Origin: Candidatus Methanomethylicaceae archaeon
Lineage (GTDB): Archaea; Thermoproteota; Methanomethylicia; Methanomethylicales; Methanomethylicaceae
Length of the DNA stretch: 64,000 nt
NCBI GenBank assembly: GCA_026414165.1
Contig: JAOAJN010000002.1
Span: 8,246 to 72,245, forward strand
Direction of reading: 5' to 3'
The notes beneath the pieces were generated by a model. The model did not search any database and was not told the origin of the DNA. It worked only from the letters and a program-made list of their open reading frames with translations. This document shows positions 1 through 64,000 of this stretch, in pieces; position 1 is the first letter of the stretch; every line of letters starts with the position of its first letter. The position numbers and the translations under genes were made by a program.

Positions 1-42
1 AAATAAATACCTATTATAGAAAATCGGAAAAGGTGATAGATC

Positions 43-405
43 TTGACCGAGAAGGTCAAAGATTTCTACGGCGACTATTCGACATTACAGGTACCGCCAG
101 AGGTCTACGGCAGGCTAAAGGGGGCCTCTACAGTCATAAGACCGGAACACTTCCAGTTTGCCAATGCCATCGGAGCGGCCATAGCCAAAGTGAGCGGAGA
201 GGTGGACAGGGTCTTCTCACTGGAGAAGCTCAGCCGGGATGACGCTCTCAGGACTGCGAAGGAGATGGCGATCAAAGAGGCGATAAAGGCTGGGGCAAAG
301 CCAGACACGGTCGAGGTCGTGGAGGTCGACGAGATCCCATTGGCATACCTGCCAGGAAATGCTACAAGGATTAGAGTCAAGGCATGCGGGAACCTTGCAA
401 TTTAA
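43..405 (+). CDS. small stand-alone protein with a hydantoinase/oxoprolinase-type (ASKHA) C-terminal-like motif
   Basis: 120-aa ORF with TTG start at 43, GGTGA just upstream and in-frame TGA-TAG at 34-39, so it does not run off the window. The motif RPEHFQFANAIGAAIA resembles the conserved C-terminal region of hydantoinase_A-type proteins (recall only). Confidence 0.35.
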   Translation: MTEKVKDFYGDYSTLQVPPEVYGRLKGASTVIRPEHFQFANAIGAAIAKVSGEVDRVFSLEKLSRDDALRTAKEMAIKEAIKAGAKPDTVEVVEVDEIPLAYLPGNATRIRVKACGNLAI

Positions 406-467
406 AAAAGAAAAAGCAGTAGGCGAGATTAATATAAAAACAAAGACTGACAAATCGAGGCTGGAAT

Positions 468-499
468 AGCCCATAATGGGCTTTATTTCTTTTATTTAT
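468..499 (+). terminator. hairpin plus T-rich tract downstream of ORF 43-405
   Basis: AGCCCA-TAA-TGGGCT (468-482) followed by TTATTTCTTTTATTTAT. Confidence 0.4.
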
Positions 500-675
500 G
501 CGGCATTTTTGACCTTTACCCTTTAAGATAAGCCAATATAGGGTCAGACGGCATCATTTTACCATAATTGTTATTATTATTTTTATTTTTAGTCTTCTTG
601 CGCTCCTCAAGATTTCCTTTGAGCCTTTAGAAAACTATTAAAACTTGACGAATATAACCACTTGCGGAGGTTATC

Positions 676-1341
676 TTGTTGAATCATGAAGAGATACTCA
701 AGAGTCTAGCGGATTCCGTTATAAGTGGTGATGAGGAGAAGGCGAAGGATTTTGCCAAGAAGGCACTTGAGGCAGGAATAGACCCGTTAACCGCAATAAA
801 TGAGGGCTTGATGAAGGGGATGAGCCAGGTAGGCGACGACTTCAGCAAGCTCAAGATCTACCTGCCCGAGGTTATGATGGCTGCCGAGGCGATGAAGGCT
901 GCCCTATCAATACTCGAGCCTGCAGCACTCCAGAAGGGCAGCGGTGCTATTAAGAAGAGCAAGGTTGTGATTGGGACCATAACTGGAGACATACACGACA
1001 TCGGAAAGAATATCGTTGCAATGCTCCTCAGGGCGAACGGCTTCGAGGTCTACGACTTGGGGAGGGACGTCCCTGTGGACGACCTCATAAGGAAGGCGGA
1101 GGATGTCGGGGCCGACATAATAGCAGCATCCACGCTACTGTCAACATCCATGCCTTACATGGAGGATCTTATCAACTTGCTGAAGGAGAGAAGGCTGAGG
1201 GATAAGTACATCGTAATGGTGGGCGGCGGGCCAGTCACTCGTGAGTGGGCCGCTTCTATAGGCGCGGACGGGTATGGGGACGATGGAGAAGAGGCCGTAA
1301 AGGTTGCAAAGGAGCTTCTGCAGAGGGTGAAGGGTAAATGA
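676..1341 (+). CDS. methyltransferase cognate corrinoid protein (MtmC/MtbC/MttC family, B12-binding)
   Basis: 221 aa. N-terminal helical cap plus Rossmann B12-binding domain with the DxHxxG motif (GDIHDIGKN). GGAGG at 666-670 precedes the TTG start. ATGA overlap with the next gene. Confidence 0.85.
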   Translation: MLNHEEILKSLADSVISGDEEKAKDFAKKALEAGIDPLTAINEGLMKGMSQVGDDFSKLKIYLPEVMMAAEAMKAALSILEPAALQKGSGAIKKSKVVIGTITGDIHDIGKNIVAMLLRANGFEVYDLGRDVPVDDLIRKAEDVGADIIAASTLLSTSMPYMEDLINLLKERRLRDKYIVMVGGGPVTREWAASIGADGYGDDGEEAVKVAKELLQRVKGK

Positions 1342-2705
1342 ACTCCATATGGGAGGTAATAGACAGGGCAGAGACCGGCCCCTATATGGAGGAGAAGGAC
1401 TTCGATCTGAAGGTTGTGGCAAAGAAGTGCAGGGAACTCGTAAAGGAGTACGACATTAAATTTGACCCTAAAGAGATAGTGACCGCGGACGAATCCATGG
1501 CAGATGATGTCTACGAGGCTGGCATGAGGCTCGCCATAGAGGCTGGCATATACTGCATAAACACAAAGAGGATAATTAAATTCGACGAGAGCGAGATCAA
1601 GGAAGGCATACTCTCGGCGCCCAAGGAGCTAGTTATAGGACAGGGTAGAGACTCCAGGATCCTATACGCTAGGGGCGTTGAGGACCCTAGGCGAGCGATA
1701 ATATGCGGCGGACAGGCGGGAGCAGCGATCCCCGAGGATTGGTACCTGCCCATGTCCATATCCTACATGAAGGAGCCCCTTGTTGACATGATCAACAACG
1801 GCGGGCTCGCAGTGGTGGAGGGCAGGAAGGTAAGGACGAACACGCCTCTGGAGATACAGGCTGCGAGAAGGGAGCTCACAATGCTGAGGGAGGCTGCTGC
1901 CCGCGCCGGTAGACCTGGCATCAGCTTCATAGCTGGAGAGAGCAGCGTCTCGGCGCTTGGCGACCTGGCTATCGCCTCGGACAAGTACATGAGGACCTCT
2001 GACGCACACTTGGTGGCACTGCTTAACGAGTTAAAGACCGACTATGATAGGATCTCGAAGGTAGTCAACTTCACTGAGTACGGGGCTTTCAATGTGACCT
2101 TGGTGGACCCTATAATAGGCGGATACGCAGGCGGACCGGAGGGCGTCGCCGTCTGCTTTGTTGCATCTTTCCTTCTTGGCAGGGCGATGTACAGGTCGGA
2201 GTATCACGTCTGCCACCCCATACACTTCCGCTACATGAGCACGAGCGCTGTGGAGTGTATGTGGAACCTGAACATAGTTGGGCAGGCTATGGCAAGGAAC
2301 GCCCCATTCATAATAATGGGTGATGTATGGACCTCCGCTGGTGCTGGGAGCGAGATGATATTCTACGAGATAGCTGCGAACACCATAACCAACGTGGTCA
2401 CAGGGTCTCACCCGCTGGGTGTCTCCGCCACGAACGGGAAGTACCCACACGCCTCGGGGCTCGAGACCAGGTTCATGGCTGAGGTCGCCATCGCTACAGT
2501 AAAGTCAAAACTAAACAGAAAGAATGCAAACGACCTCGTAGTAGGACTTGCTAATGAGTACAAGGACAAAATGGGCAAGCCTGACATAGGCAAACCATTC
2601 CCAGAACTCTATGATGTCAACAAGGTTATACCGAAGCCTGAGTGGAATGCCCTCTACCTTTTAATGAAGAGAAAGATCTCCGAAATGACTGGGCTGGACA
2701 TATGA
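1338..2705 (+). CDS. MtmB-family (monomethylamine methyltransferase-like) protein, pyrrolysine-free paralog 1
   Basis: 455 aa, collinear with methanogen MtmB as recalled (GIYCxxTxRI, GQGRD, AGRPG, LNELK, GGYAGGPEG, GLETRFMAEVA, GKPFPELYDV). Uninterrupted ORF with no in-frame TAG. Confidence 0.85.
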   Translation: MNSIWEVIDRAETGPYMEEKDFDLKVVAKKCRELVKEYDIKFDPKEIVTADESMADDVYEAGMRLAIEAGIYCINTKRIIKFDESEIKEGILSAPKELVIGQGRDSRILYARGVEDPRRAIICGGQAGAAIPEDWYLPMSISYMKEPLVDMINNGGLAVVEGRKVRTNTPLEIQAARRELTMLREAAARAGRPGISFIAGESSVSALGDLAIASDKYMRTSDAHLVALLNELKTDYDRISKVVNFTEYGAFNVTLVDPIIGGYAGGPEGVAVCFVASFLLGRAMYRSEYHVCHPIHFRYMSTSAVECMWNLNIVGQAMARNAPFIIMGDVWTSAGAGSEMIFYEIAANTITNVVTGSHPLGVSATNGKYPHASGLETRFMAEVAIATVKSKLNRKNANDLVVGLANEYKDKMGKPDIGKPFPELYDVNKVIPKPEWNALYLLMKRKISEMTGLDI

Positions 2706-2750
2706 TATTGGTATTGGTATTGGTATGGATGTGAGCGTGGGTTGATCAAC

Positions 2751-4124
2751 ATGAGATCTTACAGGATGGACGAGATCACCAGAAGGGCGTTTGACGGGCA
2801 GTATATGGAAGAGAAAGAATTCGACATGAAGCTGATGAGGAGGGCTAGGGAGCTCGTCAAGGAGTATGACATAAGGTTCGATCCGAATGAGATGATTCCA
2901 ACGGACGACTCCATGGCAGATGATGTCTACGAGGCTGGCATGCGCCTCTTCATCGAGCTCGGATTTTACTGCCAGACCACTAGAAGGTGCATAAGGTTTG
3001 AGGAGGGAGAGGTCAGAGAGGTCCTTAAAACCCTCCCAGAGAGCATCATAATCGGCGAGGGCAAGGATGCCGTTTTTATGCCAATGAGAAGGATCGAGGA
3101 TCCTACACCTCCTGTGATCCACTCTGGACCCACAGGCACTTTATGCACCGAGGGTGACATCTACGTAAAGACGCTGAGGAGCTACGCCCAGGAGAGTGTA
3201 ATAGACTCGGTGGGCGCTGGAACTTTGGCGACGATAGACGGTTTCAAGATAAGAAAGGGCACACCGCAGGAGTTTAGGGCTGCTAGGATGCTGGCCAGGT
3301 GGGCGAGGCAGGCGATAGCCGACGCGGGTAGGCCTGGGATGCACATAAACGATGTTGCGGTCGTCAGCCCGGAGGCAAAGATCTGCGCGCTAGACCCAAA
3401 CCTAGGCATCCGCAAGACGGACGGCCTCCTAGTGGCACAGATGATTGAGCTAAAGACTAGCCTCCAGCACCTGTCACTGATAGAGCATCTCACGAGTTAC
3501 GGCTGCTTCATTGGGAACCTCATGACGCCCATCATGGGCGGATACTCGGGAGGACCAGAGGGCACCGCCATAGTGAATGTCGCGGAGCATATAGCGGGAG
3601 CCTTGTGCTACAACGCCAACTACCACTACCTTAGCCTCACAAATGTGAGGAACCTGAATAATACCGACAGGCAGGGCCTCTGGACCATAAGCATGGTCGG
3701 TCAGGCGCTCGCCAGGAACTCTGAGATCATGAGCATATACGACTGCTACTGTGCCGCTGGACCAGGCACTGAGGTTCTGCTCAGGGAGGCTACAGCAGGC
3801 GGGGTTGCATCATCGGTAAGTGGTCTACACTTGATGGGTTGCGGTTCGTGCGGTGGAAAGCTCGTCGACCACGCCACGGGCTTGGAGGCTAGACTGCTTA
3901 AGGAGGTTGGCGTTGCTGCGGCTGGTATGGGTAGGGAGGATGCCAACGATTTCCTAAGGAAATGGGTGCCCCTCTACGAGGAGTGGCTTGACATAACAAA
4001 ATCGCCAAAGGGTAAGACATTCCAGGAGCTCTACGATCTAGGATCGGCAAAGCCAAAAGATGAATGGGAAGGGCTCTACAGGAAAATTATCAGAGAACTA
4101 ATTGACTTGGGCATCGATCTATAG
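2751..4124 (+). CDS. MtmB-family protein, pyrrolysine-free paralog 2
   Basis: Same motif set (GFYC, GEGKD, AGRPG, IELK, GGYSGGPEG, GLEARLLKEV, GKTFQELYDL). ATG 2751 is chosen over TTG 2742 by alignment with paralog 1. No in-frame TAG. Confidence 0.85.
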   Translation: MRSYRMDEITRRAFDGQYMEEKEFDMKLMRRARELVKEYDIRFDPNEMIPTDDSMADDVYEAGMRLFIELGFYCQTTRRCIRFEEGEVREVLKTLPESIIIGEGKDAVFMPMRRIEDPTPPVIHSGPTGTLCTEGDIYVKTLRSYAQESVIDSVGAGTLATIDGFKIRKGTPQEFRAARMLARWARQAIADAGRPGMHINDVAVVSPEAKICALDPNLGIRKTDGLLVAQMIELKTSLQHLSLIEHLTSYGCFIGNLMTPIMGGYSGGPEGTAIVNVAEHIAGALCYNANYHYLSLTNVRNLNNTDRQGLWTISMVGQALARNSEIMSIYDCYCAAGPGTEVLLREATAGGVASSVSGLHLMGCGSCGGKLVDHATGLEARLLKEVGVAAAGMGREDANDFLRKWVPLYEEWLDITKSPKGKTFQELYDLGSAKPKDEWEGLYRKIIRELIDLGIDL

Positions 4125-4272
4125 CATTTGGTACTGATCTTCGATACTAAGCTCCCTTTTCATTTTCTTTTGCAGATTACTTATATTTGAGCCTTCAAGT
4201 GAATGTGTGTAAAAGAGTGGGTGAGCTATTGATGGTATAAAAGTTGCGTATATTTTGAACGTTTAGAATAGT

Positions 4273-5640
4273 TCACATAAGAGTATGAACCTCAAAATCT
4301 TCAAGATCCCACACAAACCCTTTGAATGAATCTTTTTCGTATATTTTCTTCCCTACAATGCCGTAAGATTTCTTATAGTTGCCAAGATCCACAAATCCTG
4401 CTTTCTTCTCCAAATCCATAAAAATCTTCTCGACATCTCTCCCTCTCAACTCTTTCCATTTAACTTCAAGGAACAGAGCATATCCTTCTTGTTCGTTCAA
4501 TCCAACGAAATCTATCTCTTCTCCTCCATTCCACCATCTGCCGATCTTGGTAAATTTCATCCTGCTAAACTTTAGCATGAACTGCCTAACCACCTCTTCA
4601 AATATAATTCCAAGATAACTGTTGAAGTCTTTTATTATCAGCTCTACAAGGGCTTCCACATTTTCAGCTTCGATTAGGTCGAAATTTGGTTGCACATAAC
4701 GGAACCAGAATGAGAAGTATGGGTCACTGATGTAATATCTTCCCTTCCTACTTTTCCAGCTAGTATTTATGGGAACCTCTCGCTTTACTAGATCGAGATC
4801 TATGAGGACTGAAAGATACTTCCCGACTTTTGCCCTTTCCATTCCAGTATCGTTCATGATCTCTCCTAATGTTGTCTTTCCCCTTGCTATCGCCTCCATT
4901 ATAGCAAAGTAATTTCTAGGCTCGTAGAGTTCTTCACGCAGAACGAACTGCGCGTCCTGAAGAAGGAATGAGTCGCTTCTAAAATACTTTAACAGGTTAT
5001 CTTTTATGCTCTTCTTATCATCAAATGTTTGCAGATAAGCTGGATTGCCTCCTAGGATCGCGTAAGCTTTCAAGAATTCCTCTAATGAATAATTAGAAAG
5101 AAAAGCCCTCGCATTGAAGAAGTCCATGGCTTTCAGTCTGATCTGCGAAGTCCTCCTACCGTATATAGGGCTCTTATGCCCGAGCATTCTTTCCATCATA
5201 CTGACAGACGAGCCACACAGTATAAGAAAGATTTTGCTTTTAGCAAGTTTTAGATCCCAGTATTCCTGAAGGATCGATAAGAGTTCTCTGCTATCCTTTA
5301 CCAAGTAGGGAAACTCGTCTATAGCAATAATGAGCCGATCCTTCGATTTCTGATAGATATACTCTAGGAGGGCATCCCAGCTATGGAAGGGATTTTTCCT
5401 TAGAACACTGTCGTCGAAGTAAGCAGCGATCCTTTCAGAAAAGCGCTTCAAATTCTCAAGTCCGCTTGTCTCTCTTGCTAAGAGGTAGATGCCTCCATTT
5501 CTCCGGATGAACTCTAGTATTAAAGTGGTCTTCCCTATTCTCCGCCTCCCGTAGATGATTATGAATTCGGAATTATTGCCCCTGACTCTTTCTTGAAGAA
5601 AATTCAACTCTTCTTCTCTATCCACAAATTGTTTACTCAT
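4273..5640 (-). CDS. archaeal AAA-type ATPase with C-terminal DUF234 domain
   Basis: 455 aa. N-terminus FVDREEEL...YGRRRIGKTTL (Walker A) and IAIDEFPYL (Walker B), typical of the Arch_ATPase plus DUF234 architecture. Confidence 0.8.
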   Translation of the reverse strand: MSKQFVDREEELNFLQERVRGNNSEFIIIYGRRRIGKTTLILEFIRRNGGIYLLARETSGLENLKRFSERIAAYFDDSVLRKNPFHSWDALLEYIYQKSKDRLIIAIDEFPYLVKDSRELLSILQEYWDLKLAKSKIFLILCGSSVSMMERMLGHKSPIYGRRTSQIRLKAMDFFNARAFLSNYSLEEFLKAYAILGGNPAYLQTFDDKKSIKDNLLKYFRSDSFLLQDAQFVLREELYEPRNYFAIMEAIARGKTTLGEIMNDTGMERAKVGKYLSVLIDLDLVKREVPINTSWKSRKGRYYISDPYFSFWFRYVQPNFDLIEAENVEALVELIIKDFNSYLGIIFEEVVRQFMLKFSRMKFTKIGRWWNGGEEIDFVGLNEQEGYALFLEVKWKELRGRDVEKIFMDLEKKAGFVDLGNYKKSYGIVGKKIYEKDSFKGFVWDLEDFEVHTLM

Positions 5641-5663
5641 AAGTAATTTACTTATGAGTAAAC
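5631..5663. repeat. perfect 33-bp palindrome (15-bp arms, 3-nt centre) over the ATPase start codon
   Basis: GTTTACTCATAAGTA-ATT-TACTTATGAGTAAAC; the ATPase ATG is at 5640-5638 on the minus strand. Confidence 0.9.
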
Positions 5664-6113
5664 TAAATAAGAGTTTCGGTGGGGGTAGTGTGAAAGATTA
5701 CTAAACCACCTCTTAAGGCTCCCCGTCTTAAGTCGTGGAGTGTTGTCTTTAATTAAATTTAATCCGCACCCTGGTATTGCTAGGGATCTGTAAAGAGGGA
5801 GGAGTGAATCTGAAGACCTATTAATAAAGAAGCGCATATCTTGGCACCATACTCTTAAATAACTCGACGTGGTTAACTATTATGATCTTGATGAATCCTT
5901 ATCTATTGCGGGTTAAAAATTTCATACTGAGAATTGCATTATCCACTTATAAGACCTATTGCACATACACACCATCATCCATATACTGTATATTTCAGTG
6001 GATCGCCGCTAAATTTCAGCTTAGAACGTTATCAAAATTAGACCAAGAAGAGAAGGATAACGAACTCGTTTAAACTTTGATTGAAGGTTCAAAGTTCTTT
6101 CAAAAGGTTCTTG

Positions 6114-7052
6114 CTATTCTTTTGAGAAAGGACTGCCGAGAGCGGCAGGTCCTCTTACTCTTCTACCACCTATGAGGAGTGCTATCAGCGTAACCAGATA
6201 CGGGAGTAGGCTGAGCAGCTGACTTATAGATGCCGATGCTGGACCTATGAGAAAAGTTCCGATCCAAAGCGATAGTGCCTCTGTGAATCCGAATAATAAT
6301 GACCCGGCTAGCGCGCCCACAGGGTTCCACCTCCCCAAGATCACTATGGAGACAGCCACGAACCCCCTCGCGGCAACAATCCTTGTATCAAAGACATTGA
6401 ACATCGAGAGGCAGAGGAGCCCGCCCGCCATCCCGACTAAGATCCCCTCCAAAATGAGGGCTGTGTACCTGATCCTCGAGACATCGATACCCAAGTAGGC
6501 TGCAACTAGCGGGTCCTCTCCAACGGACCTAAGCTTTAGCCCGTAGGAGGTCTTGAATATGAGGTAGTACGTTATGGGAACGGCTATTATCCCAACATAA
6601 ACGAATATGGTCTGATTAAAGAGAACGTCTCCAATGACTGGTATTTGACTCAGCAGGGGTATTGGATATGGCCCTATCAACTCACTGAGGTATGGAAAAG
6701 CTCCCTGCGAGAAAGCAAGGCGGAAGAAGTATAGACAGAGTCCTGCTGCCAAGAGGTTTATCGCCAGACCTGATACGACTTGGTCCAAGTTTATCCTCAC
6801 CACGAGTATACCAAACACAAGTACAGTCAAGATCCCTCCGAGAATTGCCATCAGCAGCCCTATCCAAAGATTTCCAGTTAGGAACGCTCCCATGAACCCT
6901 GTGAATGCGCCGATCAGCATGGCACCCTCTATCCCTAGGTTCAGGATGCCGCCCCGCTCCACAATAGTCTCACCCAAGGATGCCAGCATGAGCGGGGCAG
7001 AGGTCCTTATTCCAGCCGCTATGAATCCAATTATCAGCGCCCACTCGATCAT
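6114..7052 (-). CDS. ABC transporter permease (BMP/nucleoside-type, second permease)
   Basis: 312 aa polytopic membrane protein, 4-nt overlap with the upstream permease, in an operon with a BMP binding protein and a double ATPase. Confidence 0.85.
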   Translation of the reverse strand: MIEWALIIGFIAAGIRTSAPLMLASLGETIVERGGILNLGIEGAMLIGAFTGFMGAFLTGNLWIGLLMAILGGILTVLVFGILVVRINLDQVVSGLAINLLAAGLCLYFFRLAFSQGAFPYLSELIGPYPIPLLSQIPVIGDVLFNQTIFVYVGIIAVPITYYLIFKTSYGLKLRSVGEDPLVAAYLGIDVSRIRYTALILEGILVGMAGGLLCLSMFNVFDTRIVAARGFVAVSIVILGRWNPVGALAGSLLFGFTEALSLWIGTFLIGPASASISQLLSLLPYLVTLIALLIGGRRVRGPAALGSPFSKE

Positions 7053-8110
7053 ATCTTTACCACTCCCTTCTTCTCCAAGTAGCGGAGTATGTATTCTGAT
7101 GCTAAGACAAAGATCACCAAAACCCCTTGGATGAAGTCCACGACCCCCTGTGGTTGGTTCAGAGCTCTAGACATTGTTGTGGATCCGTTGAATATGGCGG
7201 CTAGGAAGATCGAGGCGAGCGCAACGCCCAAGGGATTGTTCTGCCCCAAGAGGGCTACTACTATTCCAGTGTAGCCATAGCCTGGCGATAGAGAAGGCCT
7301 CATCCTGAACTGGATGCCCGAGACCTCGACGAATCCGGCGAGTCCTGCTAGGGCACCACTTATTATGAGCGCAAGTAACATGGTCCTTCCTACATTTATG
7401 CCTCCATACTTCGCTGCCTCCGGGTTTTCACCCACAGCCTTCAGCTTGTACCCGAATGTAGTCCGCATCATCAGGAAGTGAACCAGTGGCAGCGCCACAA
7501 ATAGTGCTATTACAACACCTAAGTGCAGGCGTGTGTAGGGGACCAGCACTGGAAGCACTGCTGAAGAAGGAATCTGCGCCGACTCAGGAAACAGCGTGTC
7601 TGGGCTCCTGAACGGGAACGCTAAGAGCCACTGGATCAGGTATATCGATACATAGTTCATCAGGAAGGTTGTAATCACCTCGTTGATGCCAAGCCTCGCC
7701 CGCATAAAAGCTGGCACGGAGGCCCAGAGAAGCCCTCCCACGATCGACACAAACAGCGATATTATCAGGGTAAGGGGAGTGTTTCCCAACGCCACCGCCG
7801 TTATAGTGCCTAGCATCGCACCCATGTATAGCTGTCCCTCTGCGCCGATATTCCATACCTTGCACCTGAATGATATGGCAAGTCCTAATGAGACCAGCAG
7901 TATAGGCGTGGTCCTGACCAAGGTCTCTGCCGCCAGAGATATATTACCAAAGGCGCCGGCAAAGATGTAGTAGAAGGCAAGGAACGGATTCGCGCCTGTA
8001 AGCAGGAATAGTATGGACGTCAAAAGCAGGGCAAAGCCTATCGAGATCCCTGCCTTGTAGAGCGATCTTATCGTTCCCTTAGACAAAGATAGAGGCAGTT
8101 TTAGTTCCAT
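7049..8110 (-). CDS. ABC transporter permease (BMP/nucleoside-type, first permease)
   Basis: 353 aa polytopic membrane protein in operon context. Confidence 0.85.
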   Translation of the reverse strand: MELKLPLSLSKGTIRSLYKAGISIGFALLLTSILFLLTGANPFLAFYYIFAGAFGNISLAAETLVRTTPILLVSLGLAISFRCKVWNIGAEGQLYMGAMLGTITAVALGNTPLTLIISLFVSIVGGLLWASVPAFMRARLGINEVITTFLMNYVSIYLIQWLLAFPFRSPDTLFPESAQIPSSAVLPVLVPYTRLHLGVVIALFVALPLVHFLMMRTTFGYKLKAVGENPEAAKYGGINVGRTMLLALIISGALAGLAGFVEVSGIQFRMRPSLSPGYGYTGIVVALLGQNNPLGVALASIFLAAIFNGSTTMSRALNQPQGVVDFIQGVLVIFVLASEYILRYLEKKGVVKI

Positions 8111-8121
8111 TTTTCTCCTCT

Positions 8122-9702
8122 CTAAACAGGCGCCCCGAGCATTAGCCTTGCTATCTTCTGAATATCGCAGTTATCACGTGTGAACTCCCCAACTATCCTC
8201 CCTTCAAAGATCACCAAGATCCTGTCGCTGAGCCTAACGATCTCGTCGAGATCCGCGGAGACAAGCAAGATCCCAACACCCTTCGACTTCAACTCCATCA
8301 TCTTCTGGTGAACACCCTCCGATGCCTTCACATCCAACCCAGCCGTCGGCTGCTCGGCTATTAGGATACTCGCCCCATTTGAGAGCTCCCTGGCGACTAC
8401 GAGCTTTTGGATGTTTCCGCCAGAGAGGCTGTTGACTGTGATCCATGGATCTGAGGCCTTTATGCCAAACCTCGTTATCAACTCGGACGCAGACCTCTCT
8501 ATAGCCCCCTTGTCCATAATCATTCCCTTACTGTAAGGAGGATCCTCAAAGTTCTTCAAGACAAGGTTCTCGGATACACTCATCGTCAGGATCACTCCTC
8601 TCCTCATCCTATCCTCGGGTATGTATGCAACCCCGTTCCGTATGATGGACTTGGGTGGATTGTTCGTCAGGTCACAGTTCTTTATCAAGATCGTCCCTGA
8701 CTCCGCCCTCCTCAGACCTGTAATCGCCTCAACCAGCTCCTTCTGTCCGTTGCCTGCAACGCCCGCCATCCCCAGGATCTCTCCCGAGTGGAGTACGAGG
8801 CTTATACCCTTAACCGCGATTTCTCCGCGGTCCCCCTTTACCTTGAGGTCCTTTACTAGGAGTATGGGATCTCCTCTACCCACGTGCTCAATCTTGAGCG
8901 AGGGACAGAAGCCCTCAACCACTAGGGAGGCAAGTTCCGACTCATTACTATCCTTAGTCATCAGGGTCTTCACGACCCTGCCTCCCCTCATTATTGTCAC
9001 TCTGTCACTTATAGCCAGGGCTTCTCTGACTTTATGAGTTATAATTATTATGGATTTGCCCTTGGACTTCAATTCCCTAATCATTCTGAAGAGGTCCTCG
9101 ACCTCGATAGGTGTGAGGACCGAGGTAGGCTCATCAAGTATAAGTATCTTCACATCCTGACAGAGGAGGCGTAGTATCTCAACCCTCTGCCTCAAGCCTA
9201 CCGGCAACTGCTCAATTCTTGCGTCTGGGTCTATCTTCAGGTTCAAGACTTCGGAAACAGACTTTATCTTCTCCTTTACATGATCTAGGCTCAGCCTGCC
9301 CTTCAGTGGTAGGCTCAGTGCTATGTTCTCCGCAACCGTGAACGATGGTATAAGTGTAAAGTGTTGGTGGACCATCCCTATCCCTAAACTGACGGCTTTG
9401 AGCGGACTATCTATATCCACTTTTTTGCCGTCGATATAGATCTCTCCAGAATCTGGCTTAAGACACCCGGAAATGATTTTGACCAATGTTGTCTTACCAG
9501 CACCATTCTCGCCGAGGATTGCATGGACTTCGCCCCACATGACGGATACGCTCACGTCTCTGTTTGCAACTATACCGTTTGGGTAAGTCTTATTGATCCC
9601 TTTAACATAGAGTGCGTATTCGCTGCTTGGATGCTGGTCTGCCTGAATGGTGGTTGCCTTGCCCTCAACTGACCTCTTTAAAAAAAATAGAGGATTTTGC
9701 AT
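8122..9702 (-). CDS. ABC transporter ATP-binding protein (two fused ATPase domains)
   Basis: 526 aa. GENGAGKTT Walker A, LSGGNIQK-type signature, ILILDEPT Walker B, and a second degenerate cassette (GVAGNGQ). Confidence 0.9.
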   Translation of the reverse strand: MQNPLFFLKRSVEGKATTIQADQHPSSEYALYVKGINKTYPNGIVANRDVSVSVMWGEVHAILGENGAGKTTLVKIISGCLKPDSGEIYIDGKKVDIDSPLKAVSLGIGMVHQHFTLIPSFTVAENIALSLPLKGRLSLDHVKEKIKSVSEVLNLKIDPDARIEQLPVGLRQRVEILRLLCQDVKILILDEPTSVLTPIEVEDLFRMIRELKSKGKSIIIITHKVREALAISDRVTIMRGGRVVKTLMTKDSNESELASLVVEGFCPSLKIEHVGRGDPILLVKDLKVKGDRGEIAVKGISLVLHSGEILGMAGVAGNGQKELVEAITGLRRAESGTILIKNCDLTNNPPKSIIRNGVAYIPEDRMRRGVILTMSVSENLVLKNFEDPPYSKGMIMDKGAIERSASELITRFGIKASDPWITVNSLSGGNIQKLVVARELSNGASILIAEQPTAGLDVKASEGVHQKMMELKSKGVGILLVSADLDEIVRLSDRILVIFEGRIVGEFTRDNCDIQKIARLMLGAPV

Positions 9703-9713
9703 AGGGGGACCCC

Positions 9714-10748
9714 CTATGGTTTTGGATCGGCAAAGTTTGGCGTAGATAGTGGGACCAATTTCCCGTCAACCGTCCACTTGATGGTGCCGTTGATTATAAG
9801 ACTCTCAAGATTGTCAGCAAAAGCCTTCACTGCAGTGAGATTCTTTGCGAACGCATTGTTCCAAACGAATTTGGATCCGCCCGTCTTCATGGTCGTGTAG
9901 TAGACGCCGGCAGGGAAGTTGCCCGACTGTGCACCTTGTATGAAGCTCTTTACCATTGGGTATAGATCCCATGCGACGCTTCCCACCACCACGTCGGGCG
10001 CCAGACTGTTCTGGTCTACGATATTGCCAAACGCGTAAGCAAGCACCTTGCCGCTTGGGTCCTTACACGCCTCAAAGACCCCGTACCGCTCTGCATAGAT
10101 AACGTCGACACCAGCTGCTATTAGTGCACTCGCTGCGGTCTTCGCTTTGGCAGGATCGTACCAAGAGTTTATGTAAGAAATGGTCACATTTATGTTTGGA
10201 TTGACGTACTTCGCTCCCGCTATGAACCCATTCAGCAGGTTGTTCACATCACCTACTCCAGGGAACGCGGTGACTATGCCCAGCTTGTTCGTCTTTGTGA
10301 TCTTTGCAGCAATGGCCCCTGCCTCGAACGCTGCCTCTTGGATGAAGTAGTCATAGAGTGCCAAGTTCTTCCCAAAGTTCTTGCAGAGACCGGATCCCTG
10401 AGCGAAGTACACGTTCGGGAACTGGGGCGCTAGCCTGTCGGAAGTCTCCCAGAACCCCCAGCTGTGCGGCATGATCAACTTGTAACCGCTGTTTATATAC
10501 TCGCGCATCACCCTCTCAACATCCGACTCAGATACCTTCTCAGAGTACGCATAATCTATTCCGAGCTCGTTCTTTGCCTTCAGTAAGGCATTGTGCAAGA
10601 CTTGGTTCCAAGTCTCCTCTATGGGCGTAACATAGATCGCGGCAACCTTGAACTTCTGAGCTGGTGCGATTATTGAGGTGTATGCATATGCCGCTCCGAC
10701 GACTACTATCGCAACAACAACAATTGCAACTACCAAGGATGTCTTCAT
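9714..10748 (-). CDS. BMP-family (basic membrane protein / PnrA-like) ABC substrate-binding protein
   Basis: N-terminal membrane anchor MKTSLVVAIVVVAIVVV followed by a periplasmic-binding fold typical of BMP proteins. ATG 10748 with GGTGG upstream is preferred over the track start 10769. Confidence 0.8.
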   Translation of the reverse strand: MKTSLVVAIVVVAIVVVGAAYAYTSIIAPAQKFKVAAIYVTPIEETWNQVLHNALLKAKNELGIDYAYSEKVSESDVERVMREYINSGYKLIMPHSWGFWETSDRLAPQFPNVYFAQGSGLCKNFGKNLALYDYFIQEAAFEAGAIAAKITKTNKLGIVTAFPGVGDVNNLLNGFIAGAKYVNPNINVTISYINSWYDPAKAKTAASALIAAGVDVIYAERYGVFEACKDPSGKVLAYAFGNIVDQNSLAPDVVVGSVAWDLYPMVKSFIQGAQSGNFPAGVYYTTMKTGGSKFVWNNAFAKNLTAVKAFADNLESLIINGTIKWTVDGKLVPLSTPNFADPKP

Positions 10749-10845
10749 ATAATTCCACCCAGACAGCACTATCTCTTTTTTTTTGACATGGTATATAAAA
10801 ATTTGCCTTTTTAAATACAGAAAATTTTATATAAACATATAAAAA

Positions 10846-11586
10846 TTAGAGGCGGAAGAAGTTCTTAGCGTTCCACGTCGTGATCTTTACGACTTCCTCT
10901 TCTGTCACACCCTTTATCTCGGCAACCTTCTTCAAGGCATAAATCAGGTTGGCTGGCTCGTTTCTGACCCCTCTAATGGGGGAGAGCACCGGCGAGTCCG
11001 TCTCTAACATCAACGATTCCAGGGGCAGATTCTTGACCAGCTTCTGCTTCTGCTGGGAGTAGACCACCGATGTAGGTATAGAGAAGTAAAAGCCCCTCTC
11101 CGCCGCCATCCTCGCATCGCCAGATTTACCATCAAATGCATGCATGAGGACCCTATCGGCTCCCTCAGAGTAGAGAACCTCCAGCGCGGCACGACCAGCG
11201 CTCCTTGAGTGGACCACCAATGGCAGCTCTCTCCTCATGGCGAGCCTTATACTCCTCCTGAAGAACTGCTCCTGAAGATCCCGTATACCATGGTCCCTTG
11301 CATAGAAGTGGTCCAGCCCGACCTCGCCTACTCCGACAATGTGCTCGCTTTCCACTAGCCTCTCAAAATCTCGATACTTCTCCTCTGACAGCGTCATGGG
11401 ATCGAAACCTACATTGAGCGAAATGAAGCCTGGCATAATCGCCAAGACCTCTCTTGCTCTCCCGATTTCCGACGGATCCGTTATTGAGATTATTATATGT
11501 TCGAGACCTGCCTCCTTTGCCCTTTTTAGGACCTCAGGAAGATCACTATAAGAATTGTCAGTCAAGTGTGCATGCACATCTATCAT
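10846..11586 (-). CDS. tatD: TatD-family metal-dependent hydrolase
   Basis: 246 aa. MIDVHAHL start, GEVGLDH and H..D metal-ligand motifs. Confidence 0.85.
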   Translation of the reverse strand: MIDVHAHLTDNSYSDLPEVLKRAKEAGLEHIIISITDPSEIGRAREVLAIMPGFISLNVGFDPMTLSEEKYRDFERLVESEHIVGVGEVGLDHFYARDHGIRDLQEQFFRRSIRLAMRRELPLVVHSRSAGRAALEVLYSEGADRVLMHAFDGKSGDARMAAERGFYFSIPTSVVYSQQKQKLVKNLPLESLMLETDSPVLSPIRGVRNEPANLIYALKKVAEIKGVTEEEVVKITTWNAKNFFRL

Positions 11587-11692
11587 TGATTAGACCACCA
11601 AAGATTAATTATTGTTCGCCCACAAATTCTTTTACGTCCAAAATTAGAAAGGGATATATAACCGAGTTATAATATAGGGTATTGGGAGACTT

Positions 11693-11917
11693 ATGCAAAT
11701 AGAGTTAGACTTGAGGGGACTTTACTGTCCAATGCCAGTTCTAAGGACAAGGGAAGAGGTGGCGAAGGCGAACATTGGAGATCTTATAATAGTCATTGCA
11801 GATGATCCTGCCGCCGAGGAGGATCTGAAAAGATGGGCAAAGCGGGCAGGTCATGAAGTTGTTAATGTTAAGAGAGAGGGCGATGCTGTATCAGTCTCCA
11901 TAAAGAAGTTAGTTTAG
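11693..11917 (+). CDS. tusA: TusA/SirA-like sulfurtransferase
   Basis: 74 aa with the diagnostic LDLRGLYCPMPVL (CPxP) motif. Confidence 0.8.
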   Translation: MQIELDLRGLYCPMPVLRTREEVAKANIGDLIIVIADDPAAEEDLKRWAKRAGHEVVNVKREGDAVSVSIKKLV

Positions 11918-11953
11918 GTTAAGTTAGGTTAAATTAAGTTAGATTATAGGTTG
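11908..11953. repeat. about 10-nt periodic tandem repeat (GTTAnnTTAG-like, about 4 units)
   Basis: GTTAGTTTAG GTTAAGTTAG GTTAAATTAA GTTAGATTATAG; it spans the tusA stop to the dsrE-like start. Confidence 0.7.
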
Positions 11954-12355
11954 AATGAGAATATGGAAGAAAGAAGAGAAAAGAATGAGAAAAAAGTGAG
12001 TAGAATACTATACATACAGACATCGGGTGTAGATACGCCGGAGAGACTATACGCACCATTCATCCTTGCTATGACTGCAAAGGCCATGGACATAGAGGCA
12101 TCGATATTCTTCATGATAAAGGGCATAACCCCCTTAAGGCAAGGGGTTGCAGAAGGTATAAAGATCGGGAACTTTCCCAGCCTGAAGGAGGTCATGGATC
12201 AGGCAGTCAAGGCTGGCGTAAAGCTATATGCATGTGCGCAGAGTTGCGAGCTACTAAATATGCCCAAGACCGATCTTGTGGAATACGTGACTGTTGCGGG
12301 TGCCGCCACAGTTAACGATTTGGTGTTGGACGCCGACGCAACACTCTGCTTCTAA
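11951..12355 (+). CDS. DsrE/DsrF-like sulfur-relay family protein
   Basis: 134 aa. Size, alpha/beta pattern and a conserved Cys region (LYACAQSC) fit the DsrE/TusD-like fold. The start is uncertain (TTG 11951 or ATG 11963). Confidence 0.55.
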   Translation: MNENMEERREKNEKKVSRILYIQTSGVDTPERLYAPFILAMTAKAMDIEASIFFMIKGITPLRQGVAEGIKIGNFPSLKEVMDQAVKAGVKLYACAQSCELLNMPKTDLVEYVTVAGAATVNDLVLDADATLCF

Positions 12356-12365
12356 GGCGGTTAAA

Positions 12366-13544
12366 ATGTCGCAGAATATAGTCTATATGGACTATGCCTC
12401 AGCCTCCAAGACTGATCCTAGAGTAATTGAGGCGATGCTTCCCTACATGAGGGAGTACTTTGGCAACCCATCGTCACCCCACACTTCAGGCTTAAAGATG
12501 AAGAGCGCACTTGAGGATGCAAGGGCTAGTGTAGCCCGTCTAATAAACGCCGAGAAGCCCTCAGAGATAATTTTCACTTCCGGTGCAACCGAGTCCAACA
12601 ACATGGCCCTCAGGGGCGTGGCTTTCAGGAACAAGGACAGAGGAAACCACATAGTCGCCACAAAGATAGAGCACATCTCTATCCTCAACACTCTAAAGTA
12701 TCTGACGAAATTCGGTTTTGAGGTGACCTATGTTCCAGTTGACGGCTACGGCCTTGTGGACCTCGAGGCACTTAAGAATACAATAAACGACAAGACCATT
12801 CTGGTGACCGTAGGTTATGCGAATAACGAGGTCGGGACGATCCAGCAAATCAGAGAGATCTCTGAGATCGTTCACTCCAAAAATGCATACCTCCACACAG
12901 ACGCAACTGCAGCGGTTGGGAAGATCCCTGTCGATGTGCTCAAAGACGGCATTGATCTAATGACTATCTCCTCTTGGGACATGTATGGTCCCTATGGTAT
13001 AGGGGCACTTTACATAAAGAAAGGAACTAGGATAGAGCCCCTGATCATTGGTGGAGGGCAAGAGGGCGGTCTAAGATCTGGCACGGAGAACGTCCCAGGC
13101 GCGGTCGGGATGGGCAAGGCCTCAGAGCTTGCAATTGCAGAGATGTCTTTTGATGCCAGAAGGTTATCAAAGATGCGCGACCGTCTAATAGACGGAATAC
13201 TGAAGAACATACCTTATTCATTTCTGAACGGCCACCCCACACGCAGGTTGCCTCACAATGCCAACGTAAGGTTTAGCTTTGTGGAGGGCGAATCATTGGT
13301 ATTATCCCTAGACATGGAGGGCATAGCGGTCTCAAGCGGCTCAGCCTGTTCGTCAAAGACCTTGGAACCTTCACACGTTCTGATCGCCATGGGCATACCG
13401 CATGTTGAGGCACAGGGGTCTTTGTTGATGAGTTTGGGCAGATTCAACAGAGATGAAGACGTAGAGAGAGTGCTAGAGGTCCTTCCCAGAATTATAAAGG
13501 GTCTTAGAGAGATGTCACCATTGACACCCGAGGAGGTGAGATGA
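12366..13544 (+). CDS. iscS: cysteine desulfurase (IscS/NifS class)
   Basis: YMDYASAS N-terminus, PLP-Lys region (SSWDMYGPYGIGALY) and active-site loop SSGSACSS. ATG 12366 is chosen; the track ORF from 12294 overlaps the upstream gene. Confidence 0.9.
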   Translation: MSQNIVYMDYASASKTDPRVIEAMLPYMREYFGNPSSPHTSGLKMKSALEDARASVARLINAEKPSEIIFTSGATESNNMALRGVAFRNKDRGNHIVATKIEHISILNTLKYLTKFGFEVTYVPVDGYGLVDLEALKNTINDKTILVTVGYANNEVGTIQQIREISEIVHSKNAYLHTDATAAVGKIPVDVLKDGIDLMTISSWDMYGPYGIGALYIKKGTRIEPLIIGGGQEGGLRSGTENVPGAVGMGKASELAIAEMSFDARRLSKMRDRLIDGILKNIPYSFLNGHPTRRLPHNANVRFSFVEGESLVLSLDMEGIAVSSGSACSSKTLEPSHVLIAMGIPHVEAQGSLLMSLGRFNRDEDVERVLEVLPRIIKGLREMSPLTPEEVR

Positions 13545-13966
13545 TGTATAGTCAGAAGGTGATGGATCACTTCAGGAATCCGAGGAACGTGGGGGAGATT
13601 AAGGATGCTGACGGTATAGGAAAAGTCGGAAATCCGGTGTGCGGCGATCTCATGTGGATTTACATAAAAGTCAAGGATAACAGATTGGAGGATGTGAAGT
13701 TCAAGACTTTTGGCTGCGGAGCCGCAATAGCAACCAGCAGTATGATAACGGAGCTTGCGAAAGGGAAAACGATAGAGGAGGCGCTAAAAATAACGAGGCA
13801 GGATGTTGCCGATGCCCTTGACGGCTTGCCCCCCATCAAGATGCACTGCTCCAATCTGGCAGCGGACGGTCTTAAGGCAGCGATACTCGACTACATGAAG
13901 AAGAAGGGGATTAAGCCGCCAGAGGGGATAAAGATAGAGTCTGAGACTGAAAAATGCGACATCTAG
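13541..13966 (+). CDS. iscU: Fe-S cluster assembly scaffold IscU/NifU-like
   Basis: 141 aa. VMDHFRNPRN, GNPVCGD, FKTFGCGAAIA and MHCS motifs. 4-nt overlap with iscS. Confidence 0.9.
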   Translation: MMYSQKVMDHFRNPRNVGEIKDADGIGKVGNPVCGDLMWIYIKVKDNRLEDVKFKTFGCGAAIATSSMITELAKGKTIEEALKITRQDVADALDGLPPIKMHCSNLAADGLKAAILDYMKKKGIKPPEGIKIESETEKCDI

Positions 13967-13980
13967 TTCATCTTCATAAT

Positions 13981-14035
13981 CTTTTATTTTTATATTCTGT
14001 TAGTCTTTTATTTTATTTTATTTTTTTATTTTTGG
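13981..14035 (+). terminator. oligo-T rich tract downstream of iscU
   Basis: Successive T4-T7 runs (CTTTTATTTTTAT...TTTTATTTTATTTTATTTTTTTATTTTT), consistent with archaeal oligo-T termination. Confidence 0.45.
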
Positions 14036-14155
14036 TCTTTCTAAAAATTCAGATGTTGTTTTATGCCGATAAAAAAAGTTAATAGACAAACAGGTCATAC
14101 CATTAAATGCCATTTTAGTCCGGAAAGAATGAGACATGAAGGGAGACCAAACCTC

Positions 14156-14557
14156 ATGAGAGAGGAAGCTAGATGGTGGATCGAGGATGCCAAGAGGTGT
14201 TTAGAAAAGGCTGAGAAATACTTGGATTTAGGTTTCTATGAGGACACCGTCTTCAACTGCCAACAAGCATTAGAGAAGCTCTTCAAAGGTTTATGGATCG
14301 CTCTTCTTAAGAGAAGACCTATAAAAACTCATAAGATCACGTCTCTCTATAAGCCTTTGGAAGATGAAATCCACTTAGAGGACGAACTCAAGGACTTTCT
14401 ATCTCTCATATCTCCTTACTACTTTATCACTAGATATCCCGACATCGCTATGGGTCTGCCGGGCGAAATAATAACAAAGAACTTCGCATTGGATTGTCTG
14501 ACCAAGACTAGGAGGATACTGGAGTGCTCTCTGAGGAGTATATCGAAAGAGAAGTAA
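14156..14557 (+). CDS. HEPN domain protein (putative toxin of a HEPN/MNT pair)
   Basis: Helical protein with an Rx4H motif (RRPIKTH). ATG 14156, preceded by GGGAGA, is preferred over 14063. Confidence 0.7.
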   Translation: MREEARWWIEDAKRCLEKAEKYLDLGFYEDTVFNCQQALEKLFKGLWIALLKRRPIKTHKITSLYKPLEDEIHLEDELKDFLSLISPYYFITRYPDIAMGLPGEIITKNFALDCLTKTRRILECSLRSISKEK

Positions 14558-14841
14558 AGCGATACCTAAAGAGCTTACCCATAAAGGTAAACTTTGCTAT
14601 ATTATTTGGGTCCACAGTATGTGGGGATAGATTAAAAGAAAGTGACATCGATTTGATCGTAATCTCAGAAGACTTTAGGAATATGCCCTTCGAGGAGAGG
14701 ATGATGATTCTTCAAAAGTACTGGAAGCATGATGTTATGATCGAGGCTTTCGGTTTTACCAAGGAGGAACTTGAAAAACTCAAGGACAAGAGCGTTGTGG
14801 TACAGGAAGCTCTAGAAAAAGGAAGGATCGTCTTGGTCTGA
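14524..14841 (+). CDS. minimal nucleotidyltransferase (MNT) domain protein
   Basis: 105 aa with the GSx(n)SDIDL motif (FGSTVCGDRLKESDIDLIV). GTG start with AGGAGG 8 nt upstream. Overlaps the HEPN gene by 34 nt. Confidence 0.8.
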   Translation: MLSEEYIEREVKRYLKSLPIKVNFAILFGSTVCGDRLKESDIDLIVISEDFRNMPFEERMMILQKYWKHDVMIEAFGFTKEELEKLKDKSVVVQEALEKGRIVLV

Positions 14842-14917
14842 TGTTCTTGAATTTAGTGCCATTATATAAAACATAAAAATTACAATTAAAAAAGAACAAC
14901 CCTTTCAGTATACGCTT

Positions 14918-15604
14918 TCAATTTGCCAGCTTCAACGCGCCCTCCAAGTTCGTTTTTATGAATTTTGAACCTTTTGCAATCCCGACCTCGACTGGCGAAC
15001 CACTCTCTTCAGCCTTGGATAGTGCTTTTACTGCAAGCAAAATAGCATCCTTCATATTGAGATCCTCGCGATACCCCTCCTTGAGCACGTTCGTAGCATC
15101 CTCGCAGTTCATCCCAATAGCCATTGCCTTACCGCTCATCATTAGCCCCCTCGGATCGATCTGGTAGAGGTGGTTTCCAGTTCGATCACTTCCTACTACA
15201 ATGAGGGCTGCACCCAATGGTCTTACTCCGCTGTACCGCGTGAACTGGTACATGAATTGAGTGATGTGGTTAACTATAGACTTCACATCGATAGGATCTT
15301 CAAAGACTACTCTGTACCGTTGCGCCTCAAGGCGAGCTTCGTCTATCAGCAGGTTGATATCGCCCGTGTATCCCGCACCGGCTATGCCGATGTTCTCGTC
15401 TACGAGATGGATCTTTTCTACGGGATCTATTAGAGGATCCGTGTCTTTAGTATGGGTGACCATTAATGAGAAGCTCTTGCCCCTTATCCCGACGACTGGA
15501 GACCCGTGCCTTACCGCTTCTGCCGCATATTCCACCTGTATAAGTCTACCATCGGGGGAGTAGAGCATGAATGGTCTCTCATATCCAAACTCTTTTGGCA
15601 TCAT
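14918..15604 (-). CDS. psmA: 20S proteasome alpha subunit
   Basis: YSPDGRLIQVEYAAEAV signature. ATG 15604 overlaps the psmB stop (ATGA). Confidence 0.9.
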   Translation of the reverse strand: MMPKEFGYERPFMLYSPDGRLIQVEYAAEAVRHGSPVVGIRGKSFSLMVTHTKDTDPLIDPVEKIHLVDENIGIAGAGYTGDINLLIDEARLEAQRYRVVFEDPIDVKSIVNHITQFMYQFTRYSGVRPLGAALIVVGSDRTGNHLYQIDPRGLMMSGKAMAIGMNCEDATNVLKEGYREDLNMKDAILLAVKALSKAEESGSPVEVGIAKGSKFIKTNLEGALKLAN

Positions 15605-16194
15605 GATCCGTTTCCTCCTATGTCTATCCATTCCATACCATCTTTGGTTATCTTCAGGACCTGAATCCCGTTGCCAGAGCCAGGGTCTCTCTCCATGGCG
15701 GCCTTGACGGCCTTGGCGGCAATAATTGCGCCATCTGATACTTTTATGTCTGCCTTATAGCTCCCTTCCAAAAGACCGTAAGCCATAGGCGAGCCAGAAC
15801 CAGTTGCGGTGAAGTCTTCATCAGTTATAGCACCGCTCACATCAGCCTCAAAGAGTCGCGGGCCCGTCTCATCAATACCTGCTACAAGTATTTCAGTTAT
15901 GTAGGGGGTGTAGCTACGCATCCCCAAGTACATGATGTTAGATAGGAGCTTTGCAGCCTCCTTTACTGTGAGCGGAAACCCCCGCCTGAACTCCATCAGC
16001 TTAGCCTCAGCCTTGACCAAGTTTATCAAATAGCTCGCATCAGACAACTGCCCTGCTATGGCGACCGCCTTGTTATCATCCAAGGCATAAATCTTCCTAA
16101 CACTCTTTGAGCCTATCATGCCTCCCTTACTCGCCCTTCTATCAGATGCCAGGACAACACCATCGACACATTTCAATCCAACAACGGTGGTCAT
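15601..16194 (-). CDS. psmB: 20S proteasome beta subunit, no propeptide
   Basis: Starts MTTVVGLKCVDGVVLASDRR (catalytic Thr directly after Met), with an in-frame TAA two codons upstream of the ATG. Also has a GSGS motif. Confidence 0.9.
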   Translation of the reverse strand: MTTVVGLKCVDGVVLASDRRASKGGMIGSKSVRKIYALDDNKAVAIAGQLSDASYLINLVKAEAKLMEFRRGFPLTVKEAAKLLSNIMYLGMRSYTPYITEILVAGIDETGPRLFEADVSGAITDEDFTATGSGSPMAYGLLEGSYKADIKVSDGAIIAAKAVKAAMERDPGSGNGIQVLKITKDGMEWIDIGGNGS

Positions 16195-16270
16195 CAGTTA
16201 CACCATGTACCACATACCAGAAACAGCTATTATTGACCAGCTTTTACCATAGTGGGTCAATTGTAGGGAT

Positions 16271-16825
16271 CTATGAAGAGGCGAAGTGGCGCCTTTTCTT
16301 ATGGAGCGCGTTAATGATCTTCTCATATAACCTCAGGGCAACCTCGCGGGCCCTATCCTCTTCACCAGGAGGGAACGAAGACACTGAGACCTCGAGCACG
16401 TTTCCCTTTATTGATACCAACAGTTGTACTTCTCCATCCTCCGTGACCCACTTTAGGTCAACACCCTCTCTAGTCATAGAGCTTCCCAGCCAGCGGGCGC
16501 ACCCGAACCACCTACCTCTAAGTATTCCTGCCGCGGAATCCGGGGTCACCCCCCTCGGCAAGTAAAGTTGCCCAATAACTATCTTCTGGCACTGTCCAAT
16601 GTCTGCACCCATCATACGCATCCCCTTCTTGGTGATTAAGTAGCCGTCGCCATTCTTCTCGATAAGCCCCATGGAATACAGTCTATTGAGACTCCTAGCG
16701 AGCTTCTCTTGGTGAACCTTGAGGCTGCGTTTTAATCCCTGAAAACTGAAGCTTGTGTCTGAACTTGAGGCTAAGAATTGGATAACTTTGGAGTCTACCT
16801 CGCCAAGATCGTTTATAAGACTCAT
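16271..16825 (-). CDS. putative winged-helix DNA-binding protein with an uncharacterised C-terminal domain
   Basis: 184 aa. N-terminal wHTH-like segment (FSFQGLKRSLKVHQEKLARSLNRLYSMGLIEK). No recognisable family for the C-terminus. Confidence 0.4.
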   Translation of the reverse strand: MSLINDLGEVDSKVIQFLASSSDTSFSFQGLKRSLKVHQEKLARSLNRLYSMGLIEKNGDGYLITKKGMRMMGADIGQCQKIVIGQLYLPRGVTPDSAAGILRGRWFGCARWLGSSMTREGVDLKWVTEDGEVQLLVSIKGNVLEVSVSSFPPGEEDRAREVALRLYEKIINALHKKRRHFASS

Positions 16826-16966
16826 AGAACCCCCTCCAAATATATTTCTGTGCGATATAATTTACTACGAAATATATAGGTTTTTTGCTGATTAAATAAA
16901 CTTCAATAACAGGATCCATATTATTTAGAAAATACCAGTTAAAGTTCTCATGATCCGCATCTCTTC

Positions 16967-17881
16967 ATGGTGATCAGTATGATAATACCCATCAGTGTGC
17001 CATTTCCCAAGGACTGGGGAAGGGGGGATAGTACCCACTCCTACCTCCTCAAGCGCGAGCTGACCGTTCTGATAGACGCTGGTCTGGACAGCTCAGATAA
17101 CAGGACCTACATAAGGAGGACGCTTAAGGAATTGGATGGTTTGAATATCGACTACATCCTCGTGACCCATGGACACTTGGATCACTTCGGTCTAGCAGGG
17201 TATCTTCAAAGGGAGACTGGTGCAGAGATCTTGGTACACGAGCTCGACGCCACTGCCCTGAAAGACTACACGAAAGCGATCTCATGGTACGATGAAGTCT
17301 ATGATTATGCTGTCGAAGGTGGCTACGAGCCCCAAGAACTAGAAAAGATCAGGAGCAAACTCCTTATAGCAATCGAGATGATGCGTACTCCAGATTTTTT
17401 CAAGCCCTTCAGGGAGCTAACCTTGGATCTCGGCGGATATACCTTAAGGTCGCTGAGCCTACCAGGGCACACTCCGGGGAGCGTGGGCTACGCATTCGGC
17501 GAGTCTGTATTTTCTGGGGATGTGGCGATAGAAGGTAGCACTGTTGTCGGAGAGTTCAGGCAGGAGATGAACTCACTGCAGAAACTGAAGAGTTTCAAGA
17601 ACATATTCGCTGGGCACAGAAAGACGCCATTAACCATCACAGACATAGAATCGCTTGAGACCCACTTTATAAACAGGCTTGAGCAAGTTCTCAGAACTGT
17701 TAGGAGCGGAATGAAGTTAAGAGAAGTTGTAAATTCCATCTATGGGGAGATGCCCGAGGAGAGCTTCGTAAGGAACATAATACCCATCAGGCAGACCCTG
17801 TCATACCTAAAGTATCTAGAAGAGGAGGGATATGTGGTCAAGAAGGGGCCGCTCTGGATTTCGGTTAAGGAAAGCCTTTGA
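16967..17881 (+). CDS. MBL-fold metallo-hydrolase
   Basis: VTHGHLDHFG (HxHxDH) and a later PGHTPGS motif. Confidence 0.8.
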   Translation: MVISMIIPISVPFPKDWGRGDSTHSYLLKRELTVLIDAGLDSSDNRTYIRRTLKELDGLNIDYILVTHGHLDHFGLAGYLQRETGAEILVHELDATALKDYTKAISWYDEVYDYAVEGGYEPQELEKIRSKLLIAIEMMRTPDFFKPFRELTLDLGGYTLRSLSLPGHTPGSVGYAFGESVFSGDVAIEGSTVVGEFRQEMNSLQKLKSFKNIFAGHRKTPLTITDIESLETHFINRLEQVLRTVRSGMKLREVVNSIYGEMPEESFVRNIIPIRQTLSYLKYLEEEGYVVKKGPLWISVKESL

Positions 17882-18052
17882 TGGATGCTGCTTAAGTTAC
17901 ACTCTTAACGAATAAAAACGCTGGCTTTAACTACGTTCATTATATTCCATTACAGTTTATACGATAAAATACCTCATTAACATAACTCGGTGAAAAACTT
18001 AAAAATATGGATCCTTTTACTCTTGATTTAATGTATTGAGGGTGAAGAGAAA

Positions 18053-18499
18053 ATGGATCTTGATAACACAGACATAGAGATACTGAGGTTACTCCAAGAG
18101 GACTCTAGGACCAGCTACAGAAATATTGCAAATAAACTCGGTTTATCTGTAGGGACTGTGCACAACAGGGTCAAGAGGCTTACGCAAGAGGGCATCATAA
18201 AGAATTTTTCCACGATCTTGGATCCGGAAAGGCTGGGGTTCGAGCTTACAGCTATAATTCTGATGCAGGTTGAGGGTGCACACATAGTTGATGTAGAGAG
18301 GGCTCTAGCAAAATCGCCCCCCGTTATAGCCGTCTACGACATAACAGGTGATTTTGACATAGTGATGATTGCCAAATTCAGGAGCAGGGCCGAGCTTAAT
18401 AAATTCATAAAGGACGTACTCAGGATGCCTCATGTCAAGAGGTCGGTCACAAGCATAGCCTTAAATGTTGTTAAGGAGGATGTCAGGCTTAGTCTTTGA
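18053..18499 (+). CDS. Lrp/AsnC family transcriptional regulator
   Basis: 148 aa. LDNTDIEILRLLQEDSRTSYRNIANKLGLSVGTVHNRVKRL HTH plus a RAM domain. Confidence 0.9.
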   Translation: MDLDNTDIEILRLLQEDSRTSYRNIANKLGLSVGTVHNRVKRLTQEGIIKNFSTILDPERLGFELTAIILMQVEGAHIVDVERALAKSPPVIAVYDITGDFDIVMIAKFRSRAELNKFIKDVLRMPHVKRSVTSIALNVVKEDVRLSL

Positions 18500-18501
18500 G
18501 A

Positions 18502-19899
18502 TCAATTTTTTGACCGACTTTTAAGACGGACACTGTAATGAACCATTTCTGACGCAACCCTAACTGCCGATTTTACGGTTCTAAATACAGGGAGGTTGTG
18601 CTGCTTGAAGGTTCTTGCGCATTCGCTGAGGTCCTCCCCCAGCACGTCGACCACAAAAATAGGTTTTTTGTAAACATTAACAAGCTCTGAGATTTTCTTG
18701 GCATACTCGACGTCCCTGTCAGCTGCCATAGGTATCGCAATGGATCCAAGGACTCCATACCCTATGAGGAAGACCAGATCGTATTCGCTCTCCATCAACA
18801 ACTTGATGGCTTGGTAGTATGCCTCCGAATTTATGGAAGCGACCATATCCAGGGGGTTTCTCCTTGACCAGTAAGGTGGAAGTAACCCGTCCAGTTCCTT
18901 TATTACAGATTCAGGAAGAGGGGTAAGTCGAATTTTCGAGCTCTCTAAGGCATCCGCACACTCAATCGCCCAGCCCCCGCCCGAGGATACCACCGCGGCA
19001 GAACTACCTTGGGGCAAGGGCAGGGATGAGAAAGCGTGGGCAAGCTGGAAGAGTTCCTCAGTATCTCTTGCTTGTATCACAGAGAATTGCCGGAATATTC
19101 CCTCCAAAACGGAAGATTCAACCGCTATGGCGCCGGTGTGGGAGGCGGCTGCCTTTGCCCCGGCCGGCGTTGATCCGACCTTCAGAATTATCGTTGGTTT
19201 ATTTGACGAAACCTTGCGGAGCGCCTCTAGGAATGCCCTACCGTCCTTAACCGACTCCATATATGCTGTTATTACCTTTGTCGTTTTGTCATCGGAGAGG
19301 TAGAGTAGGAGCTCGGGCAGCGAGATGTCAGACTCATTGCCTATGCTTATGAATTTGCTGAACCCTATCCCTGCCTTCTTAGCCCAAGCGAGCATGGTCG
19401 TCCCGACCGCCCCACTTTGTGATATGAAAGATATGTTGCCCTTCTTTGGTACCATCAATGTGAAGGTAGCCGTTAGGCTGTTGAAGGAGTTGTAAAGCCC
19501 CATGCAGTTTGGACCGACTATACGAACGCCCTTCTCCCTCGCGATCCGTAGCACCTCCCTCTCTAACTCCGCACCTTTTTCGCCGGTCTCTTTAAAGCCA
19601 GCGGTTATGATTACCGCGTAGGGGATGCCCTTCTCGCCGCACTCTGCTATAACCGAAGGTACTGCGTTAGCTGGGACTGCCAAAATTGCAAGGTCAGGAA
19701 CGGTGGGCAAATCTCTAACCGAGCTATAGCACCTCAGCCCCAAGAGGATCTCGCATTTTGGATTTATTGGGTAGACATGCCCTGAAAATCCTCCGCTGAG
19801 GATATTCTTCAAGATTATGTGGCCCAAAGCCTGCGGATCCCTGGAGGCGCCGATTATGCACACTCCTTTAGGGAAGAAGAGCTCATCCACGACCCGCAC
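18502..19899 (-). CDS. ADP-forming acetyl/acyl-CoA synthetase alpha subunit (CoA-binding plus CoA-ligase domains)
   Basis: 465 aa. CIIGAS...YPINPK, GPNCMG, SQSGA and phosphohistidine-loop ASHTGA motifs. Confidence 0.8.
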   Translation of the reverse strand: MRVVDELFFPKGVCIIGASRDPQALGHIILKNILSGGFSGHVYPINPKCEILLGLRCYSSVRDLPTVPDLAILAVPANAVPSVIAECGEKGIPYAVIITAGFKETGEKGAELEREVLRIAREKGVRIVGPNCMGLYNSFNSLTATFTLMVPKKGNISFISQSGAVGTTMLAWAKKAGIGFSKFISIGNESDISLPELLLYLSDDKTTKVITAYMESVKDGRAFLEALRKVSSNKPTIILKVGSTPAGAKAAASHTGAIAVESSVLEGIFRQFSVIQARDTEELFQLAHAFSSLPLPQGSSAAVVSSGGGWAIECADALESSKIRLTPLPESVIKELDGLLPPYWSRRNPLDMVASINSEAYYQAIKLLMESEYDLVFLIGYGVLGSIAIPMAADRDVEYAKKISELVNVYKKPIFVVDVLGEDLSECARTFKQHNLPVFRTVKSAVRVASEMVHYSVRLKSRSKN

Positions 19900-19905
19900 C
19901 CTCGA

Positions 19906-20355
19906 TCATTTCTTGATGAGCCTGATCAACATCTCATAGATGGTGAGACGGAACTCCCTCTTTATAAAACTCTTAGACTTGCTCCACAATGATTTGAGGA
20001 AGATTATTCTGGGGGTCGGGTATTCTATCTCGATGGAGGATCCGAAGGCATCCTTGACACAATCCAGAATGAGAGTCACCATATCGTCTATAAGGCTGGG
20101 TCGGTTCTTCGCCTCAAACAAGAATTCTTCACCTGTGGCTGGATCTAGTGTGGTAAGCTCGTTGACAGTCTCGGTCAATATCGCACTCACTGCACTCTCA
20201 AGTTCCCAGAGGTCGATATAGCCCTCCATTGAGTGTGTTGGGAAGGCTGAGGAGTATATGAGATCGGAGATCTTCTCAGACGCAGCGTAAATGGCTTTAT
20301 CTACCCCAATTCGAGTCAGCGATTCTCTTCTGCGCAGGGGAGAGGTCCTTGTCAA
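19906..20355 (-). CDS. hypothetical protein
   Basis: 149-aa ORF 6 nt upstream of, and co-directional with, the ACD alpha gene. No recognisable motif. Confidence 0.35.
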   Translation of the reverse strand: MTRTSPLRRRESLTRIGVDKAIYAASEKISDLIYSSAFPTHSMEGYIDLWELESAVSAILTETVNELTTLDPATGEEFLFEAKNRPSLIDDMVTLILDCVKDAFGSSIEIEYPTPRIIFLKSLWSKSKSFIKREFRLTIYEMLIRLIKK

Positions 20356-20659
20356 AACTAGCCCTCTTAATTTATTGATTGGACATCATATTCAAAAAGT
20401 TTCTGGTCTTATTTGAGCTGCCGCCCTCCATCTTTTGGCTAGAAAAGTTCTAGGAATCATAAATGTAAGTGGGATTGAAAACAATAAACTTCAATTTGCC
20501 AAAGTTTTGGGACAATCCAATTCTTAGCTTCAAGTAGTGAATACCTAAAAATTTACCGTTCGAAAATTATTTCGGCAATTCAACGGATCACATACAATTA
20601 AAAACTAGAAACACTCAATATGGCATTGATCGGAACATAATCGAGGGGTCAATGTCAAG

Positions 20660-21067
20660 TTGCCAAGAAGAATTGTGATAAAAAAGAAGCGGAAGGCGGG
20701 AAGGATGTTCTTTGAGGCGAACGCGGTCTCCAGCAACATGAACCTGAAGGACATTATGGATATAATATTCACCAGCGCCGAATCTTACCGAGAGATTGCG
20801 ACAATCTTACTTGAGTGGATAAAGTCGAAGAGCGATCAGGAAAACCGTGGTAAGGTCAGGTGGGTCACCACCAGCGAGATGTCGAACTACATCAACGAGA
20901 GGCTGATGCCGAGGAGAAGGAGCGCCGCCTATGCGGTAATAAAGAACTACCTCGTACCTCTTGGGATATTGGAATACAGGTCCTCAGAATCTAAATATAT
21001 ACTGAGCAGGGACTTTGCAGGTGCTCTGAAGAGGCTTGCAGAAGCCTACACTAAGTGGACTAGTTAA
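20660..21067 (+). CDS. hypothetical protein, possible wHTH
   Basis: 135-aa ORF ending 33 nt upstream of the NifB-like gene. Basic N-terminus; start uncertain. Confidence 0.3.
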   Translation: MPRRIVIKKKRKAGRMFFEANAVSSNMNLKDIMDIIFTSAESYREIATILLEWIKSKSDQENRGKVRWVTTSEMSNYINERLMPRRRSAAYAVIKNYLVPLGILEYRSSESKYILSRDFAGALKRLAEAYTKWTS

Positions 21068-21100
21068 AAGCTTATATAACATGGTTATAAAAAATATAAT

Positions 21101-21991
21101 GTGGTCATTTTGACACAAAATCCCAAATGGGCGGGCATAGGCGCCAAATTCGCGCACCTCACTGCGGCACACCCATGCTTTGGTGTCAAGGCACACTACA
21201 AGGTTGCAAGGATCCACCTACCTGTTGCGCCCAAATGTAACATCCAGTGTAACTATTGTATCAGGAGGATAAACAAGTGTGAGAACAGGCCCGGGGTCTC
21301 TGCATGCATACTTAATGCTGAAGGGGCCATCAGGAGGCTTGAGTCCGAGATCAGGAGCGTCCCAAACCTCAAGGTTGTTGGAATAGCTGGACCAGGTGAG
21401 AGTCTCGAGAACCAATCTACCTTTGAGACCTTGTCGATGGTTAGGGAACGATGGCCGGAGCTCATAGTTTGCCTCTCTACCAACGGGCTCTTGGTTGAAG
21501 AGAAGGCCGCCGAACTCGAAGCCCTAAAAGTGAAGACCGTGACGATAACAATCAATGCCATAGACCCTGAAGTCGGTTCAAAGATCTACGATTGGGTCAA
21601 ATATAATGGCAAAATCTTAAAGAGGAAAGAAGCTGCGGAAGTGCTAATCCAAAAGCAGCTGGGGGGCATTAAAGCCCTTGTGGACAGGGGCATAGTGGTC
21701 AAGGTAAACACCGTTCTCATACCAGAATTGAACATGGATGAAGTCCCAAAGATCGCCGAGGAGGCAGCCAACAGAGGGGCAAGTTTGATGAACATAATTC
21801 CTCTAATACCAATACATCGCTTTAAGAACCTCAGGGGGCCCACATGCACCGAGCTTGAAATGGCAAGGAGCATCGCAGAGAGGTACCTCCCCCAGTTCAG
21901 ACTCTGCCGCCAATGCAGGGCTGATGCTTGCGGTGTGCCTGGGCTGGAGCTGGAGGGCAAAAAAATCGGGACCGAGTACTTCCATGGCTAG
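21101..21991 (+). CDS. nifB: NifB-type radical SAM protein (stand-alone SAM domain, no NifX domain)
   Basis: AHPCF...ARIHLPVAPKCNIQCNYCIRR...KCENRPGV...GIAGPGESL...CLSTNGL...CRQCRADACG: CX3CX2C plus the extra His/Cys ligands that are NifB-specific as I recall them. Confidence 0.75.
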   Translation: MVILTQNPKWAGIGAKFAHLTAAHPCFGVKAHYKVARIHLPVAPKCNIQCNYCIRRINKCENRPGVSACILNAEGAIRRLESEIRSVPNLKVVGIAGPGESLENQSTFETLSMVRERWPELIVCLSTNGLLVEEKAAELEALKVKTVTITINAIDPEVGSKIYDWVKYNGKILKRKEAAEVLIQKQLGGIKALVDRGIVVKVNTVLIPELNMDEVPKIAEEAANRGASLMNIIPLIPIHRFKNLRGPTCTELEMARSIAERYLPQFRLCRQCRADACGVPGLELEGKKIGTEYFHG

Positions 21992-23496
21992 GATGGGTTC
22001 TTTACCAGGGATCTCAGATCCTCGCTCTTGGAGTATCTTATCTTTCCCCGGTACTTGACCTTGACCTTTGTGGACGCAGGGAGCAGTATTGCGAGATCCT
22101 CCGAGATGGGGATCTCGACATTCTTTTCTGTACCAATGGAAGTGTATTTAGCCTGAAGATCTATTTTATCCCCATTCGATGGTATTATTATATCTCCAGT
22201 ATGCTGCTTGACCGACTCTGCCAGGCTTAGAAGGTTAGTCTCCTCTCCATGGACAAGTATGAGTCTCTCTGGTTTGACCCTCGATATGTAATTGCAAAGT
22301 TCGGTATGCATGGCATGTGCGGAGATCTCGAACGCAGCGACTTCGCACTTCACCCTCACGTCCACTTCATTCTTGTTTATCATATCCAGGAGCCTAAACT
22401 CCCTCACGTTATTTATTAGGTCATAGCCAACGGTGCCCTTTTCCATATGTCCAAGTATTCCTATTAGGTTCTTCCCTGATGCTGCCATCCTGATCATGTG
22501 CCAGACGCTCCACCCTCCCCTGAGCATGCCAGATGGAGCCATTATTATACACGGAGTATCACGGAGGTGGATCCGCTTCCGCTCAGATAGTGACTTGAAG
22601 GTCTTTAGGGCATCCCACCTGAATGGATTTATTTCGTTGAAAAGGTAGCCCCTCCTCACCTTATCATCCATATAGATCAGGAACTGCTCATACACGCGGA
22701 GCGTCTCTATTGACATACCCTCTAGGTAGATGTCTACGTTAGGCAGCTTGTTCCAGTTATCCTTAAGTATCTTTAGGACCTCCTGCGTCTTACCTACGGC
22801 GAATATTGGCAGCAGAACTTTGCCCCCACGTTCAAGCGTCGCCCTGATTGTGTCTATCAACTCCCTGGCAACCTCCTCCCTGCCCTTCCTGTTTTTGCCC
22901 CCATATGTGCCCTCACATATCAGTACATCAGGGTATGTCAGGTCGTCCGTCCTCCAGTACCTTAGGTGATTCGAGGACGTACCAAGATCTCCTGAGAAGA
23001 CTATCCTGTAACCATTGTAAAAGAACTCAGTCATAGTGGACCCGAGTATGTGCCCTGCGTTGTGGAAGTTCACCTTCAGGTTGTTTAATCTGAAGACCTC
23101 ATGGTAAGTTGTTGGCTCAGCCAGTTTCATTAGGGCAGTGTGCATCTCCTTTGAGGACCAAAGCCTCTCCTCCGGCGACCACTCGCGCTCCATCAGAGAG
23201 AGTTCGTCCTGCCAGAGCAAGTTGAGGAGTGCGAGTGTCGGGAGAGTCATGAATATTTTTCCCCTGAAACCATTTCGGACCAAATTCGGTATGGCACCAG
23301 TGTGGTCTAGGTGTGCATGGGACACAAAAACCGCATTCAAATGTTGAATATTGTTGGCAAAGTGTGGGAGAGCCTGCTTGCCTTTGAGGGCGGGCGAAAT
23401 TCCACAGTCAAGAAGGAAATGGTGTTGATTTATATCTAGTTGGAGGCAAATTCTTCCTACTTCTTTTCCGCCTCCAAGGACCTTGAGTTGGGGCAT
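21988..23496 (-). CDS. beta-CASP family metallo-beta-lactamase RNase (aCPSF/RNase J-like)
   Basis: 502 aa. VSHAHLDHTG (HxHxDH), a beta-CASP insert and a C-terminal HGE motif. Convergent 4-nt overlap with the nifB-like gene. Confidence 0.8.
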   Translation of the reverse strand: MPQLKVLGGGKEVGRICLQLDINQHHFLLDCGISPALKGKQALPHFANNIQHLNAVFVSHAHLDHTGAIPNLVRNGFRGKIFMTLPTLALLNLLWQDELSLMEREWSPEERLWSSKEMHTALMKLAEPTTYHEVFRLNNLKVNFHNAGHILGSTMTEFFYNGYRIVFSGDLGTSSNHLRYWRTDDLTYPDVLICEGTYGGKNRKGREEVARELIDTIRATLERGGKVLLPIFAVGKTQEVLKILKDNWNKLPNVDIYLEGMSIETLRVYEQFLIYMDDKVRRGYLFNEINPFRWDALKTFKSLSERKRIHLRDTPCIIMAPSGMLRGGWSVWHMIRMAASGKNLIGILGHMEKGTVGYDLINNVREFRLLDMINKNEVDVRVKCEVAAFEISAHAMHTELCNYISRVKPERLILVHGEETNLLSLAESVKQHTGDIIIPSNGDKIDLQAKYTSIGTEKNVEIPISEDLAILLPASTKVKVKYRGKIRYSKSEDLRSLVKNPS

Positions 23497-23627
23497 CTTT
23501 GGGTTCTCAACCTAAAGAGAGTTGTTTTTCAACATTTTTAAAGTTTTTTATTGAAAAAATTTGATGCTAGTGAATCCTATAAGGCAAGTGCGGGTGAATA
23601 AAATATGAGTGGATGAAAGTAAACAGA

Positions 23628-23680
23628 AATTGGAATCAGAATTGGGATTAGGATTGGATTAGGATTAGATTAGATTGGAA
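23628..23680. repeat. imperfect hexamer tandem repeat (RATTRG), about 9 units
   Basis: AATTGG AATCAG AATTGG GATTAG GATTGG ATTAG GATTAG ATTAG ATTGG, upstream of the thioredoxin gene. Confidence 0.8.
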
Positions 23681-23715
23681 ATTAACTATATATTCAAAGG
23701 CACAGATTCTATATT

Positions 23716-24060
23716 ATGACAAAACGAATATTTGTCTGCAACGATAAGGATCTCGAGGTTTTCATAAGATCTCAGGACAAGCTGACCATAGTGGAGTTCT
23801 GGGATCCTTGGTGCAGCATATGTGCTGAGATGGCACCCATCTTCTCGAAGCTTGCCAAAAAGTACGAGGGCAGAGCGGTTTTCTCAAAGCTTAACATGAG
23901 GGAAAATGAGGAGAGCCCAAAGAGATACCAAGTTTACGTGACTCCCACCTTCATATTCTTCATGGGTGGGAAGGAGATAAAGCGGATGGGCGGGCTGCTG
24001 GGGGCGAATGAGTTAGACAACGCGATAAAGGAGTGCCTAGAGAAAACACAAAATAATTAA
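23716..24060 (+). CDS. thioredoxin-fold protein (WCSIC active site)
   Basis: 114 aa. VEFWDPWCSICAEM and a later VTPTFIFF (cis-Pro region). Confidence 0.8.
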   Translation: MTKRIFVCNDKDLEVFIRSQDKLTIVEFWDPWCSICAEMAPIFSKLAKKYEGRAVFSKLNMRENEESPKRYQVYVTPTFIFFMGGKEIKRMGGLLGANELDNAIKECLEKTQNN

Positions 24061-24166
24061 TATTTAAAATAATAATCCTTCATCAACCTCAATCCTACAA
24101 ACCACATAGCATAAAAATCCGCCCAATAGCCAAATTTTTATTACACAATGCAGATCTTTTGGCTAA

Positions 24167-24865
24167 GTGGCGAAGATGATAAGAGCAGTAGCAACCGATG
24201 TGGATGGAACCATAACCAACTACAAGGACGAGCTCTATTTGGAGGCAATTGTTGCCATCAGGAATCTGGAAAAGGCGGGCATTCCTGTGATACTCTGCTC
24301 TGGCAACTCTCTTTGCGTACTCAAGGGACTCGCGAGATACATTGGATGCACTGGACCGACTGTTTCCGAGAACGGAGCGGTCGTTGAGTACAAAGCTGGT
24401 ATAAGGATACTCGGAAGGAAGGGCATATCGAGGCAGGTGGTGGACGAGCTGAAGAGAGTCTACGGGCAAAATGTTACCGAGTCCTGGTCGAACAGGTTTA
24501 GGTTCGTTGACATGGCAATAAGGCGGACTATAGAATTTGAAAAAGTGCAGGAAGTCGTCAAGAAGTTTGATGGGGTGAAGGTGATAGACAGTAACTTCGC
24601 ATATCACATAACTGACCGGAACGTTGATAAAGGCAAAGGACTAATGCGAGCTCTTAAATTTCTTGGCATAGGTCCGGAAGAGGTCGCAGGGATAGGTGAC
24701 AGTATAACTGACTTGGAGCTGCTCGGTGTCTGCGGTTTCAAGGCTGCCGTGGCAAACGCAGACCCTAGACTTAAAGAGATCGCAGACTTCGTCTCCGAGA
24801 AAGAGTTTGGTCTTGGTTTTGCCGAGATTGTCGAGAGGATACTTTCGATGAAGAGGTCAAAATGA
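24167..24865 (+). CDS. HAD-superfamily phosphatase (archaeal phosphoglycolate phosphatase / Cof-like)
   Basis: ATDVDGTIT (DxDGT), CSGNS and GDSITD motifs. Confidence 0.75.
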   Translation: MAKMIRAVATDVDGTITNYKDELYLEAIVAIRNLEKAGIPVILCSGNSLCVLKGLARYIGCTGPTVSENGAVVEYKAGIRILGRKGISRQVVDELKRVYGQNVTESWSNRFRFVDMAIRRTIEFEKVQEVVKKFDGVKVIDSNFAYHITDRNVDKGKGLMRALKFLGIGPEEVAGIGDSITDLELLGVCGFKAAVANADPRLKEIADFVSEKEFGLGFAEIVERILSMKRSK

Positions 24866-25548
24866 TGGGAGACTCCGAAAGAAAGGAGATAGTAAGGGTC
24901 TTTGATGCCATCGCGGAGGAGTTTTCTCATTCGAGGAGGAGGGTGTGGAAGAGCCTGGAGGATGCGGGACCATTCGAGGGCGAATTGGTGTTGGATCTGG
25001 GTGCAGGGAGTGGGAGGAACACCAAGTTCCTTTTGGAAAACGGGGCTTCGTTTGCCGTCGCAGCCGACGTCTCATCGGAAATGCTAAAGGTTTTAATGTC
25101 CAACCTAAAGGGCGACTATCAAATTTCAATCCAGCCGGTGAGATGCGATGCACTTTACCTCCCATTTATGGATTCCACATTTGATAAAGTGATCTTCGTT
25201 GCCACGGTGCATCATATACCAGGAAGGCTTGCCAGGCTCAGGGCCATGAAAGAAGTAAAGAGGGTTTTGAAAAGGAATGGGCTTACTCTGGTAACCGCCT
25301 GGTCACTCGTCCAGCCCAGGTTCATAAGGCGTCTGCCTGCCCTCTTAATAAACTGGATCAAGGGCAGAGAATTCGGCGACTTGTATGTTCCTTGGGGCGA
25401 GAAAAAGAGATTCTACCACCTCTTCACATTGAGGGAACTTAGGGCCCTGTTAGAGGACTCTGGATTCTTGGTAGAGAAGGCATATGGGGAGAAGGTCTCA
25501 TCAAAAATATTTGCGGAGAACTGCGTGGTCTTGGCAAGGAAGGTCTGA
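24862..25548 (+). CDS. Trm9-like class I SAM-dependent methyltransferase
   Basis: Collinear with yeast Trm9 motifs as recalled: VFDAIAEEFSHSRRRVWK, LDLGAGSGRN, VATVHH, DLYVPW, RFYHLFTLREL. ATGA overlap with the HAD gene, 2-nt gap to elp3. Confidence 0.7.
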   Translation: MMGDSERKEIVRVFDAIAEEFSHSRRRVWKSLEDAGPFEGELVLDLGAGSGRNTKFLLENGASFAVAADVSSEMLKVLMSNLKGDYQISIQPVRCDALYLPFMDSTFDKVIFVATVHHIPGRLARLRAMKEVKRVLKRNGLTLVTAWSLVQPRFIRRLPALLINWIKGREFGDLYVPWGEKKRFYHLFTLRELRALLEDSGFLVEKAYGEKVSSKIFAENCVVLARKV

Positions 25549-25550
25549 TT

Positions 25551-27176
25551 ATGACATCAACCTTCGTAAACCAATCAAAGGAGGAGAGGGCGGCTAGGCG
25601 GATCATAGAGATCTTGATAAGGAGGATGCCAGATCGCAGGGAACTCAACAAGATCAAACACAAGATCTCGGAAGAAGAGGGGCTGGAGAAGGTTCTGAAG
25701 GATCATGAGATCTTGAGATACCTCAAAGATGAAGAGATGCAAAAAGGTATCCTTGACCTATTGGTTGGCAAGAGGGTGAGGTCTGCCTCAGGCATATATA
25801 CGGTTGCTGTAATGACCAAGCCCTCGAGGTGCCCCAAAGATCGACCTTGTTCTTACTGTCCGGGCGGGGTCGACTACGGAACCCCCCAGAGCTACTTCGG
25901 TAAAGAGCCCGCACTTATGAGGGGCATTCAGAGCAACTTTGACCCCTATAGGCAGGTCATGTACAGGCTCACCCAGTACTCCATGATAGGTCACAGGCCA
26001 TCCAAGATCCAACTGATAATAATGGGGGGAACATTTCCCGCCACTGACCTCGACTACCAAGAGTGGTTTGTGATGAGGTGCCTTGAGGCGATGAATGATT
26101 ACCCAGAATTTAGGCCATACAGATGGCGGTCCCTCGAAGAGGCACAGGCGAGGAACGAGAAGAGCAAGGTAAGGTGCATAGGTATAACCATGGAGACTAG
26201 GCCTGACTGGGCAAAGGAGCACCACACTGATAGAATGGTTAGACTAGGTGCAACGCTTGTTGAGGTGGGCGTTCAAGCCCTCGATGACGAGTTGCTGAGG
26301 AGAGTAAACCGGGGGTCCACAGTGAAGGATGTGAAGGAGGCAACTAGGATACTCAGGGACAGCGGTCTGAAGGTGGGGTATCACATGATGCCTGGACTGC
26401 CCGGCAGTACAATGGAAAGGGACCTGGAAGACCTGCGCAGGATATTCTATGAGGAGGACTTCAGACCAGACTATCTGAAGGTATACCCCACGCTTGTGAT
26501 CGAGGGCACTGATCTCTACGCGGACTGGCTGGCCGGGAGGTACCAGGCGCTTGGCAACGAAGAGGCGGCTGATCTTTTAGTCGAAGCTCACAAACACTTT
26601 CCAAAATGGGTCAGGGTCGCCAGAATCCAGAGGGATGTGCCTGCTCACGTCATCAAAGATGGGGTCACGAAGAGCAACCTCAGGGAGATTGTGGACGCGA
26701 GGCTTAAGATGTTGGGAATAAGGTGCAGATGCATCAGGTGTAGGGAGGTGGGTTTGGCGAGGATAAGGGGGGAAGATGTCTCCGACCTGCGACCCGAGAT
26801 AAAAATTGAGGAGTATTTAGCGGGTGGGGGTACAGAACTATTTATATCTCTCGAAGACCGCGACTTTTTGGTGGGTTTTCTCAGGCTGAGGATCCCTTCG
26901 GAAAGAGCACATAGACCAGAGGTTATTGGCGCAGGTATTATCAGGGAGCTTCACATATACGGTCCGCAGATCCCTGTTGGCGAGAGGGATAGGGATGCAT
27001 ACCAGCATCGTGGTCTAGGAACGATCCTATTGAAAAAGGCGGAGGAGATAGTAGGGGAAAAGTTTGGGCTTAAAAAAATCGTTGTCCTCCCCGGAATCGG
27101 CGTGAGGGGTTACTACCGGAAGAGGGGGTACAGAAGGCTGCCGTCCTCACCCTACATGGTGAAGCGACTCAGTTAA
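25551..27176 (+). CDS. elp3: Elp3-type tRNA U34 carboxymethyl-modification radical SAM/GNAT enzyme
   Basis: 541 aa. CPKDRPCSYCPGG cluster motif, a radical SAM core and a C-terminal GNAT domain (YQHRGLGTILLKKAEE). Confidence 0.9.
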   Translation: MTSTFVNQSKEERAARRIIEILIRRMPDRRELNKIKHKISEEEGLEKVLKDHEILRYLKDEEMQKGILDLLVGKRVRSASGIYTVAVMTKPSRCPKDRPCSYCPGGVDYGTPQSYFGKEPALMRGIQSNFDPYRQVMYRLTQYSMIGHRPSKIQLIIMGGTFPATDLDYQEWFVMRCLEAMNDYPEFRPYRWRSLEEAQARNEKSKVRCIGITMETRPDWAKEHHTDRMVRLGATLVEVGVQALDDELLRRVNRGSTVKDVKEATRILRDSGLKVGYHMMPGLPGSTMERDLEDLRRIFYEEDFRPDYLKVYPTLVIEGTDLYADWLAGRYQALGNEEAADLLVEAHKHFPKWVRVARIQRDVPAHVIKDGVTKSNLREIVDARLKMLGIRCRCIRCREVGLARIRGEDVSDLRPEIKIEEYLAGGGTELFISLEDRDFLVGFLRLRIPSERAHRPEVIGAGIIRELHIYGPQIPVGERDRDAYQHRGLGTILLKKAEEIVGEKFGLKKIVVLPGIGVRGYYRKRGYRRLPSSPYMVKRLS

Positions 27177-27284
27177 TGGACACTTCTGCAAGTCCTTAGC
27201 GAGATCGGTAATTCAACAGAATAGGCTACTTTTGCACACATCATGTTTTTATACTTTATAACAAAAGGTAATCGATGAAGGTAT

Positions 27285-28820
27285 GTGGAAATGGATGCCG
27301 AAGATGTGATCGCCGATCTCTCTGCAATAAAGTCTGGCTTTATAGCAGATTTGGTTAGTGGAGGAAAGATCACGGGAAGGGTGGTGATTTCGGAGGGAAC
27401 GCTGAGCACAATAAGGAGAGAGTCTGAGAAGGGGGACATACTCGGTTTAGAGGAACTTATAAAGTTGAAGGCTGCTGCCGATCAGGTGGGTTTGAAGATC
27501 GATATAGAGCGGGAGGAGAGGAGGGGCGAGGACCTAGAGGAAGCAGTCCTTCGCATGGCATTTAATGGCAACTACACATTAGTGACCTCCAATGAGAACC
27601 TTGCAAAGATCGCAGAGACCATGGGGCTACGGGTCTTAGTGGGTAGGACTAAGCTGCAGCGACCGCCACTCTTTAGCAAATACTTCTCCAAGGATGTTAT
27701 GTCAGTTCACCTCAAGGAGGGTTTAGCTCCTAGAGGCAAGATTGGGAGACCAGGGAGATGGCAGCTTCAAGATCTTGGAGATGCACCTTTGGACAGGGGC
27801 GAACTGGACAAGATCGTCCAGGACATACTCGAAAGGGCCGAATCTGGTGAGGGCTTCGTTGAGATAAAGAGAGAGGGCTCAAACATAGTGATGCTCAAGG
27901 ACAGCAGGATAATAATAACATTCCCGCCCTTCTCAGACAAACTGGAAGTCACCATAACTAGGAAGGTCGCCGAGCTGGAGATAGAGGACTACAGGCTCTC
28001 CCAGAGGCTCATAAACAGGTTCAAGGAAAGGGCCGAGGGGATACTGATAGCCGGCGCTCCTGGGATGGGGAAGACGACCTTCGCCCAGGCCTTGGCCAAG
28101 TTCTACCTAAGGGAGAATAAGATAATAAAGACTATAGAGTCGCCAAGAGACCTCCACCTACCGCCCACGGCGACGCAGTACTCTAAGACAAAGTCTTCAT
28201 CGGAGGAACTTCATGATGTGCTTCTACTCAGCAGGCCGGATTACACATTCTTCGATGAGATGAGAGATACCGAAGACTTTAGAATATTCACAGACCTCAG
28301 ACTTGCAGGCGTCGGAATGGTCGGCGTTATCCATGCTACAACCCCAATAGATGCCATACAGAGGTTCATTGGGCGGGTTGAGCTCGGAGTTATACCCTCC
28401 GTAATAGATACCGTGGTATTCATAAACAACGGCGAGGTGGAAAAAGTCTACGAGCTTGAGACACGCGTAAAGATTCCTCATGGTCTTACGGAGTCTGACT
28501 TGACGAGACCTGTCGTTCAGGTCAAGAACTTTGACACTGGCGAAGTCGAGTATGAAATATATGTGTTCGGAGAGAGGACCTTTGTAGTCCCACTTAAGGG
28601 AAAAGAGAGATCGAGGGACTACGTTGTGAACTCCATGATAAATAGAATTCTGGGGAAGTACGTGCCGCTTGAGGATGTTAAAATCGAGTTCTCAGATGGA
28701 GAAGTGATAATCGGCGTCCCGTCCCAGATGATGAACACGGTAGTCAAGAGGACCAGAAAGAAATTGCAAAAACTCGAGGAAAAACTGGGAAAGAGGATCA
28801 CAATAAGGCCTGTATTCTAA
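27285..28820 (+). CDS. PIN-like domain plus PilT-type ATPase plus KH-like C-terminus protein
   Basis: 511 aa. N-terminal PIN-like region (LVTSNENLAKIAETMGL), Walker A GAPGMGKTT, and a FFDEMRD Walker B-like motif. Confidence 0.7.
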   Translation: MEMDAEDVIADLSAIKSGFIADLVSGGKITGRVVISEGTLSTIRRESEKGDILGLEELIKLKAAADQVGLKIDIEREERRGEDLEEAVLRMAFNGNYTLVTSNENLAKIAETMGLRVLVGRTKLQRPPLFSKYFSKDVMSVHLKEGLAPRGKIGRPGRWQLQDLGDAPLDRGELDKIVQDILERAESGEGFVEIKREGSNIVMLKDSRIIITFPPFSDKLEVTITRKVAELEIEDYRLSQRLINRFKERAEGILIAGAPGMGKTTFAQALAKFYLRENKIIKTIESPRDLHLPPTATQYSKTKSSSEELHDVLLLSRPDYTFFDEMRDTEDFRIFTDLRLAGVGMVGVIHATTPIDAIQRFIGRVELGVIPSVIDTVVFINNGEVEKVYELETRVKIPHGLTESDLTRPVVQVKNFDTGEVEYEIYVFGERTFVVPLKGKERSRDYVVNSMINRILGKYVPLEDVKIEFSDGEVIIGVPSQMMNTVVKRTRKKLQKLEEKLGKRITIRPVF

Positions 28821-29668
28821 TGGTGTCTGGGTTGAGAGAAAGGATTGTGAGAGAAGCACTGAGCAGAATATTCCCCCAGCAGGAGCTCGACAGAGCCATC
28901 AGCACAGTTGACATGATCGGCGACCTTGCAGTCATAAAGATCCCCAGAGAATGGGAGGAAAAAAGGTTCGAGATAGGGGAGATCCTGCTGTCTAGCCTTA
29001 AAGGGGTGGAAGGGGTCTTCAGGCAAACTACGCCTGCCGACGATGAGTACAAGGTTCGTGGTCTAGAGTGGCTTGCGGGTAAGAGGGACACAATAACACT
29101 CCATCGTGAGCACGGGTGTTACTTTAGAGTCGACATCTCGACCGTCTACTTCTCACCAAGGCTCTCTTTCGAGAGACTGAGGATCGCAAGGCTGACCCGT
29201 AAGGGTGAGATCCTTGTGAACATGTTCGCGGGCGTGGGGACATTCTCCATAATGTCAGTCATGAAGGGGGGCGCGGAGAGGGTCTTCTCGATAGACAAAA
29301 ACCCTGCGGCTTTCAAATTCATGATGGAGAACGTGATCTTAAATAAGGTCTCAGGTAAGGTTATTCCCATCCTCGGAGATGCGAAGGAAGTCTCTAATGA
29401 CCTACAGGGGGTAGCAGACAGGGTTCTCATGCCTCTTCCAGCGCTGGCCACACAGTACCTGCCCTATGCGGTATCATGTCTGAGAGGTAGGGGTTGGGTC
29501 CATGTATATCTTCATGAGAAGGGGAGGAGGCGCGATGTTGTAAGTTCTGGAGTCGACACCGTAAAAAAGGCGCTGAAGGAGAGAGTGATATCAGCAAGCG
29601 GCAGAGTGGTGAGGAGTGTTGGCAGGGAGACTTACCAGATCGTTGTTGATGTGGAGGTATCGCCTTAG
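28820..29668 (+). CDS. trm5: Trm5/Taw2-family (Met-10+ like) tRNA methyltransferase
   Basis: 282 aa. NMFAGVGTFSI SAM motif, and FSPRLSFERLRI typical of Trm5. TAATG overlap with the upstream gene. Confidence 0.75.
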   Translation: MVSGLRERIVREALSRIFPQQELDRAISTVDMIGDLAVIKIPREWEEKRFEIGEILLSSLKGVEGVFRQTTPADDEYKVRGLEWLAGKRDTITLHREHGCYFRVDISTVYFSPRLSFERLRIARLTRKGEILVNMFAGVGTFSIMSVMKGGAERVFSIDKNPAAFKFMMENVILNKVSGKVIPILGDAKEVSNDLQGVADRVLMPLPALATQYLPYAVSCLRGRGWVHVYLHEKGRRRDVVSSGVDTVKKALKERVISASGRVVRSVGRETYQIVVDVEVSP

Positions 29669-29682
29669 CCATTGCCTTCCCC

Positions 29683-30498
29683 ATGATCGGTGTGGGGGCT
29701 GATAAAATGGATGTTGAAGAAGACTTGAATCGCCTTGAGGATTGGCTCAGAAGGGCTGGCAGTGTGGTTGTTGCATACTCTGGAGGCGTTGACAGTACTT
29801 TGGTTGCGCACACTGCCCACAGAGTTTTAGGGGATCAAGCTTTGGCGGTCACTTTGAGACACTCTCTCATCGAGAAGAATGAATTAGAAGAGGCTACTGA
29901 TCTCGCAAAGAGGATTGGACTGAATCATTTGGTCATGGATCTCATTTTGCCTGAGAGTGTAATGGAGAACCCCCGTGAGAGGTGCTACATATGCAAGAAG
30001 TACCTCATGGGTAGGCTTAGCGCATTTGCGAGAGATTCTGGTTACAGGGTAGTTGTAGATGGAACTAACTATGACGATTTAAAAGATGGAAGGCCAGGGA
30101 TCAGGGCTTTAAAGGAGGAGGGGATAAGGAGCCCGCTTGCCGAGCTTGGAATCGGAAAACAACGCGTCCGCGAGATATCGAGAGTTTTAGGGTTGGACTA
30201 TCAGAAACCGAGCAGACCATGCCTGGCAACGAGGTTCCCATACGGTTACAAAATAAAGTCTGAGGATCTCAATATGGTCGCCTCAGCCGAAAATTTGCTG
30301 AGGAAGGAGGGCTTCAGAGTGATCAGGGTCCGCCATCTTGACCACACTGCCAAGGTTGAGGTAGGATCAGACGAGATCTACAAACTCATCCAAGAGGACG
30401 TCAGAAATAGGATCACTCGGGGGTTGAAAGCTCTAGGTTACAGGTTCGTGGTCCTCGACCTTGAAGGCTATAAGAGCGGAAAGATGGACGAAATATAA
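29683..30498 (+). CDS. PP-loop ATP pyrophosphatase of the LarE-like family
   Basis: SGGVDS PP-loop, CYICKK (CxxC) and a PSRPCLATRFPYG Cys loop. Start is 29683 or ATG 29707. Confidence 0.7.
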   Translation: MIGVGADKMDVEEDLNRLEDWLRRAGSVVVAYSGGVDSTLVAHTAHRVLGDQALAVTLRHSLIEKNELEEATDLAKRIGLNHLVMDLILPESVMENPRERCYICKKYLMGRLSAFARDSGYRVVVDGTNYDDLKDGRPGIRALKEEGIRSPLAELGIGKQRVREISRVLGLDYQKPSRPCLATRFPYGYKIKSEDLNMVASAENLLRKEGFRVIRVRHLDHTAKVEVGSDEIYKLIQEDVRNRITRGLKALGYRFVVLDLEGYKSGKMDEI

Positions 30499-30527
30499 GG
30501 TTTTAAACACGAGAAAAAGTCGGGCGC

Positions 30528-31628
30528 TCAACATGTTTTCCATAAACGACTTTTTGAAACATAGAAAGCTAAAGCACCCATCATAAGACCAAATAATACG
30601 ATTGGTGCAGGATTTCTGTAGATTTTTGTGTAATTCATGAGTCCACATGTGCTGACAGTTAAGTTACTGCACATGAAAAGGCTAGGTGGTAGGTAAAATG
30701 CGACCTCCCCGTTGCTGTCGGTGAATCCCCTATATTCCATGCCCTCACATTCCAATGTCACTAAGGAATTGATTGATGGGCGACCATTAAAGGAAAATAA
30801 CTTGACCGAGACCCTCGTGGGAAATAGCAGGTAGGCATTCTCGACTAAGATTGAGACCTTCTCTACGACGTCTATCGTAAACCTCTTTTTAATTGAGGAG
30901 TTGTGTATGAAACTCATCTCCTGTCCGAGCACACCTATCGTGTATGCTCCGTGAGGGGCTGAATTTAATCTGGCAAAACCACGATCGTCGGTTGTTAATA
31001 AGCACTCGCTTGAGTCTTCAAACTTGAGTTTTAAAGTCTGGTTCTTGATAGGGAAGCCATCTTTACTCGTCAGCAAAATCTCCAAGTCAGAGACTGGCAA
31101 AGTTATGCTGACGCGCGATGGGGCTGAGATGTTGATCTTCAAAGAGTACTCGGCATTTCTTGTGGCAATCTTGAGGAGCGACTCGCCGTAGGGCACAATG
31201 ACTCTCGAACTTTGGCCCATACTCATGCCATTTAGGTAGAGCATGAAATTACCTATGCGGTTGCCTTCTGAGTCAAAAACGATGAGATCGCAGTGGTAAA
31301 AGCGCCATAGGTAAAAGGGGTCTCCCTCTGGAATGGAGAGATTGAAGGTTTGCCCCTCAATTGTGACTCGGAACCAACTATACATATTAGTCCCTGAGAT
31401 GTAGAAGTGCCCTCCATTTACAGTGAAGTTATAATTGCCAATCTCAACAATCGCATTGTTAACCGGTTTTTCGTCCAGTAAGATCAAAGCTTCCGGCTGA
31501 TATGGTGAGAGTGCCGTCAAGTACAAGATAAGGAATACGAGCAACTCTACCCCCAATATGCCGGAGAAAAAAACCCTGCGGTTTATGCCAATTCCTGTTG
31601 AATCGTTAGGTCTCCATCCTTCGACCAT
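30528..31628 (-). CDS. membrane-anchored extracellular protein with repeated beta-sandwich-like segments
   Basis: 366 aa with N-terminal and C-terminal hydrophobic helices and a beta-rich repetitive body. No catalytic motif. The start may be an internal TTG. Confidence 0.4.
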   Translation of the reverse strand: MVEGWRPNDSTGIGINRRVFFSGILGVELLVFLILYLTALSPYQPEALILLDEKPVNNAIVEIGNYNFTVNGGHFYISGTNMYSWFRVTIEGQTFNLSIPEGDPFYLWRFYHCDLIVFDSEGNRIGNFMLYLNGMSMGQSSRVIVPYGESLLKIATRNAEYSLKINISAPSRVSITLPVSDLEILLTSKDGFPIKNQTLKLKFEDSSECLLTTDDRGFARLNSAPHGAYTIGVLGQEMSFIHNSSIKKRFTIDVVEKVSILVENAYLLFPTRVSVKLFSFNGRPSINSLVTLECEGMEYRGFTDSNGEVAFYLPPSLFMCSNLTVSTCGLMNYTKIYRNPAPIVLFGLMMGALAFYVSKSRLWKTC

Positions 31629-32698
31629 ATCATTTTTAGTCTATTTCGACCAATATGTAGCCCCTTCTGGAACACGTACCCTGCTATCAAAGGGAGTGCG
31701 ATAGTAGCCTCCGCGTATACCGTGGCTCTCGTGGCACGCTTTGAGATCTTACCCCAAGACTTCGCCTCGTCCAGCGTACTCCCAGTCAATCCGCCCCAAT
31801 GCGGGGCGTCGGTGGTTATCTGGAATGAGTAGGCGTGTCCCTTCGTGTAGTCTAACATGACCGCAGCATCGTTTATGTAATTCTTTGGAACACCCCCTCC
31901 TATGTATATTGAACCGGTCTTCTTCGATTTGAGGACGATCTGTGCTATCTCAAAGTTGTCTTTCATGACATCAAGGGTGAAGGTCTGAAGCCCCTGCTCC
32001 TTGGCCCACCTGAAGTATCCTGCGAGCCCTATTCCTATCGAACTGTCCGCAATGGCTGGGCAGAATATTGGGACACCATAGCGATAGGCATTAAATAGTA
32101 TAGAGTTTTTGTCATTAAGTGTAGATCCGAGAATGTTTAGAAACTCCCTCGTTGAGTACTTCCTTGGCTCAAGTGTGGAGCAGAACTCTGATATCTTGTC
32201 GTCACAATGAACGAAACCTATTTCATCAACATACGCATCGTATATCCTATCAATGTAAAGGTCGTGCAGCTTCTCATCATTGGCCTCAGGAGAGCCCTTG
32301 TAATGCTTGTAGCCGTGAGCGGCGTAGTAATCCTGGTATAATATGGCTCCAGTGGAGACCACGACATCCACGATACCTTTGGATATCATATCGCTTATAA
32401 CCTTGCGTAGCCCCCCGGCTATGAGCGCGCCGGAAAGCCCCAGAAATATTGTTGGTCGATCCTTGTCAAGTAGCATATTCTCATACACCATAGCGCACTC
32501 TGCCAAACTTCGAGATTGTATCCCTCCATCCTTCCACGCATCCACGAGCTCCTTAATGGTTGTCACTCTTTCGAGGTCTATCTGCACGACGGGCTTGCGC
32601 AATACTGATTTCCGCTCTTTTACGATCTCGGGCGTAAGCGAGATTTCTGTAGACTTCTGTCTGAAAAATTTAAAGTTGGGCTTTTCCAAGCTACGCAC
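31583..32698 (-). CDS. dys: deoxyhypusine synthase
   Basis: GGVPKNYINDA, QITTDAPHWGGLTGSTLDEAKSWGKI motifs. GTG start. Confidence 0.9.
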   Translation of the reverse strand: MRSLEKPNFKFFRQKSTEISLTPEIVKERKSVLRKPVVQIDLERVTTIKELVDAWKDGGIQSRSLAECAMVYENMLLDKDRPTIFLGLSGALIAGGLRKVISDMISKGIVDVVVSTGAILYQDYYAAHGYKHYKGSPEANDEKLHDLYIDRIYDAYVDEIGFVHCDDKISEFCSTLEPRKYSTREFLNILGSTLNDKNSILFNAYRYGVPIFCPAIADSSIGIGLAGYFRWAKEQGLQTFTLDVMKDNFEIAQIVLKSKKTGSIYIGGGVPKNYINDAAVMLDYTKGHAYSFQITTDAPHWGGLTGSTLDEAKSWGKISKRATRATVYAEATIALPLIAGYVFQKGLHIGRNRLKMIWSKDGDLTIQQELA

Positions 32699-32719
32699 CT
32701 TCTTAAAGGTGTTTTCGGG

Positions 32720-32735
32720 ATAGATTTAAATCTAT
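32720..32735. promoter_or_regulatory. palindromic TATA-like element in the dys/thrB divergent intergenic region
   Basis: ATAGATTTAAATCTAT is a perfect 16-bp palindrome 22 nt upstream of the dys GTG start. Confidence 0.3.
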
Positions 32736-32927
32736 TCATAATGTGGGAATCTCGTTTTTCATATGGAAAATTTTGTAGGATATGCGCCGCAATTCAAATT
32801 TGTTCTTCCGAGTTAATTTTTCGCCGCATTTTTTGCTGGGGGTGTTCAGGAGTTCAACCACCCTCAAAACAGGTGTAGCAAAATATTAGTATTCGCTTAC
32901 ATGCATACCTTAAAAGAGTGATACTGA

Positions 32928-33899
32928 ATGGTTTCATCCTCCGTCAAATCCGCCCTCAAATCATCAGTCAGGGTTTCAGCTCCCGCCACCATAGCCAATT
33001 TGGGACCAGGATACGATGTCATAGGGATGGCTTTGAACGAACCTAGAGACTTTGTGGAGGTATCCCTGGAAAGTAGAGGCGAGGACTTTATTGAGGTTGA
33101 AGGTGTACGTTCAGAAAGCATCTCATGCGACCCTAAGAAGAATTCTGCATTAGTAGCAGGAAGGGCAGTTTTGGAAAGAGCCGGAAGGGGCGACCTCTGC
33201 CTGAAAATGAAAGTCATAAAAGGAGTCCCTCCTAGAAGCGGACTCGGAAGCTCGGGAGCATCCTCCGCCGCCGGGGCTTACTCCGTTAATGTTTTGCTCG
33301 GTATGCCATTGAAGGACGAAGAACTTCTCCAGTGCGCCATGGAGGGCGAGAGGGCGGCATGCGGCTCTCCTCACGCGGACAATGTAGCCCCTGCACTCTT
33401 TGGGGGTGTTGTATTCATCTCCTCCTTCAAACCAATCAAGGTTATCCGCTTTGAGGCACTGAAGGACCTAGAGATAGTTGTAATAACCCCTGAGGTGGAG
33501 ATCGGAGAGGAGAAGACAAAAATTGCCAGACAGATACTCCCAACAAGCGTCCCCCTACAAGACATGGTTCGGCAGACGCAGGCTTTTGGTAAACTGCTGG
33601 TGGGCCTCATGAATAGAGATGTTGCATTGATGGGAGAGGGCGTATCAGGTGATGTGGTCATCGAACGCGCCAGAGCAAAATTAATACCAAAATTTGATTA
33701 CATGAAGAGTTGTGCCTTGGAGGCAGGGGCATATGGATTCTCCATAAGTGGGGCCGGACCCTCGGTATTCGCGCTTTGCCCTAATAACATGGGAAAGCAA
33801 TTGGGTGCTACCCTAAAATCAATTCTAGAAAAGGATGGAATTAGGTCCAGCTATTCAGTACATAGGAATGTTGGAGAGGGTGTAAAGGTTGTTTCCTAA
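32928..33899 (+). CDS. thrB: homoserine kinase
   Basis: GHMP kinase motif PPRSGLGSSGASSAA; N-terminus VSAPATIANLGPGYD. Confidence 0.9.
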   Translation: MVSSSVKSALKSSVRVSAPATIANLGPGYDVIGMALNEPRDFVEVSLESRGEDFIEVEGVRSESISCDPKKNSALVAGRAVLERAGRGDLCLKMKVIKGVPPRSGLGSSGASSAAGAYSVNVLLGMPLKDEELLQCAMEGERAACGSPHADNVAPALFGGVVFISSFKPIKVIRFEALKDLEIVVITPEVEIGEEKTKIARQILPTSVPLQDMVRQTQAFGKLLVGLMNRDVALMGEGVSGDVVIERARAKLIPKFDYMKSCALEAGAYGFSISGAGPSVFALCPNNMGKQLGATLKSILEKDGIRSSYSVHRNVGEGVKVVS

Positions 33900-35109
33900 G
33901 TCCAAGTTGAAGTGCATAAGTTGTGGGAAGGAGTTCAGGAGTGATGAGATAATTTATGTATGCCAGAGCTGCGGCTCGCTCTTAGAGGTTGTTATTGAGC
34001 CCCCCAAGGTCTCACTTGTTGAGATGGCTAAGAGACCTATCGGCGTATGGCGCTATGAGGAATTTCTGCCAGTCGAAGAGGACTCGGAGATAATAACCCT
34101 CAGGGAAGGTGGAACTCCGCTCTACAGGTGTGAAAGGCTGGCAAAATGGGCGGGCGTTAAAGAACTCTATATCAAATACGAAGGCGCAAATCCCACGGGG
34201 AGCTTCAAGGATCGCGGGATGACGCTGGGCGTAACGAAGGCAAAGAGCCTTGGCTCAAGGGCAGTGGCCTGCGCCTCAACGGGGAACACCTCTGCTTCGC
34301 TATCCGCCTATGCGGCAAGAGCAGGTCTGACGTGCTATGTTATTCTACCAGCAGAAAAAGTAGCTATGGGAAAGCTTGCGCAGGCATTGATGCACGGCGC
34401 GAAGGTAATCTCTGTTAAGGGGAACTTCGATGATGCCCTTAAATTGGTGATGGACCTATCGGTCAAGATGGAAATCTACCTCTTGAACAGCGTGAATCCT
34501 TGGAGGCTCGAGGGTCAGAAGACTTTGGCTTTCGAAGTAGTTGACCAGCTGGGGCATGTTCCTGAATTCGTAGCCGTACCCATGGGAAATTGTGGAAACA
34601 TCTCAGCCATATGGAAGGGGTTTAAAGAGTTCAAAAGCGCAGGCATGATTGACAAACTGCCCAAGATGTTCGGAATTCAGGCAGAAGGGGCTGCTCCTGT
34701 GATCAATATGCTCAGAAGGAACCTAGAAACTTTGGTTCCACTAGCTCGCCCCGAGACCTTAGCCACCGCCATAAGGATTGGCAACCCTGTGAATTGGCCA
34801 AAGGCGGTCATGGCTATAAAACAATCGAATGGACTTTATGAATCTGTATCCGATGATGAGATAGTTGAGGCTCAGCGCGTAATAGCTACATTAGAGGGGA
34901 TAGGTGTTGAGCCTGCGAGTGCCGCCTCTGTCGCTGGGGTAAGGAAGGCTGTATCCAAGGGTATGCTAGGAAACACAGATGAGGTTGTGTGTGTCTGTAC
35001 AGGACACTTGCTGAAGGATCCGGAAGAGGTCATAAAGGTATGCGGAAGGCCTGTGGAGATACCGCCGGACCTAAAGGCCGTCTCAAAGGTACTGTCGACT
35101 GGTGGCTAA
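33889..35109 (+). CDS. thrC: threonine synthase
   Basis: N-terminal zinc ribbon (CISCG...CQSCG) and PLP-lysine motif NPTGSFKDRG. Confidence 0.9.
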   Translation: MFPKSKLKCISCGKEFRSDEIIYVCQSCGSLLEVVIEPPKVSLVEMAKRPIGVWRYEEFLPVEEDSEIITLREGGTPLYRCERLAKWAGVKELYIKYEGANPTGSFKDRGMTLGVTKAKSLGSRAVACASTGNTSASLSAYAARAGLTCYVILPAEKVAMGKLAQALMHGAKVISVKGNFDDALKLVMDLSVKMEIYLLNSVNPWRLEGQKTLAFEVVDQLGHVPEFVAVPMGNCGNISAIWKGFKEFKSAGMIDKLPKMFGIQAEGAAPVINMLRRNLETLVPLARPETLATAIRIGNPVNWPKAVMAIKQSNGLYESVSDDEIVEAQRVIATLEGIGVEPASAASVAGVRKAVSKGMLGNTDEVVCVCTGHLLKDPEEVIKVCGRPVEIPPDLKAVSKVLSTGG

Positions 35110-35110
35110 C

Positions 35111-36031
35111 TCACTTCTGCACACTCTCGACAGTCTCAAACGGCTTCAGCATCCGTGACAAAAGGTCTGTTCTAGTTATTATTCCCACAGGTCTGTTCTG
35201 TTCATCTACAACCACTAGTCTCCCAATGCTGGACCTCCGCATCTTGTTCATTGCCTCTAATATGTCCTCATCCATGCCGATTGTGACTGGTCTTCGACTC
35301 GTAGCCTCCCCAACAGTCAAATGAAGTTTGTCCTCACTGGCGCACCTTGCCACATCCGACCCAGTTATTATACCAACCAAAGACGCCCCGTCGATTACGG
35401 GCGCGGCTCTTATGAACTCCCTATATAAGATTCCGGCAGCTTCTTTTATCGGAATGTTCGGAGGGATGGATACGAGCCTCTTTGACATGAGGTTTCTCAC
35501 TTTTTCTTTAGGTATGCTGATGATGTTTATGACCTCCAGCAGGATCTCCCCGTGAATCTCGTCTCTGCCAACCATCCTCCCCTCGATGACCATCCTCCCT
35601 GATGGTGTCGGTCCTACCACAAGCTCCTCACCGATGTCGAGCTTCGATACATCTCCGACAACCTTCAACAACACTTGGCAGAAGTCGGGACTGTACACAC
35701 TCTTAAAGAAAATATCGGTCACCGTGACTCCAGTATTTTCGCCGTTCCTCCGATAGATGGGGACCGTCAGGGTTCGAAACTGCTTTGGTATGCTGAAGCT
35801 CTCATATGCCTTACTGGTCGGTATGTACCCGCCCTTTGGACCGGGCACTGCCTCAACCAGCCCTAGCGCTCTCAGGACTGGCATTATGTTCCTTATGGTG
35901 CCTTCGTCCCTTCCAGTCTTGACAGCGATATCCTTGCTCTTTACTAGGGTTTTCTTTTTTTCATATAACTCTATAAGAGCCACCATGATCTCCTTTTGGG
36001 GCGAGGTCAGGTAGGACAAAAGATTTGCCAC
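35111..36031 (-). CDS. transcriptional regulator: N-terminal wHTH, central domain and C-terminal CBS pair
   Basis: 306 aa. wHTH-like N-terminus (SKDIAVKTGRDEGTIRNIMPVLRALGLVEAVPGPKGGY) and two CBS repeats at the C-terminus. Confidence 0.65.
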   Translation of the reverse strand: MANLLSYLTSPQKEIMVALIELYEKKKTLVKSKDIAVKTGRDEGTIRNIMPVLRALGLVEAVPGPKGGYIPTSKAYESFSIPKQFRTLTVPIYRRNGENTGVTVTDIFFKSVYSPDFCQVLLKVVGDVSKLDIGEELVVGPTPSGRMVIEGRMVGRDEIHGEILLEVINIISIPKEKVRNLMSKRLVSIPPNIPIKEAAGILYREFIRAAPVIDGASLVGIITGSDVARCASEDKLHLTVGEATSRRPVTIGMDEDILEAMNKMRRSSIGRLVVVDEQNRPVGIITRTDLLSRMLKPFETVESVQK

Positions 36032-36107
36032 CTTGAATTTATAACGAGATAATTATAATTATTAACAATGCTTATTAATATTTATATTGTATCTTGAACG
36101 ATCTAAA

Positions 36108-38003
36108 ATGCCTCTCGACCAAATACTCTCAAAAAGTGCCGAAAAGTTCGGAGACAGAACTGCCATCGTTTGGAACGAGAAGAGTTACTCCTTCAGGGAT
36201 TTAGACTTGATGAGTAACAGGTTAGCCAACGCCCTTATTGAAATAGGGCTTTCCAAGGGAGATAGGGTCTGCATATTCATGCAGAACTCGCCAGAGTTCG
36301 TGATCTCCCACTTTGGGATCATAAAGGCAGGTGGCATCACCGTTCCCCTCAACGTCATGTACAGAAGGCGAGAGCTTGTGCACATGGTCAACGACTCTGG
36401 GGCTACTGTTATGGTGACATCTGAGGGTAACTTGCCTTATGTCTTGGAGGTAAAAAATGATCTCAAGTCCTTGAGTAAGATCATCGTAACTTCTTTAAAT
36501 GTACCAGACGGGTGCCTCTCTTTTTACAAGCTGTTAGAAGAGGGGGTCGAAAAACCTGCGAATATTGATAATAAGGATGACGAGATTGCAGTTATCTGTT
36601 ATACCTCGGGGACAACAGGCAGCGCCAAAGGCGCAATGATTACACACTCCAACTTCATATCAAATATCGCCACTCTCTCTGAACTTTGGGAACTTACAGA
36701 CAAAGACCGACTCATGATGGCCTTGCCGATGTTTCATGTTCATGGACTCGGAATTGCGGTGCATGGGATGGTCTACTGTGGCTACACCATGATACTGCTG
36801 GAGCGATTCGATGCGAGGAAAGTTATGGAGGGAATAGAGAGGTATAAGTGCACAGTGTTCATGGGCGTACCCACAATGTACATCAAGCTACTTGAGATGG
36901 AGGATCGCAAATATGACCTCTCGAGCATGAGGCTTTGGACTGTGGGATCTGCTCCTATGCCGGTGGACGCTATGGAGAAGTTCAAGGAGAGATATGGATT
37001 TGAGCTCCTCGAGCGGTATGGAATGACCGAGACTGCCGTGGTGATCGCGTCGAACCCCCTCAGAGGAAAGAGAAAGCCTGGGTCTGTGGGAATGCCGATT
37101 CCAGGTGTCGAAGTCAAGGTTGTAGACGAGGATGACAAAGAGCTTCCAGTCAATGAAGTTGGCGAGATCGTGGTCAGGGGACCTAACGTAATGAAGGGTT
37201 ACTGGAAAAGGCCCCAGGAGACTGAGGAAGCCTTCAGAAATGGCTGGTTCCATACGGGGGATCTCGGGAAGATCGACGAGGAGGGGTACTTGCATATTGT
37301 AGGCAGGAAGAAGGAGATGATTATCTCTGGTGGTTTTAAGATCTTCCCGCGGGAGGTTGAAGAGGTGCTCCATGCTCATCCAAAAGTTAAGGAGGTTGCC
37401 GTTGTGGGGATACCCGATCCCGTCAAGGGCGAGAGTGTTAAGGCATTCATAGTACTTAAAGATGGTATGAATGCTACCGATAAGGAGCTGGACGAGTACT
37501 GCCGTAACAACTTGGCGGCATTCAAAGTTCCGAGGATCTACGAGTTCGTCAGCAGTATACCGAGAACACCGAGCGGAAAGATCTTGAACAGGCTACTATC
37601 GCAGGCGAAGGTAAAGGATCTGATGATTCCAAATGTAAAGACCATTGACAGAAGGGTTTCTGCGTATGAAGCAGCAAAATATATGAAAGAGTCAAACGTT
37701 GGGAGCTTGATTATAACGGATGGCGACATTCCCATAGGAATCGTAACCATGAGAGATATACTCTACAAAGTAATCTCCTTGGGGAGTTTGGGCAAGGATG
37801 TCTCGCTGAGCACTATAATGTCGACACCTTTGCTCACGGTTGAGGCCGACGAGGACGTCTCAAAGGCAGCTGCGCTTATGAGAAGGTGGAATGTCTGGAG
37901 ATTGGCTGTGAGAAATGGAGAGGGCCAAATTATTGGCCTCATAAGCGGAACTGACATATTCAAAGCATTTGTGGGCAGAAAGATGGAAATACAAATAACC
38001 TAG
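36108..38003 (+). CDS. AMP-forming acyl-CoA ligase fused to a C-terminal CBS pair
   Basis: YTSGTTGSAKG AMP-binding motif, YGMTE, GWFHTGDLG, PRTPSGKI, followed by about 125 aa with two CBS repeats. ATG 36108 is preferred. Confidence 0.85.
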   Translation: MPLDQILSKSAEKFGDRTAIVWNEKSYSFRDLDLMSNRLANALIEIGLSKGDRVCIFMQNSPEFVISHFGIIKAGGITVPLNVMYRRRELVHMVNDSGATVMVTSEGNLPYVLEVKNDLKSLSKIIVTSLNVPDGCLSFYKLLEEGVEKPANIDNKDDEIAVICYTSGTTGSAKGAMITHSNFISNIATLSELWELTDKDRLMMALPMFHVHGLGIAVHGMVYCGYTMILLERFDARKVMEGIERYKCTVFMGVPTMYIKLLEMEDRKYDLSSMRLWTVGSAPMPVDAMEKFKERYGFELLERYGMTETAVVIASNPLRGKRKPGSVGMPIPGVEVKVVDEDDKELPVNEVGEIVVRGPNVMKGYWKRPQETEEAFRNGWFHTGDLGKIDEEGYLHIVGRKKEMIISGGFKIFPREVEEVLHAHPKVKEVAVVGIPDPVKGESVKAFIVLKDGMNATDKELDEYCRNNLAAFKVPRIYEFVSSIPRTPSGKILNRLLSQAKVKDLMIPNVKTIDRRVSAYEAAKYMKESNVGSLIITDGDIPIGIVTMRDILYKVISLGSLGKDVSLSTIMSTPLLTVEADEDVSKAAALMRRWNVWRLAVRNGEGQIIGLISGTDIFKAFVGRKMEIQIT

Positions 38004-38725
38004 GTCAGGTCACCACAGGCGCAGAATGCCTCTCCTATGGCCTTGTAAAGCTCCAAGAAACCCGTCCCTTCCGTTGCAGACACCATTAAAGTCCGCTTCT
38101 TTTTCTCTAATTTTTCAATTATCCCGCGTAGCTCCTCTGCCAAACTTCCCACAAGTCCTTCTATTTCCCTCTTTGTCGAATCTTCCATAACCCTCAGGGA
38201 TTCTAAACTTAGGAGGTCGCATTTGTTCACAATCTCTATGGAAGGAATTCCTAATCTCAGTTCAACCACTAGGCCCAACATCTTCAACACCATGAAGTCA
38301 TTCGGCTTCTTCATCAGTACTGGGTCAATGAGAAATGCAGAAACGGTTCTGCCCCTCAAAGATGATGCCAACTTCGGACCCAGAGTTCTAAAGAGAAATA
38401 TCTCCATCTGCCCTGGCGTGTCCACCAGCAAAAAATCTGGAGCTAGTGCTGATACTGCCTCTAAAACTTCGGCAAACCTTTCCTCCATAATCTCCGCAGC
38501 TCTTATGAGGGCACCGTTTGGTCCGAGGTCCTCCTTGCGCATTAATTCCTCAACTTTGACTATATTTCTCACGTCAAACGAGGGCGTAAAGGGTAGCTTT
38601 TCGGCGCCAGGATCCAAGTTGACATAATCCACCATTATTCCTTCGTTCTCCAGCCATTTGCCAAAAGACTTGGTTAATGTGCTCTTGCCAGAGCCTGCAG
38701 GGCCAATTATGATCAAATTTACCAT
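38000..38725 (-). CDS. GPN-loop GTPase
   Basis: GPAGSGKST P-loop, NLDPG, and the GPNGA (GPN) motif. Confidence 0.85.
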   Translation of the reverse strand: MVNLIIIGPAGSGKSTLTKSFGKWLENEGIMVDYVNLDPGAEKLPFTPSFDVRNIVKVEELMRKEDLGPNGALIRAAEIMEERFAEVLEAVSALAPDFLLVDTPGQMEIFLFRTLGPKLASSLRGRTVSAFLIDPVLMKKPNDFMVLKMLGLVVELRLGIPSIEIVNKCDLLSLESLRVMEDSTKREIEGLVGSLAEELRGIIEKLEKKKRTLMVSATEGTGFLELYKAIGEAFCACGDLT

Positions 38726-38895
38726 AATAATTCCCCTAAAATGCTATTAGAGCCTCAGCATTAATTGCAAAATCAGATAAAGAAAACTGGCTTTTAATGA
38801 CTTCGCTTTTAAATTTAGTTTAAAAATTCTATTGAATTATAAATAAAAATGATAAAAGTAGTTAAAATAAAAAATGAAAATAAATGAAAATAAAG

Positions 38896-40506
38896 TTAAT
38901 GTTTTGTTGGGATGCTCGATTTTATGAATGCGCCTGTCAGAGTCTCCTTTAGGAGGTCCTCGGAGTGGGGTTTTGTCACAAATGCTAGTATCAAAGTGAC
39001 TACTGTGCTCGCTATGAAGCCTGGCACCACAGCATAAAGCGCCACAACGCCAGGAATTATTATATTTCTGCCCCATATAGCGAATGAGATCAGCGTTACT
39101 ATGAAACCAACCAGCATCCCCCACCTTGCCGCATGTTTGTTCATTCTTTTCCAATAAAGCCCGCCTATGATCGGCCAGAAGAAGCAGTTGACCATCACTG
39201 CCAGAGCAGCCCATATGAACCACGCAAGCATCGGCTGAGGAGTCAATGATATGTACCATGAAGATACTCCTGCTATGAGTACGACTAATCTATTTATCCA
39301 AACCGTAGCCTTTTCTGAGGTCTTTGGTCTTAGTACATTTTTCACGAGGTCGTATGAGACATTACTCGCAGCCGTTACGAGTAGCCTGTCGGTGGTAGAC
39401 ATAACGGCAGCCAGCACACAGGGGAGTAGGAATATAAACAGTTCATATGGCAACGCCGCTTTAGCTATTGTTGGGTATGCCATATCATTCCACGCAACAG
39501 TCACACCTCCTTCAAGCCTCAGGGATGCGAGATTCAGAGTTCCCTGTGCCCACGCAGCCCTTGCAGCCAATCCTATCAGCGAGGTTCCAAGTATCAAGGG
39601 CACTCCGATGACATACATTATTACTGGACCCCACCTAGTGTACTTAGACTCCTTGAAGCATAAAACGTTGTTAACAACATGTGGTGCGACCAGAAGACCC
39701 AGCGGCACCGTTATCCCAAACAAAGTCAAATTATATGCCCAGCCGACCAGCACTATATCTGCCGGTCCGAATGGTTGGTCTAGGAAAGTCCCGAATAGGT
39801 ATCCTGGGGTCTGACCTCTAACGGTCTGTTGCAATATTGGGATCTTCGATACGAGTTCATTGAAGGTAGTCCACCCTCCCATCCAGTTAATTATCATTGG
39901 TGTCGTTATAAAGACTCCAAAGATCATTATCAACGACTGAAGGAAAGTTGTCCATGCTGTAGAAAACATCCCTCCACCCATCACATAGCCTACCACTATC
40001 ACCAAGGCAATTAAAGAACCTACTGAGTATGGTATACCAAGGACCACCTCTGTAACAACTCCTATGGCAGTGTACTGTCCGATCAAATATGCAAAACATG
40101 TAACTGCCGAAACAATTCCTGCCAAAGCCCTCAAGATCTTTGGGTCTTCGTAGCGTACTGCAAAGTAGTCTTGAATTGTCCAGATTTTGTGTCTCTTTCT
40201 AAGCGTCCACATCTTGTATCCGACTAAGACTGTGCAGAAGGATATCGCGAAGGGCGGACCTATGACCCTTTCCCAAAGGTTTGCCCACCCGCTCTGGAAG
40301 CCGAGACCTGCGACGCCTATTATTGTCATTCCACTCGTGACCGCACCGACCATTAGTAGGACATATGTCCAGAACCCCAGTTGCCCAGAGGCTGCCACGA
40401 AATCGGCCGTTGTCTTAGTCCTCCTCGCACCAAAGTAGCCTATTATAGCTATGGCAATTATGTATGCTGCGAAAACACCTAAGCCAATCAAGTCTATATT
40501 GGCCAT
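38896..40506 (-). CDS. sodium:solute symporter (SSS) family transporter
   Basis: 536 aa, about 13 TM helices, with the N-terminal pattern typical of the SSS family. Confidence 0.8.
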   Translation of the reverse strand: MANIDLIGLGVFAAYIIAIAIIGYFGARRTKTTADFVAASGQLGFWTYVLLMVGAVTSGMTIIGVAGLGFQSGWANLWERVIGPPFAISFCTVLVGYKMWTLRKRHKIWTIQDYFAVRYEDPKILRALAGIVSAVTCFAYLIGQYTAIGVVTEVVLGIPYSVGSLIALVIVVGYVMGGGMFSTAWTTFLQSLIMIFGVFITTPMIINWMGGWTTFNELVSKIPILQQTVRGQTPGYLFGTFLDQPFGPADIVLVGWAYNLTLFGITVPLGLLVAPHVVNNVLCFKESKYTRWGPVIMYVIGVPLILGTSLIGLAARAAWAQGTLNLASLRLEGGVTVAWNDMAYPTIAKAALPYELFIFLLPCVLAAVMSTTDRLLVTAASNVSYDLVKNVLRPKTSEKATVWINRLVVLIAGVSSWYISLTPQPMLAWFIWAALAVMVNCFFWPIIGGLYWKRMNKHAARWGMLVGFIVTLISFAIWGRNIIIPGVVALYAVVPGFIASTVVTLILAFVTKPHSEDLLKETLTGAFIKSSIPTKH

Positions 40507-40518
40507 GAGAATTCCTCC

Positions 40519-40821
40519 CTAATCGGGCGACCTCCATCTTAAAGCCCAAATCAGCAGTAGTGCCACTTGTACTACAATAGGGATCGCTACGCAGAAGAAA
40601 GTAAGCGGCTGCATTCCAAAGATCCTCTCCGAGGATAATGATGGTGCAGTGGATAGGGCTGCGAGCGACGGCATCCCCAACAATGTACAGATGCGAGAGA
40701 TCGGCAGCAAATCTAGCGAAACAGGGAGTGAAACCATGTTTAAGGACAAAAAGGCAAGCATCCCTAAGCCGCTTCCCAACGGACGTCTGAATCTTTGAAG
40801 AGTTTTAGAGAAGGATCGCAT
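40519..40821 (-). CDS. small membrane protein upstream of the SSS transporter (start uncertain)
   Basis: ORF of up to 100 aa. The hydrophobic C-terminal half ends LLLIWALRWRSPD, resembling the tail (VILWLKISHWEDE) of the small ORF at 43938-44111. Confidence 0.35.
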   Translation of the reverse strand: MRSFSKTLQRFRRPLGSGLGMLAFLSLNMVSLPVSLDLLPISRICTLLGMPSLAALSTAPSLSSERIFGMQPLTFFCVAIPIVVQVALLLIWALRWRSPD

Positions 40822-40822
40822 C

Positions 40823-42037
40823 TCAGATCAGCCTCCTGGTGTCCAATACTCTCTTGACTTTGCCCTCGCTCCTTGGAATGCTCCCAGGTGGCAAGATCTC
40901 AACGTTAGTTCTCAAAAGCGTCGCAGCCTTTATCTCCTCGAAGACCTCGTTCCTGAGGCGTTCCATCGCCTTCTGGTCTTTGGCGAATCCGTTGTTGACC
41001 TCAACTTTCACAGTGATGTCGTCTATTCCGGAGAGCACGATGAGGAAATTCCCATTGGACTCCCTGTGGGATGCCACTATCTTTTCTATCGTGGATGGGT
41101 ATATTCCGATGCCCCTTATCTTAATCATGTCGTCAATTCTACCTCTCATCCAGTCTATCTTCCTGTGAGTCCTTCCACATTCGCATGGACCATCCACGAA
41201 CCGCGTGATGTCGCCAGTCCTAAATCGCAGAAGAGGCATACCCTCCCTTGATAGTGGGGTTATGACAAGCTCTCCTTCTTCCTCTAAGCCAAGCTGTTCG
41301 CCAGTCTTTGGGTCTATGATCTCTGCTAAGAAGTGGTCTTCCCATATATGTAAGCCGGACTTTGATTGGCACTCGATTGCAACACCAGGTCCTCCAACCT
41401 CAGCTAAACCGTAATTGTTGAAGGCATCTATCTCTAAACCTTCCTCTATCTTCTTCCGCATCTCTCTTGTCCAAGGCTCGGCACCCAAGACGCCAATCCT
41501 TATCCTTAGGGAAGATCTCAGCCCGTTTTGAGACTCGAGGCACTCCATCAATCGAAGCGCAAAGGAGGGTATGGCGTGGAACACAGTAACACCAAAGTCT
41601 CGCATAGTCTCCAGCTGCTTCTCGGCATTTGCTGAGCCGAGGGGCACCACTGTTAGACCGAGCTTTTCAGCACCTTGTATTAGACCCAGCCCTCCAGTAA
41701 ACATGCCCTGCGAGGTTGTATTCTGGAACACGTCGCCCTTCTTGGCACCCGCGCATGCGAGCCCTCTAGCCATCAACTCAGACCATATCTTGAGGTCTCT
41801 TTTAGTGTAGAATGTTGTTATTGGTTTGTTTGTTGTACCAGAGGACGTGTGTATCCTCAAGACTCTGTGCAACGGCACTGCTAATGCGCCGAACGGGAAG
41901 CACTCTGCAAGGTCTTTCTTGGTTGTGAAAGGAAGTTTCTGCAGATCGCTGACTCCGCTGATTGTTTCAATATTTGCTTCCTTCAGTTTTTTCCTTATGA
42001 AGGGAACTTTTTTGGCCCTATTAAAGGCCCGTTTCAA
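40823..42037 (-). CDS. paaK: phenylacetate-CoA ligase (PaaK)/coenzyme F390 synthetase family adenylating enzyme; 5' end unresolved
   Basis: SSGTTNKP, GAEPWT and YGLAEVGGPG motifs, collinear with PaaK. The homologous N-terminal helix continues upstream of the TTG at 42037 (see findings). Confidence 0.8.
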   Translation of the reverse strand: MKRAFNRAKKVPFIRKKLKEANIETISGVSDLQKLPFTTKKDLAECFPFGALAVPLHRVLRIHTSSGTTNKPITTFYTKRDLKIWSELMARGLACAGAKKGDVFQNTTSQGMFTGGLGLIQGAEKLGLTVVPLGSANAEKQLETMRDFGVTVFHAIPSFALRLMECLESQNGLRSSLRIRIGVLGAEPWTREMRKKIEEGLEIDAFNNYGLAEVGGPGVAIECQSKSGLHIWEDHFLAEIIDPKTGEQLGLEEEGELVITPLSREGMPLLRFRTGDITRFVDGPCECGRTHRKIDWMRGRIDDMIKIRGIGIYPSTIEKIVASHRESNGNFLIVLSGIDDITVKVEVNNGFAKDQKAMERLRNEVFEEIKAATLLRTNVEILPPGSIPRSEGKVKRVLDTRRLI

Positions 42038-42381
42038 CCTCTCATTCTGTATTTTTTCTAGATTTTTTCTTTCTATTTTTTCAAGGCTTGGTTGGAAACA
42101 CCCTTCAGAGGGTGTAAACGCAACTCCTCCTTAGAATGGTCTGCACACCAATTCACCCCTTAAAACTCTGGCTGGAGATTGCGATACTGTTGGCTCATGG
42201 AGTCTATTGATAAACTAAATTCCTCCAAGAGCTCACCCAGTACTCCTCCAGTGACCAAATCATGGTATGGTTTTCATATTTAAGCATTTTGGTTTAATGA
42301 TAAAGTCTCGAATAGCAACTGGATAAAAAATTACCAAATGAAAATAAAAAAGGTGGCAGGTTTATCCGTTTGGACTTTTCC

Positions 42382-43938
42382 CTACCGACTCTGTTTTGAG
42401 AAGAGTTTTGATAGTTGCTCCTCCGGGACAGGCTTCGTGAGAAGGCTGACTCCTACGTATACAGCACCGCAGCCGAAGATGAGTGCTAGAGCCCAGATGC
42501 CCCAGTGATTGAAAGGAGGAACAAGCTTGCCGTAAACCGATGGATGCAGTAAGGCTACAGCCATGCCATATATTATTGTTGCTATAGCACCGAATTTTGT
42601 GGCCCTCTTCCAATACATAGATGCCGCCACGACGAAGAAGAATATTCCAGCCTGTGCTACCGCCGAGCCCGACATGAACTCCGATAGGACCGGCGGAGGA
42701 GAGGTATAGGTCCACCACAACGGTATTACTAGGAATGGAATTATCAGCAGCCTTGAAGTTAAGAGTAGTGCCCTTGGGTTGGCCTTTGGAGCCATGTTGT
42801 TGATCAAGTCTCGCGTTACATTTGTTGCCATTATCATTACCATGCCTGCAAGTGTTGAGACCGCTGCTGCGAATACTGCCATGGAGAATACTGCGCCTCC
42901 CAAAGGACCGCCGAGTGCCATACTCACGAGCGTCGCAGCCGCGTCGCCATATACCGGTGCCAAGGTCATTAAGTCAGATCCCCAGACCGCCCTGGCCGCA
43001 AGTCCCATCGCACCAATCATCAGCGGCGTCACACAGTTCAGTGCCACGATAGCCATCAACAAAACATACTCCTTCTTTGTGGTTTTCCTGAGTCCTAGGA
43101 ACCTGACAATGTTGTGTGGGAAGCCTGTCGCCATGAAGAGGAACATGAAGAGTGAGGCAGTAACTCCAATCCAATCATATCCGGCGAACGCGGGAGATAT
43201 CGGGGCAGTATAGCCCGCCAGGGATACAGGTGTGCTAGTGCCTCCTGGTCTAACGAAGTTTGAAGATGCAATTGCCTCCGCTATCTTTGCAGGACCTCCC
43301 GCCCAGAAGATGGAAGCTATGCCGAATATCCATCCTATCACCATGAAGATGCCTCCTTGAACTGCCAGAGAGAACTGGGTGCCTGCGTACCCACCTAGGG
43401 CAAGATAAACTCCGCAGAGTATTGCTGTTAGTGCTAGACTCCAAAGCCAATCAGTTCCAGTGGTCAGGCGCCAAACAGAGGCCATTGCCTTGTACTGTCC
43501 GACGCTGTAAACTATTAGGAGGATCATCATGGTCAGTCCGGCGAGCGCCTGCAAGAGCCTACTATCGAACCTTATCCTCACGACCTCGGGGACCGTTCTC
43601 GCTCCTAGTGCAGCATAGCGACGCATCCGGTACCCTAGTACAACACATAGCGAGAGACCCATTAGATTTGCCGTGCCTATGAGCCAAGAGCCGGACCATC
43701 CATAAGTGTAGCCCAGACCGGCATTTCCGAAGATCGCCCATCCGCTGAGCCATGTTGCCGTTAACGCAAGACCTGTAACTATTGGTCCTATGTCACCATG
43801 CCCTACCATCCACTCATCGAAGTTCTTCGATCTTCGGAAGAAGTAGATTCCAATGCCGACACTGATTGCAAGCATAGACGAAACTGCAATGCCCACCGCG
43901 ATTGTGGATTCTGGTGTGGGTAGAGGTATCGAGGTCAT
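42382..43938 (-). CDS. sodium:solute symporter (SSS) family transporter
   Basis: 518 aa polytopic protein, distantly related to the 38896-40506 product. Confidence 0.8.
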   Translation of the reverse strand: MTSIPLPTPESTIAVGIAVSSMLAISVGIGIYFFRRSKNFDEWMVGHGDIGPIVTGLALTATWLSGWAIFGNAGLGYTYGWSGSWLIGTANLMGLSLCVVLGYRMRRYAALGARTVPEVVRIRFDSRLLQALAGLTMMILLIVYSVGQYKAMASVWRLTTGTDWLWSLALTAILCGVYLALGGYAGTQFSLAVQGGIFMVIGWIFGIASIFWAGGPAKIAEAIASSNFVRPGGTSTPVSLAGYTAPISPAFAGYDWIGVTASLFMFLFMATGFPHNIVRFLGLRKTTKKEYVLLMAIVALNCVTPLMIGAMGLAARAVWGSDLMTLAPVYGDAAATLVSMALGGPLGGAVFSMAVFAAAVSTLAGMVMIMATNVTRDLINNMAPKANPRALLLTSRLLIIPFLVIPLWWTYTSPPPVLSEFMSGSAVAQAGIFFFVVAASMYWKRATKFGAIATIIYGMAVALLHPSVYGKLVPPFNHWGIWALALIFGCGAVYVGVSLLTKPVPEEQLSKLFSKQSR

Positions 43939-44111
43939 TATTCATCCTCCCAGTGTGAGATCTTTAGCCAAAGAATCACCGCACTCCATACTACACTCAA
44001 TAGCAATGTACCCCAGTAGGCATACCAGCCACCCACAGTGGCTGCGATAACGGGAACCGAGATAAAACACAGCGCCATTATTAGAAGACCTAAGATAGTA
44101 TTTGATCTCAT
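43938..44111 (-). CDS. 57-aa two-helix membrane protein (putative small subunit of the SSS transporter), not in the supplied ORF track
   Basis: Hand translation: MRSNTILGLLIMALCFISVPVIAATVGGWYAYWGTLLLSVVWSAVILWLKISHWEDE. Its ATG overlaps the regulator stop (ATGA) and its TAA overlaps the transporter ATG (TAATG). Confidence 0.5.
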   Translation of the reverse strand: MRSNTILGLLIMALCFISVPVIAATVGGWYAYWGTLLLSVVWSAVILWLKISHWEDE

Positions 44112-44509
44112 ATGTATTCCCTCCTCAAACCTTCCGCGATCAATAATCCAGGATAGGTCACTTTCGCTGGAACGCCCTTGTTCTCAACACTTCCGCCTTC
44201 TATAAGGTAGAAGTCCCTGAGTGCCCTTATGCTCCACTTAACAGTAGATTCTGGTATACGCATTCTCCGGGAGATCTCTCTAACTTGCCCAGAACACGTG
44301 AGGCCAAGATGCTCGGTCTCCACTATGTGGAGTAAGATCTGCTTCTGCAGCAGTGTCAGTTTCTTAGAACAGATCCTTTTCAAGGATTCTTCCAAGATCG
44401 CGGAGGGGATTATTTTATTTTTCCCATTTTTATTTTTGCTTATATTTGGATTTAGATTTAGATTTGGATCCTTATCTGAAAAGGCGAACACCTTTGTAAC
44501 GGCGGACAC
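44108..44509 (-). CDS. putative HTH transcriptional regulator with a low-complexity N-terminus
   Basis: 133 aa. LTLLQKQILLHIV...QVREISRRMRIPESTVKWSIRALRD resembles an HTH. The N-terminal PNLNLNPN tract is encoded by a GATTTA repeat. Confidence 0.5.
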   Translation of the reverse strand: MSAVTKVFAFSDKDPNLNLNPNISKNKNGKNKIIPSAILEESLKRICSKKLTLLQKQILLHIVETEHLGLTCSGQVREISRRMRIPESTVKWSIRALRDFYLIEGGSVENKGVPAKVTYPGLLIAEGLRREYI

Positions 44510-44675
44510 CCTTGTCCAATTTTTACCCTCCGTGGGATAATAGTGGGCACTATAGTATTATTTAAGCTTAATGGATAAATTGTCTTAACCAAACGGAGAT
44601 TTGGCTTTTAAAATCATGTTTTCCACACTCAATCTTTAAACTCGGTCAGAGACACCAGGTTTTTACTATTATGCC

Positions 44676-45770
44676 TCACCTGTTTGGGCTAGAAAAGGCT
44701 CTAAGCCTCCTCAAGGCATTTAGCCGCTCCTTCTCATTGATCTTGGCCTGCTCCACCGCGATCCTCAGGAACTCTATTGCCTCGTCCATCTCCTTTCTCT
44801 GAACTGGGAATGGCACTCCGTCTTTACCGCCGAAGGCGAAAGAGTAGCGAACAGGGTCCTTCCAGCTTGGGGGTGCGCCATAGATAAGGTCTGAGATGAG
44901 TGCCAGCCCCCTCACAGTTGCAGGACCAATCCCCTCAATCCCCAGAAGTTCCTCATAGTTTCTTGGTCGCAGGTTGTAAGCAGCCTCTAGAGCTCGCCAG
45001 TTTATTTTCCAAGGCATCACGAGTACTCTGCCGTCCATATAGTCCAGCAGCGACTTCTGTTTCGTCTCTTTTATGGTTATTAACTCTGTTTTTATCTTCA
45101 TCAGGTCGTCATTTACAATATCGACTGAAGTTTTACGACACTCCTCGGCCTCCTTGGCGGTCATGTTGAGTGCTCTATTCTCTCTATGACCCACCACCGC
45201 CTTATGAGGCTCAACGACGAAGCTTACGACACTTTCGGACAGCCAGTGGTACCTTCGCGCCAACCTGTTCTCCGGTCTCATCCCTTGTTGCACTATGCAC
45301 CATCTGCCATCCTCGGAGATTATAAAGGCATGATGGTATAGCTGGTAACCTGCCTGAATAGCCGTATTGTCAACCTTTGCACCCATTCTGCTTGCGTAAA
45401 TCAACTGATCAATCTTTGACGATGATAACCCAAACTTCTCACCCATAGCCCTTATCTCGGCTGGCGTCTCTCTAGATCGCCTGCCCTTCCCGCCGCAGAC
45501 TGCAAGACCTGTTTCTTGAGGGTCCACTGCGGATTTTAAAACTCCTGTGACCACCGTGGTGACGCCTGAAGAGTGCCAATCGAAACCAAGTGTGCAACCT
45601 AACGCCTGAAACCAGTAGGGGTCGGAGAGTCTTCTCAAAAATTCGTTTCTTCCGAACTCCTCGACCATTATGAGAACTATGCTCCTAGCTAGAGCCTCCA
45701 TCCGCTTGATTAGCCATTTAGGCGCCCATCCTCCATGTAGCGGAAGATAGGCGGACCCTGTGTGAGACAT
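44676..45770 (-). CDS. DUF763 domain protein
   Basis: 364 aa. YLPLHGGWAPKWL...DPYWFQALGCTLGFDWHSSGVTTV matches my recollection of the DUF763 N-terminus. Confidence 0.65.
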   Translation of the reverse strand: MSHTGSAYLPLHGGWAPKWLIKRMEALARSIVLIMVEEFGRNEFLRRLSDPYWFQALGCTLGFDWHSSGVTTVVTGVLKSAVDPQETGLAVCGGKGRRSRETPAEIRAMGEKFGLSSSKIDQLIYASRMGAKVDNTAIQAGYQLYHHAFIISEDGRWCIVQQGMRPENRLARRYHWLSESVVSFVVEPHKAVVGHRENRALNMTAKEAEECRKTSVDIVNDDLMKIKTELITIKETKQKSLLDYMDGRVLVMPWKINWRALEAAYNLRPRNYEELLGIEGIGPATVRGLALISDLIYGAPPSWKDPVRYSFAFGGKDGVPFPVQRKEMDEAIEFLRIAVEQAKINEKERLNALRRLRAFSSPNR

Positions 45771-45945
45771 ACAATAAACTCTTGGTTGGGGCGGGATTTA
45801 TTTTATTTTGTGCTTTTTACCTCAAAATTTTTGTATTCGCCATTTGCCCGTTGGCGAAAATTTCATTGATGTATCTGAAAATTAGTTTGTCTTGATAATA
45901 TTAATCTTACAATATCCTAAATATAAGCAGATGCGATAGCGTGGT

Positions 45946-46773
45946 TTGGAGAAAATGAAGAAAACTGAAAAACTCAAGCAGCTAATTGATCATGCTAAAG
46001 AACTCATTCTTGAGGAGAAGAAAAAGTTCAGAATTGGACAACTTCTTAAGATCAAGGACTTTCCAATTGTGGTGATTGGAGATATACATGGAGATTATAT
46101 TTCTTTAGAAACCATAACTAAAAAGCTTGAGGTTGAAGGAGAATGGAATAAGATCGTTTTTCTTGGGGATTATGCTGATAGAGGTCCTTCGCCTCTAGAG
46201 GTCTACACAAAGATCCTAGAGATGAAGTGTTCCCATCCAGATGAAGTCTTTTTGCTTAAGGGAAACCATGAGGCGGTAGATCTTATTGAGTTCTACCCCC
46301 ATGACTTGCCTTGGCACATCAAAAATGCCTATGGTGAATATTGGAGGGAGATCTATGACTCGCTAATGAATCTCCACAGGACTTTGCCAATAGCAGTTAT
46401 TGTTGAAAGCATTGCCCTCCTCCTTCACGGAGGCATCTCCCCTGAGATAACTCCGAAGGGTCTGGAAGATCCGACCAAGGAAGAGCTGGAGATAATCTTA
46501 TGGAGTGACCCTTCCGAGCACGTCAAAGGCACGACCCTTTCGAATAGGGGGGCAGGTGTGTTGTTCGGACCAGATGTATCCTTCAGCGTGCTTGACAAAT
46601 TTGGCGTCAAATACTTGATCAGAGGGCACTCCCCTGTTACAAAAGGTTACAGATGGGATCATGCTGGAAGGGTTTTGACAATATTTGCTGCTAAACATGT
46701 CTATGGTCTGGAGAGCGGTGCATATGCATTGATAGACTCTAAGGACCCGCCCATAGAGATCAAGCTCTTTTGA
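45946..46773 (+). CDS. PPP-family Ser/Thr phosphatase / metallophosphoesterase
   Basis: GDIHGD, GDYADRG and GNHE motifs in the canonical order. Confidence 0.8.
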   Translation: MEKMKKTEKLKQLIDHAKELILEEKKKFRIGQLLKIKDFPIVVIGDIHGDYISLETITKKLEVEGEWNKIVFLGDYADRGPSPLEVYTKILEMKCSHPDEVFLLKGNHEAVDLIEFYPHDLPWHIKNAYGEYWREIYDSLMNLHRTLPIAVIVESIALLLHGGISPEITPKGLEDPTKEELEIILWSDPSEHVKGTTLSNRGAGVLFGPDVSFSVLDKFGVKYLIRGHSPVTKGYRWDHAGRVLTIFAAKHVYGLESGAYALIDSKDPPIEIKLF

Positions 46774-46926
46774 ATTGTTGATTAGAATGGAAAATTCAAA
46801 AGGTTGTCAAGGGCGAAAAGTTGTTTTAGGAATTTTTTGTTAACGAACTCGCGACGTTAGACTACATCCCGACCTGATCAAAACTTTATCAAATGTTATT
46901 AAATACCGAAGCCCAAAAGTTCTACT

Positions 46927-47364
46927 GTGAGGCGCAATAAAGATAGTATTGAGGCAGAGCTCAAGGGAACAACCCTCAGGGTGTACTGGGTGCTCCTGAA
47001 GAAAGGTTCCGCAGGACCTAGGGAGATAATGAGGGAACTCGACCTGAGCAGCCCTAGCGTGGCATCCTATCATCTGGAAAAGCTCGCCCACCTAGGTCTG
47101 GTTAAAAAAGAGGTCGGAGGAGAGTATATGATCTCAAAAGAGGTTAAGGTTGAACTCTTCTCCCAATTTATAAGAGTTGCGGGGATCGCCCTGCCGAGGT
47201 ACTTCTTCTATTCTGTACTCTTCACAACAATGCTGATCGCTTACCTGATAATATACCCAATCGAAAATACCCCGCAGACCATGATGTCCATCATATTCGG
47301 TACTACTGCAGCGGTCGTTATGTGGTTAGAAACCATCAGAGCATGGCTCAGGAGACCGTTCTAA
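46927..47364 (+). CDS. ArsR-like wHTH protein fused to two transmembrane helices
   Basis: 145 aa. PREIMRELDLSSPSVASYHLEKLAHLGLV followed by two hydrophobic helices. Confidence 0.5.
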   Translation: MRRNKDSIEAELKGTTLRVYWVLLKKGSAGPREIMRELDLSSPSVASYHLEKLAHLGLVKKEVGGEYMISKEVKVELFSQFIRVAGIALPRYFFYSVLFTTMLIAYLIIYPIENTPQTMMSIIFGTTAAVVMWLETIRAWLRRPF

Positions 47365-47413
47365 TGTGTAGATTTATAGAGCATTCAATAGTTAGTTTAA
47401 GGAGGGGAATGGT

Positions 47414-47755
47414 TTGAGGCTGGCTTATAGCGCTCTCTTGGCCGTCATAATTGGCGTGGTATTGGTGTCTTCTCCTCTAATACTGACCGGCCTATCCCCC
47501 ACGGATTTGAGGGCCAAGACAATAAGCTCCGAGCCCGCCCCCGAAAACCAAAGGACGTTTTTAAATAACGAATCTTTTTCATACCTTGTAGTTGGCAATG
47601 AGACATCCCAAGTTAAGACATCAATTGTTACAGAAGCCCCGCACTCTTTGAATGGAGTTTTAATATCACTCATCTTGGGAATTGCCACTGCTACCCTTTC
47701 GTATATTTTAATAAAGAGGGAAATCGTTGGCAGAATTAAGTTTAACAACCAATAA
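47414..47755 (+). CDS. hypothetical membrane-anchored protein
   Basis: 113 aa with hydrophobic segments at the N- and C-termini. Confidence 0.3.
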   Translation: MRLAYSALLAVIIGVVLVSSPLILTGLSPTDLRAKTISSEPAPENQRTFLNNESFSYLVVGNETSQVKTSIVTEAPHSLNGVLISLILGIATATLSYILIKREIVGRIKFNNQ

Positions 47756-47761
47756 AAATTA

Positions 47762-48412
47762 TCACTCTTCAAAATAGTCCTTTAGGGTCTTGGTCGTTAG
47801 CGAGTCTATCAGTCTGACAAAAGCGTCGGCCCTTTTACCTATCTGCTTAATTCCGACGAATTTGATGGGATCTCCGAATTGCTTAGCCAAGGACGGGGCT
47901 GAGACAAGCACCACCTTTTGCGCAGCATTAGAGATGGTCAAACTCCTTACAAGCGATCCTAAAAGTGGAAGATGGTCCCGCTTAAGAACCAGAATGAATA
48001 TATCGTAGGACTGTTGCATAATGTTGGAGATCTTCGCAATTTTAAGCTTACTAGAGATCTCCTCCAAATCCTTCTTTTTTAAACCTTTGATCTCTGCCGA
48101 ATGGGGGAGAATGACTTCATCCTCCTTTATAAGTCCGTACCTTGGACTCAAAAAGTACAAGTCGATTTTAATCCCGTGACTCCTAGCAATTCTCACACCC
48201 TCCATGATCTTCTTGAAATACCCCTGAAACAGATCTCTTGCCCGTCTAGAGAATTGGCGCGCTGCCTCAAGATAGATCGGTTCGTTATCTATATCCAAGG
48301 ATGGGACTTTCAATCCGGCTTTTTTAAGCGTGCTGATGTAGTTTGTATCCTTTGGCGAGGGCAACATATAAGCAGGGGCGCTGACCACAAGTAAGATCCG
48401 CATATTAGTCAA
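47762..48412 (-). CDS. hypothetical protein
   Basis: 216-aa ORF with reasonable codon structure. No confident family. Confidence 0.4.
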   Translation of the reverse strand: MTNMRILLVVSAPAYMLPSPKDTNYISTLKKAGLKVPSLDIDNEPIYLEAARQFSRRARDLFQGYFKKIMEGVRIARSHGIKIDLYFLSPRYGLIKEDEVILPHSAEIKGLKKKDLEEISSKLKIAKISNIMQQSYDIFILVLKRDHLPLLGSLVRSLTISNAAQKVVLVSAPSLAKQFGDPIKFVGIKQIGKRADAFVRLIDSLTTKTLKDYFEE

Positions 48413-48576
48413 TCATCTCTTCCTTCTCATGACTATTATCGGTTTCTATTATACATTCCTAGTTCATTATGAGTCGCTGTATTTGAGGCAGAGGTTCTCT
48501 TCTAATTTGATATTTTTGCTGATTAGCATAGTTTATTATTTGGATCAAAACATATCTGGGCAAAGATCGAAAAGTA

Positions 48577-49215
48577 TTGGTGCTGATATTTATGGAAGGT
48601 CTTGTTTGGTTGGTCTTGGCTTTCGCTCCGCTATTCATTTTAGGGTTTTATGTAGGTCGAAGTAGTCCGAGGCTGTTGTTCTTCGGAGGGATAGGGTGGA
48701 TTTTGGCCCTTATCCTTAGGATAATCCCTCTAAATTTATTCCAAATGCTGGTTCCTGACCTCACAGCCATCATAATCTATAGTGCTGTGATGGCGGGTCT
48801 GTTTGAGGAGGGTATGAGGTTCTGGCTCGTTAAGAGGACTAAAGCCTTGGACTTCAAGGCGGGATTGACCTTTGGGCTTGGCTGGGGGATAGCGGAGGCT
48901 TTAGTCGTATTCTTCCCAAATGTGTTGCTTTCGCCTAAAGCATTAAACCTGGGCCTCTTTGATCTTCTGCCTGGCATATTTGAAAGATACGTTGCAGTCT
49001 TAGCACATGTGGCGCTGACCTTCATAATAATAAAGGCAATATCTTACAGGGAGTATCTTTTTGTTGCCATAGTCGCACACGCTGTTTTGGATCTGATAGC
49101 AGGTCTGACTTACTACGTGATGAGACTCTCAGTTTGGCAAGTAGAGGGATTGGTGGCTGCCTACACCCTGCTCTTGTCAATATACGCATTTTACGTAATC
49201 AAGAAAGTTTATTGA
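48577..49215 (+). CDS. YhfC/CPBP-like intramembrane metalloprotease family protein
   Basis: Polytopic. FEEGMRF (EExxR), AHVALTF and VAHAVLDL (HxxxD) occur in the order expected for CPBP-type proteases. Confidence 0.5.
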   Translation: MVLIFMEGLVWLVLAFAPLFILGFYVGRSSPRLLFFGGIGWILALILRIIPLNLFQMLVPDLTAIIIYSAVMAGLFEEGMRFWLVKRTKALDFKAGLTFGLGWGIAEALVVFFPNVLLSPKALNLGLFDLLPGIFERYVAVLAHVALTFIIIKAISYREYLFVAIVAHAVLDLIAGLTYYVMRLSVWQVEGLVAAYTLLLSIYAFYVIKKVY

Positions 49216-49236
49216 GGTGTTTTCTATACTGCTAAG

Positions 49237-49680
49237 GTGGTGAATTTTATGAGGAAAGACGTCGTTCTGGTCCTGATCATTCTTATTGTCGTGGGGGTGG
49301 GAGCCTATGTTATCAGTCAAACGCCGGCGGCTGATGTTAATAAGGTAAGGGCTTATGCCGACCCGATCGCGGAGAACATTCTGATCGCAATGAATGAAGG
49401 AAATTATACGAAGTTCTCTAGGGATTTGGACGCTACCATGAAGAATGCGATGACCGAACCAATATTTCAGCAAACAGTTACCGTGATAAAGTCAAAGGTT
49501 GGAAACTATATTTCAAAAGAATTCTCTAAGGCAGAGCTTCAAGGCAATTACACGGTAGTTTATTACAAGGCAAAATACACAGAGGAGACTGAAGTGACTG
49601 TGAGAGTGGTCTTTGCGGAGGCAGGAGGCAAGCAGTACGTCTCCGGGCTTTGGTTCGACTCGCCGAAGCTCCGTAGCTGA
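49237..49680 (+). CDS. membrane-anchored DUF3887-like protein
   Basis: N-terminal TM helix, then a NEGNYTKFSRDLDATMKNAMTE...VSGLWF pattern recalled from DUF3887. Confidence 0.4.
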   Translation: MVNFMRKDVVLVLIILIVVGVGAYVISQTPAADVNKVRAYADPIAENILIAMNEGNYTKFSRDLDATMKNAMTEPIFQQTVTVIKSKVGNYISKEFSKAELQGNYTVVYYKAKYTEETEVTVRVVFAEAGGKQYVSGLWFDSPKLRS

Positions 49681-49796
49681 GAAACTCCTAACTCAGAAAG
49701 CATTTTGTCTTACCATCTTCGGACTTTTCCACATCCGCCACATTTCTAACCAAAATACTAAATAGCAAATTTTTTCAAAATATAACAAGGGTAAAG

Positions 49797-50117
49797 ATGC
49801 CCTACTATGTTCTTTTGTCAAATTTGACATCAGAGGGCAGGAAGACGATCAAAGAAAAACCCGACAGAATCAAAGAAGTAAACAAAGAGATCGAAGCGTT
49901 GGGTGCTAGGATAATTCACCAATTTGCAACCCTTGGACCATACGATTTTGTGACTATAATCGAGGCTCCAGGCAACGAGACTGTATATCTTATATCAGCA
50001 GAGTTTGGTTCGAGGGGAACAGTTCAGATCCTCTCAATGCCTGCGATTAAAGTAGACGCTTTCATAGAGGGCCTGAAGAAAGGCAAAATAGAAGGCGGAA
50101 AGATCGAGGTCCTCTAA
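49797..50117 (+). CDS. GYD domain protein
   Basis: 106 aa. YYVLLSNLTSEGRKTI...LGPYDFVTIIEAPGNE. Confidence 0.7.
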   Translation: MPYYVLLSNLTSEGRKTIKEKPDRIKEVNKEIEALGARIIHQFATLGPYDFVTIIEAPGNETVYLISAEFGSRGTVQILSMPAIKVDAFIEGLKKGKIEGGKIEVL

Positions 50118-50120
50118 ATT

Positions 50121-50156
50121 TCTACTTTTTTTTATTTTTTACTTTTTTTAATTTTT
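50121..50156 (+). terminator. oligo-T terminator tract after the GYD gene
   Basis: T8, T6, T7 and T5 runs directly after the stop, followed by (TATCTATT)2-3 at 50156-50179. Confidence 0.5.
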
Positions 50157-50246
50157 ATCTATTTATCTATTTATCATTCATCGTAAATTTGAGTTATTAT
50201 TATTTAGTGATAGAGGCTCTAAATCTTCTCTCGCCGCTTTGCTAAT

Positions 50247-51758
50247 TCATCGACCATGAAGAGAGTCCAAAAACCCTCTCACACACCCCTTAATGGCCTC
50301 TACGAAAGTATTTCCGATTTTGGACGGATCGAGAGCCTCCAAAGTTCTTATTCTGTAGTAGAGCGGTGGGTGCGGATCCCACTTGAGCCACTCCCCACTA
50401 TTCACAAGTTCGAATACACGTGACTGGTACTTCCAGAGCCCTAGTTTACGTAGTGACGATGCCAAGGTTTTTGGCTGCCTGGTTATTATAGCTGCGTCAA
50501 GATCAGCTCTTGCCTCTAGGAACTTTGCCACGAAGAACAGCAATGTGAAAGATAGAAATAGATAAGCAAAATCTATGAATAATCCGAAAGGTGCCAAGAC
50601 AGGCCATATGATGTACACCCTCGTCAAATACTCAAAGGTTGCAAGACTCATAAGTATCAGAGGGTCTCTCGCTTTCACATGGCTGAATTCGTGCGCCAAA
50701 ACAGCCTTTATCTCTTCCTCATCCATTTGTGCGATTAACCCGCTAGTTATGAGGACCGTGGCCCTTGAGGGGGAGATCCCTGTGGCTGCGGCGTTTGGAG
50801 GCAATACATTCAGCAATGTTATCCTAGGGACATGAAATCTGAATTTTGATGCGAGGTCGCTCACGATCTTATAGATGTCCACGGTCTTTATCCTGACAAA
50901 TTCTGGTGCGCATACCGGACCATGTTTGTTCAGGGTTCTGACTATAATTTCAGGATCCAGCTCTCTTCCCAGCGCTAGCGTCAAGTCATAGATCTCTTTC
51001 TTTATCAAAGTCATCTTGGGTATGCAACTCCTCACAACTTGCTCAAACTCGTTCCTCTTCATCCTCAACTCGGCAATATGTATCGTAGCATTATCTGCAG
51101 TGATATCGAACTCCCCGCGGTAAGCTATGAGTTTGTTTGCAAAGATCACTATGATGAATTGAAGGCCGACAAGTAGAATTGGAGTGAGCATCTGGAAGTA
51201 CTGGTATAGAAATATGCCAACAAGAAGGATCAACATGAAGAGGTAAAGGAAATTTCCGAAAATTATCGATGATATGAGCCTCTTGATTCCGCCTTCCTTC
51301 TTGCCAGGAATGAGGTTCATCTTAGGTGAAAAGACCAGGAAGAGTGAGGCCTTGCTTTGGTCCGCGAAGTATGACCTTATCAGAGTCTCCATTTCCATAT
51401 CCAGTCCTATGTATTCCTTCTCCGAGATGGAGTCAGGAGGATATGGTGCGTAGTAGATCTCGATCTTTTCGGGTAAAAACTTCACAGCAACATCGAGCAG
51501 ACTACCATCGGCTGCCACAAGCCTGTATTGAAGTATCGCTACGCCTTCTATGGTCGATCTAGTCAGAGATGAAAGGTACTGATTCTTTTCTATTGCAGAG
51601 GTGAGGTAGTCCAACAATGGGCTTATCTGCTCTGGTGGGACTTTTATGTCAAGTGTAATAGAGCGCCTCCATGTGTGTCCTGTGGCGTCCCCTTCCACAC
51701 TGCCTCCCAGCGATATCGACAAATGTTTGCCTCCATTAGAGGATTTATAGTGCCTCAT
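50247..51758 (-). CDS. M48-family zinc metalloprotease with a long N-terminal domain
   Basis: 503 aa. HEFSH (HExxH) at LAHEFSHVKARD, TM helices, and an N-terminal soluble region of about 170 aa of unknown type. Confidence 0.7.
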   Translation of the reverse strand: MRHYKSSNGGKHLSISLGGSVEGDATGHTWRRSITLDIKVPPEQISPLLDYLTSAIEKNQYLSSLTRSTIEGVAILQYRLVAADGSLLDVAVKFLPEKIEIYYAPYPPDSISEKEYIGLDMEMETLIRSYFADQSKASLFLVFSPKMNLIPGKKEGGIKRLISSIIFGNFLYLFMLILLVGIFLYQYFQMLTPILLVGLQFIIVIFANKLIAYRGEFDITADNATIHIAELRMKRNEFEQVVRSCIPKMTLIKKEIYDLTLALGRELDPEIIVRTLNKHGPVCAPEFVRIKTVDIYKIVSDLASKFRFHVPRITLLNVLPPNAAATGISPSRATVLITSGLIAQMDEEEIKAVLAHEFSHVKARDPLILMSLATFEYLTRVYIIWPVLAPFGLFIDFAYLFLSFTLLFFVAKFLEARADLDAAIITRQPKTLASSLRKLGLWKYQSRVFELVNSGEWLKWDPHPPLYYRIRTLEALDPSKIGNTFVEAIKGCVRGFLDSLHGR

Positions 51759-51871
51759 TAAAAAAGATATTGAAGTTCATAAATTATCCTAATCCGCTTT
51801 AGTCACGAGGCTTCTAGGGGAGACGTTTTTAAACCTCAAAATTAGAATATGAGAATAAAGTGAGGTTTTAT

Positions 51872-52294
51872 ATGAAGGATATTGACGGCATTGACATGAA
51901 GATCCTCTCTTTCTTAAAAGAGGATGCCCGCGTACCTTACACCAAGATAGCCAAAGAAATAGGTCTTTCAGAGGCTGCGGTCAGAAAACGCGTGGAGAGG
52001 ATGAGGGATGAAGGCATAATAAAGAAGTTCACGGTCGAGATCGAGACTGGGGAGAGGGTGCAGGCTCTCATACTCATATCAGTTCAGCCTTCTTTCCCGA
52101 ACCCTCAGGTCGCACAGGCAGTAAAAAAGATAGAGGGCATAGATCAAGTTTTTGAGGTCGCGGGAGATGTAGATGTAATAGCTGTTGCCTCCGGGAAGAG
52201 CATACAGGAGATCAACAGACACATAGACGATATAAGGAGAATAGAAGGGGTAGCCAAGACAAGTTCCATGATTGTACTTAGGTCTTGGGTTTGA
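51872..52294 (+). CDS. Lrp/AsnC family regulator (LysM-like by context)
   Basis: IDGIDMKILSFLKEDARVPYTKIAKEIGLSEAAVRKRVERM HTH plus a RAM domain, immediately upstream of lysX. Confidence 0.8.
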   Translation: MKDIDGIDMKILSFLKEDARVPYTKIAKEIGLSEAAVRKRVERMRDEGIIKKFTVEIETGERVQALILISVQPSFPNPQVAQAVKKIEGIDQVFEVAGDVDVIAVASGKSIQEINRHIDDIRRIEGVAKTSSMIVLRSWV

Positions 52295-52344
52295 AATTCG
52301 AACTTATAAGTACTTTTAACGTATAAATAGTTATTTAGAAAAGG

Positions 52345-52367
52345 ACGAAATGTTTAAATAATTTCGT
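52345..52367. promoter_or_regulatory. palindrome enclosing a BRE/TATA-like box upstream of lysX
   Basis: ACGAAAT-GTTTAAATA-ATTTCGT. The TTTAAATA centre lies about 40 nt upstream of the lysX ATG (52397). Confidence 0.35.
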
Positions 52368-52396
52368 TATTCGAATCTATAAGGGTCTGACTTCCA

Positions 52397-53251
52397 ATGG
52401 TTAAGCTCAATATTTTATACGACCACATGAGGTGGGAAGAGAAAGCACTATACGCGGCGTGTGAGAAACGCGGTATAGCCTTTTCTATGCTGGATGCTGA
52501 AAAACTGTTCCTTGACCTGACGTCTGCTGAAAAACCGGAAGGTCTGGGCGAGGTTGTCCTACAGAGGTGTGTTAGCCATTTCAGGGGGCTACATGCGACC
52601 GCCGCATTGGAGAGTTACGGCATAAGGGTCATAAACAGCTACCAGACCACCGAGATCTGCGGCAACAAGGTCCTCAACACGCTGACCTTCAAGAAGTTCA
52701 ACATACCGACGCCTCGAACATATTTGGCTTTTACGCCGGACTCTGCTCTTGAAGCCCTCGAGAGGCTCGGATACCCTGCGATCCTGAAGCCTGTCGTGGG
52801 CAGCTGGGGGCGTCTCGTCTCACTCCTAAAGGACAGAACTGCCGCGATGGTGGCCCTCGAGCACAGGGAGTTGATGTTCCCCATATACCAGATCTACTAC
52901 CTGCAGGAGATGATAAAGAGACCGCCAAGAGATCTGAGAGTATTTGTGATAGGCGAGGATGTTCCTGTTGCTATTTACAGAGTCAATACTGGCGAAGATT
53001 GGAGAACAAACACTGCCAGAGGCGGAAAAGTGGAAAGGTGTCCCGTGACTTCTGAGATCAGGGAGCTTGCAATAAAGGCTGCAGAGGCTGTAGGTGGAGG
53101 AGTATTCGGGGTCGATATGATGGAGGATGGTGGTAGTCTGGTAGTGCATGAGATAAACAGTACCGTCGAGTTTAAGAATACGGTTCCCGCTACAGGTGTC
53201 GATATACCTGGAATGATCGTTGACTACGCCATCAGGGAGGCAAAAAGATGA
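52397..53251 (+). CDS. lysX: RimK/ATP-grasp LysX (alpha-aminoadipate/glutamate--LysW ligase)
   Basis: ILYDHMRWEEK, LQRCVSHFRG, GYPAILKPVVGSWGR: collinear with Thermus LysX as recalled. Confidence 0.85.
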   Translation: MVKLNILYDHMRWEEKALYAACEKRGIAFSMLDAEKLFLDLTSAEKPEGLGEVVLQRCVSHFRGLHATAALESYGIRVINSYQTTEICGNKVLNTLTFKKFNIPTPRTYLAFTPDSALEALERLGYPAILKPVVGSWGRLVSLLKDRTAAMVALEHRELMFPIYQIYYLQEMIKRPPRDLRVFVIGEDVPVAIYRVNTGEDWRTNTARGGKVERCPVTSEIRELAIKAAEAVGGGVFGVDMMEDGGSLVVHEINSTVEFKNTVPATGVDIPGMIVDYAIREAKR

Positions 53252-54306
53252 AAACTGTAGGTATAATCGGAGGGTCTGGATATACTGGAGGCGAGCTCCT
53301 CCGGATACTAATAAACCACCCAGAGGTCGACATAAGGGCAGTCACTTCGAGGGAGCATGCAGGTGAGCCTATATTCAAGTTACACCCACAGTTAAGAAAA
53401 CTCACAGACTTAAAGTTCATCGAGCCGGACGTGGAGAAGATCTCCTCCTCATGCGAGTTTGTGTTTTTGGCCCTTCCACATGGTGCCTCTGCACCAGTGG
53501 CAAAGAGGCTCCTGGAGTCAGGTGTAAGGGTTATCGATTTAAGCGCAGATTTTAGGCTGAAGAACAAAGACGACTACCCGAAATGGTATGGGTGGGAGCA
53601 CCCTTGCCCGGAGTTGCTGGAAGTTGCGGTCTTCGGTCTACCAGAGTTCCACAGAGAGGAGATAAGAAACGCTAAGCTCGTTGCCAATCCAGGTTGCATA
53701 GCAACTGCCAGCATACTCAGCGTTGCGCCTGCTATAAAGGCTGGAATGGTTGATGGTAATAGGGTTGTCTTGGATGCCAAAATAGGATCATCAGGAGCTG
53801 GCGCGAATGTGAGCGAGGCTAGCCACCATCCAGAACACTCCAACATAGTTAGGGCATACAAGCCAGTCATGCATAGGCACACTGCAGAGATAGAGCAGGA
53901 ACTCTCCCTAAAGGCGGGCGGCGAGAAGGTTACAGTGGCTCTCACACCTCACGCAGTAGATATGGTCAGAGGCATAATGGTTACTGGGCACTCATTCCTC
54001 CGCAGAGAGGTAACAATGCAGGAGCTTTGGAGGGCATACAGGGAACTCTACCAGAACGAGCCCTTCGTAAGGATCGTGAGAGATCAGAAGGGCCTTCACC
54101 AACTTCCTGATCCCAAGAATGTGGTCGGCTCGAACTTCTGTGACGTTGGTTTCGAACTCGATCCACATGCCAAGAGGCTCGTGACCTTTGGAGCCATCGA
54201 CAACCTGTTGAAGGGTGCCGCTGGGCAAGCGGTCCAGAACTTCAACCTAATGATAGGCGTTGACGAGCGAACTGGAATCAAGTTTGCTGGAGTAAGGCCA
54301 ATATGA
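53248..54306 (+). CDS. lysY: LysY/ArgC-type (LysW-)aminoadipyl/glutamyl-phosphate reductase
   Basis: GGSGYTGGELLR; ANPGCIATA active-site Cys. Confidence 0.9.
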   Translation: MKTVGIIGGSGYTGGELLRILINHPEVDIRAVTSREHAGEPIFKLHPQLRKLTDLKFIEPDVEKISSSCEFVFLALPHGASAPVAKRLLESGVRVIDLSADFRLKNKDDYPKWYGWEHPCPELLEVAVFGLPEFHREEIRNAKLVANPGCIATASILSVAPAIKAGMVDGNRVVLDAKIGSSGAGANVSEASHHPEHSNIVRAYKPVMHRHTAEIEQELSLKAGGEKVTVALTPHAVDMVRGIMVTGHSFLRREVTMQELWRAYRELYQNEPFVRIVRDQKGLHQLPDPKNVVGSNFCDVGFELDPHAKRLVTFGAIDNLLKGAAGQAVQNFNLMIGVDERTGIKFAGVRPI

Positions 54307-55118
54307 GCATGAAAGTTGTTGTGAAGATCGGAGGGGACCTCCTGAAGGGAGATAGCCCGAACGTCCCCCTTATAGAAGATCTAAAAGAGCTCTTTAAGGG
54401 AAAAGGACTGGTGATAGTCCACGGCGGCGGAGATATTGTAACTGATATGGCTAAGAGACTCGGAAAGGAACAGAAGTTCGTCATCTCGCCTGAGGGTTTC
54501 AAGAGCAGATATACTGACAGGGAGACTGCAGAGATCTACGCAATGGTTATGGCAGGCGAGATTAACACCAAGATCGTCGGTCTTCTCCAGTCCTTTGGCA
54601 TAAACGCCATAGGTCTGTCTGGCTTTGACGGCGGGCTCTTGAGAGCCGAGAGGAAAGAGAGACTTGTGATTGTAGATGAGCAAGGGAGGAAGAGGGCTAT
54701 AGAGGGCGGCTACACTGGGAAGATCACATCTGTTAACAGCAGGCTACTTGAAATTCTAATGGCGGAGGGGCACACTCCGGTGATCTCGCCCTTGGCTATG
54801 GGAATGAAGTTTGAGCCCCTAAATGTGGACGGCGACAGAACAACCAGCGCAGTTGCAAAGGCAATAAGGGCCGACGCCGTCGTTTACCTCACCGATGTGG
54901 AAGGTGTTTTGCTGGACGGTAAAATTGTGCCCAAGATAAGCATAGTTGAGGTTGACGAACTCCTTAAGAAGATAGGGGCAGGCATGTCCACAAAGATCCA
55001 CGCAGCAGTCGACGCAGTCAAGGGAGGGGTCGGAAGGGCGATAATAACGTCAGGGTTTGTGGAAAGGCCGATTCTGGCAGCACTGGAGGGAAGGCGCGGA
55101 ACGGTGATCTCTCCTTGA
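54303..55118 (+). CDS. lysZ: LysZ/ArgB-type amino acid kinase
   Basis: VVKIGG...VIVHGGG, an amino-acid kinase fold. Confidence 0.85.
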   Translation: MSMKVVVKIGGDLLKGDSPNVPLIEDLKELFKGKGLVIVHGGGDIVTDMAKRLGKEQKFVISPEGFKSRYTDRETAEIYAMVMAGEINTKIVGLLQSFGINAIGLSGFDGGLLRAERKERLVIVDEQGRKRAIEGGYTGKITSVNSRLLEILMAEGHTPVISPLAMGMKFEPLNVDGDRTTSAVAKAIRADAVVYLTDVEGVLLDGKIVPKISIVEVDELLKKIGAGMSTKIHAAVDAVKGGVGRAIITSGFVERPILAALEGRRGTVISP

Positions 55119-56293
55119 GCAGACTCGAAGACACATTCCTAGCAGATACCTTCTGGAAACGCCCCGTAACGCTGGTAAGGGGCAAGGGGGCTAGAGTCTG
55201 GGACTCGCAGGGAAAGGAATATATAGATTGCAGTTGCGGCTATGGGGTCGCACTGCTTGGACACTGCCACCCGAGGGTTGTGGAGGCTATAAGGAGGCAG
55301 TCTGAGAAGCTTATAACATGCCATGGGTCTTTTTACAATGATGCGAGGGAGGAGTGCCTCTCGAAACTTCAAAAGATAAAGCCAGATGGAACTGACAAGG
55401 TCTTCCTCTCCAACTCTGGGGCCGAGGCTATTGAGGCCGCAATAAAGCTAGTAAGGAGGTACACAAAGAAGAAGGGCATAATAGCCATGGTGAACAGTTT
55501 CCATGGCAAGACTATGGGCGCCCTCTCGCTTACTTGGAATGCCAAGTACAGAGAGCCTTTCATGCCTCTCCTCGATGGGGTGAAGTTCGCGCCATACGGG
55601 AAGATAGAGAAGCTTCAAGCACTTGTTGACGAGGATGTGGGCGCGATTTTTGTTGAACCAGTCCAGGGAGAGGGCGGGATCAACATACCTCCGCCAGAAT
55701 ACCTGAGAGAGGTCAGAGAACTATGCGACGAGAAGGGTGTTTTGATGGTACTCGATGAGGTCCAGAGCGGATTCGGGAGGACTGGCAAGATATGGGCGCA
55801 CCAACACTTCGGCGTAAGACCTGATGTGCTATGCTCCAGTAAGGCGTTGGGCGGAGGCGTTCCCATAGGGGCGACCTTTGCACGCGCCGATATTATGGAC
55901 TCTCTAAAGAGGGGCGAACACTCGAATACCTTCGGCGGCAATCCTTTGGTATGTGCTGCCTGCGCTGGTGCCATAGATGCCCTATTGGAGGACGGGCTAG
56001 TAGATAATGCAAGGGCGATGGGTGAGCTGCTAAAGAAAGGTCTATCTCAGGTCGAGAGTAAACTGGTCCGGGAGGTTAGGGGACTCGGACTTATGCTGGG
56101 TATTGACATGAGATTTGAAGTTATGAACGTCATTCTCAAGTCCTTGGAGAGGGGCGTAATAGTACTGGAGGCCGGCAAGACCGTGCTCAGACTTCTTCCC
56201 CCCCTCGTTATCACCAAGGAGGAAGTTGCGAGGGTCCTCTCAGTCATTGGTGATTCGATCAAAGAAGAGGAGAAGCGAGTCTTCGGTGGATAA
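55115..56293 (+). CDS. lysJ: LysJ/ArgD-type class III aminotransferase
   Basis: SNSGAEAIEAAIK, DEVQSGFGRTG and SSKALGGG (PLP Lys). Confidence 0.9.
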   Translation: MSRLEDTFLADTFWKRPVTLVRGKGARVWDSQGKEYIDCSCGYGVALLGHCHPRVVEAIRRQSEKLITCHGSFYNDAREECLSKLQKIKPDGTDKVFLSNSGAEAIEAAIKLVRRYTKKKGIIAMVNSFHGKTMGALSLTWNAKYREPFMPLLDGVKFAPYGKIEKLQALVDEDVGAIFVEPVQGEGGINIPPPEYLREVRELCDEKGVLMVLDEVQSGFGRTGKIWAHQHFGVRPDVLCSSKALGGGVPIGATFARADIMDSLKRGEHSNTFGGNPLVCAACAGAIDALLEDGLVDNARAMGELLKKGLSQVESKLVREVRGLGLMLGIDMRFEVMNVILKSLERGVIVLEAGKTVLRLLPPLVITKEEVARVLSVIGDSIKEEEKRVFGG

Positions 56294-56295
56294 TA

Positions 56296-57402
56296 ATGGA
56301 AGAAGGTTACCCAGAGCGGCTTTTGCTCGACCTTCTGGAGATCTACAGCCCGAGCGGTGAAGAGGAAGAGATCTCAAGATACCTTTCGAAGGAGCTAGAG
56401 CGCCTGGGTTTTAAGGTAAGAGTGGACGAGGTTGGCAATGTCGAAGCCATATGGGGTGATGGTCGACCTAACATTCTGCTGTGCGGTCATATGGATACGG
56501 TGAGGGGCAAGATCAAGGTAAAAAAGAGGGGCAAGGTCGTCTTCGGAAGAGGTGCTGTAGATGCCAAATCACCTCTTGCCGCACTAATCTGTGGGGCAAA
56601 GAAATACATTGAAGGGGGAGGGAAGGGGAAGATTACCCTACTTGCGGTTGTGGATGAAGAAGGAAAAAGCAAAGGTATGAGACACTTTCTCTCAAGATGT
56701 AAAGAGAAGTATGACTATGCCATATTTGGAGAGCCAAGTGGGGCATACGCTCTGACGGTGGGCTACAAGGGAAGGATACTGATCAGGGTTCTATGTGAGA
56801 CCTCACCAGGACATGCGAGCGCACCCACACTCTTCGAGAACGCGATTTACGTTACCATTAGACTTATAGAAAGGTTACAGAAGTTGGGAGATGACTGGAC
56901 TAAAGGGAAGGAGGGCGACCTGTTTGAGACGCCCACGCTATGTGTCACGAGGATAAAAGGAGGGAGAGAGGACAACACAGTGCCGTCTTTCTGCGAGATA
57001 TTAGTGGATGTACGGGTGCCACCCACTATGACCCTCGCAGAGGTCAAGGATAGACTAACCTCCACAATAAACGAATTTAAGACCATTGAAGAGCGGGCAA
57101 AGGTAAAATTGGAATTTTTGGACGAGAATGAACCATACCTTGAGAACGAACACTCTCCACTCGTAAAATGCTTCATTGAGAGCATAAAGGAGGTAACTGG
57201 CAGGGATGGAAGACTCTCGCGGAAGACTGGGACTGCTGATGTGAATGATTTTGTGAAGAAATTCAAGACCTCCTCGGTGGTTTATGGCCCGGGAAACTCA
57301 AAATTGGATCATACGCCAATTGAGAATGTTTCAATAGAGGAGTATTTGGATAGCATTGAGATCATTAACAACGTTTTAAAGAAACTCTCATCTACGGACT
57401 AA
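56296..57402 (+). CDS. lysK: LysK/ArgE-type M20 deacylase
   Basis: LLEIYSPSGEE, GHMDTV and GRGAVDAK motifs. Confidence 0.85.
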   Translation: MEEGYPERLLLDLLEIYSPSGEEEEISRYLSKELERLGFKVRVDEVGNVEAIWGDGRPNILLCGHMDTVRGKIKVKKRGKVVFGRGAVDAKSPLAALICGAKKYIEGGGKGKITLLAVVDEEGKSKGMRHFLSRCKEKYDYAIFGEPSGAYALTVGYKGRILIRVLCETSPGHASAPTLFENAIYVTIRLIERLQKLGDDWTKGKEGDLFETPTLCVTRIKGGREDNTVPSFCEILVDVRVPPTMTLAEVKDRLTSTINEFKTIEERAKVKLEFLDENEPYLENEHSPLVKCFIESIKEVTGRDGRLSRKTGTADVNDFVKKFKTSSVVYGPGNSKLDHTPIENVSIEEYLDSIEIINNVLKKLSSTD

Positions 57403-57524
57403 GGCAAGTTAGAGAAAGGTAATGATTATTGATTTTATAATTATTGAATTTCATTTTCTAATAACATAGTTCCCATAAATATGTTAAAACCTTTTATTCT
57501 GAATATGGAAAAAGTTCGGAAGGA

Positions 57525-57932
57525 TCATTCGATTGGTATCATGAAGCGCCTTTCCTTCTTAGGCAATCGTAGTTCGAGGACGCCGTCCTTAAAACGCGCC
57601 TTTGAGGATTCTGGGTCTATCTTTGTCGGGAGAGTGAATGTCTTCGTATATTTGAAAAACTTAGCCTCTCGCTGGAAAGTCCCCCACCTCTCGTATTGTA
57701 TTACTCTATTCATCTGGGCCTCTATCGAAACCGTATCGTCAGTCAAGTGAACTTTTATGTCGGATTTTCGGCGGACGCATGGCATATCGATTCTTATTAT
57801 AAACTCGGTCTCATTGTCGTAGACCTCGGTGAGGGGCTCAAGGCAGCCTCTAATGGAGTCCCACATAACCTCGGTGATCCAGAAGTCCGTCCAGTCTCTG
57901 CCCGGTCTTTTCTCAATACTCAAGCAGACCAC
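57525..57932 (-). CDS. Hsp20/alpha-crystallin small heat-shock protein
   Basis: 135 aa. C-terminal ARFKDGVLELRLPKK signature. Confidence 0.85.
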   Translation of the reverse strand: MVCLSIEKRPGRDWTDFWITEVMWDSIRGCLEPLTEVYDNETEFIIRIDMPCVRRKSDIKVHLTDDTVSIEAQMNRVIQYERWGTFQREAKFFKYTKTFTLPTKIDPESSKARFKDGVLELRLPKKERRFMIPIE

Positions 57933-57933
57933 C

Positions 57934-58692
57934 TCACACGTACATCAGCGGAAGTTCATATTCTTGAGACTTGCCCATCTTCTTCAGGTTCTCTGTCGTC
58001 TTTCTCATCAGTTCCCTAGCGTTTAATCGGATCTCTTCTGAACGCTCTATGAGTGCCTTCACATCGACGTTTATTGGAACAAACTTATTCAAGGCAGATA
58101 TGACCGAGGCGGCGGCCCCTGGGTCAGGATACTGAGGGTAGGACTCGGCCATGAGGAGCAGATTCGGGAGGTTCTGGTGTATAGAGAACTTTGCCATTAG
58201 TGCGTAAGGTCCGACCAGAAATCCCTCCTCCATCACGGGGATCTCGAACTTCCTTATGCTGTCCCTTATGTATTGCATATTTGATGCACCGTAGACCTTC
58301 GGGATCTCTATGTCAATCCTGTTGGGGACGCCGATCCCGCCCAATGATATGAGTAGTGAGGCGCTCTTCGACTTTGCCCACTCTACAATGGCTTTGGAGA
58401 GGGGGTATATCGACTCTGGCGAGAGGGCAGTTTCAGAAAAGAGGGCCAGTAGGTCATCTTTTTGGTATATCCTTAGAGGGTAGGTAGGTATGCCCTGATG
58501 GAATACCACTATTGGCGGAAAGATGTCGGAGTCTATGTGGGCGACCTCCTTCATCTCCAGCCCCTTTATTATATGCGATACTGCAATTATCCCCACCAGA
58601 CCGACATCGGGCAGGCCGCACATAAGGACTGGGTTCTTTGCCCTTATCTCGGCAGTCTCGATTATTGAGACCCCATCTACAGTAAAAACCAT
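57934..58692 (-). CDS. PAC2-family proteasome assembly chaperone-like protein
   Basis: 252 aa. NPVLMCGLPDVGLVGIIAVSHII N-terminal pattern. Confidence 0.65.
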   Translation of the reverse strand: MVFTVDGVSIIETAEIRAKNPVLMCGLPDVGLVGIIAVSHIIKGLEMKEVAHIDSDIFPPIVVFHQGIPTYPLRIYQKDDLLALFSETALSPESIYPLSKAIVEWAKSKSASLLISLGGIGVPNRIDIEIPKVYGASNMQYIRDSIRKFEIPVMEEGFLVGPYALMAKFSIHQNLPNLLLMAESYPQYPDPGAAASVISALNKFVPINVDVKALIERSEEIRLNARELMRKTTENLKKMGKSQEYELPLMYV

Positions 58693-58745
58693 TTCAAATC
58701 ACTAAGATTTTATAAGTAAAAGATACTAAAAAACCTCTCGAAAAA

Positions 58746-60065
58746 CTATAATTTCTCCTCGATCTCTTCGAGTATCAGAACAGGACCTTCCTTCCCCACG
58801 ATCTTGTAGTTCTTGCCTTTCTTAAGTCCCTTATTGCACTTTGCCTGCCAATGCTCACCCCTGTAGGTAATGAAAGTGACCTCGTTAGGCGGGGCATCCT
58901 CTGTCGAGGTCAGAACTTCGCCAACAATCCTCCCTATGAGTGGTGGTCTTCGCCTAACTTGTAGTATCTTTATGATTGCAAACAGGAATATCCCTGCGAT
59001 TACAAGTGTTGCTGCAACAATGGAATATGTAAATGTGGCATACCACTCACTCGAGATCGCCCACTTCTCAGGGCTGAACGGTACTATGAATAGGGCACCT
59101 ATTGTGAGGAGTATTATTCCCGAGAAACCAAAGACTCCAAATCCTGGCGTAGCAAGCTCATAAATCAAAAGGATCGCACCCGCAGCCATCATTATGAGCG
59201 AGACAATATTTACATCGAATCCCATCCCTATAAGCGCCAGAAGTAATGCTGCCGCTCCCAAGATCTCTCCTCCATGTCCAGGGGCAGAGAGTCCGTAGAT
59301 TAGCGCAAAAATTCCTATCAAGAACAGGAGGCTCGAGATGGTCGGATCGGATACGACATTTATGACGCTATCTCTAATCCTAAATGTATACTCTGTGACA
59401 GTGGCTCCCTCGGTGTTCAACTTCACAGTCCCAGCAGCCGTCTTGACCTCTAAACCATTGATTGCCTTTAATAGGGACTCCATGCTATCTGCCCTGAATT
59501 CTATGACATCATATGCATAGGCCTGCTCGTCGTTCACGTTTACGTTCTCTGTGATGAAGCTGATCGCCAGAGTCTCGTTTCTTCCATGCGCCTTTGCCTG
59601 TGTCGCCATGACTGAAATAACAGCATTGAGTACCTTTGTATCATTAATTGGTTGACTCCCCAATGGAGAATAAGCTATGGGCTGACAAGACCCTATTATT
59701 GTATGTGGTGCCATTGCGGCAATATGCGTAGCCATCAGAAGATAAGTGCCCGCAGACCATGCCGTCGTCCCAGGCGGGTAAACATAACCAACCACCGGGA
59801 CAGGGGAGTTCTCTATTGCAGTGATCATCCTAAGAGTCGAATCAAGGCTACCGCCGGGGGTCGAGAGCATAAGTACCACCGCAGAGTACTTCTCTTGGTT
59901 GGCTATGCTGAGCGCGTCAATCAAAGCCTCGGAATGGGCCATGGAGATTGTGCCGCTGATCTTGAAAACTAAAACTTTTCCACCATAAGCGCCTACTGGA
60001 GAGGATAAGTTCAGAACGGCAAGTAGTGAAAGAATTAGAAAAATTGTTAGGGATTTTCTCGCCAT
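58746..60065 (-). CDS. NfeD-family membrane-bound ClpP-class serine protease
   Basis: Signal anchor, a ClpP-like domain (STPGGSLDS, TAWSAG), TM bundle and a C-terminal OB-like domain. Confidence 0.85.
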   Translation of the reverse strand: MARKSLTIFLILSLLAVLNLSSPVGAYGGKVLVFKISGTISMAHSEALIDALSIANQEKYSAVVLMLSTPGGSLDSTLRMITAIENSPVPVVGYVYPPGTTAWSAGTYLLMATHIAAMAPHTIIGSCQPIAYSPLGSQPINDTKVLNAVISVMATQAKAHGRNETLAISFITENVNVNDEQAYAYDVIEFRADSMESLLKAINGLEVKTAAGTVKLNTEGATVTEYTFRIRDSVINVVSDPTISSLLFLIGIFALIYGLSAPGHGGEILGAAALLLALIGMGFDVNIVSLIMMAAGAILLIYELATPGFGVFGFSGIILLTIGALFIVPFSPEKWAISSEWYATFTYSIVAATLVIAGIFLFAIIKILQVRRRPPLIGRIVGEVLTSTEDAPPNEVTFITYRGEHWQAKCNKGLKKGKNYKIVGKEGPVLILEEIEEKL

Positions 60066-60070
60066 TTCAT

Positions 60071-60907
60071 CTATTTCTCCGTGCTCCCTGATTTCTTATC
60101 TAGTGCCTTTGCCAGACCAGCAAATTCTGCAACGGTTGTGCCCCCTGCGGAGGTCACAAGTATCAGGTTCTTCTCCCTTGCAACCTCAGATATCATCTGG
60201 AACTCTCGCAGCCTAAGTGCTATTGGTGTATCCTTGTAGAGCTGCGCTGCTTCGCTCATCTTTTGAGCTGCCTGATACTCTCCCTCTGCGATTATTATCC
60301 TAGATCTCCTCTCCCTCTCGGCCTCTGCCTGCTTTGCCATGGCTCTCTGCAACGATTCTGGCAGAATCACATCCTTTATGACGACTGCCGTGACCTTGAT
60401 CCCCCAGGCGTCTGTGGGTACATCAAGTGTGGATTGTAGCCTCTGGTTCAACTCTTCCCTCTTTGTTAGTAGGTCGTCAAGTTGCACTTGGCCGAGTATA
60501 TCTCGGAGTGTGGTCTGGGCGAGGAGGTTTGTGGAGAGCATGTAATTCTCGACTTGGACTATAGCCTTTACTGGGTCAAAGACCCTGTAATAAACCACAG
60601 CGTCAACTTGCACTGTGACGTTGTCCTTAGTTATTATCATCTGTCTTGGAACGTCGAACGTCAAGACTCTGAGATCAACCTTCCTTAGTGAGTCCACAAA
60701 CGGTATTATGAAGAATATTCCAGGACCTTTAGCGCCGAGGAGTCGCCCCAGTCTGAATATTACGGCACGCTCATATTCCTTTACAATTTTTATGGCAGAA
60801 GACAGGAACCAGAGTATGATTACTAAGATTATTATGTAAACAATAAGATTAGCCAAGCCTGTCAAGGAAGTTGGAATTATCTGACTTACCATTCCTAAAA
60901 TGCTCAA
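60071..60907 (-). CDS. SPFH/band-7 stomatin-like protein
   Basis: N-terminal TM, then VKEYERAVIFRLGR, a coiled-coil AEAERERR region. Confidence 0.9.
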   Translation of the reverse strand: MSILGMVSQIIPTSLTGLANLIVYIIILVIILWFLSSAIKIVKEYERAVIFRLGRLLGAKGPGIFFIIPFVDSLRKVDLRVLTFDVPRQMIITKDNVTVQVDAVVYYRVFDPVKAIVQVENYMLSTNLLAQTTLRDILGQVQLDDLLTKREELNQRLQSTLDVPTDAWGIKVTAVVIKDVILPESLQRAMAKQAEAERERRSRIIIAEGEYQAAQKMSEAAQLYKDTPIALRLREFQMISEVAREKNLILVTSAGGTTVAEFAGLAKALDKKSGSTEK

Positions 60908-61170
60908 GAAATAAACCCCTACCTAAATATAAGGCGGGCTAGATATTTACTTTACTCTTGAGGTTCCCATATCACCATGGGACTTTCCCAAAGAGCATAA
61001 ATCCTCTGGTCTATGGGCCTCACTTTACCTATACCTCGCACCAGATTTCTGCTTCTGTAAATTTTACGCCTTACTTGTAGTAGGGACATTTTTGTCTCCA
61101 AAATATAGATTTCTGTCGAATTATATAATGTTTTTCTTCGGCTATTATCGTTATTTAATTCGACTTTTGT

Positions 61171-62205
61171 CTATTTATTAAATATAATCCTTCTTAAGGA
61201 CTCTGCCATTATGGCATAAGTCCTGTCCTGCCTCCCGGAGGTTATGGATCCAGCATTGTAAACGTCAAACTCCATGAAATCAATTCCGACTATCTTGGAA
61301 TTTGACTTTGATATGGAGGCGATGAGGTCATATAGGTCCTTGTGTGTTATGCCAAAGTAGTCCAAAAATCGCGCGCCCTTGACTGATATGTTTGCACATA
61401 CGTCCACATCCACAGAAACATAAGTGAGTGGTAAGTTCGTTCTTGACAGAATTGATCTAACCGAGTTCAAGTCTTTTTGGATATCTTCTTTCTTTATAAC
61501 ATGAACGCCGGACGACTCTATTCCTTTATAGAATTCAATGTACCGCCTAACCCTCTCATCCTCAATCTCCTCGGCCGCCCTCGGAGGATAGTCTGAGACC
61601 CCTACGACATATATGTTTTCCATAGGGATTCTCTTTCCAACGTAGCTAAGGAAAGAGTCGGCATTGTAACTGTCCGGTCTATTGTAAATATAGGGATCCT
61701 TTGGAGAAAACTTCGTTTCTGGATTGTTCTCCACATCATACTGTATGAGCCCGCACCTTATGGTAGGGGGTATGAAGTCGAAATGGCTGTCGAATACGAT
61801 AAGCCTCAGGTTCTCGCCGCCATGCTCTTCACACAGGGCACTAATCACACCACCGGATAGGGAGTGGTCAACTCCGAACAAAACGGGCATGTCTGGAAGT
61901 ACATCACTCTTTACTTTTTTACTCAATTGGTTGGCATAATCCAGACATCCATTAGTGTCTATAAACGTAACGAAGTTTTCCACAGTCAACATGAAAAGCA
62001 TATCCAATGGGGGTGTTGGAGTTAACCAAGGCTCGACTTGATTTTTAATGTGCTCTATTGGAAGCTTAAGTTCAGAGATCATGCCCAAGACAGGATCCTT
62101 GAAGGGTACGCCACGATAACCGTTTTCACAGGCGATAATTTTTCTTTGTATATAAGCCTCTCTTTCATCCGGATCTAGTGGTCCATTTAGAATCTTGAAA
62201 TTCAT
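61171..62205 (-). CDS. divergent arginase/agmatinase (ureohydrolase) family protein
   Basis: GVDHSLSGG, VFDSHFDF (DxHxD), VSVDVDV (DxD) and GIDFMEF occur in the canonical order. There is an N-terminal extension of about 95 aa. Confidence 0.5.
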   Translation of the reverse strand: MNFKILNGPLDPDEREAYIQRKIIACENGYRGVPFKDPVLGMISELKLPIEHIKNQVEPWLTPTPPLDMLFMLTVENFVTFIDTNGCLDYANQLSKKVKSDVLPDMPVLFGVDHSLSGGVISALCEEHGGENLRLIVFDSHFDFIPPTIRCGLIQYDVENNPETKFSPKDPYIYNRPDSYNADSFLSYVGKRIPMENIYVVGVSDYPPRAAEEIEDERVRRYIEFYKGIESSGVHVIKKEDIQKDLNSVRSILSRTNLPLTYVSVDVDVCANISVKGARFLDYFGITHKDLYDLIASISKSNSKIVGIDFMEFDVYNAGSITSGRQDRTYAIMAESLRRIIFNK

Positions 62206-62276
62206 AAAAAAAGCCGTCGGTAAGATCTAATAAAAAATAAAAAAGTTTTGTTTTATTTTGTTCTCGTTCTTGGTCT

Positions 62277-63518
62277 TTATTTCCGCTTGACGATTGGCTC
62301 GAGTATCTCTACGATGTCCACCATTTTTAGTGGGGACTTTGTCATCTCAATGGCATCAGTGAGGTTTCTCCAGCAGAATGGACATGTGCTTGTTATTACT
62401 GATGCACCTGTGGACTCTGCCTCTCGTACTCGCTTCGCCGAAGTCTCTAAGGAGTAGTCTGCGAAACCGCCTCTAACACCGCCGCCTGCACCGCAGCAGA
62501 ATGAGAACTTTCTGTTTCTGTACATTTCGACTAAGTTTGCGCCGGGTATTGCCTTGAGCACATTGCGCGGTGCATCGTAAACCTCAGCATGCCTACCGAG
62601 GTGGCATGGGTCGTGGTATGTCACAGTGCTGTTGAAGCTACCAGTGAACTCTATCTCTCCCTTATTGATCATTTCCTCAATCAGCTGAATTGTGTGCACG
62701 ACCTTTACGTTCTCCATCTTGCCGAACTTATCGATGTAGCCCTCTGGTGGGTCCATTGTGTAATCCCTTGAAAGGGTCCTGTAGCAACCAGCACATGTAG
62801 TTATGAAGCCGCTCGCACCATACTTGTCCGGAAGCGCCTTATTATGCTCTACGAACTCCTTAGCCAGGTCATACTGACCGGTTCTGAGCAGTGGTGACGC
62901 GCAGCACCACTCGTCTTGTGAGACGGTGAAGTCTACCTTTAGTTTCTGAAGCAGTTTAACAGTGGCCAGCGCAACACTCTTCTGCCTGTAGGAGGCCGTG
63001 CAGCCCGCGAAATAGATGTACTCTGCCTTCTTCGGTAGTGAGGATCTGATACTGCTGGGCAACCAGTCAAGTCGGTTCTCGTGCTTCTCTAGGTATGGGT
63101 TTCGGTTTACACCAATAGTGGAGCTCCACTTCTTAATGCCCTCTGGTATAGCTACGTTCTGCTTCCATGCCTCGCTTCTGAGGGCTTCAAACATCCTCAG
63201 AATGTATGGCTTTATGTCAGTCTCACACATCTGCTGGCAGGCACCACACCCCGTACATGTGAACAGAACGTGTGCAACAGCATCAGACCATTGGAGCTTG
63301 TTGCTGAGCAGTCCTTTTGCTATTGCAGCTTTTCCTCTGCTACCTCTATATGAGTCAAAGTGGTACTTATCACCTTGGACACATAGCATTGCTGCAAAGT
63401 TCGCTGTCTTGCCCCACTCATATCCATATTTGCAGTTTCCACAGTGAGTACACATGGAAATGTAATCATAGATTTTCGCTAATTCTTTTAGTGAAGTGTT
63501 CTTTAATTCCAGTGCCAT
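62277..63518 (-). CDS. Fe-S oxidoreductase with two ferredoxin-type clusters and two CCG domains (GlcF/HdrD-like)
   Basis: CTHCGNCKY, CTGCGACQQMC and the CCG motifs CCASP and FCCGAGGG. Confidence 0.8.
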   Translation of the reverse strand: MALELKNTSLKELAKIYDYISMCTHCGNCKYGYEWGKTANFAAMLCVQGDKYHFDSYRGSRGKAAIAKGLLSNKLQWSDAVAHVLFTCTGCGACQQMCETDIKPYILRMFEALRSEAWKQNVAIPEGIKKWSSTIGVNRNPYLEKHENRLDWLPSSIRSSLPKKAEYIYFAGCTASYRQKSVALATVKLLQKLKVDFTVSQDEWCCASPLLRTGQYDLAKEFVEHNKALPDKYGASGFITTCAGCYRTLSRDYTMDPPEGYIDKFGKMENVKVVHTIQLIEEMINKGEIEFTGSFNSTVTYHDPCHLGRHAEVYDAPRNVLKAIPGANLVEMYRNRKFSFCCGAGGGVRGGFADYSLETSAKRVREAESTGASVITSTCPFCWRNLTDAIEMTKSPLKMVDIVEILEPIVKRK

Positions 63519-63532
63519 TGGTATTGCCTCCT

Positions 63533-64000
63533 TTATCTAATCCCTAGCTTGCCTGGGTTCATGATATTGTTTGGATCCAACATATCCTTTATTTTAGTCA
63601 TAAGGTATACGTAGCCAGCGTCTGCAGCAGCATTCAGTTCGTTCATGTACTCCACTGGCGGCTTGTACGGTAGCATGCCCAATGGTATCCCTGCCCTGAC
63701 GCACTCAACCATGGCATTCCTTGCTGCTTTGACTGACTCTGGGTTTCTCTTGTCGAAGGGCGTCATGCACCTGAGCATACCGTAGTGAGCACCTTGGTAG
63801 TCTGTGAACCTAGTAGCTGGCGATAGACCATGCCTGATGTATATTTCCTTCCACTTCTCATACAATATTGGCCAGCTCTTGCAGGGCGCAAATGTTCCTG
63901 GCCAAGCAAGACCTCCACCGCATGATTTGGAGTAGTTCTTGGTTGAGCCAACGATCCTGCTCGGCAGCTCTGTCCTTCCTCTCTTTGCCTCTTCAGGATA
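63533..64000 (-). CDS. FAD-linked oxidase (GlcD / D-lactate dehydrogenase-like), C-terminal part; continues beyond the window
   Basis: The frame is open from 63533 to the window edge by hand translation. The C-terminal LDPNNIMNPGKL is typical of FAD-linked oxidase C-termini. Paired with the GlcF-like gene. Confidence 0.6.
   Translation of the reverse strand, partial: YPEEAKRGRTELPSRIVGSTKNYSKSCGGGLAWPGTFAPCKSWPILYEKWKEIYIRHGLSPATRFTDYQGAHYGMLRCMTPFDKRNPESVKAARNAMVECVRAGIPLGMLPYKPPVEYMNELNAAADAGYVYLMTKIKDMLDPNNIMNPGKLGIR

Follow-up and report, generated by a model that had tools for sequence, protein, structure and literature searches.

Which methyl compound is handled by MtmB-family methyltransferases that lack pyrrolysine (Pyl), the residue specified by an in-frame UAG in canonical MtmB? 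This question is raised by a locus of a Candidatus Methanomethylicaceae archaeon, in which a corrinoid protein gene precedes two such methyltransferase genes, P1 and P2, within the 64-kb stretch of DNA that we analysed (hereafter, the window). A previous sequence-only reading had proposed a demethylation system for one or two methylated compounds. Profile searches and structural models upheld its components, an MtmC-like corrinoid protein and two Pyl-free MtmB-family methyltransferases; the novelty that it attributed to the system proved weaker than claimed, and it had overlooked the adjacent Bmp-type importer (6114-10769). The features concerned are the following:

676..1341, + strand: corrinoid (B12-binding) protein, MtmC/MtbC/MtgC-like (TTG start, 221 aa; PF02607, PF02310, TIGR02370)
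1338..2705, + strand: P1, Pyl-free MtmB-family methyltransferase (MT1), 455 aa (PF05369, 1L2Q match, AlphaFold model)
2742..4124, + strand: P2, second Pyl-free MtmB-family methyltransferase, 460 aa from TTG 2742 (PF05369, 1TV2 match, AlphaFold model)
6114-7052, - strand: BPD_transp_2 permease gene (PF02653, 132.6 bits)
7049-8110, - strand: BPD_transp_2 permease gene (PF02653, 154.6 bits)
8122..9702, - strand: double-domain ABC ATPase of the Bmp importer (PF00005, two stretches)
9714..10769, - strand: Bmp/PnrA-family substrate-binding protein (SBP) with an N-terminal membrane anchor (PF02608, 143 bits)

Results

A Corrinoid Protein Gene Coupled to Two MtmB Paralogs

The corrinoid protein, whose TTG start is preceded by GGAGG (666-670), scored 99 bits against PF02310 and 84 bits against PF02607 in the profile search, and 220.6 bits against TIGR02370 (cutoff 215.3). 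It comprises both a B12-binding_2 cap and a B12-binding Rossmann domain, and its GDIHDIGKN segment (residues 104-112, nt 985-1011) supplies D105, H107 and G110 of a His-on DxHxxG motif, in agreement with the earlier assignment. The translational coupling previously proposed between this gene and the 455-aa ORF was also confirmed, the stop codon overlapping the P1 start in an ATGA at 1338-1341. The true start of P2 is probably the ATG at 2751.

P1 and P2, which are 40% identical to each other, both align with MtmB from end to end, as had been claimed. Against PF05369 (MtmB; cutoff 25), P1 covered positions 3-448 of the 450 in the model with 366.3 bits and P2 positions 6-450 with 345.1 bits, while M. 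barkeri MtmB (1L2Q/1NTH/1TV2) was matched over residues ~5-455, with E values of 4.8e-71 for P1 (1L2Q) and 3.3e-71 for P2 (1TV2). The AlphaFold models (pLDDT 96.6 for P1 and 94.5 for P2) were superposed by Foldseek on 1NTH (P1: TM 0.96, rmsd 1.4 Å) and on 1L2Q (P2: TM 0.94, rmsd 1.5 Å, 457 near-gapless columns). Both thus have the MtmB TIM-barrel fold, with 454-457 columns superposed at 1.4-1.5 Å.

Pyrrolysine Chemistry Is Absent From P1 and P2

The Pyl column (X202 in 1L2Q, GRPGMGVXGPE) was located with an alignment of 228 sequences, whose homologues are uninterrupted reading frames of 430-520 aa, together with the models. It is occupied by Ile198 in P1 (ATA, 1929-1931; motif GRPG-ISFI-AGES) and by Asn203 in P2 (AAC, 3348-3350; motif GRPG-MHINDVAV), the very codons singled out before. 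A BLASTP alignment of VAVVSPE with MGVOGPE would have placed the P2 position at Val208; this register was ruled out by the 228-sequence alignment, by the way in which strands and helices line up in the AlphaFold models and by the 457-column superposition (rmsd 1.5 Å).

Neither P1 nor P2 contains an in-frame TAG, as the earlier reading had it, P2 terminates with TAG, and this codon accounts for 16 of the 65 stop codons of the window (25%). A non-standard residue was found in the Pyl column of none of the 227 aligned homologues. Glu229 and Glu259 of MtmB, which we take from Hao et al. 2002/2004 to be the acidic residues beside the Pyl ring, are both Leu in P1 and P2, and position 259 is Leu in 227/228 aligned sequences. 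Gln333 is replaced by Asp in P1, P2 and 197/228 sequences, and Met313 by Trp in P1, P2 and at least 90% of Pyl-free homologues. Clade-specific invariant motifs are kept among the relatives of P1 and of P2, and cysteines 335, 337, 367 and 370 of P2 are clade-specific. Pyl chemistry is absent from both proteins, because Ile198 and Asn203 stand in the Pyl column, Leu replaces both acidic partners, Asp and Trp replace two further pocket residues and TAG is among the stop codons in use.

Methyl-Accepting Partners

Among the 65 ORFs of the 64-kb window, the Pfam search detected no URO-D-type MT2, RACo/RamA activase or pyl gene, and no tRNA was found there; the absence of MT2 and RamA-like activase had been noted before. 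The window therefore holds an incomplete set of MT1, corrinoid protein, MT2 and activase. At homologous modules, an MtaA/CmuA-family MT2 adjoins in L035 (249.8 bits, cutoff 235.4) and in L028 (174.1 bits, under that cutoff), a RACo activase in L030, L034 and L035, a methyl-THF methyltransferase in L033 and MtrH in L032. The MT2 and activase of our archaeon are presumably encoded elsewhere in the same genome. PylS has been reported in the literature for Methanomethylicus V1 only.

A Class-Wide Operon

Far from being an isolated curiosity, the operon was recovered in 21/21 Methanomethylicia loci (21 retrieved genomes, one 21-kb locus per species), the cultured strains LCB70 and Methanosuratincola petrocarbonis LWZ-6, an isolate, included. 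The order corrinoid gene-P1-P2 is kept wherever the contig allows, a sign of selection, with 73-93% identity overall and 79-93% for P1 orthologues; the corrinoid gene lies 5' of P1, with 74-95% identity, in related loci that reach far enough upstream. Across the class, public genomes already contain this locus, annotated as "mtmBC". The same module occurs in non-methanogens, among them Ignisphaera, Desulfurococcales, Moorella and Anaerolineae. Pyl-free homologues of MtmB are already known in large numbers. The MtmB family comprises ~963 clusters at 50% identity, mostly full length, and ~1,061 MtmB sequences, with and without Pyl, have been counted in NCBI (PMC13044021).

Linkage to a Bmp/PnrA-Type Importer

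A PF02608 SBP, a tandem-ABC ATPase and two BPD_transp_2 permeases in one operon (6114-10769) identify the neighbouring genes as a Bmp/PnrA-type (CUT2-like) importer. This operon faces the methyltransferase operon in convergent orientation, on the P2 side, and a permease orthologue lies directly 3' of P2 in all 16 related loci extending that far. The window SBP is 47-59% identical to SBPs flanking MtmB modules in Methanosuratincola, Ignisphaera, Desulfurococcales and one further lineage, and the same double-domain ATPase adjoins MtmB modules in L001, L028-L031, L034 and L035.

Across archaea and bacteria, we found the module linked to the importer in five gene arrangements, a linkage that is new: convergent (the window and Methanosuratincola), divergent (L030/L031 and Desulfurococcales L035), with the MtmB gene inside the transporter operon (Ignisphaera), with Bmp in the same operon as an MtmB-like gene (Moorella naiadis), and with a co-directional importer after the corrinoid gene (bacterium L034). 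By comparative context, we consider the importer to be part of the methyltransferase system and the best clue to its substrate. Two loci have a Bmp-less context, with an ECF-type transporter and MtrH in L032 and an ABC_membrane-type gene in L037, and this counts against a purine-like substrate.

The nearest solved relatives of the SBP were AtzT (6PI5, E 8e-34, 121 bits), a guanine-binding Bmp-family SBP (PMC6834077), and Brucella 3S99, modelled with adenine (E 1e-26). The SBP ligand is probably neither plain guanine nor plain adenine, judging from three purine-contact residues of AtzT that differ (Y45 to N, N218 to E, N220 to Y), and these changes also weigh against a purine-like ligand. So does the sole NCBIfam match of the SBP, to a "putative B6" model, which was sub-threshold (107 bits, cutoff 400).

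Purine-catabolic neighbours were found in two bacterial loci only, with enzymes 43-48% identical to P2 and P1, a narrow distribution that again limits the case. The P2-like gene of Moorella is flanked on one side by a PucR-type regulator and Bmp and on the other by a methyl-THF:corrinoid methyltransferase, an adenosine-analogue deaminase (707 bits, cutoff 522) and an XdhA-like protein. In bacterium L036, adenine deaminase, xanthine dehydrogenase subunits and adenosine deaminase precede a P1-like gene, with a Bmp-ABC set nearby.

Discussion

Which Substrate?

We tentatively favour, at a chance that we put a little short of even, the view that the module removes N-methyl groups from an imported, purine-like methylated compound, by a corrinoid-dependent route that needs no Pyl, and thereby feeds methanogenesis. 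From gene neighbourhood, we infer what the substrate is, which way the methyl group travels and that it enters methanogenesis; the homologues with assayed activity are no more than about 34% identical to P1 and P2. A purine-like ligand is suggested by the guanine and adenine of the solved SBP relatives, by the ligand-site residues that the window SBP keeps and by the purine-catabolic genes of the two bacterial loci. The importer would take up a hydrophilic N-methylated heteroaromatic compound, the leading candidates being methylated purine bases or nucleosides. P1 and P2, anciently diverged enzymes of the MtmB fold, would differ in the methylated substrate or in the methyl position that they bind, and each would pass its methyl group to the corrinoid protein that they share, in its Co(I) state. 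An MT2 of the MtaA/MtbA type would then move the methyl group from methyl-Co(III) to coenzyme M for reduction by H2 to methane, and oxidised Co(II) would be repaired by a RamA/RACo-type activase, both of these enzymes being encoded outside the window. One point against this scheme is that the importer is convergent with the operon in Methanomethylicia and not co-transcribed with it.

The main rival, possible yet rather unlikely in our judgement, is that P1 and P2 are Pyl-free monomethylamine:corrinoid methyltransferases of the monomethylamine branch of methyl-reducing methanogenesis, with an unrelated importer. Public records label their homologues in this way, and Methanomethylicia MAG studies list mtmB as the methylamine gene (PMC10033731). 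M. petrocarbonis LWZ-6, whose orthologues are 83% and 77% identical to the window P1 and P2, reduces methanol and monomethylamine with H2; it grows on 10 mM monomethylamine plus H2, and not on dimethylamine, trimethylamine, betaine or methanethiol (PMC12244365), which favours the simpler annotation over our preferred reading. Pyl was not seen in methyltransferases of Verstraetearchaeota (PMC6421429), and MtqB has measurable Pyl-free activity on monomethylamine (see below). However, the replacement of Pyl, Glu229 and Glu259 in both paralogs and across the aligned Pyl-free homologues speaks against this function, as does the presence of the module in non-methanogens. A purine-type importer in five arrangements is hard to square with a small amine that needs none, and the retention of two deeply diverged paralogs next to each other points to a substrate for each. 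If the purine-like reading holds, the use of monomethylamine by LWZ-6 may be a second, or incidental, activity of these very enzymes.

It seems to us improbable that the module strips methyl groups from imported nucleobases or nucleosides in order to salvage or detoxify them, the methyl group being a by-product rather than an energy substrate. A set of Bmp, corrinoid protein, MtmB pair and MtaA-like protein does exist in Ignisphaera and Desulfurococcales, which are not known methane makers, and bacterial versions pass the methyl group to a THF or homocysteine-type acceptor beside purine-degrading enzymes. In an obligate methyl-reducing methanogen, however, a methyl group unloaded by MtaA onto CoM enters methanogenesis, and the operon is universal in Methanomethylicia.

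We give still less credit to the idea that P1 and/or P2 act like MtqB on tetramethylammonium, choline or a related betaine. The earlier statement that no Pyl-free MtmB homologue had been characterised no longer holds: MtqB of Methanococcoides methylutens Q3c, the first one, was described in March 2026 (Front Microbiol, PMC13044021), with demethylation activities of 37 (tetramethylammonium), 42 (choline) and, weakly, 11 (monomethylamine) nmol/min/mg (PMC13044021). With MtqB, methylation of cob(I)alamin by a Pyl-free MtmB homologue is established, weakly even from monomethylamine, and the fold is seen to work in the absence of Pyl. Known Pyl-free MttB relatives all use quaternary amines, and the conserved pocket Asp and Trp would suit a cation. 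Against this, P1 and P2 are 31-34% identical to the Methanohalobium homologue, the only named Methanosarcinaceae Pyl-free homologue recovered, which has Met at the Pyl position and different site motifs. They are also 32-33% identical to M. barkeri MtmB, compared with 38-42% for the Pyl-free sequences nearest to that enzyme, and MtqB is put next to Pyl-MtmBs in its paper. Betaine is not used by LWZ-6, and the ligands known for SBPs of the Bmp family are N-heterocycles rather than aliphatic quaternary amines (PMC6834077).

That P1 and P2 are decayed, catalytically dead relics of Pyl-containing genes, as the loss of Pyl and of both Glu residues might suggest, is highly implausible given reading frames intact at 73-93% identity in 21 species, invariant clade-specific motifs, very confident AlphaFold models, a mostly full-length family and the coupling of P1 to the corrinoid gene.

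Comparison With Known Systems

With M. barkeri MtmB/MtmC, the system shares the Pfam family, the full-length fold (TM 0.94-0.96), the order of corrinoid and methyltransferase genes and 45 positions conserved across the family, among them the GRPG motif that closely precedes the Pyl site. Identity is ~32-33%, and the system differs by the substitutions Pyl202 to Ile/Asn, Glu229 and Glu259 to Leu, Gln333 to Asp and Met313 to Trp, and by having no in-frame UAG, two paralogs per corrinoid gene and a linked ABC importer. In the non-Pyl MttB superfamily (MtgB for glycine betaine, MtpB, MtcB, MtyB), Pyl loss went with a substrate switch, and the logic of cognate corrinoid protein, MT2 and activase is alike (PMC9768040), but these proteins belong to PF06253 and their structural match to P1 and P2 is remote (TM ~0.5, 11-13% identity).

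MtqB/MtqC likewise combines a Pyl-free MtmB-family enzyme with an adjacent cognate corrinoid protein. According to its paper, MtqB lies beside Pyl-MtmBs, whereas P1 and P2 belong to other clusters and have other site motifs and another transporter context. If the MtqB clade is defined by grouping with ACT9XH_RS04775 and by the Met/Cys/aromatic site signature conserved there, the comparison, made with the published description and related sequences, argues indirectly against membership of P1 and P2. On the transporter side, the window SBP keeps the stacking Trp, one Ser and one acidic residue of the ligand site of AtzT, in spite of low overall similarity to AtzT and the three changed contacts.

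Among the closest systems are the annotated "mtmBC" loci of LWZ-6 (CP130488) and of Ca. M. verstraetei strain LCB70 (CP186953). They are 75-84% identical to the window locus and differ from it by the extra ATPase_2/DUF234 gene that the window has between P2 and the importer; upstream, Methanosuratincola has aldehyde:ferredoxin oxidoreductase genes where the window has a deletion remnant. Both loci are nevertheless true orthologues, with the same three-gene order, a downstream Bmp-ABC importer and Pyl-site motifs, GRPGISFIAAES and GRPGMHINDVAV, identical to those of the window.

The three genes and their families

The methyl-transfer module at the start of the window consists of three genes:

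676-1341, + strand: corrinoid protein gene (221 aa, TTG start, GGAGG ahead of the start)
1338-2705, + strand: P1 gene, first MtmB-family paralog (455 aa)
2742-4124, + strand: P2 gene, second MtmB-family paralog (460 aa counted from the TTG)

These coordinates bear out the three ORFs of the sequence-only reading as well as its ATGA at 1338-1341, in which the corrinoid gene stop overlaps the P1 start. The ATG at 2751 is a likelier P2 start than the TTG at 2742, since the orthologue alignments start there. The P1-P2 spacer (2706-2741) carries three tandem copies of TATTGG (TATTGGTATTGGTATTGGTATGG) right before the P2 start.

As had been proposed, the first gene encodes a corrinoid protein with the DxHxxG motif (inside GDIHDIGKN); we recovered its B12-binding_2 and B12-binding domains and a TIGR02370 match ("methyltransferase cognate corrinoid protein") of 220.6 bits vs a curated cutoff of 215.3. 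The end-to-end likeness of both paralogs to MtmB was likewise confirmed by profile search, by matches to the solved structures 1L2Q and 1NTH and by superposition. Pfam MtmB (PF05369) was matched over the whole model by P1 (366 bits) and P2 (345 bits; cutoff 25), and the solved Methanosarcina barkeri MtmB chains were matched end to end (E 4.8e-71 and 3.3e-71, respectively); P1 and P2 are 40% identical to each other. The AlphaFold models, obtained from input alignments of 61-65 sequences, had pLDDT values of 96.6 (P1) and 94.5 (P2) and superposed on 1NTH/1L2Q with TM scores of 0.96 and 0.94 and an rmsd of 1.4-1.5 Å. An exact-sequence look-up of P1 gave no match. No model of NCBIfam release 20 matched either paralog at E <= 0.01, although NCBI records call their orthologues "monomethylamine:corrinoid methyltransferase".

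The role of P1 and P2 as MT1s (substrate:corrinoid methyltransferases) of a corrinoid methyl relay is strongly supported. Such relays are well established in the Mta, Mtm, Mtb, Mtt, and Mtg systems, in which the MT1 activates the methyl donor and methylates the Co(I) of the corrinoid protein, and a RamA/RACo activase repairs Co(II). Here an MT2 would hand the methyl group to CoM in methanogens; in the bacterial loci described below, the acceptor would be THF or a thiol.

The pyrrolysine position and the pocket

The structure 1L2Q reads GRPGMGVXGPE, X being pyrrolysine (Pyl) 202. HMMER, a MAFFT alignment of 228 sequences and the register of strands and helices in the models all placed Ile198 of P1 (ATA, 1929-1931) and Asn203 of P2 (AAC, 3348-3350) in the Pyl column; the residue-level structural comparison combined secondary-structure register with alignment columns. 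Neither gene has an internal TAG, and the stop codon of P2 is itself a TAG. Alignment, model register, and gene sequence thus agree with the earlier claim of sense codons at the Pyl position and no in-frame TAG, and P1 and P2 make no use of Pyl chemistry. Another register, suggested by BLASTP (VAVVSPE over MGVOGPE), would have made Val208 the Pyl equivalent of P2; it was excluded by the near-gapless structural superposition and is also contradicted by the 228-sequence alignment and by the strand/helix register of the AlphaFold models.

The changes relative to M. barkeri MtmB extend beyond the Pyl residue itself. Glu229 and Glu259, which we take to flank the Pyl ring (Hao et al., 2002/2004; checked in 1L2Q for their identity as Glu only), are both Leu in P1 and P2, and column 259 is Leu in 227 of the 228 aligned sequences. 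Gln333 is replaced by Asp in both paralogs (Asp in 197/228 sequences) and Met313 by Trp, as in at least 90% of the Pyl-free homologues. Some P1-like homologues have a plain lysine exactly at the Pyl position (GRPGMPIKAGES), namely the proteins P0050, P0052, and P0053 and an Ignisphaera gene (L028, 4564-5922).

Two old paralog clades, conserved in Methanomethylicia

The P1-type sequences share the motif GRPG-I-[HSG]-[LF]-[LI]-A-[GA]-ES and the P2-type sequences the motif GRPG-MHINDVAV, the latter being kept across Methanomethylicia, Desulfurococcales, Anaerolineae, and Moorella. The best matches of P1 and P2 (75-93% identity) were MAGs of Candidatus Methanomethylicia (Verstraetearchaeota, Methanosuratincolia), and scanning a single genome for each GTDB species yielded 21 loci, all from Methanomethylicia, in every one of which the corrinoid-P1-P2 order and the Pyl-site motifs are kept as far as the contigs reach. 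These relatives include two cultured strains with complete genomes, Ca. Methanosuratincola verstraetei LCB70 (CP186953; 84% identity for P1, 75% for P2) and M. petrocarbonis LWZ-6 (CP130488; 83% and 77%), whose orthologues lie at about 870.9-874.4 kb. Since a P1-like and P2-like pair is also present in a Desulfurococcales MAG (L035) and in the lineage of loci L030/L031, the duplication must be old and both copies have been maintained.

Four P2 cysteines, Cys335/337 and Cys367/370 (3744-3752 and 3840-3851), do not vary among the 20 closest Methanomethylicia-type P2 orthologues, and three of the four are retained in two more distant members of the P2 clade; all are absent from P1, M. barkeri MtmB, and the bacterial P2-like clade. 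They occupy the C-terminal ends of two consecutive barrel strands, where a metal site or disulfides would be possible.

The rest of the window is housekeeping (proteasome, IscS/IscU, LysX lysine/arginine biosynthesis, deoxyhypusine synthase, acyl-CoA synthetases). Scanning its genes, we found no URO-D-type MT2, RACo/RamA, pyl, mcr, or tRNA gene within the 64 kb, and searches of the window for Rfam families and tRNAs gave nothing; the remark in the sequence-only reading that MT2 and a RamA-like activase are missing is therefore right for the window. Upstream of the operon (window 1-405), a 120-aa ORF (43-405, + strand) is a deletion chimera: bases 1-103 resemble the start of an NCS1-type permease gene of the closest relative (L005 240-342, 95% identity), and ORF residues 20-120 the final 100 codons of a hydantoinase-A gene lying 4.5 kb beyond (L005 4881-5183), the intact order in L005 being permease, small ORF, S-Me-THD-like gene, and hydantoinase. 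A hairpin with a T-run after this remnant (468-482) was the only useful match of a sigma-70 promoter/terminator scan, which is not meaningful for an archaeal host. Near the other end, the C-terminal end of an FAD-linked oxidase precedes an HdrD/GlcF-like CCG-domain Fe-S protein (62277-63865, - strand); the two may form a lactate- or glycolate-type dehydrogenase pair.

A purine-type importer linked to the module

An ABC importer operon is convergent with P2, with one inserted gene between them:

9714-10769, - strand: Bmp/PnrA-type binding protein
8122-9702, - strand: tandem ATPase
7049-8110, - strand: permease
6114-7052, - strand: permease

The intervening gene (4273-5640, - strand) encodes an archaeal AAA protein (ATPase_2) with HTH and DUF234 domains. 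The low GC content of the stretch in which it lies (39.6% vs about 50%), its lack of any match in the 24 related loci compared, including L001, L008, and L022, and the permease genes directly following P2 in these three make it look like an insertion, judging from sequence. A TatD-family hydrolase gene (10846-11586, - strand) lies 77 bp upstream of the importer genes and is co-directional with them; it is likewise placed in Methanosuratincola (L001), and not in other lineages.

The importer lies downstream of P2 in the 16 related loci extending that far, and it recurred in other arrangements in our survey of nine independent non-Methanomethylicia loci. In Ignisphaera (L028), Bmp, a P1-like MtmB, ATPase, two permeases, and an MtaA-like URO-D gene form one co-directional string, adjoined by a corrinoid gene and a second MtmB. 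The importer of L030/L031 is divergent from corrinoid-MtmB-MtmB, with a RACo activase at the end, and the Desulfurococcales MAG (L035) holds a complete system, with RACo, importer, corrinoid, P1-like, P2-like, and MtaA-like genes together. Across the lineages with the MtmB module, the archaeal binding proteins share 47-73% identity with one another, and therefore travel with the module.

In bacteria, the order in L034 is RACo, P2-like MtmB, corrinoid, Bmp importer, and a homocysteine-S-methyltransferase-like gene. The Moorella naiadis locus (L033, 4466-14588) has a PucR-type regulator, Bmp, corrinoid, and a P2-like MtmB, followed by a methyl-THF:corrinoid methyltransferase (304 bits vs a cutoff of 259), an adenosine-analogue deaminase (707 bits vs 522), and an XdhA-like protein. 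The third bacterial locus (L036, 617-17174) combines adenine deaminase, xanthine dehydrogenase subunits, and adenosine deaminase with a corrinoid and a P1-like MtmB gene; farther on are a Bmp importer and an MttB-family gene that is accompanied by a second corrinoid gene of its own. Two MtmB-module loci had a differing context, one with an ECF-type transporter and MtrH, the other with an ABC_membrane-type gene.

The closest solved structures of the window binding protein were AtzT (6PI5) and 3S99, which has adenine modelled in its site; the affinity of AtzT is 110 nM for guanine and 2.5 uM for adenine (PMC6834077). Of the AtzT site, the window protein retains the stacking Trp, one Ser, and one acidic residue, and three hydrogen-bonding residues are changed.

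Discussion

Because the importer linkage recurs through rearrangements and both clades are embedded in bacterial purine-catabolic clusters, we suggest that the importer would bring in an N-methylated purine-like heterocycle as the methyl donor of P1 and P2. We give this importer-coupled reading a little under an even chance. In a narrower proposal, the P1 and P2 clades would consist of methylpurine (nucleobase or nucleoside):corrinoid methyltransferases that have a purine-type ABC importer of their own to supply them; this is more tentative, with odds clearly below even. The N-methylpurines m7G, m1A, and m3A are cationic at the methylated nitrogen, which would fit the rule that Pyl-free relatives take already-activated methyls; the conserved pocket Asp and Trp would also suit such cationic ligands. 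Our literature search for corrinoid-dependent demethylation of methylated purines gave DNA-repair papers only.

The main support for another reading, in which P1 and P2 are Pyl-independent methyltransferases with monomethylamine as physiological substrate, is the growth of LWZ-6 on 10 mM monomethylamine. This strain reduces methanol and monomethylamine with H2, and not dimethylamine, trimethylamine, betaine, or methanethiol (PMC12244365). On the importer-coupled reading, this growth would reflect a second or side activity, as measured for MtqB (see below). Monomethylamine as the physiological substrate is the main rival in our view, at clearly less than an even chance. An MtqB-like role on quaternary amines, a salvage role, and a dead relic share the rest of the probability.

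Pyrrolysine is held to be what makes methylamines usable for methanogenesis. The sequence-only reading knew of no characterised Pyl-free MtmB homologue, but this is contradicted by MtqB of Methanococcoides methylutens Q3c (March 2026), the first with a demonstrated function, which methylates cob(I)alamin with tetramethylammonium (37 nmol/min/mg), choline (42), and weakly monomethylamine (11) (PMC13044021). The tree in that study covers 1,061 Pyl and non-Pyl sequences, mostly labelled "unknown function" (PMC13044021). In "Ca. Formimonas warabiya," a Pyl-free homologue is the most strongly induced protein on dichloromethane (PMC9768040). Our exhaustive family search gave 963 clusters when 50% identity was the threshold (238 of them at E <= 1e-30), the majority of them uninterrupted and about 455 aa long. 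A profile search from the representatives closest to M. barkeri MtmB returned Methanomassiliicoccales, Asgard, Bathyarchaeia, and one Methanohalobium protein, and no Methanococcoides entry. One MAG locus (L025, 86-3533) shows that a single genome can hold both Pyl and non-Pyl MtmB: it encodes a full-length Pyl-free MtmB (GRSGMPVIGPES), and 5 kb off lie genes for a corrinoid protein, URO-D, and an ammonium transporter together with a 200-aa MtmB fragment of the kind typically left when a Pyl gene is split at its TAG. The full-length homologue P0381, of the Pyl-site-GPE type, was uninformative as a guide to P1 and P2, its context being a split Pyl-type mtmB, URO-D, and Amt, without Bmp.

If the methylpurine reading is true, Methanomethylicia, and the bacteria and non-methanogenic archaea with the module, harvest methyls from N-methylated heterocycles of nucleic-acid or plant origin, which would be a class of methyl donors not recognised before in methanogenesis or acetogenesis. 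If the monomethylamine reading is true, the view that methylamine-dependent methanogenesis requires Pyl is overturned. The sole MtmB-type enzymes at this locus are Pyl-free, and the locus is class-wide in non-euryarchaeal methanogens, including an isolate growing on monomethylamine. Either monomethylamine can be activated without Pyl, or the many genes annotated in this way as "mtmB" are misnamed and have some other substrate. The tie to a purine-type importer and purine catabolism gives a testable candidate class, N-methylated purines or related heterocycles, and with LWZ-6 in pure culture and an established cob(I)alamin assay the question can be addressed directly. Confirmation would add a methanogenic substrate class, correct the way in which methylamine use is deduced from marker genes in metagenomes, and give two large clades a function, in a family of roughly 1,000 clusters of which a single Pyl-free member is characterised.

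The corrinoid gene, P1, and P2 add new members to a family that is known and has already been annotated. Relative to the literature searched, the novelty lies in the importer and purine linkage, in the paired paralogs as a conserved unit, and in the consequence that "mtmB" in Methanomethylicia may not mean methylamine use, for which it has been counted as evidence in genome papers (PMC10033731). Pyl has been seen only in methyltransferases of Methanosarcinales and Methanomassiliicoccales (PMC6421429), and Methanomethylicus V1 has the only PylS reported in the Methanomethylicia literature. With TAG as 16 of its 65 stop codons, the window is unlike the Pyl-using methanogens, for which TAG-poor usage is reported (PMC12180501).
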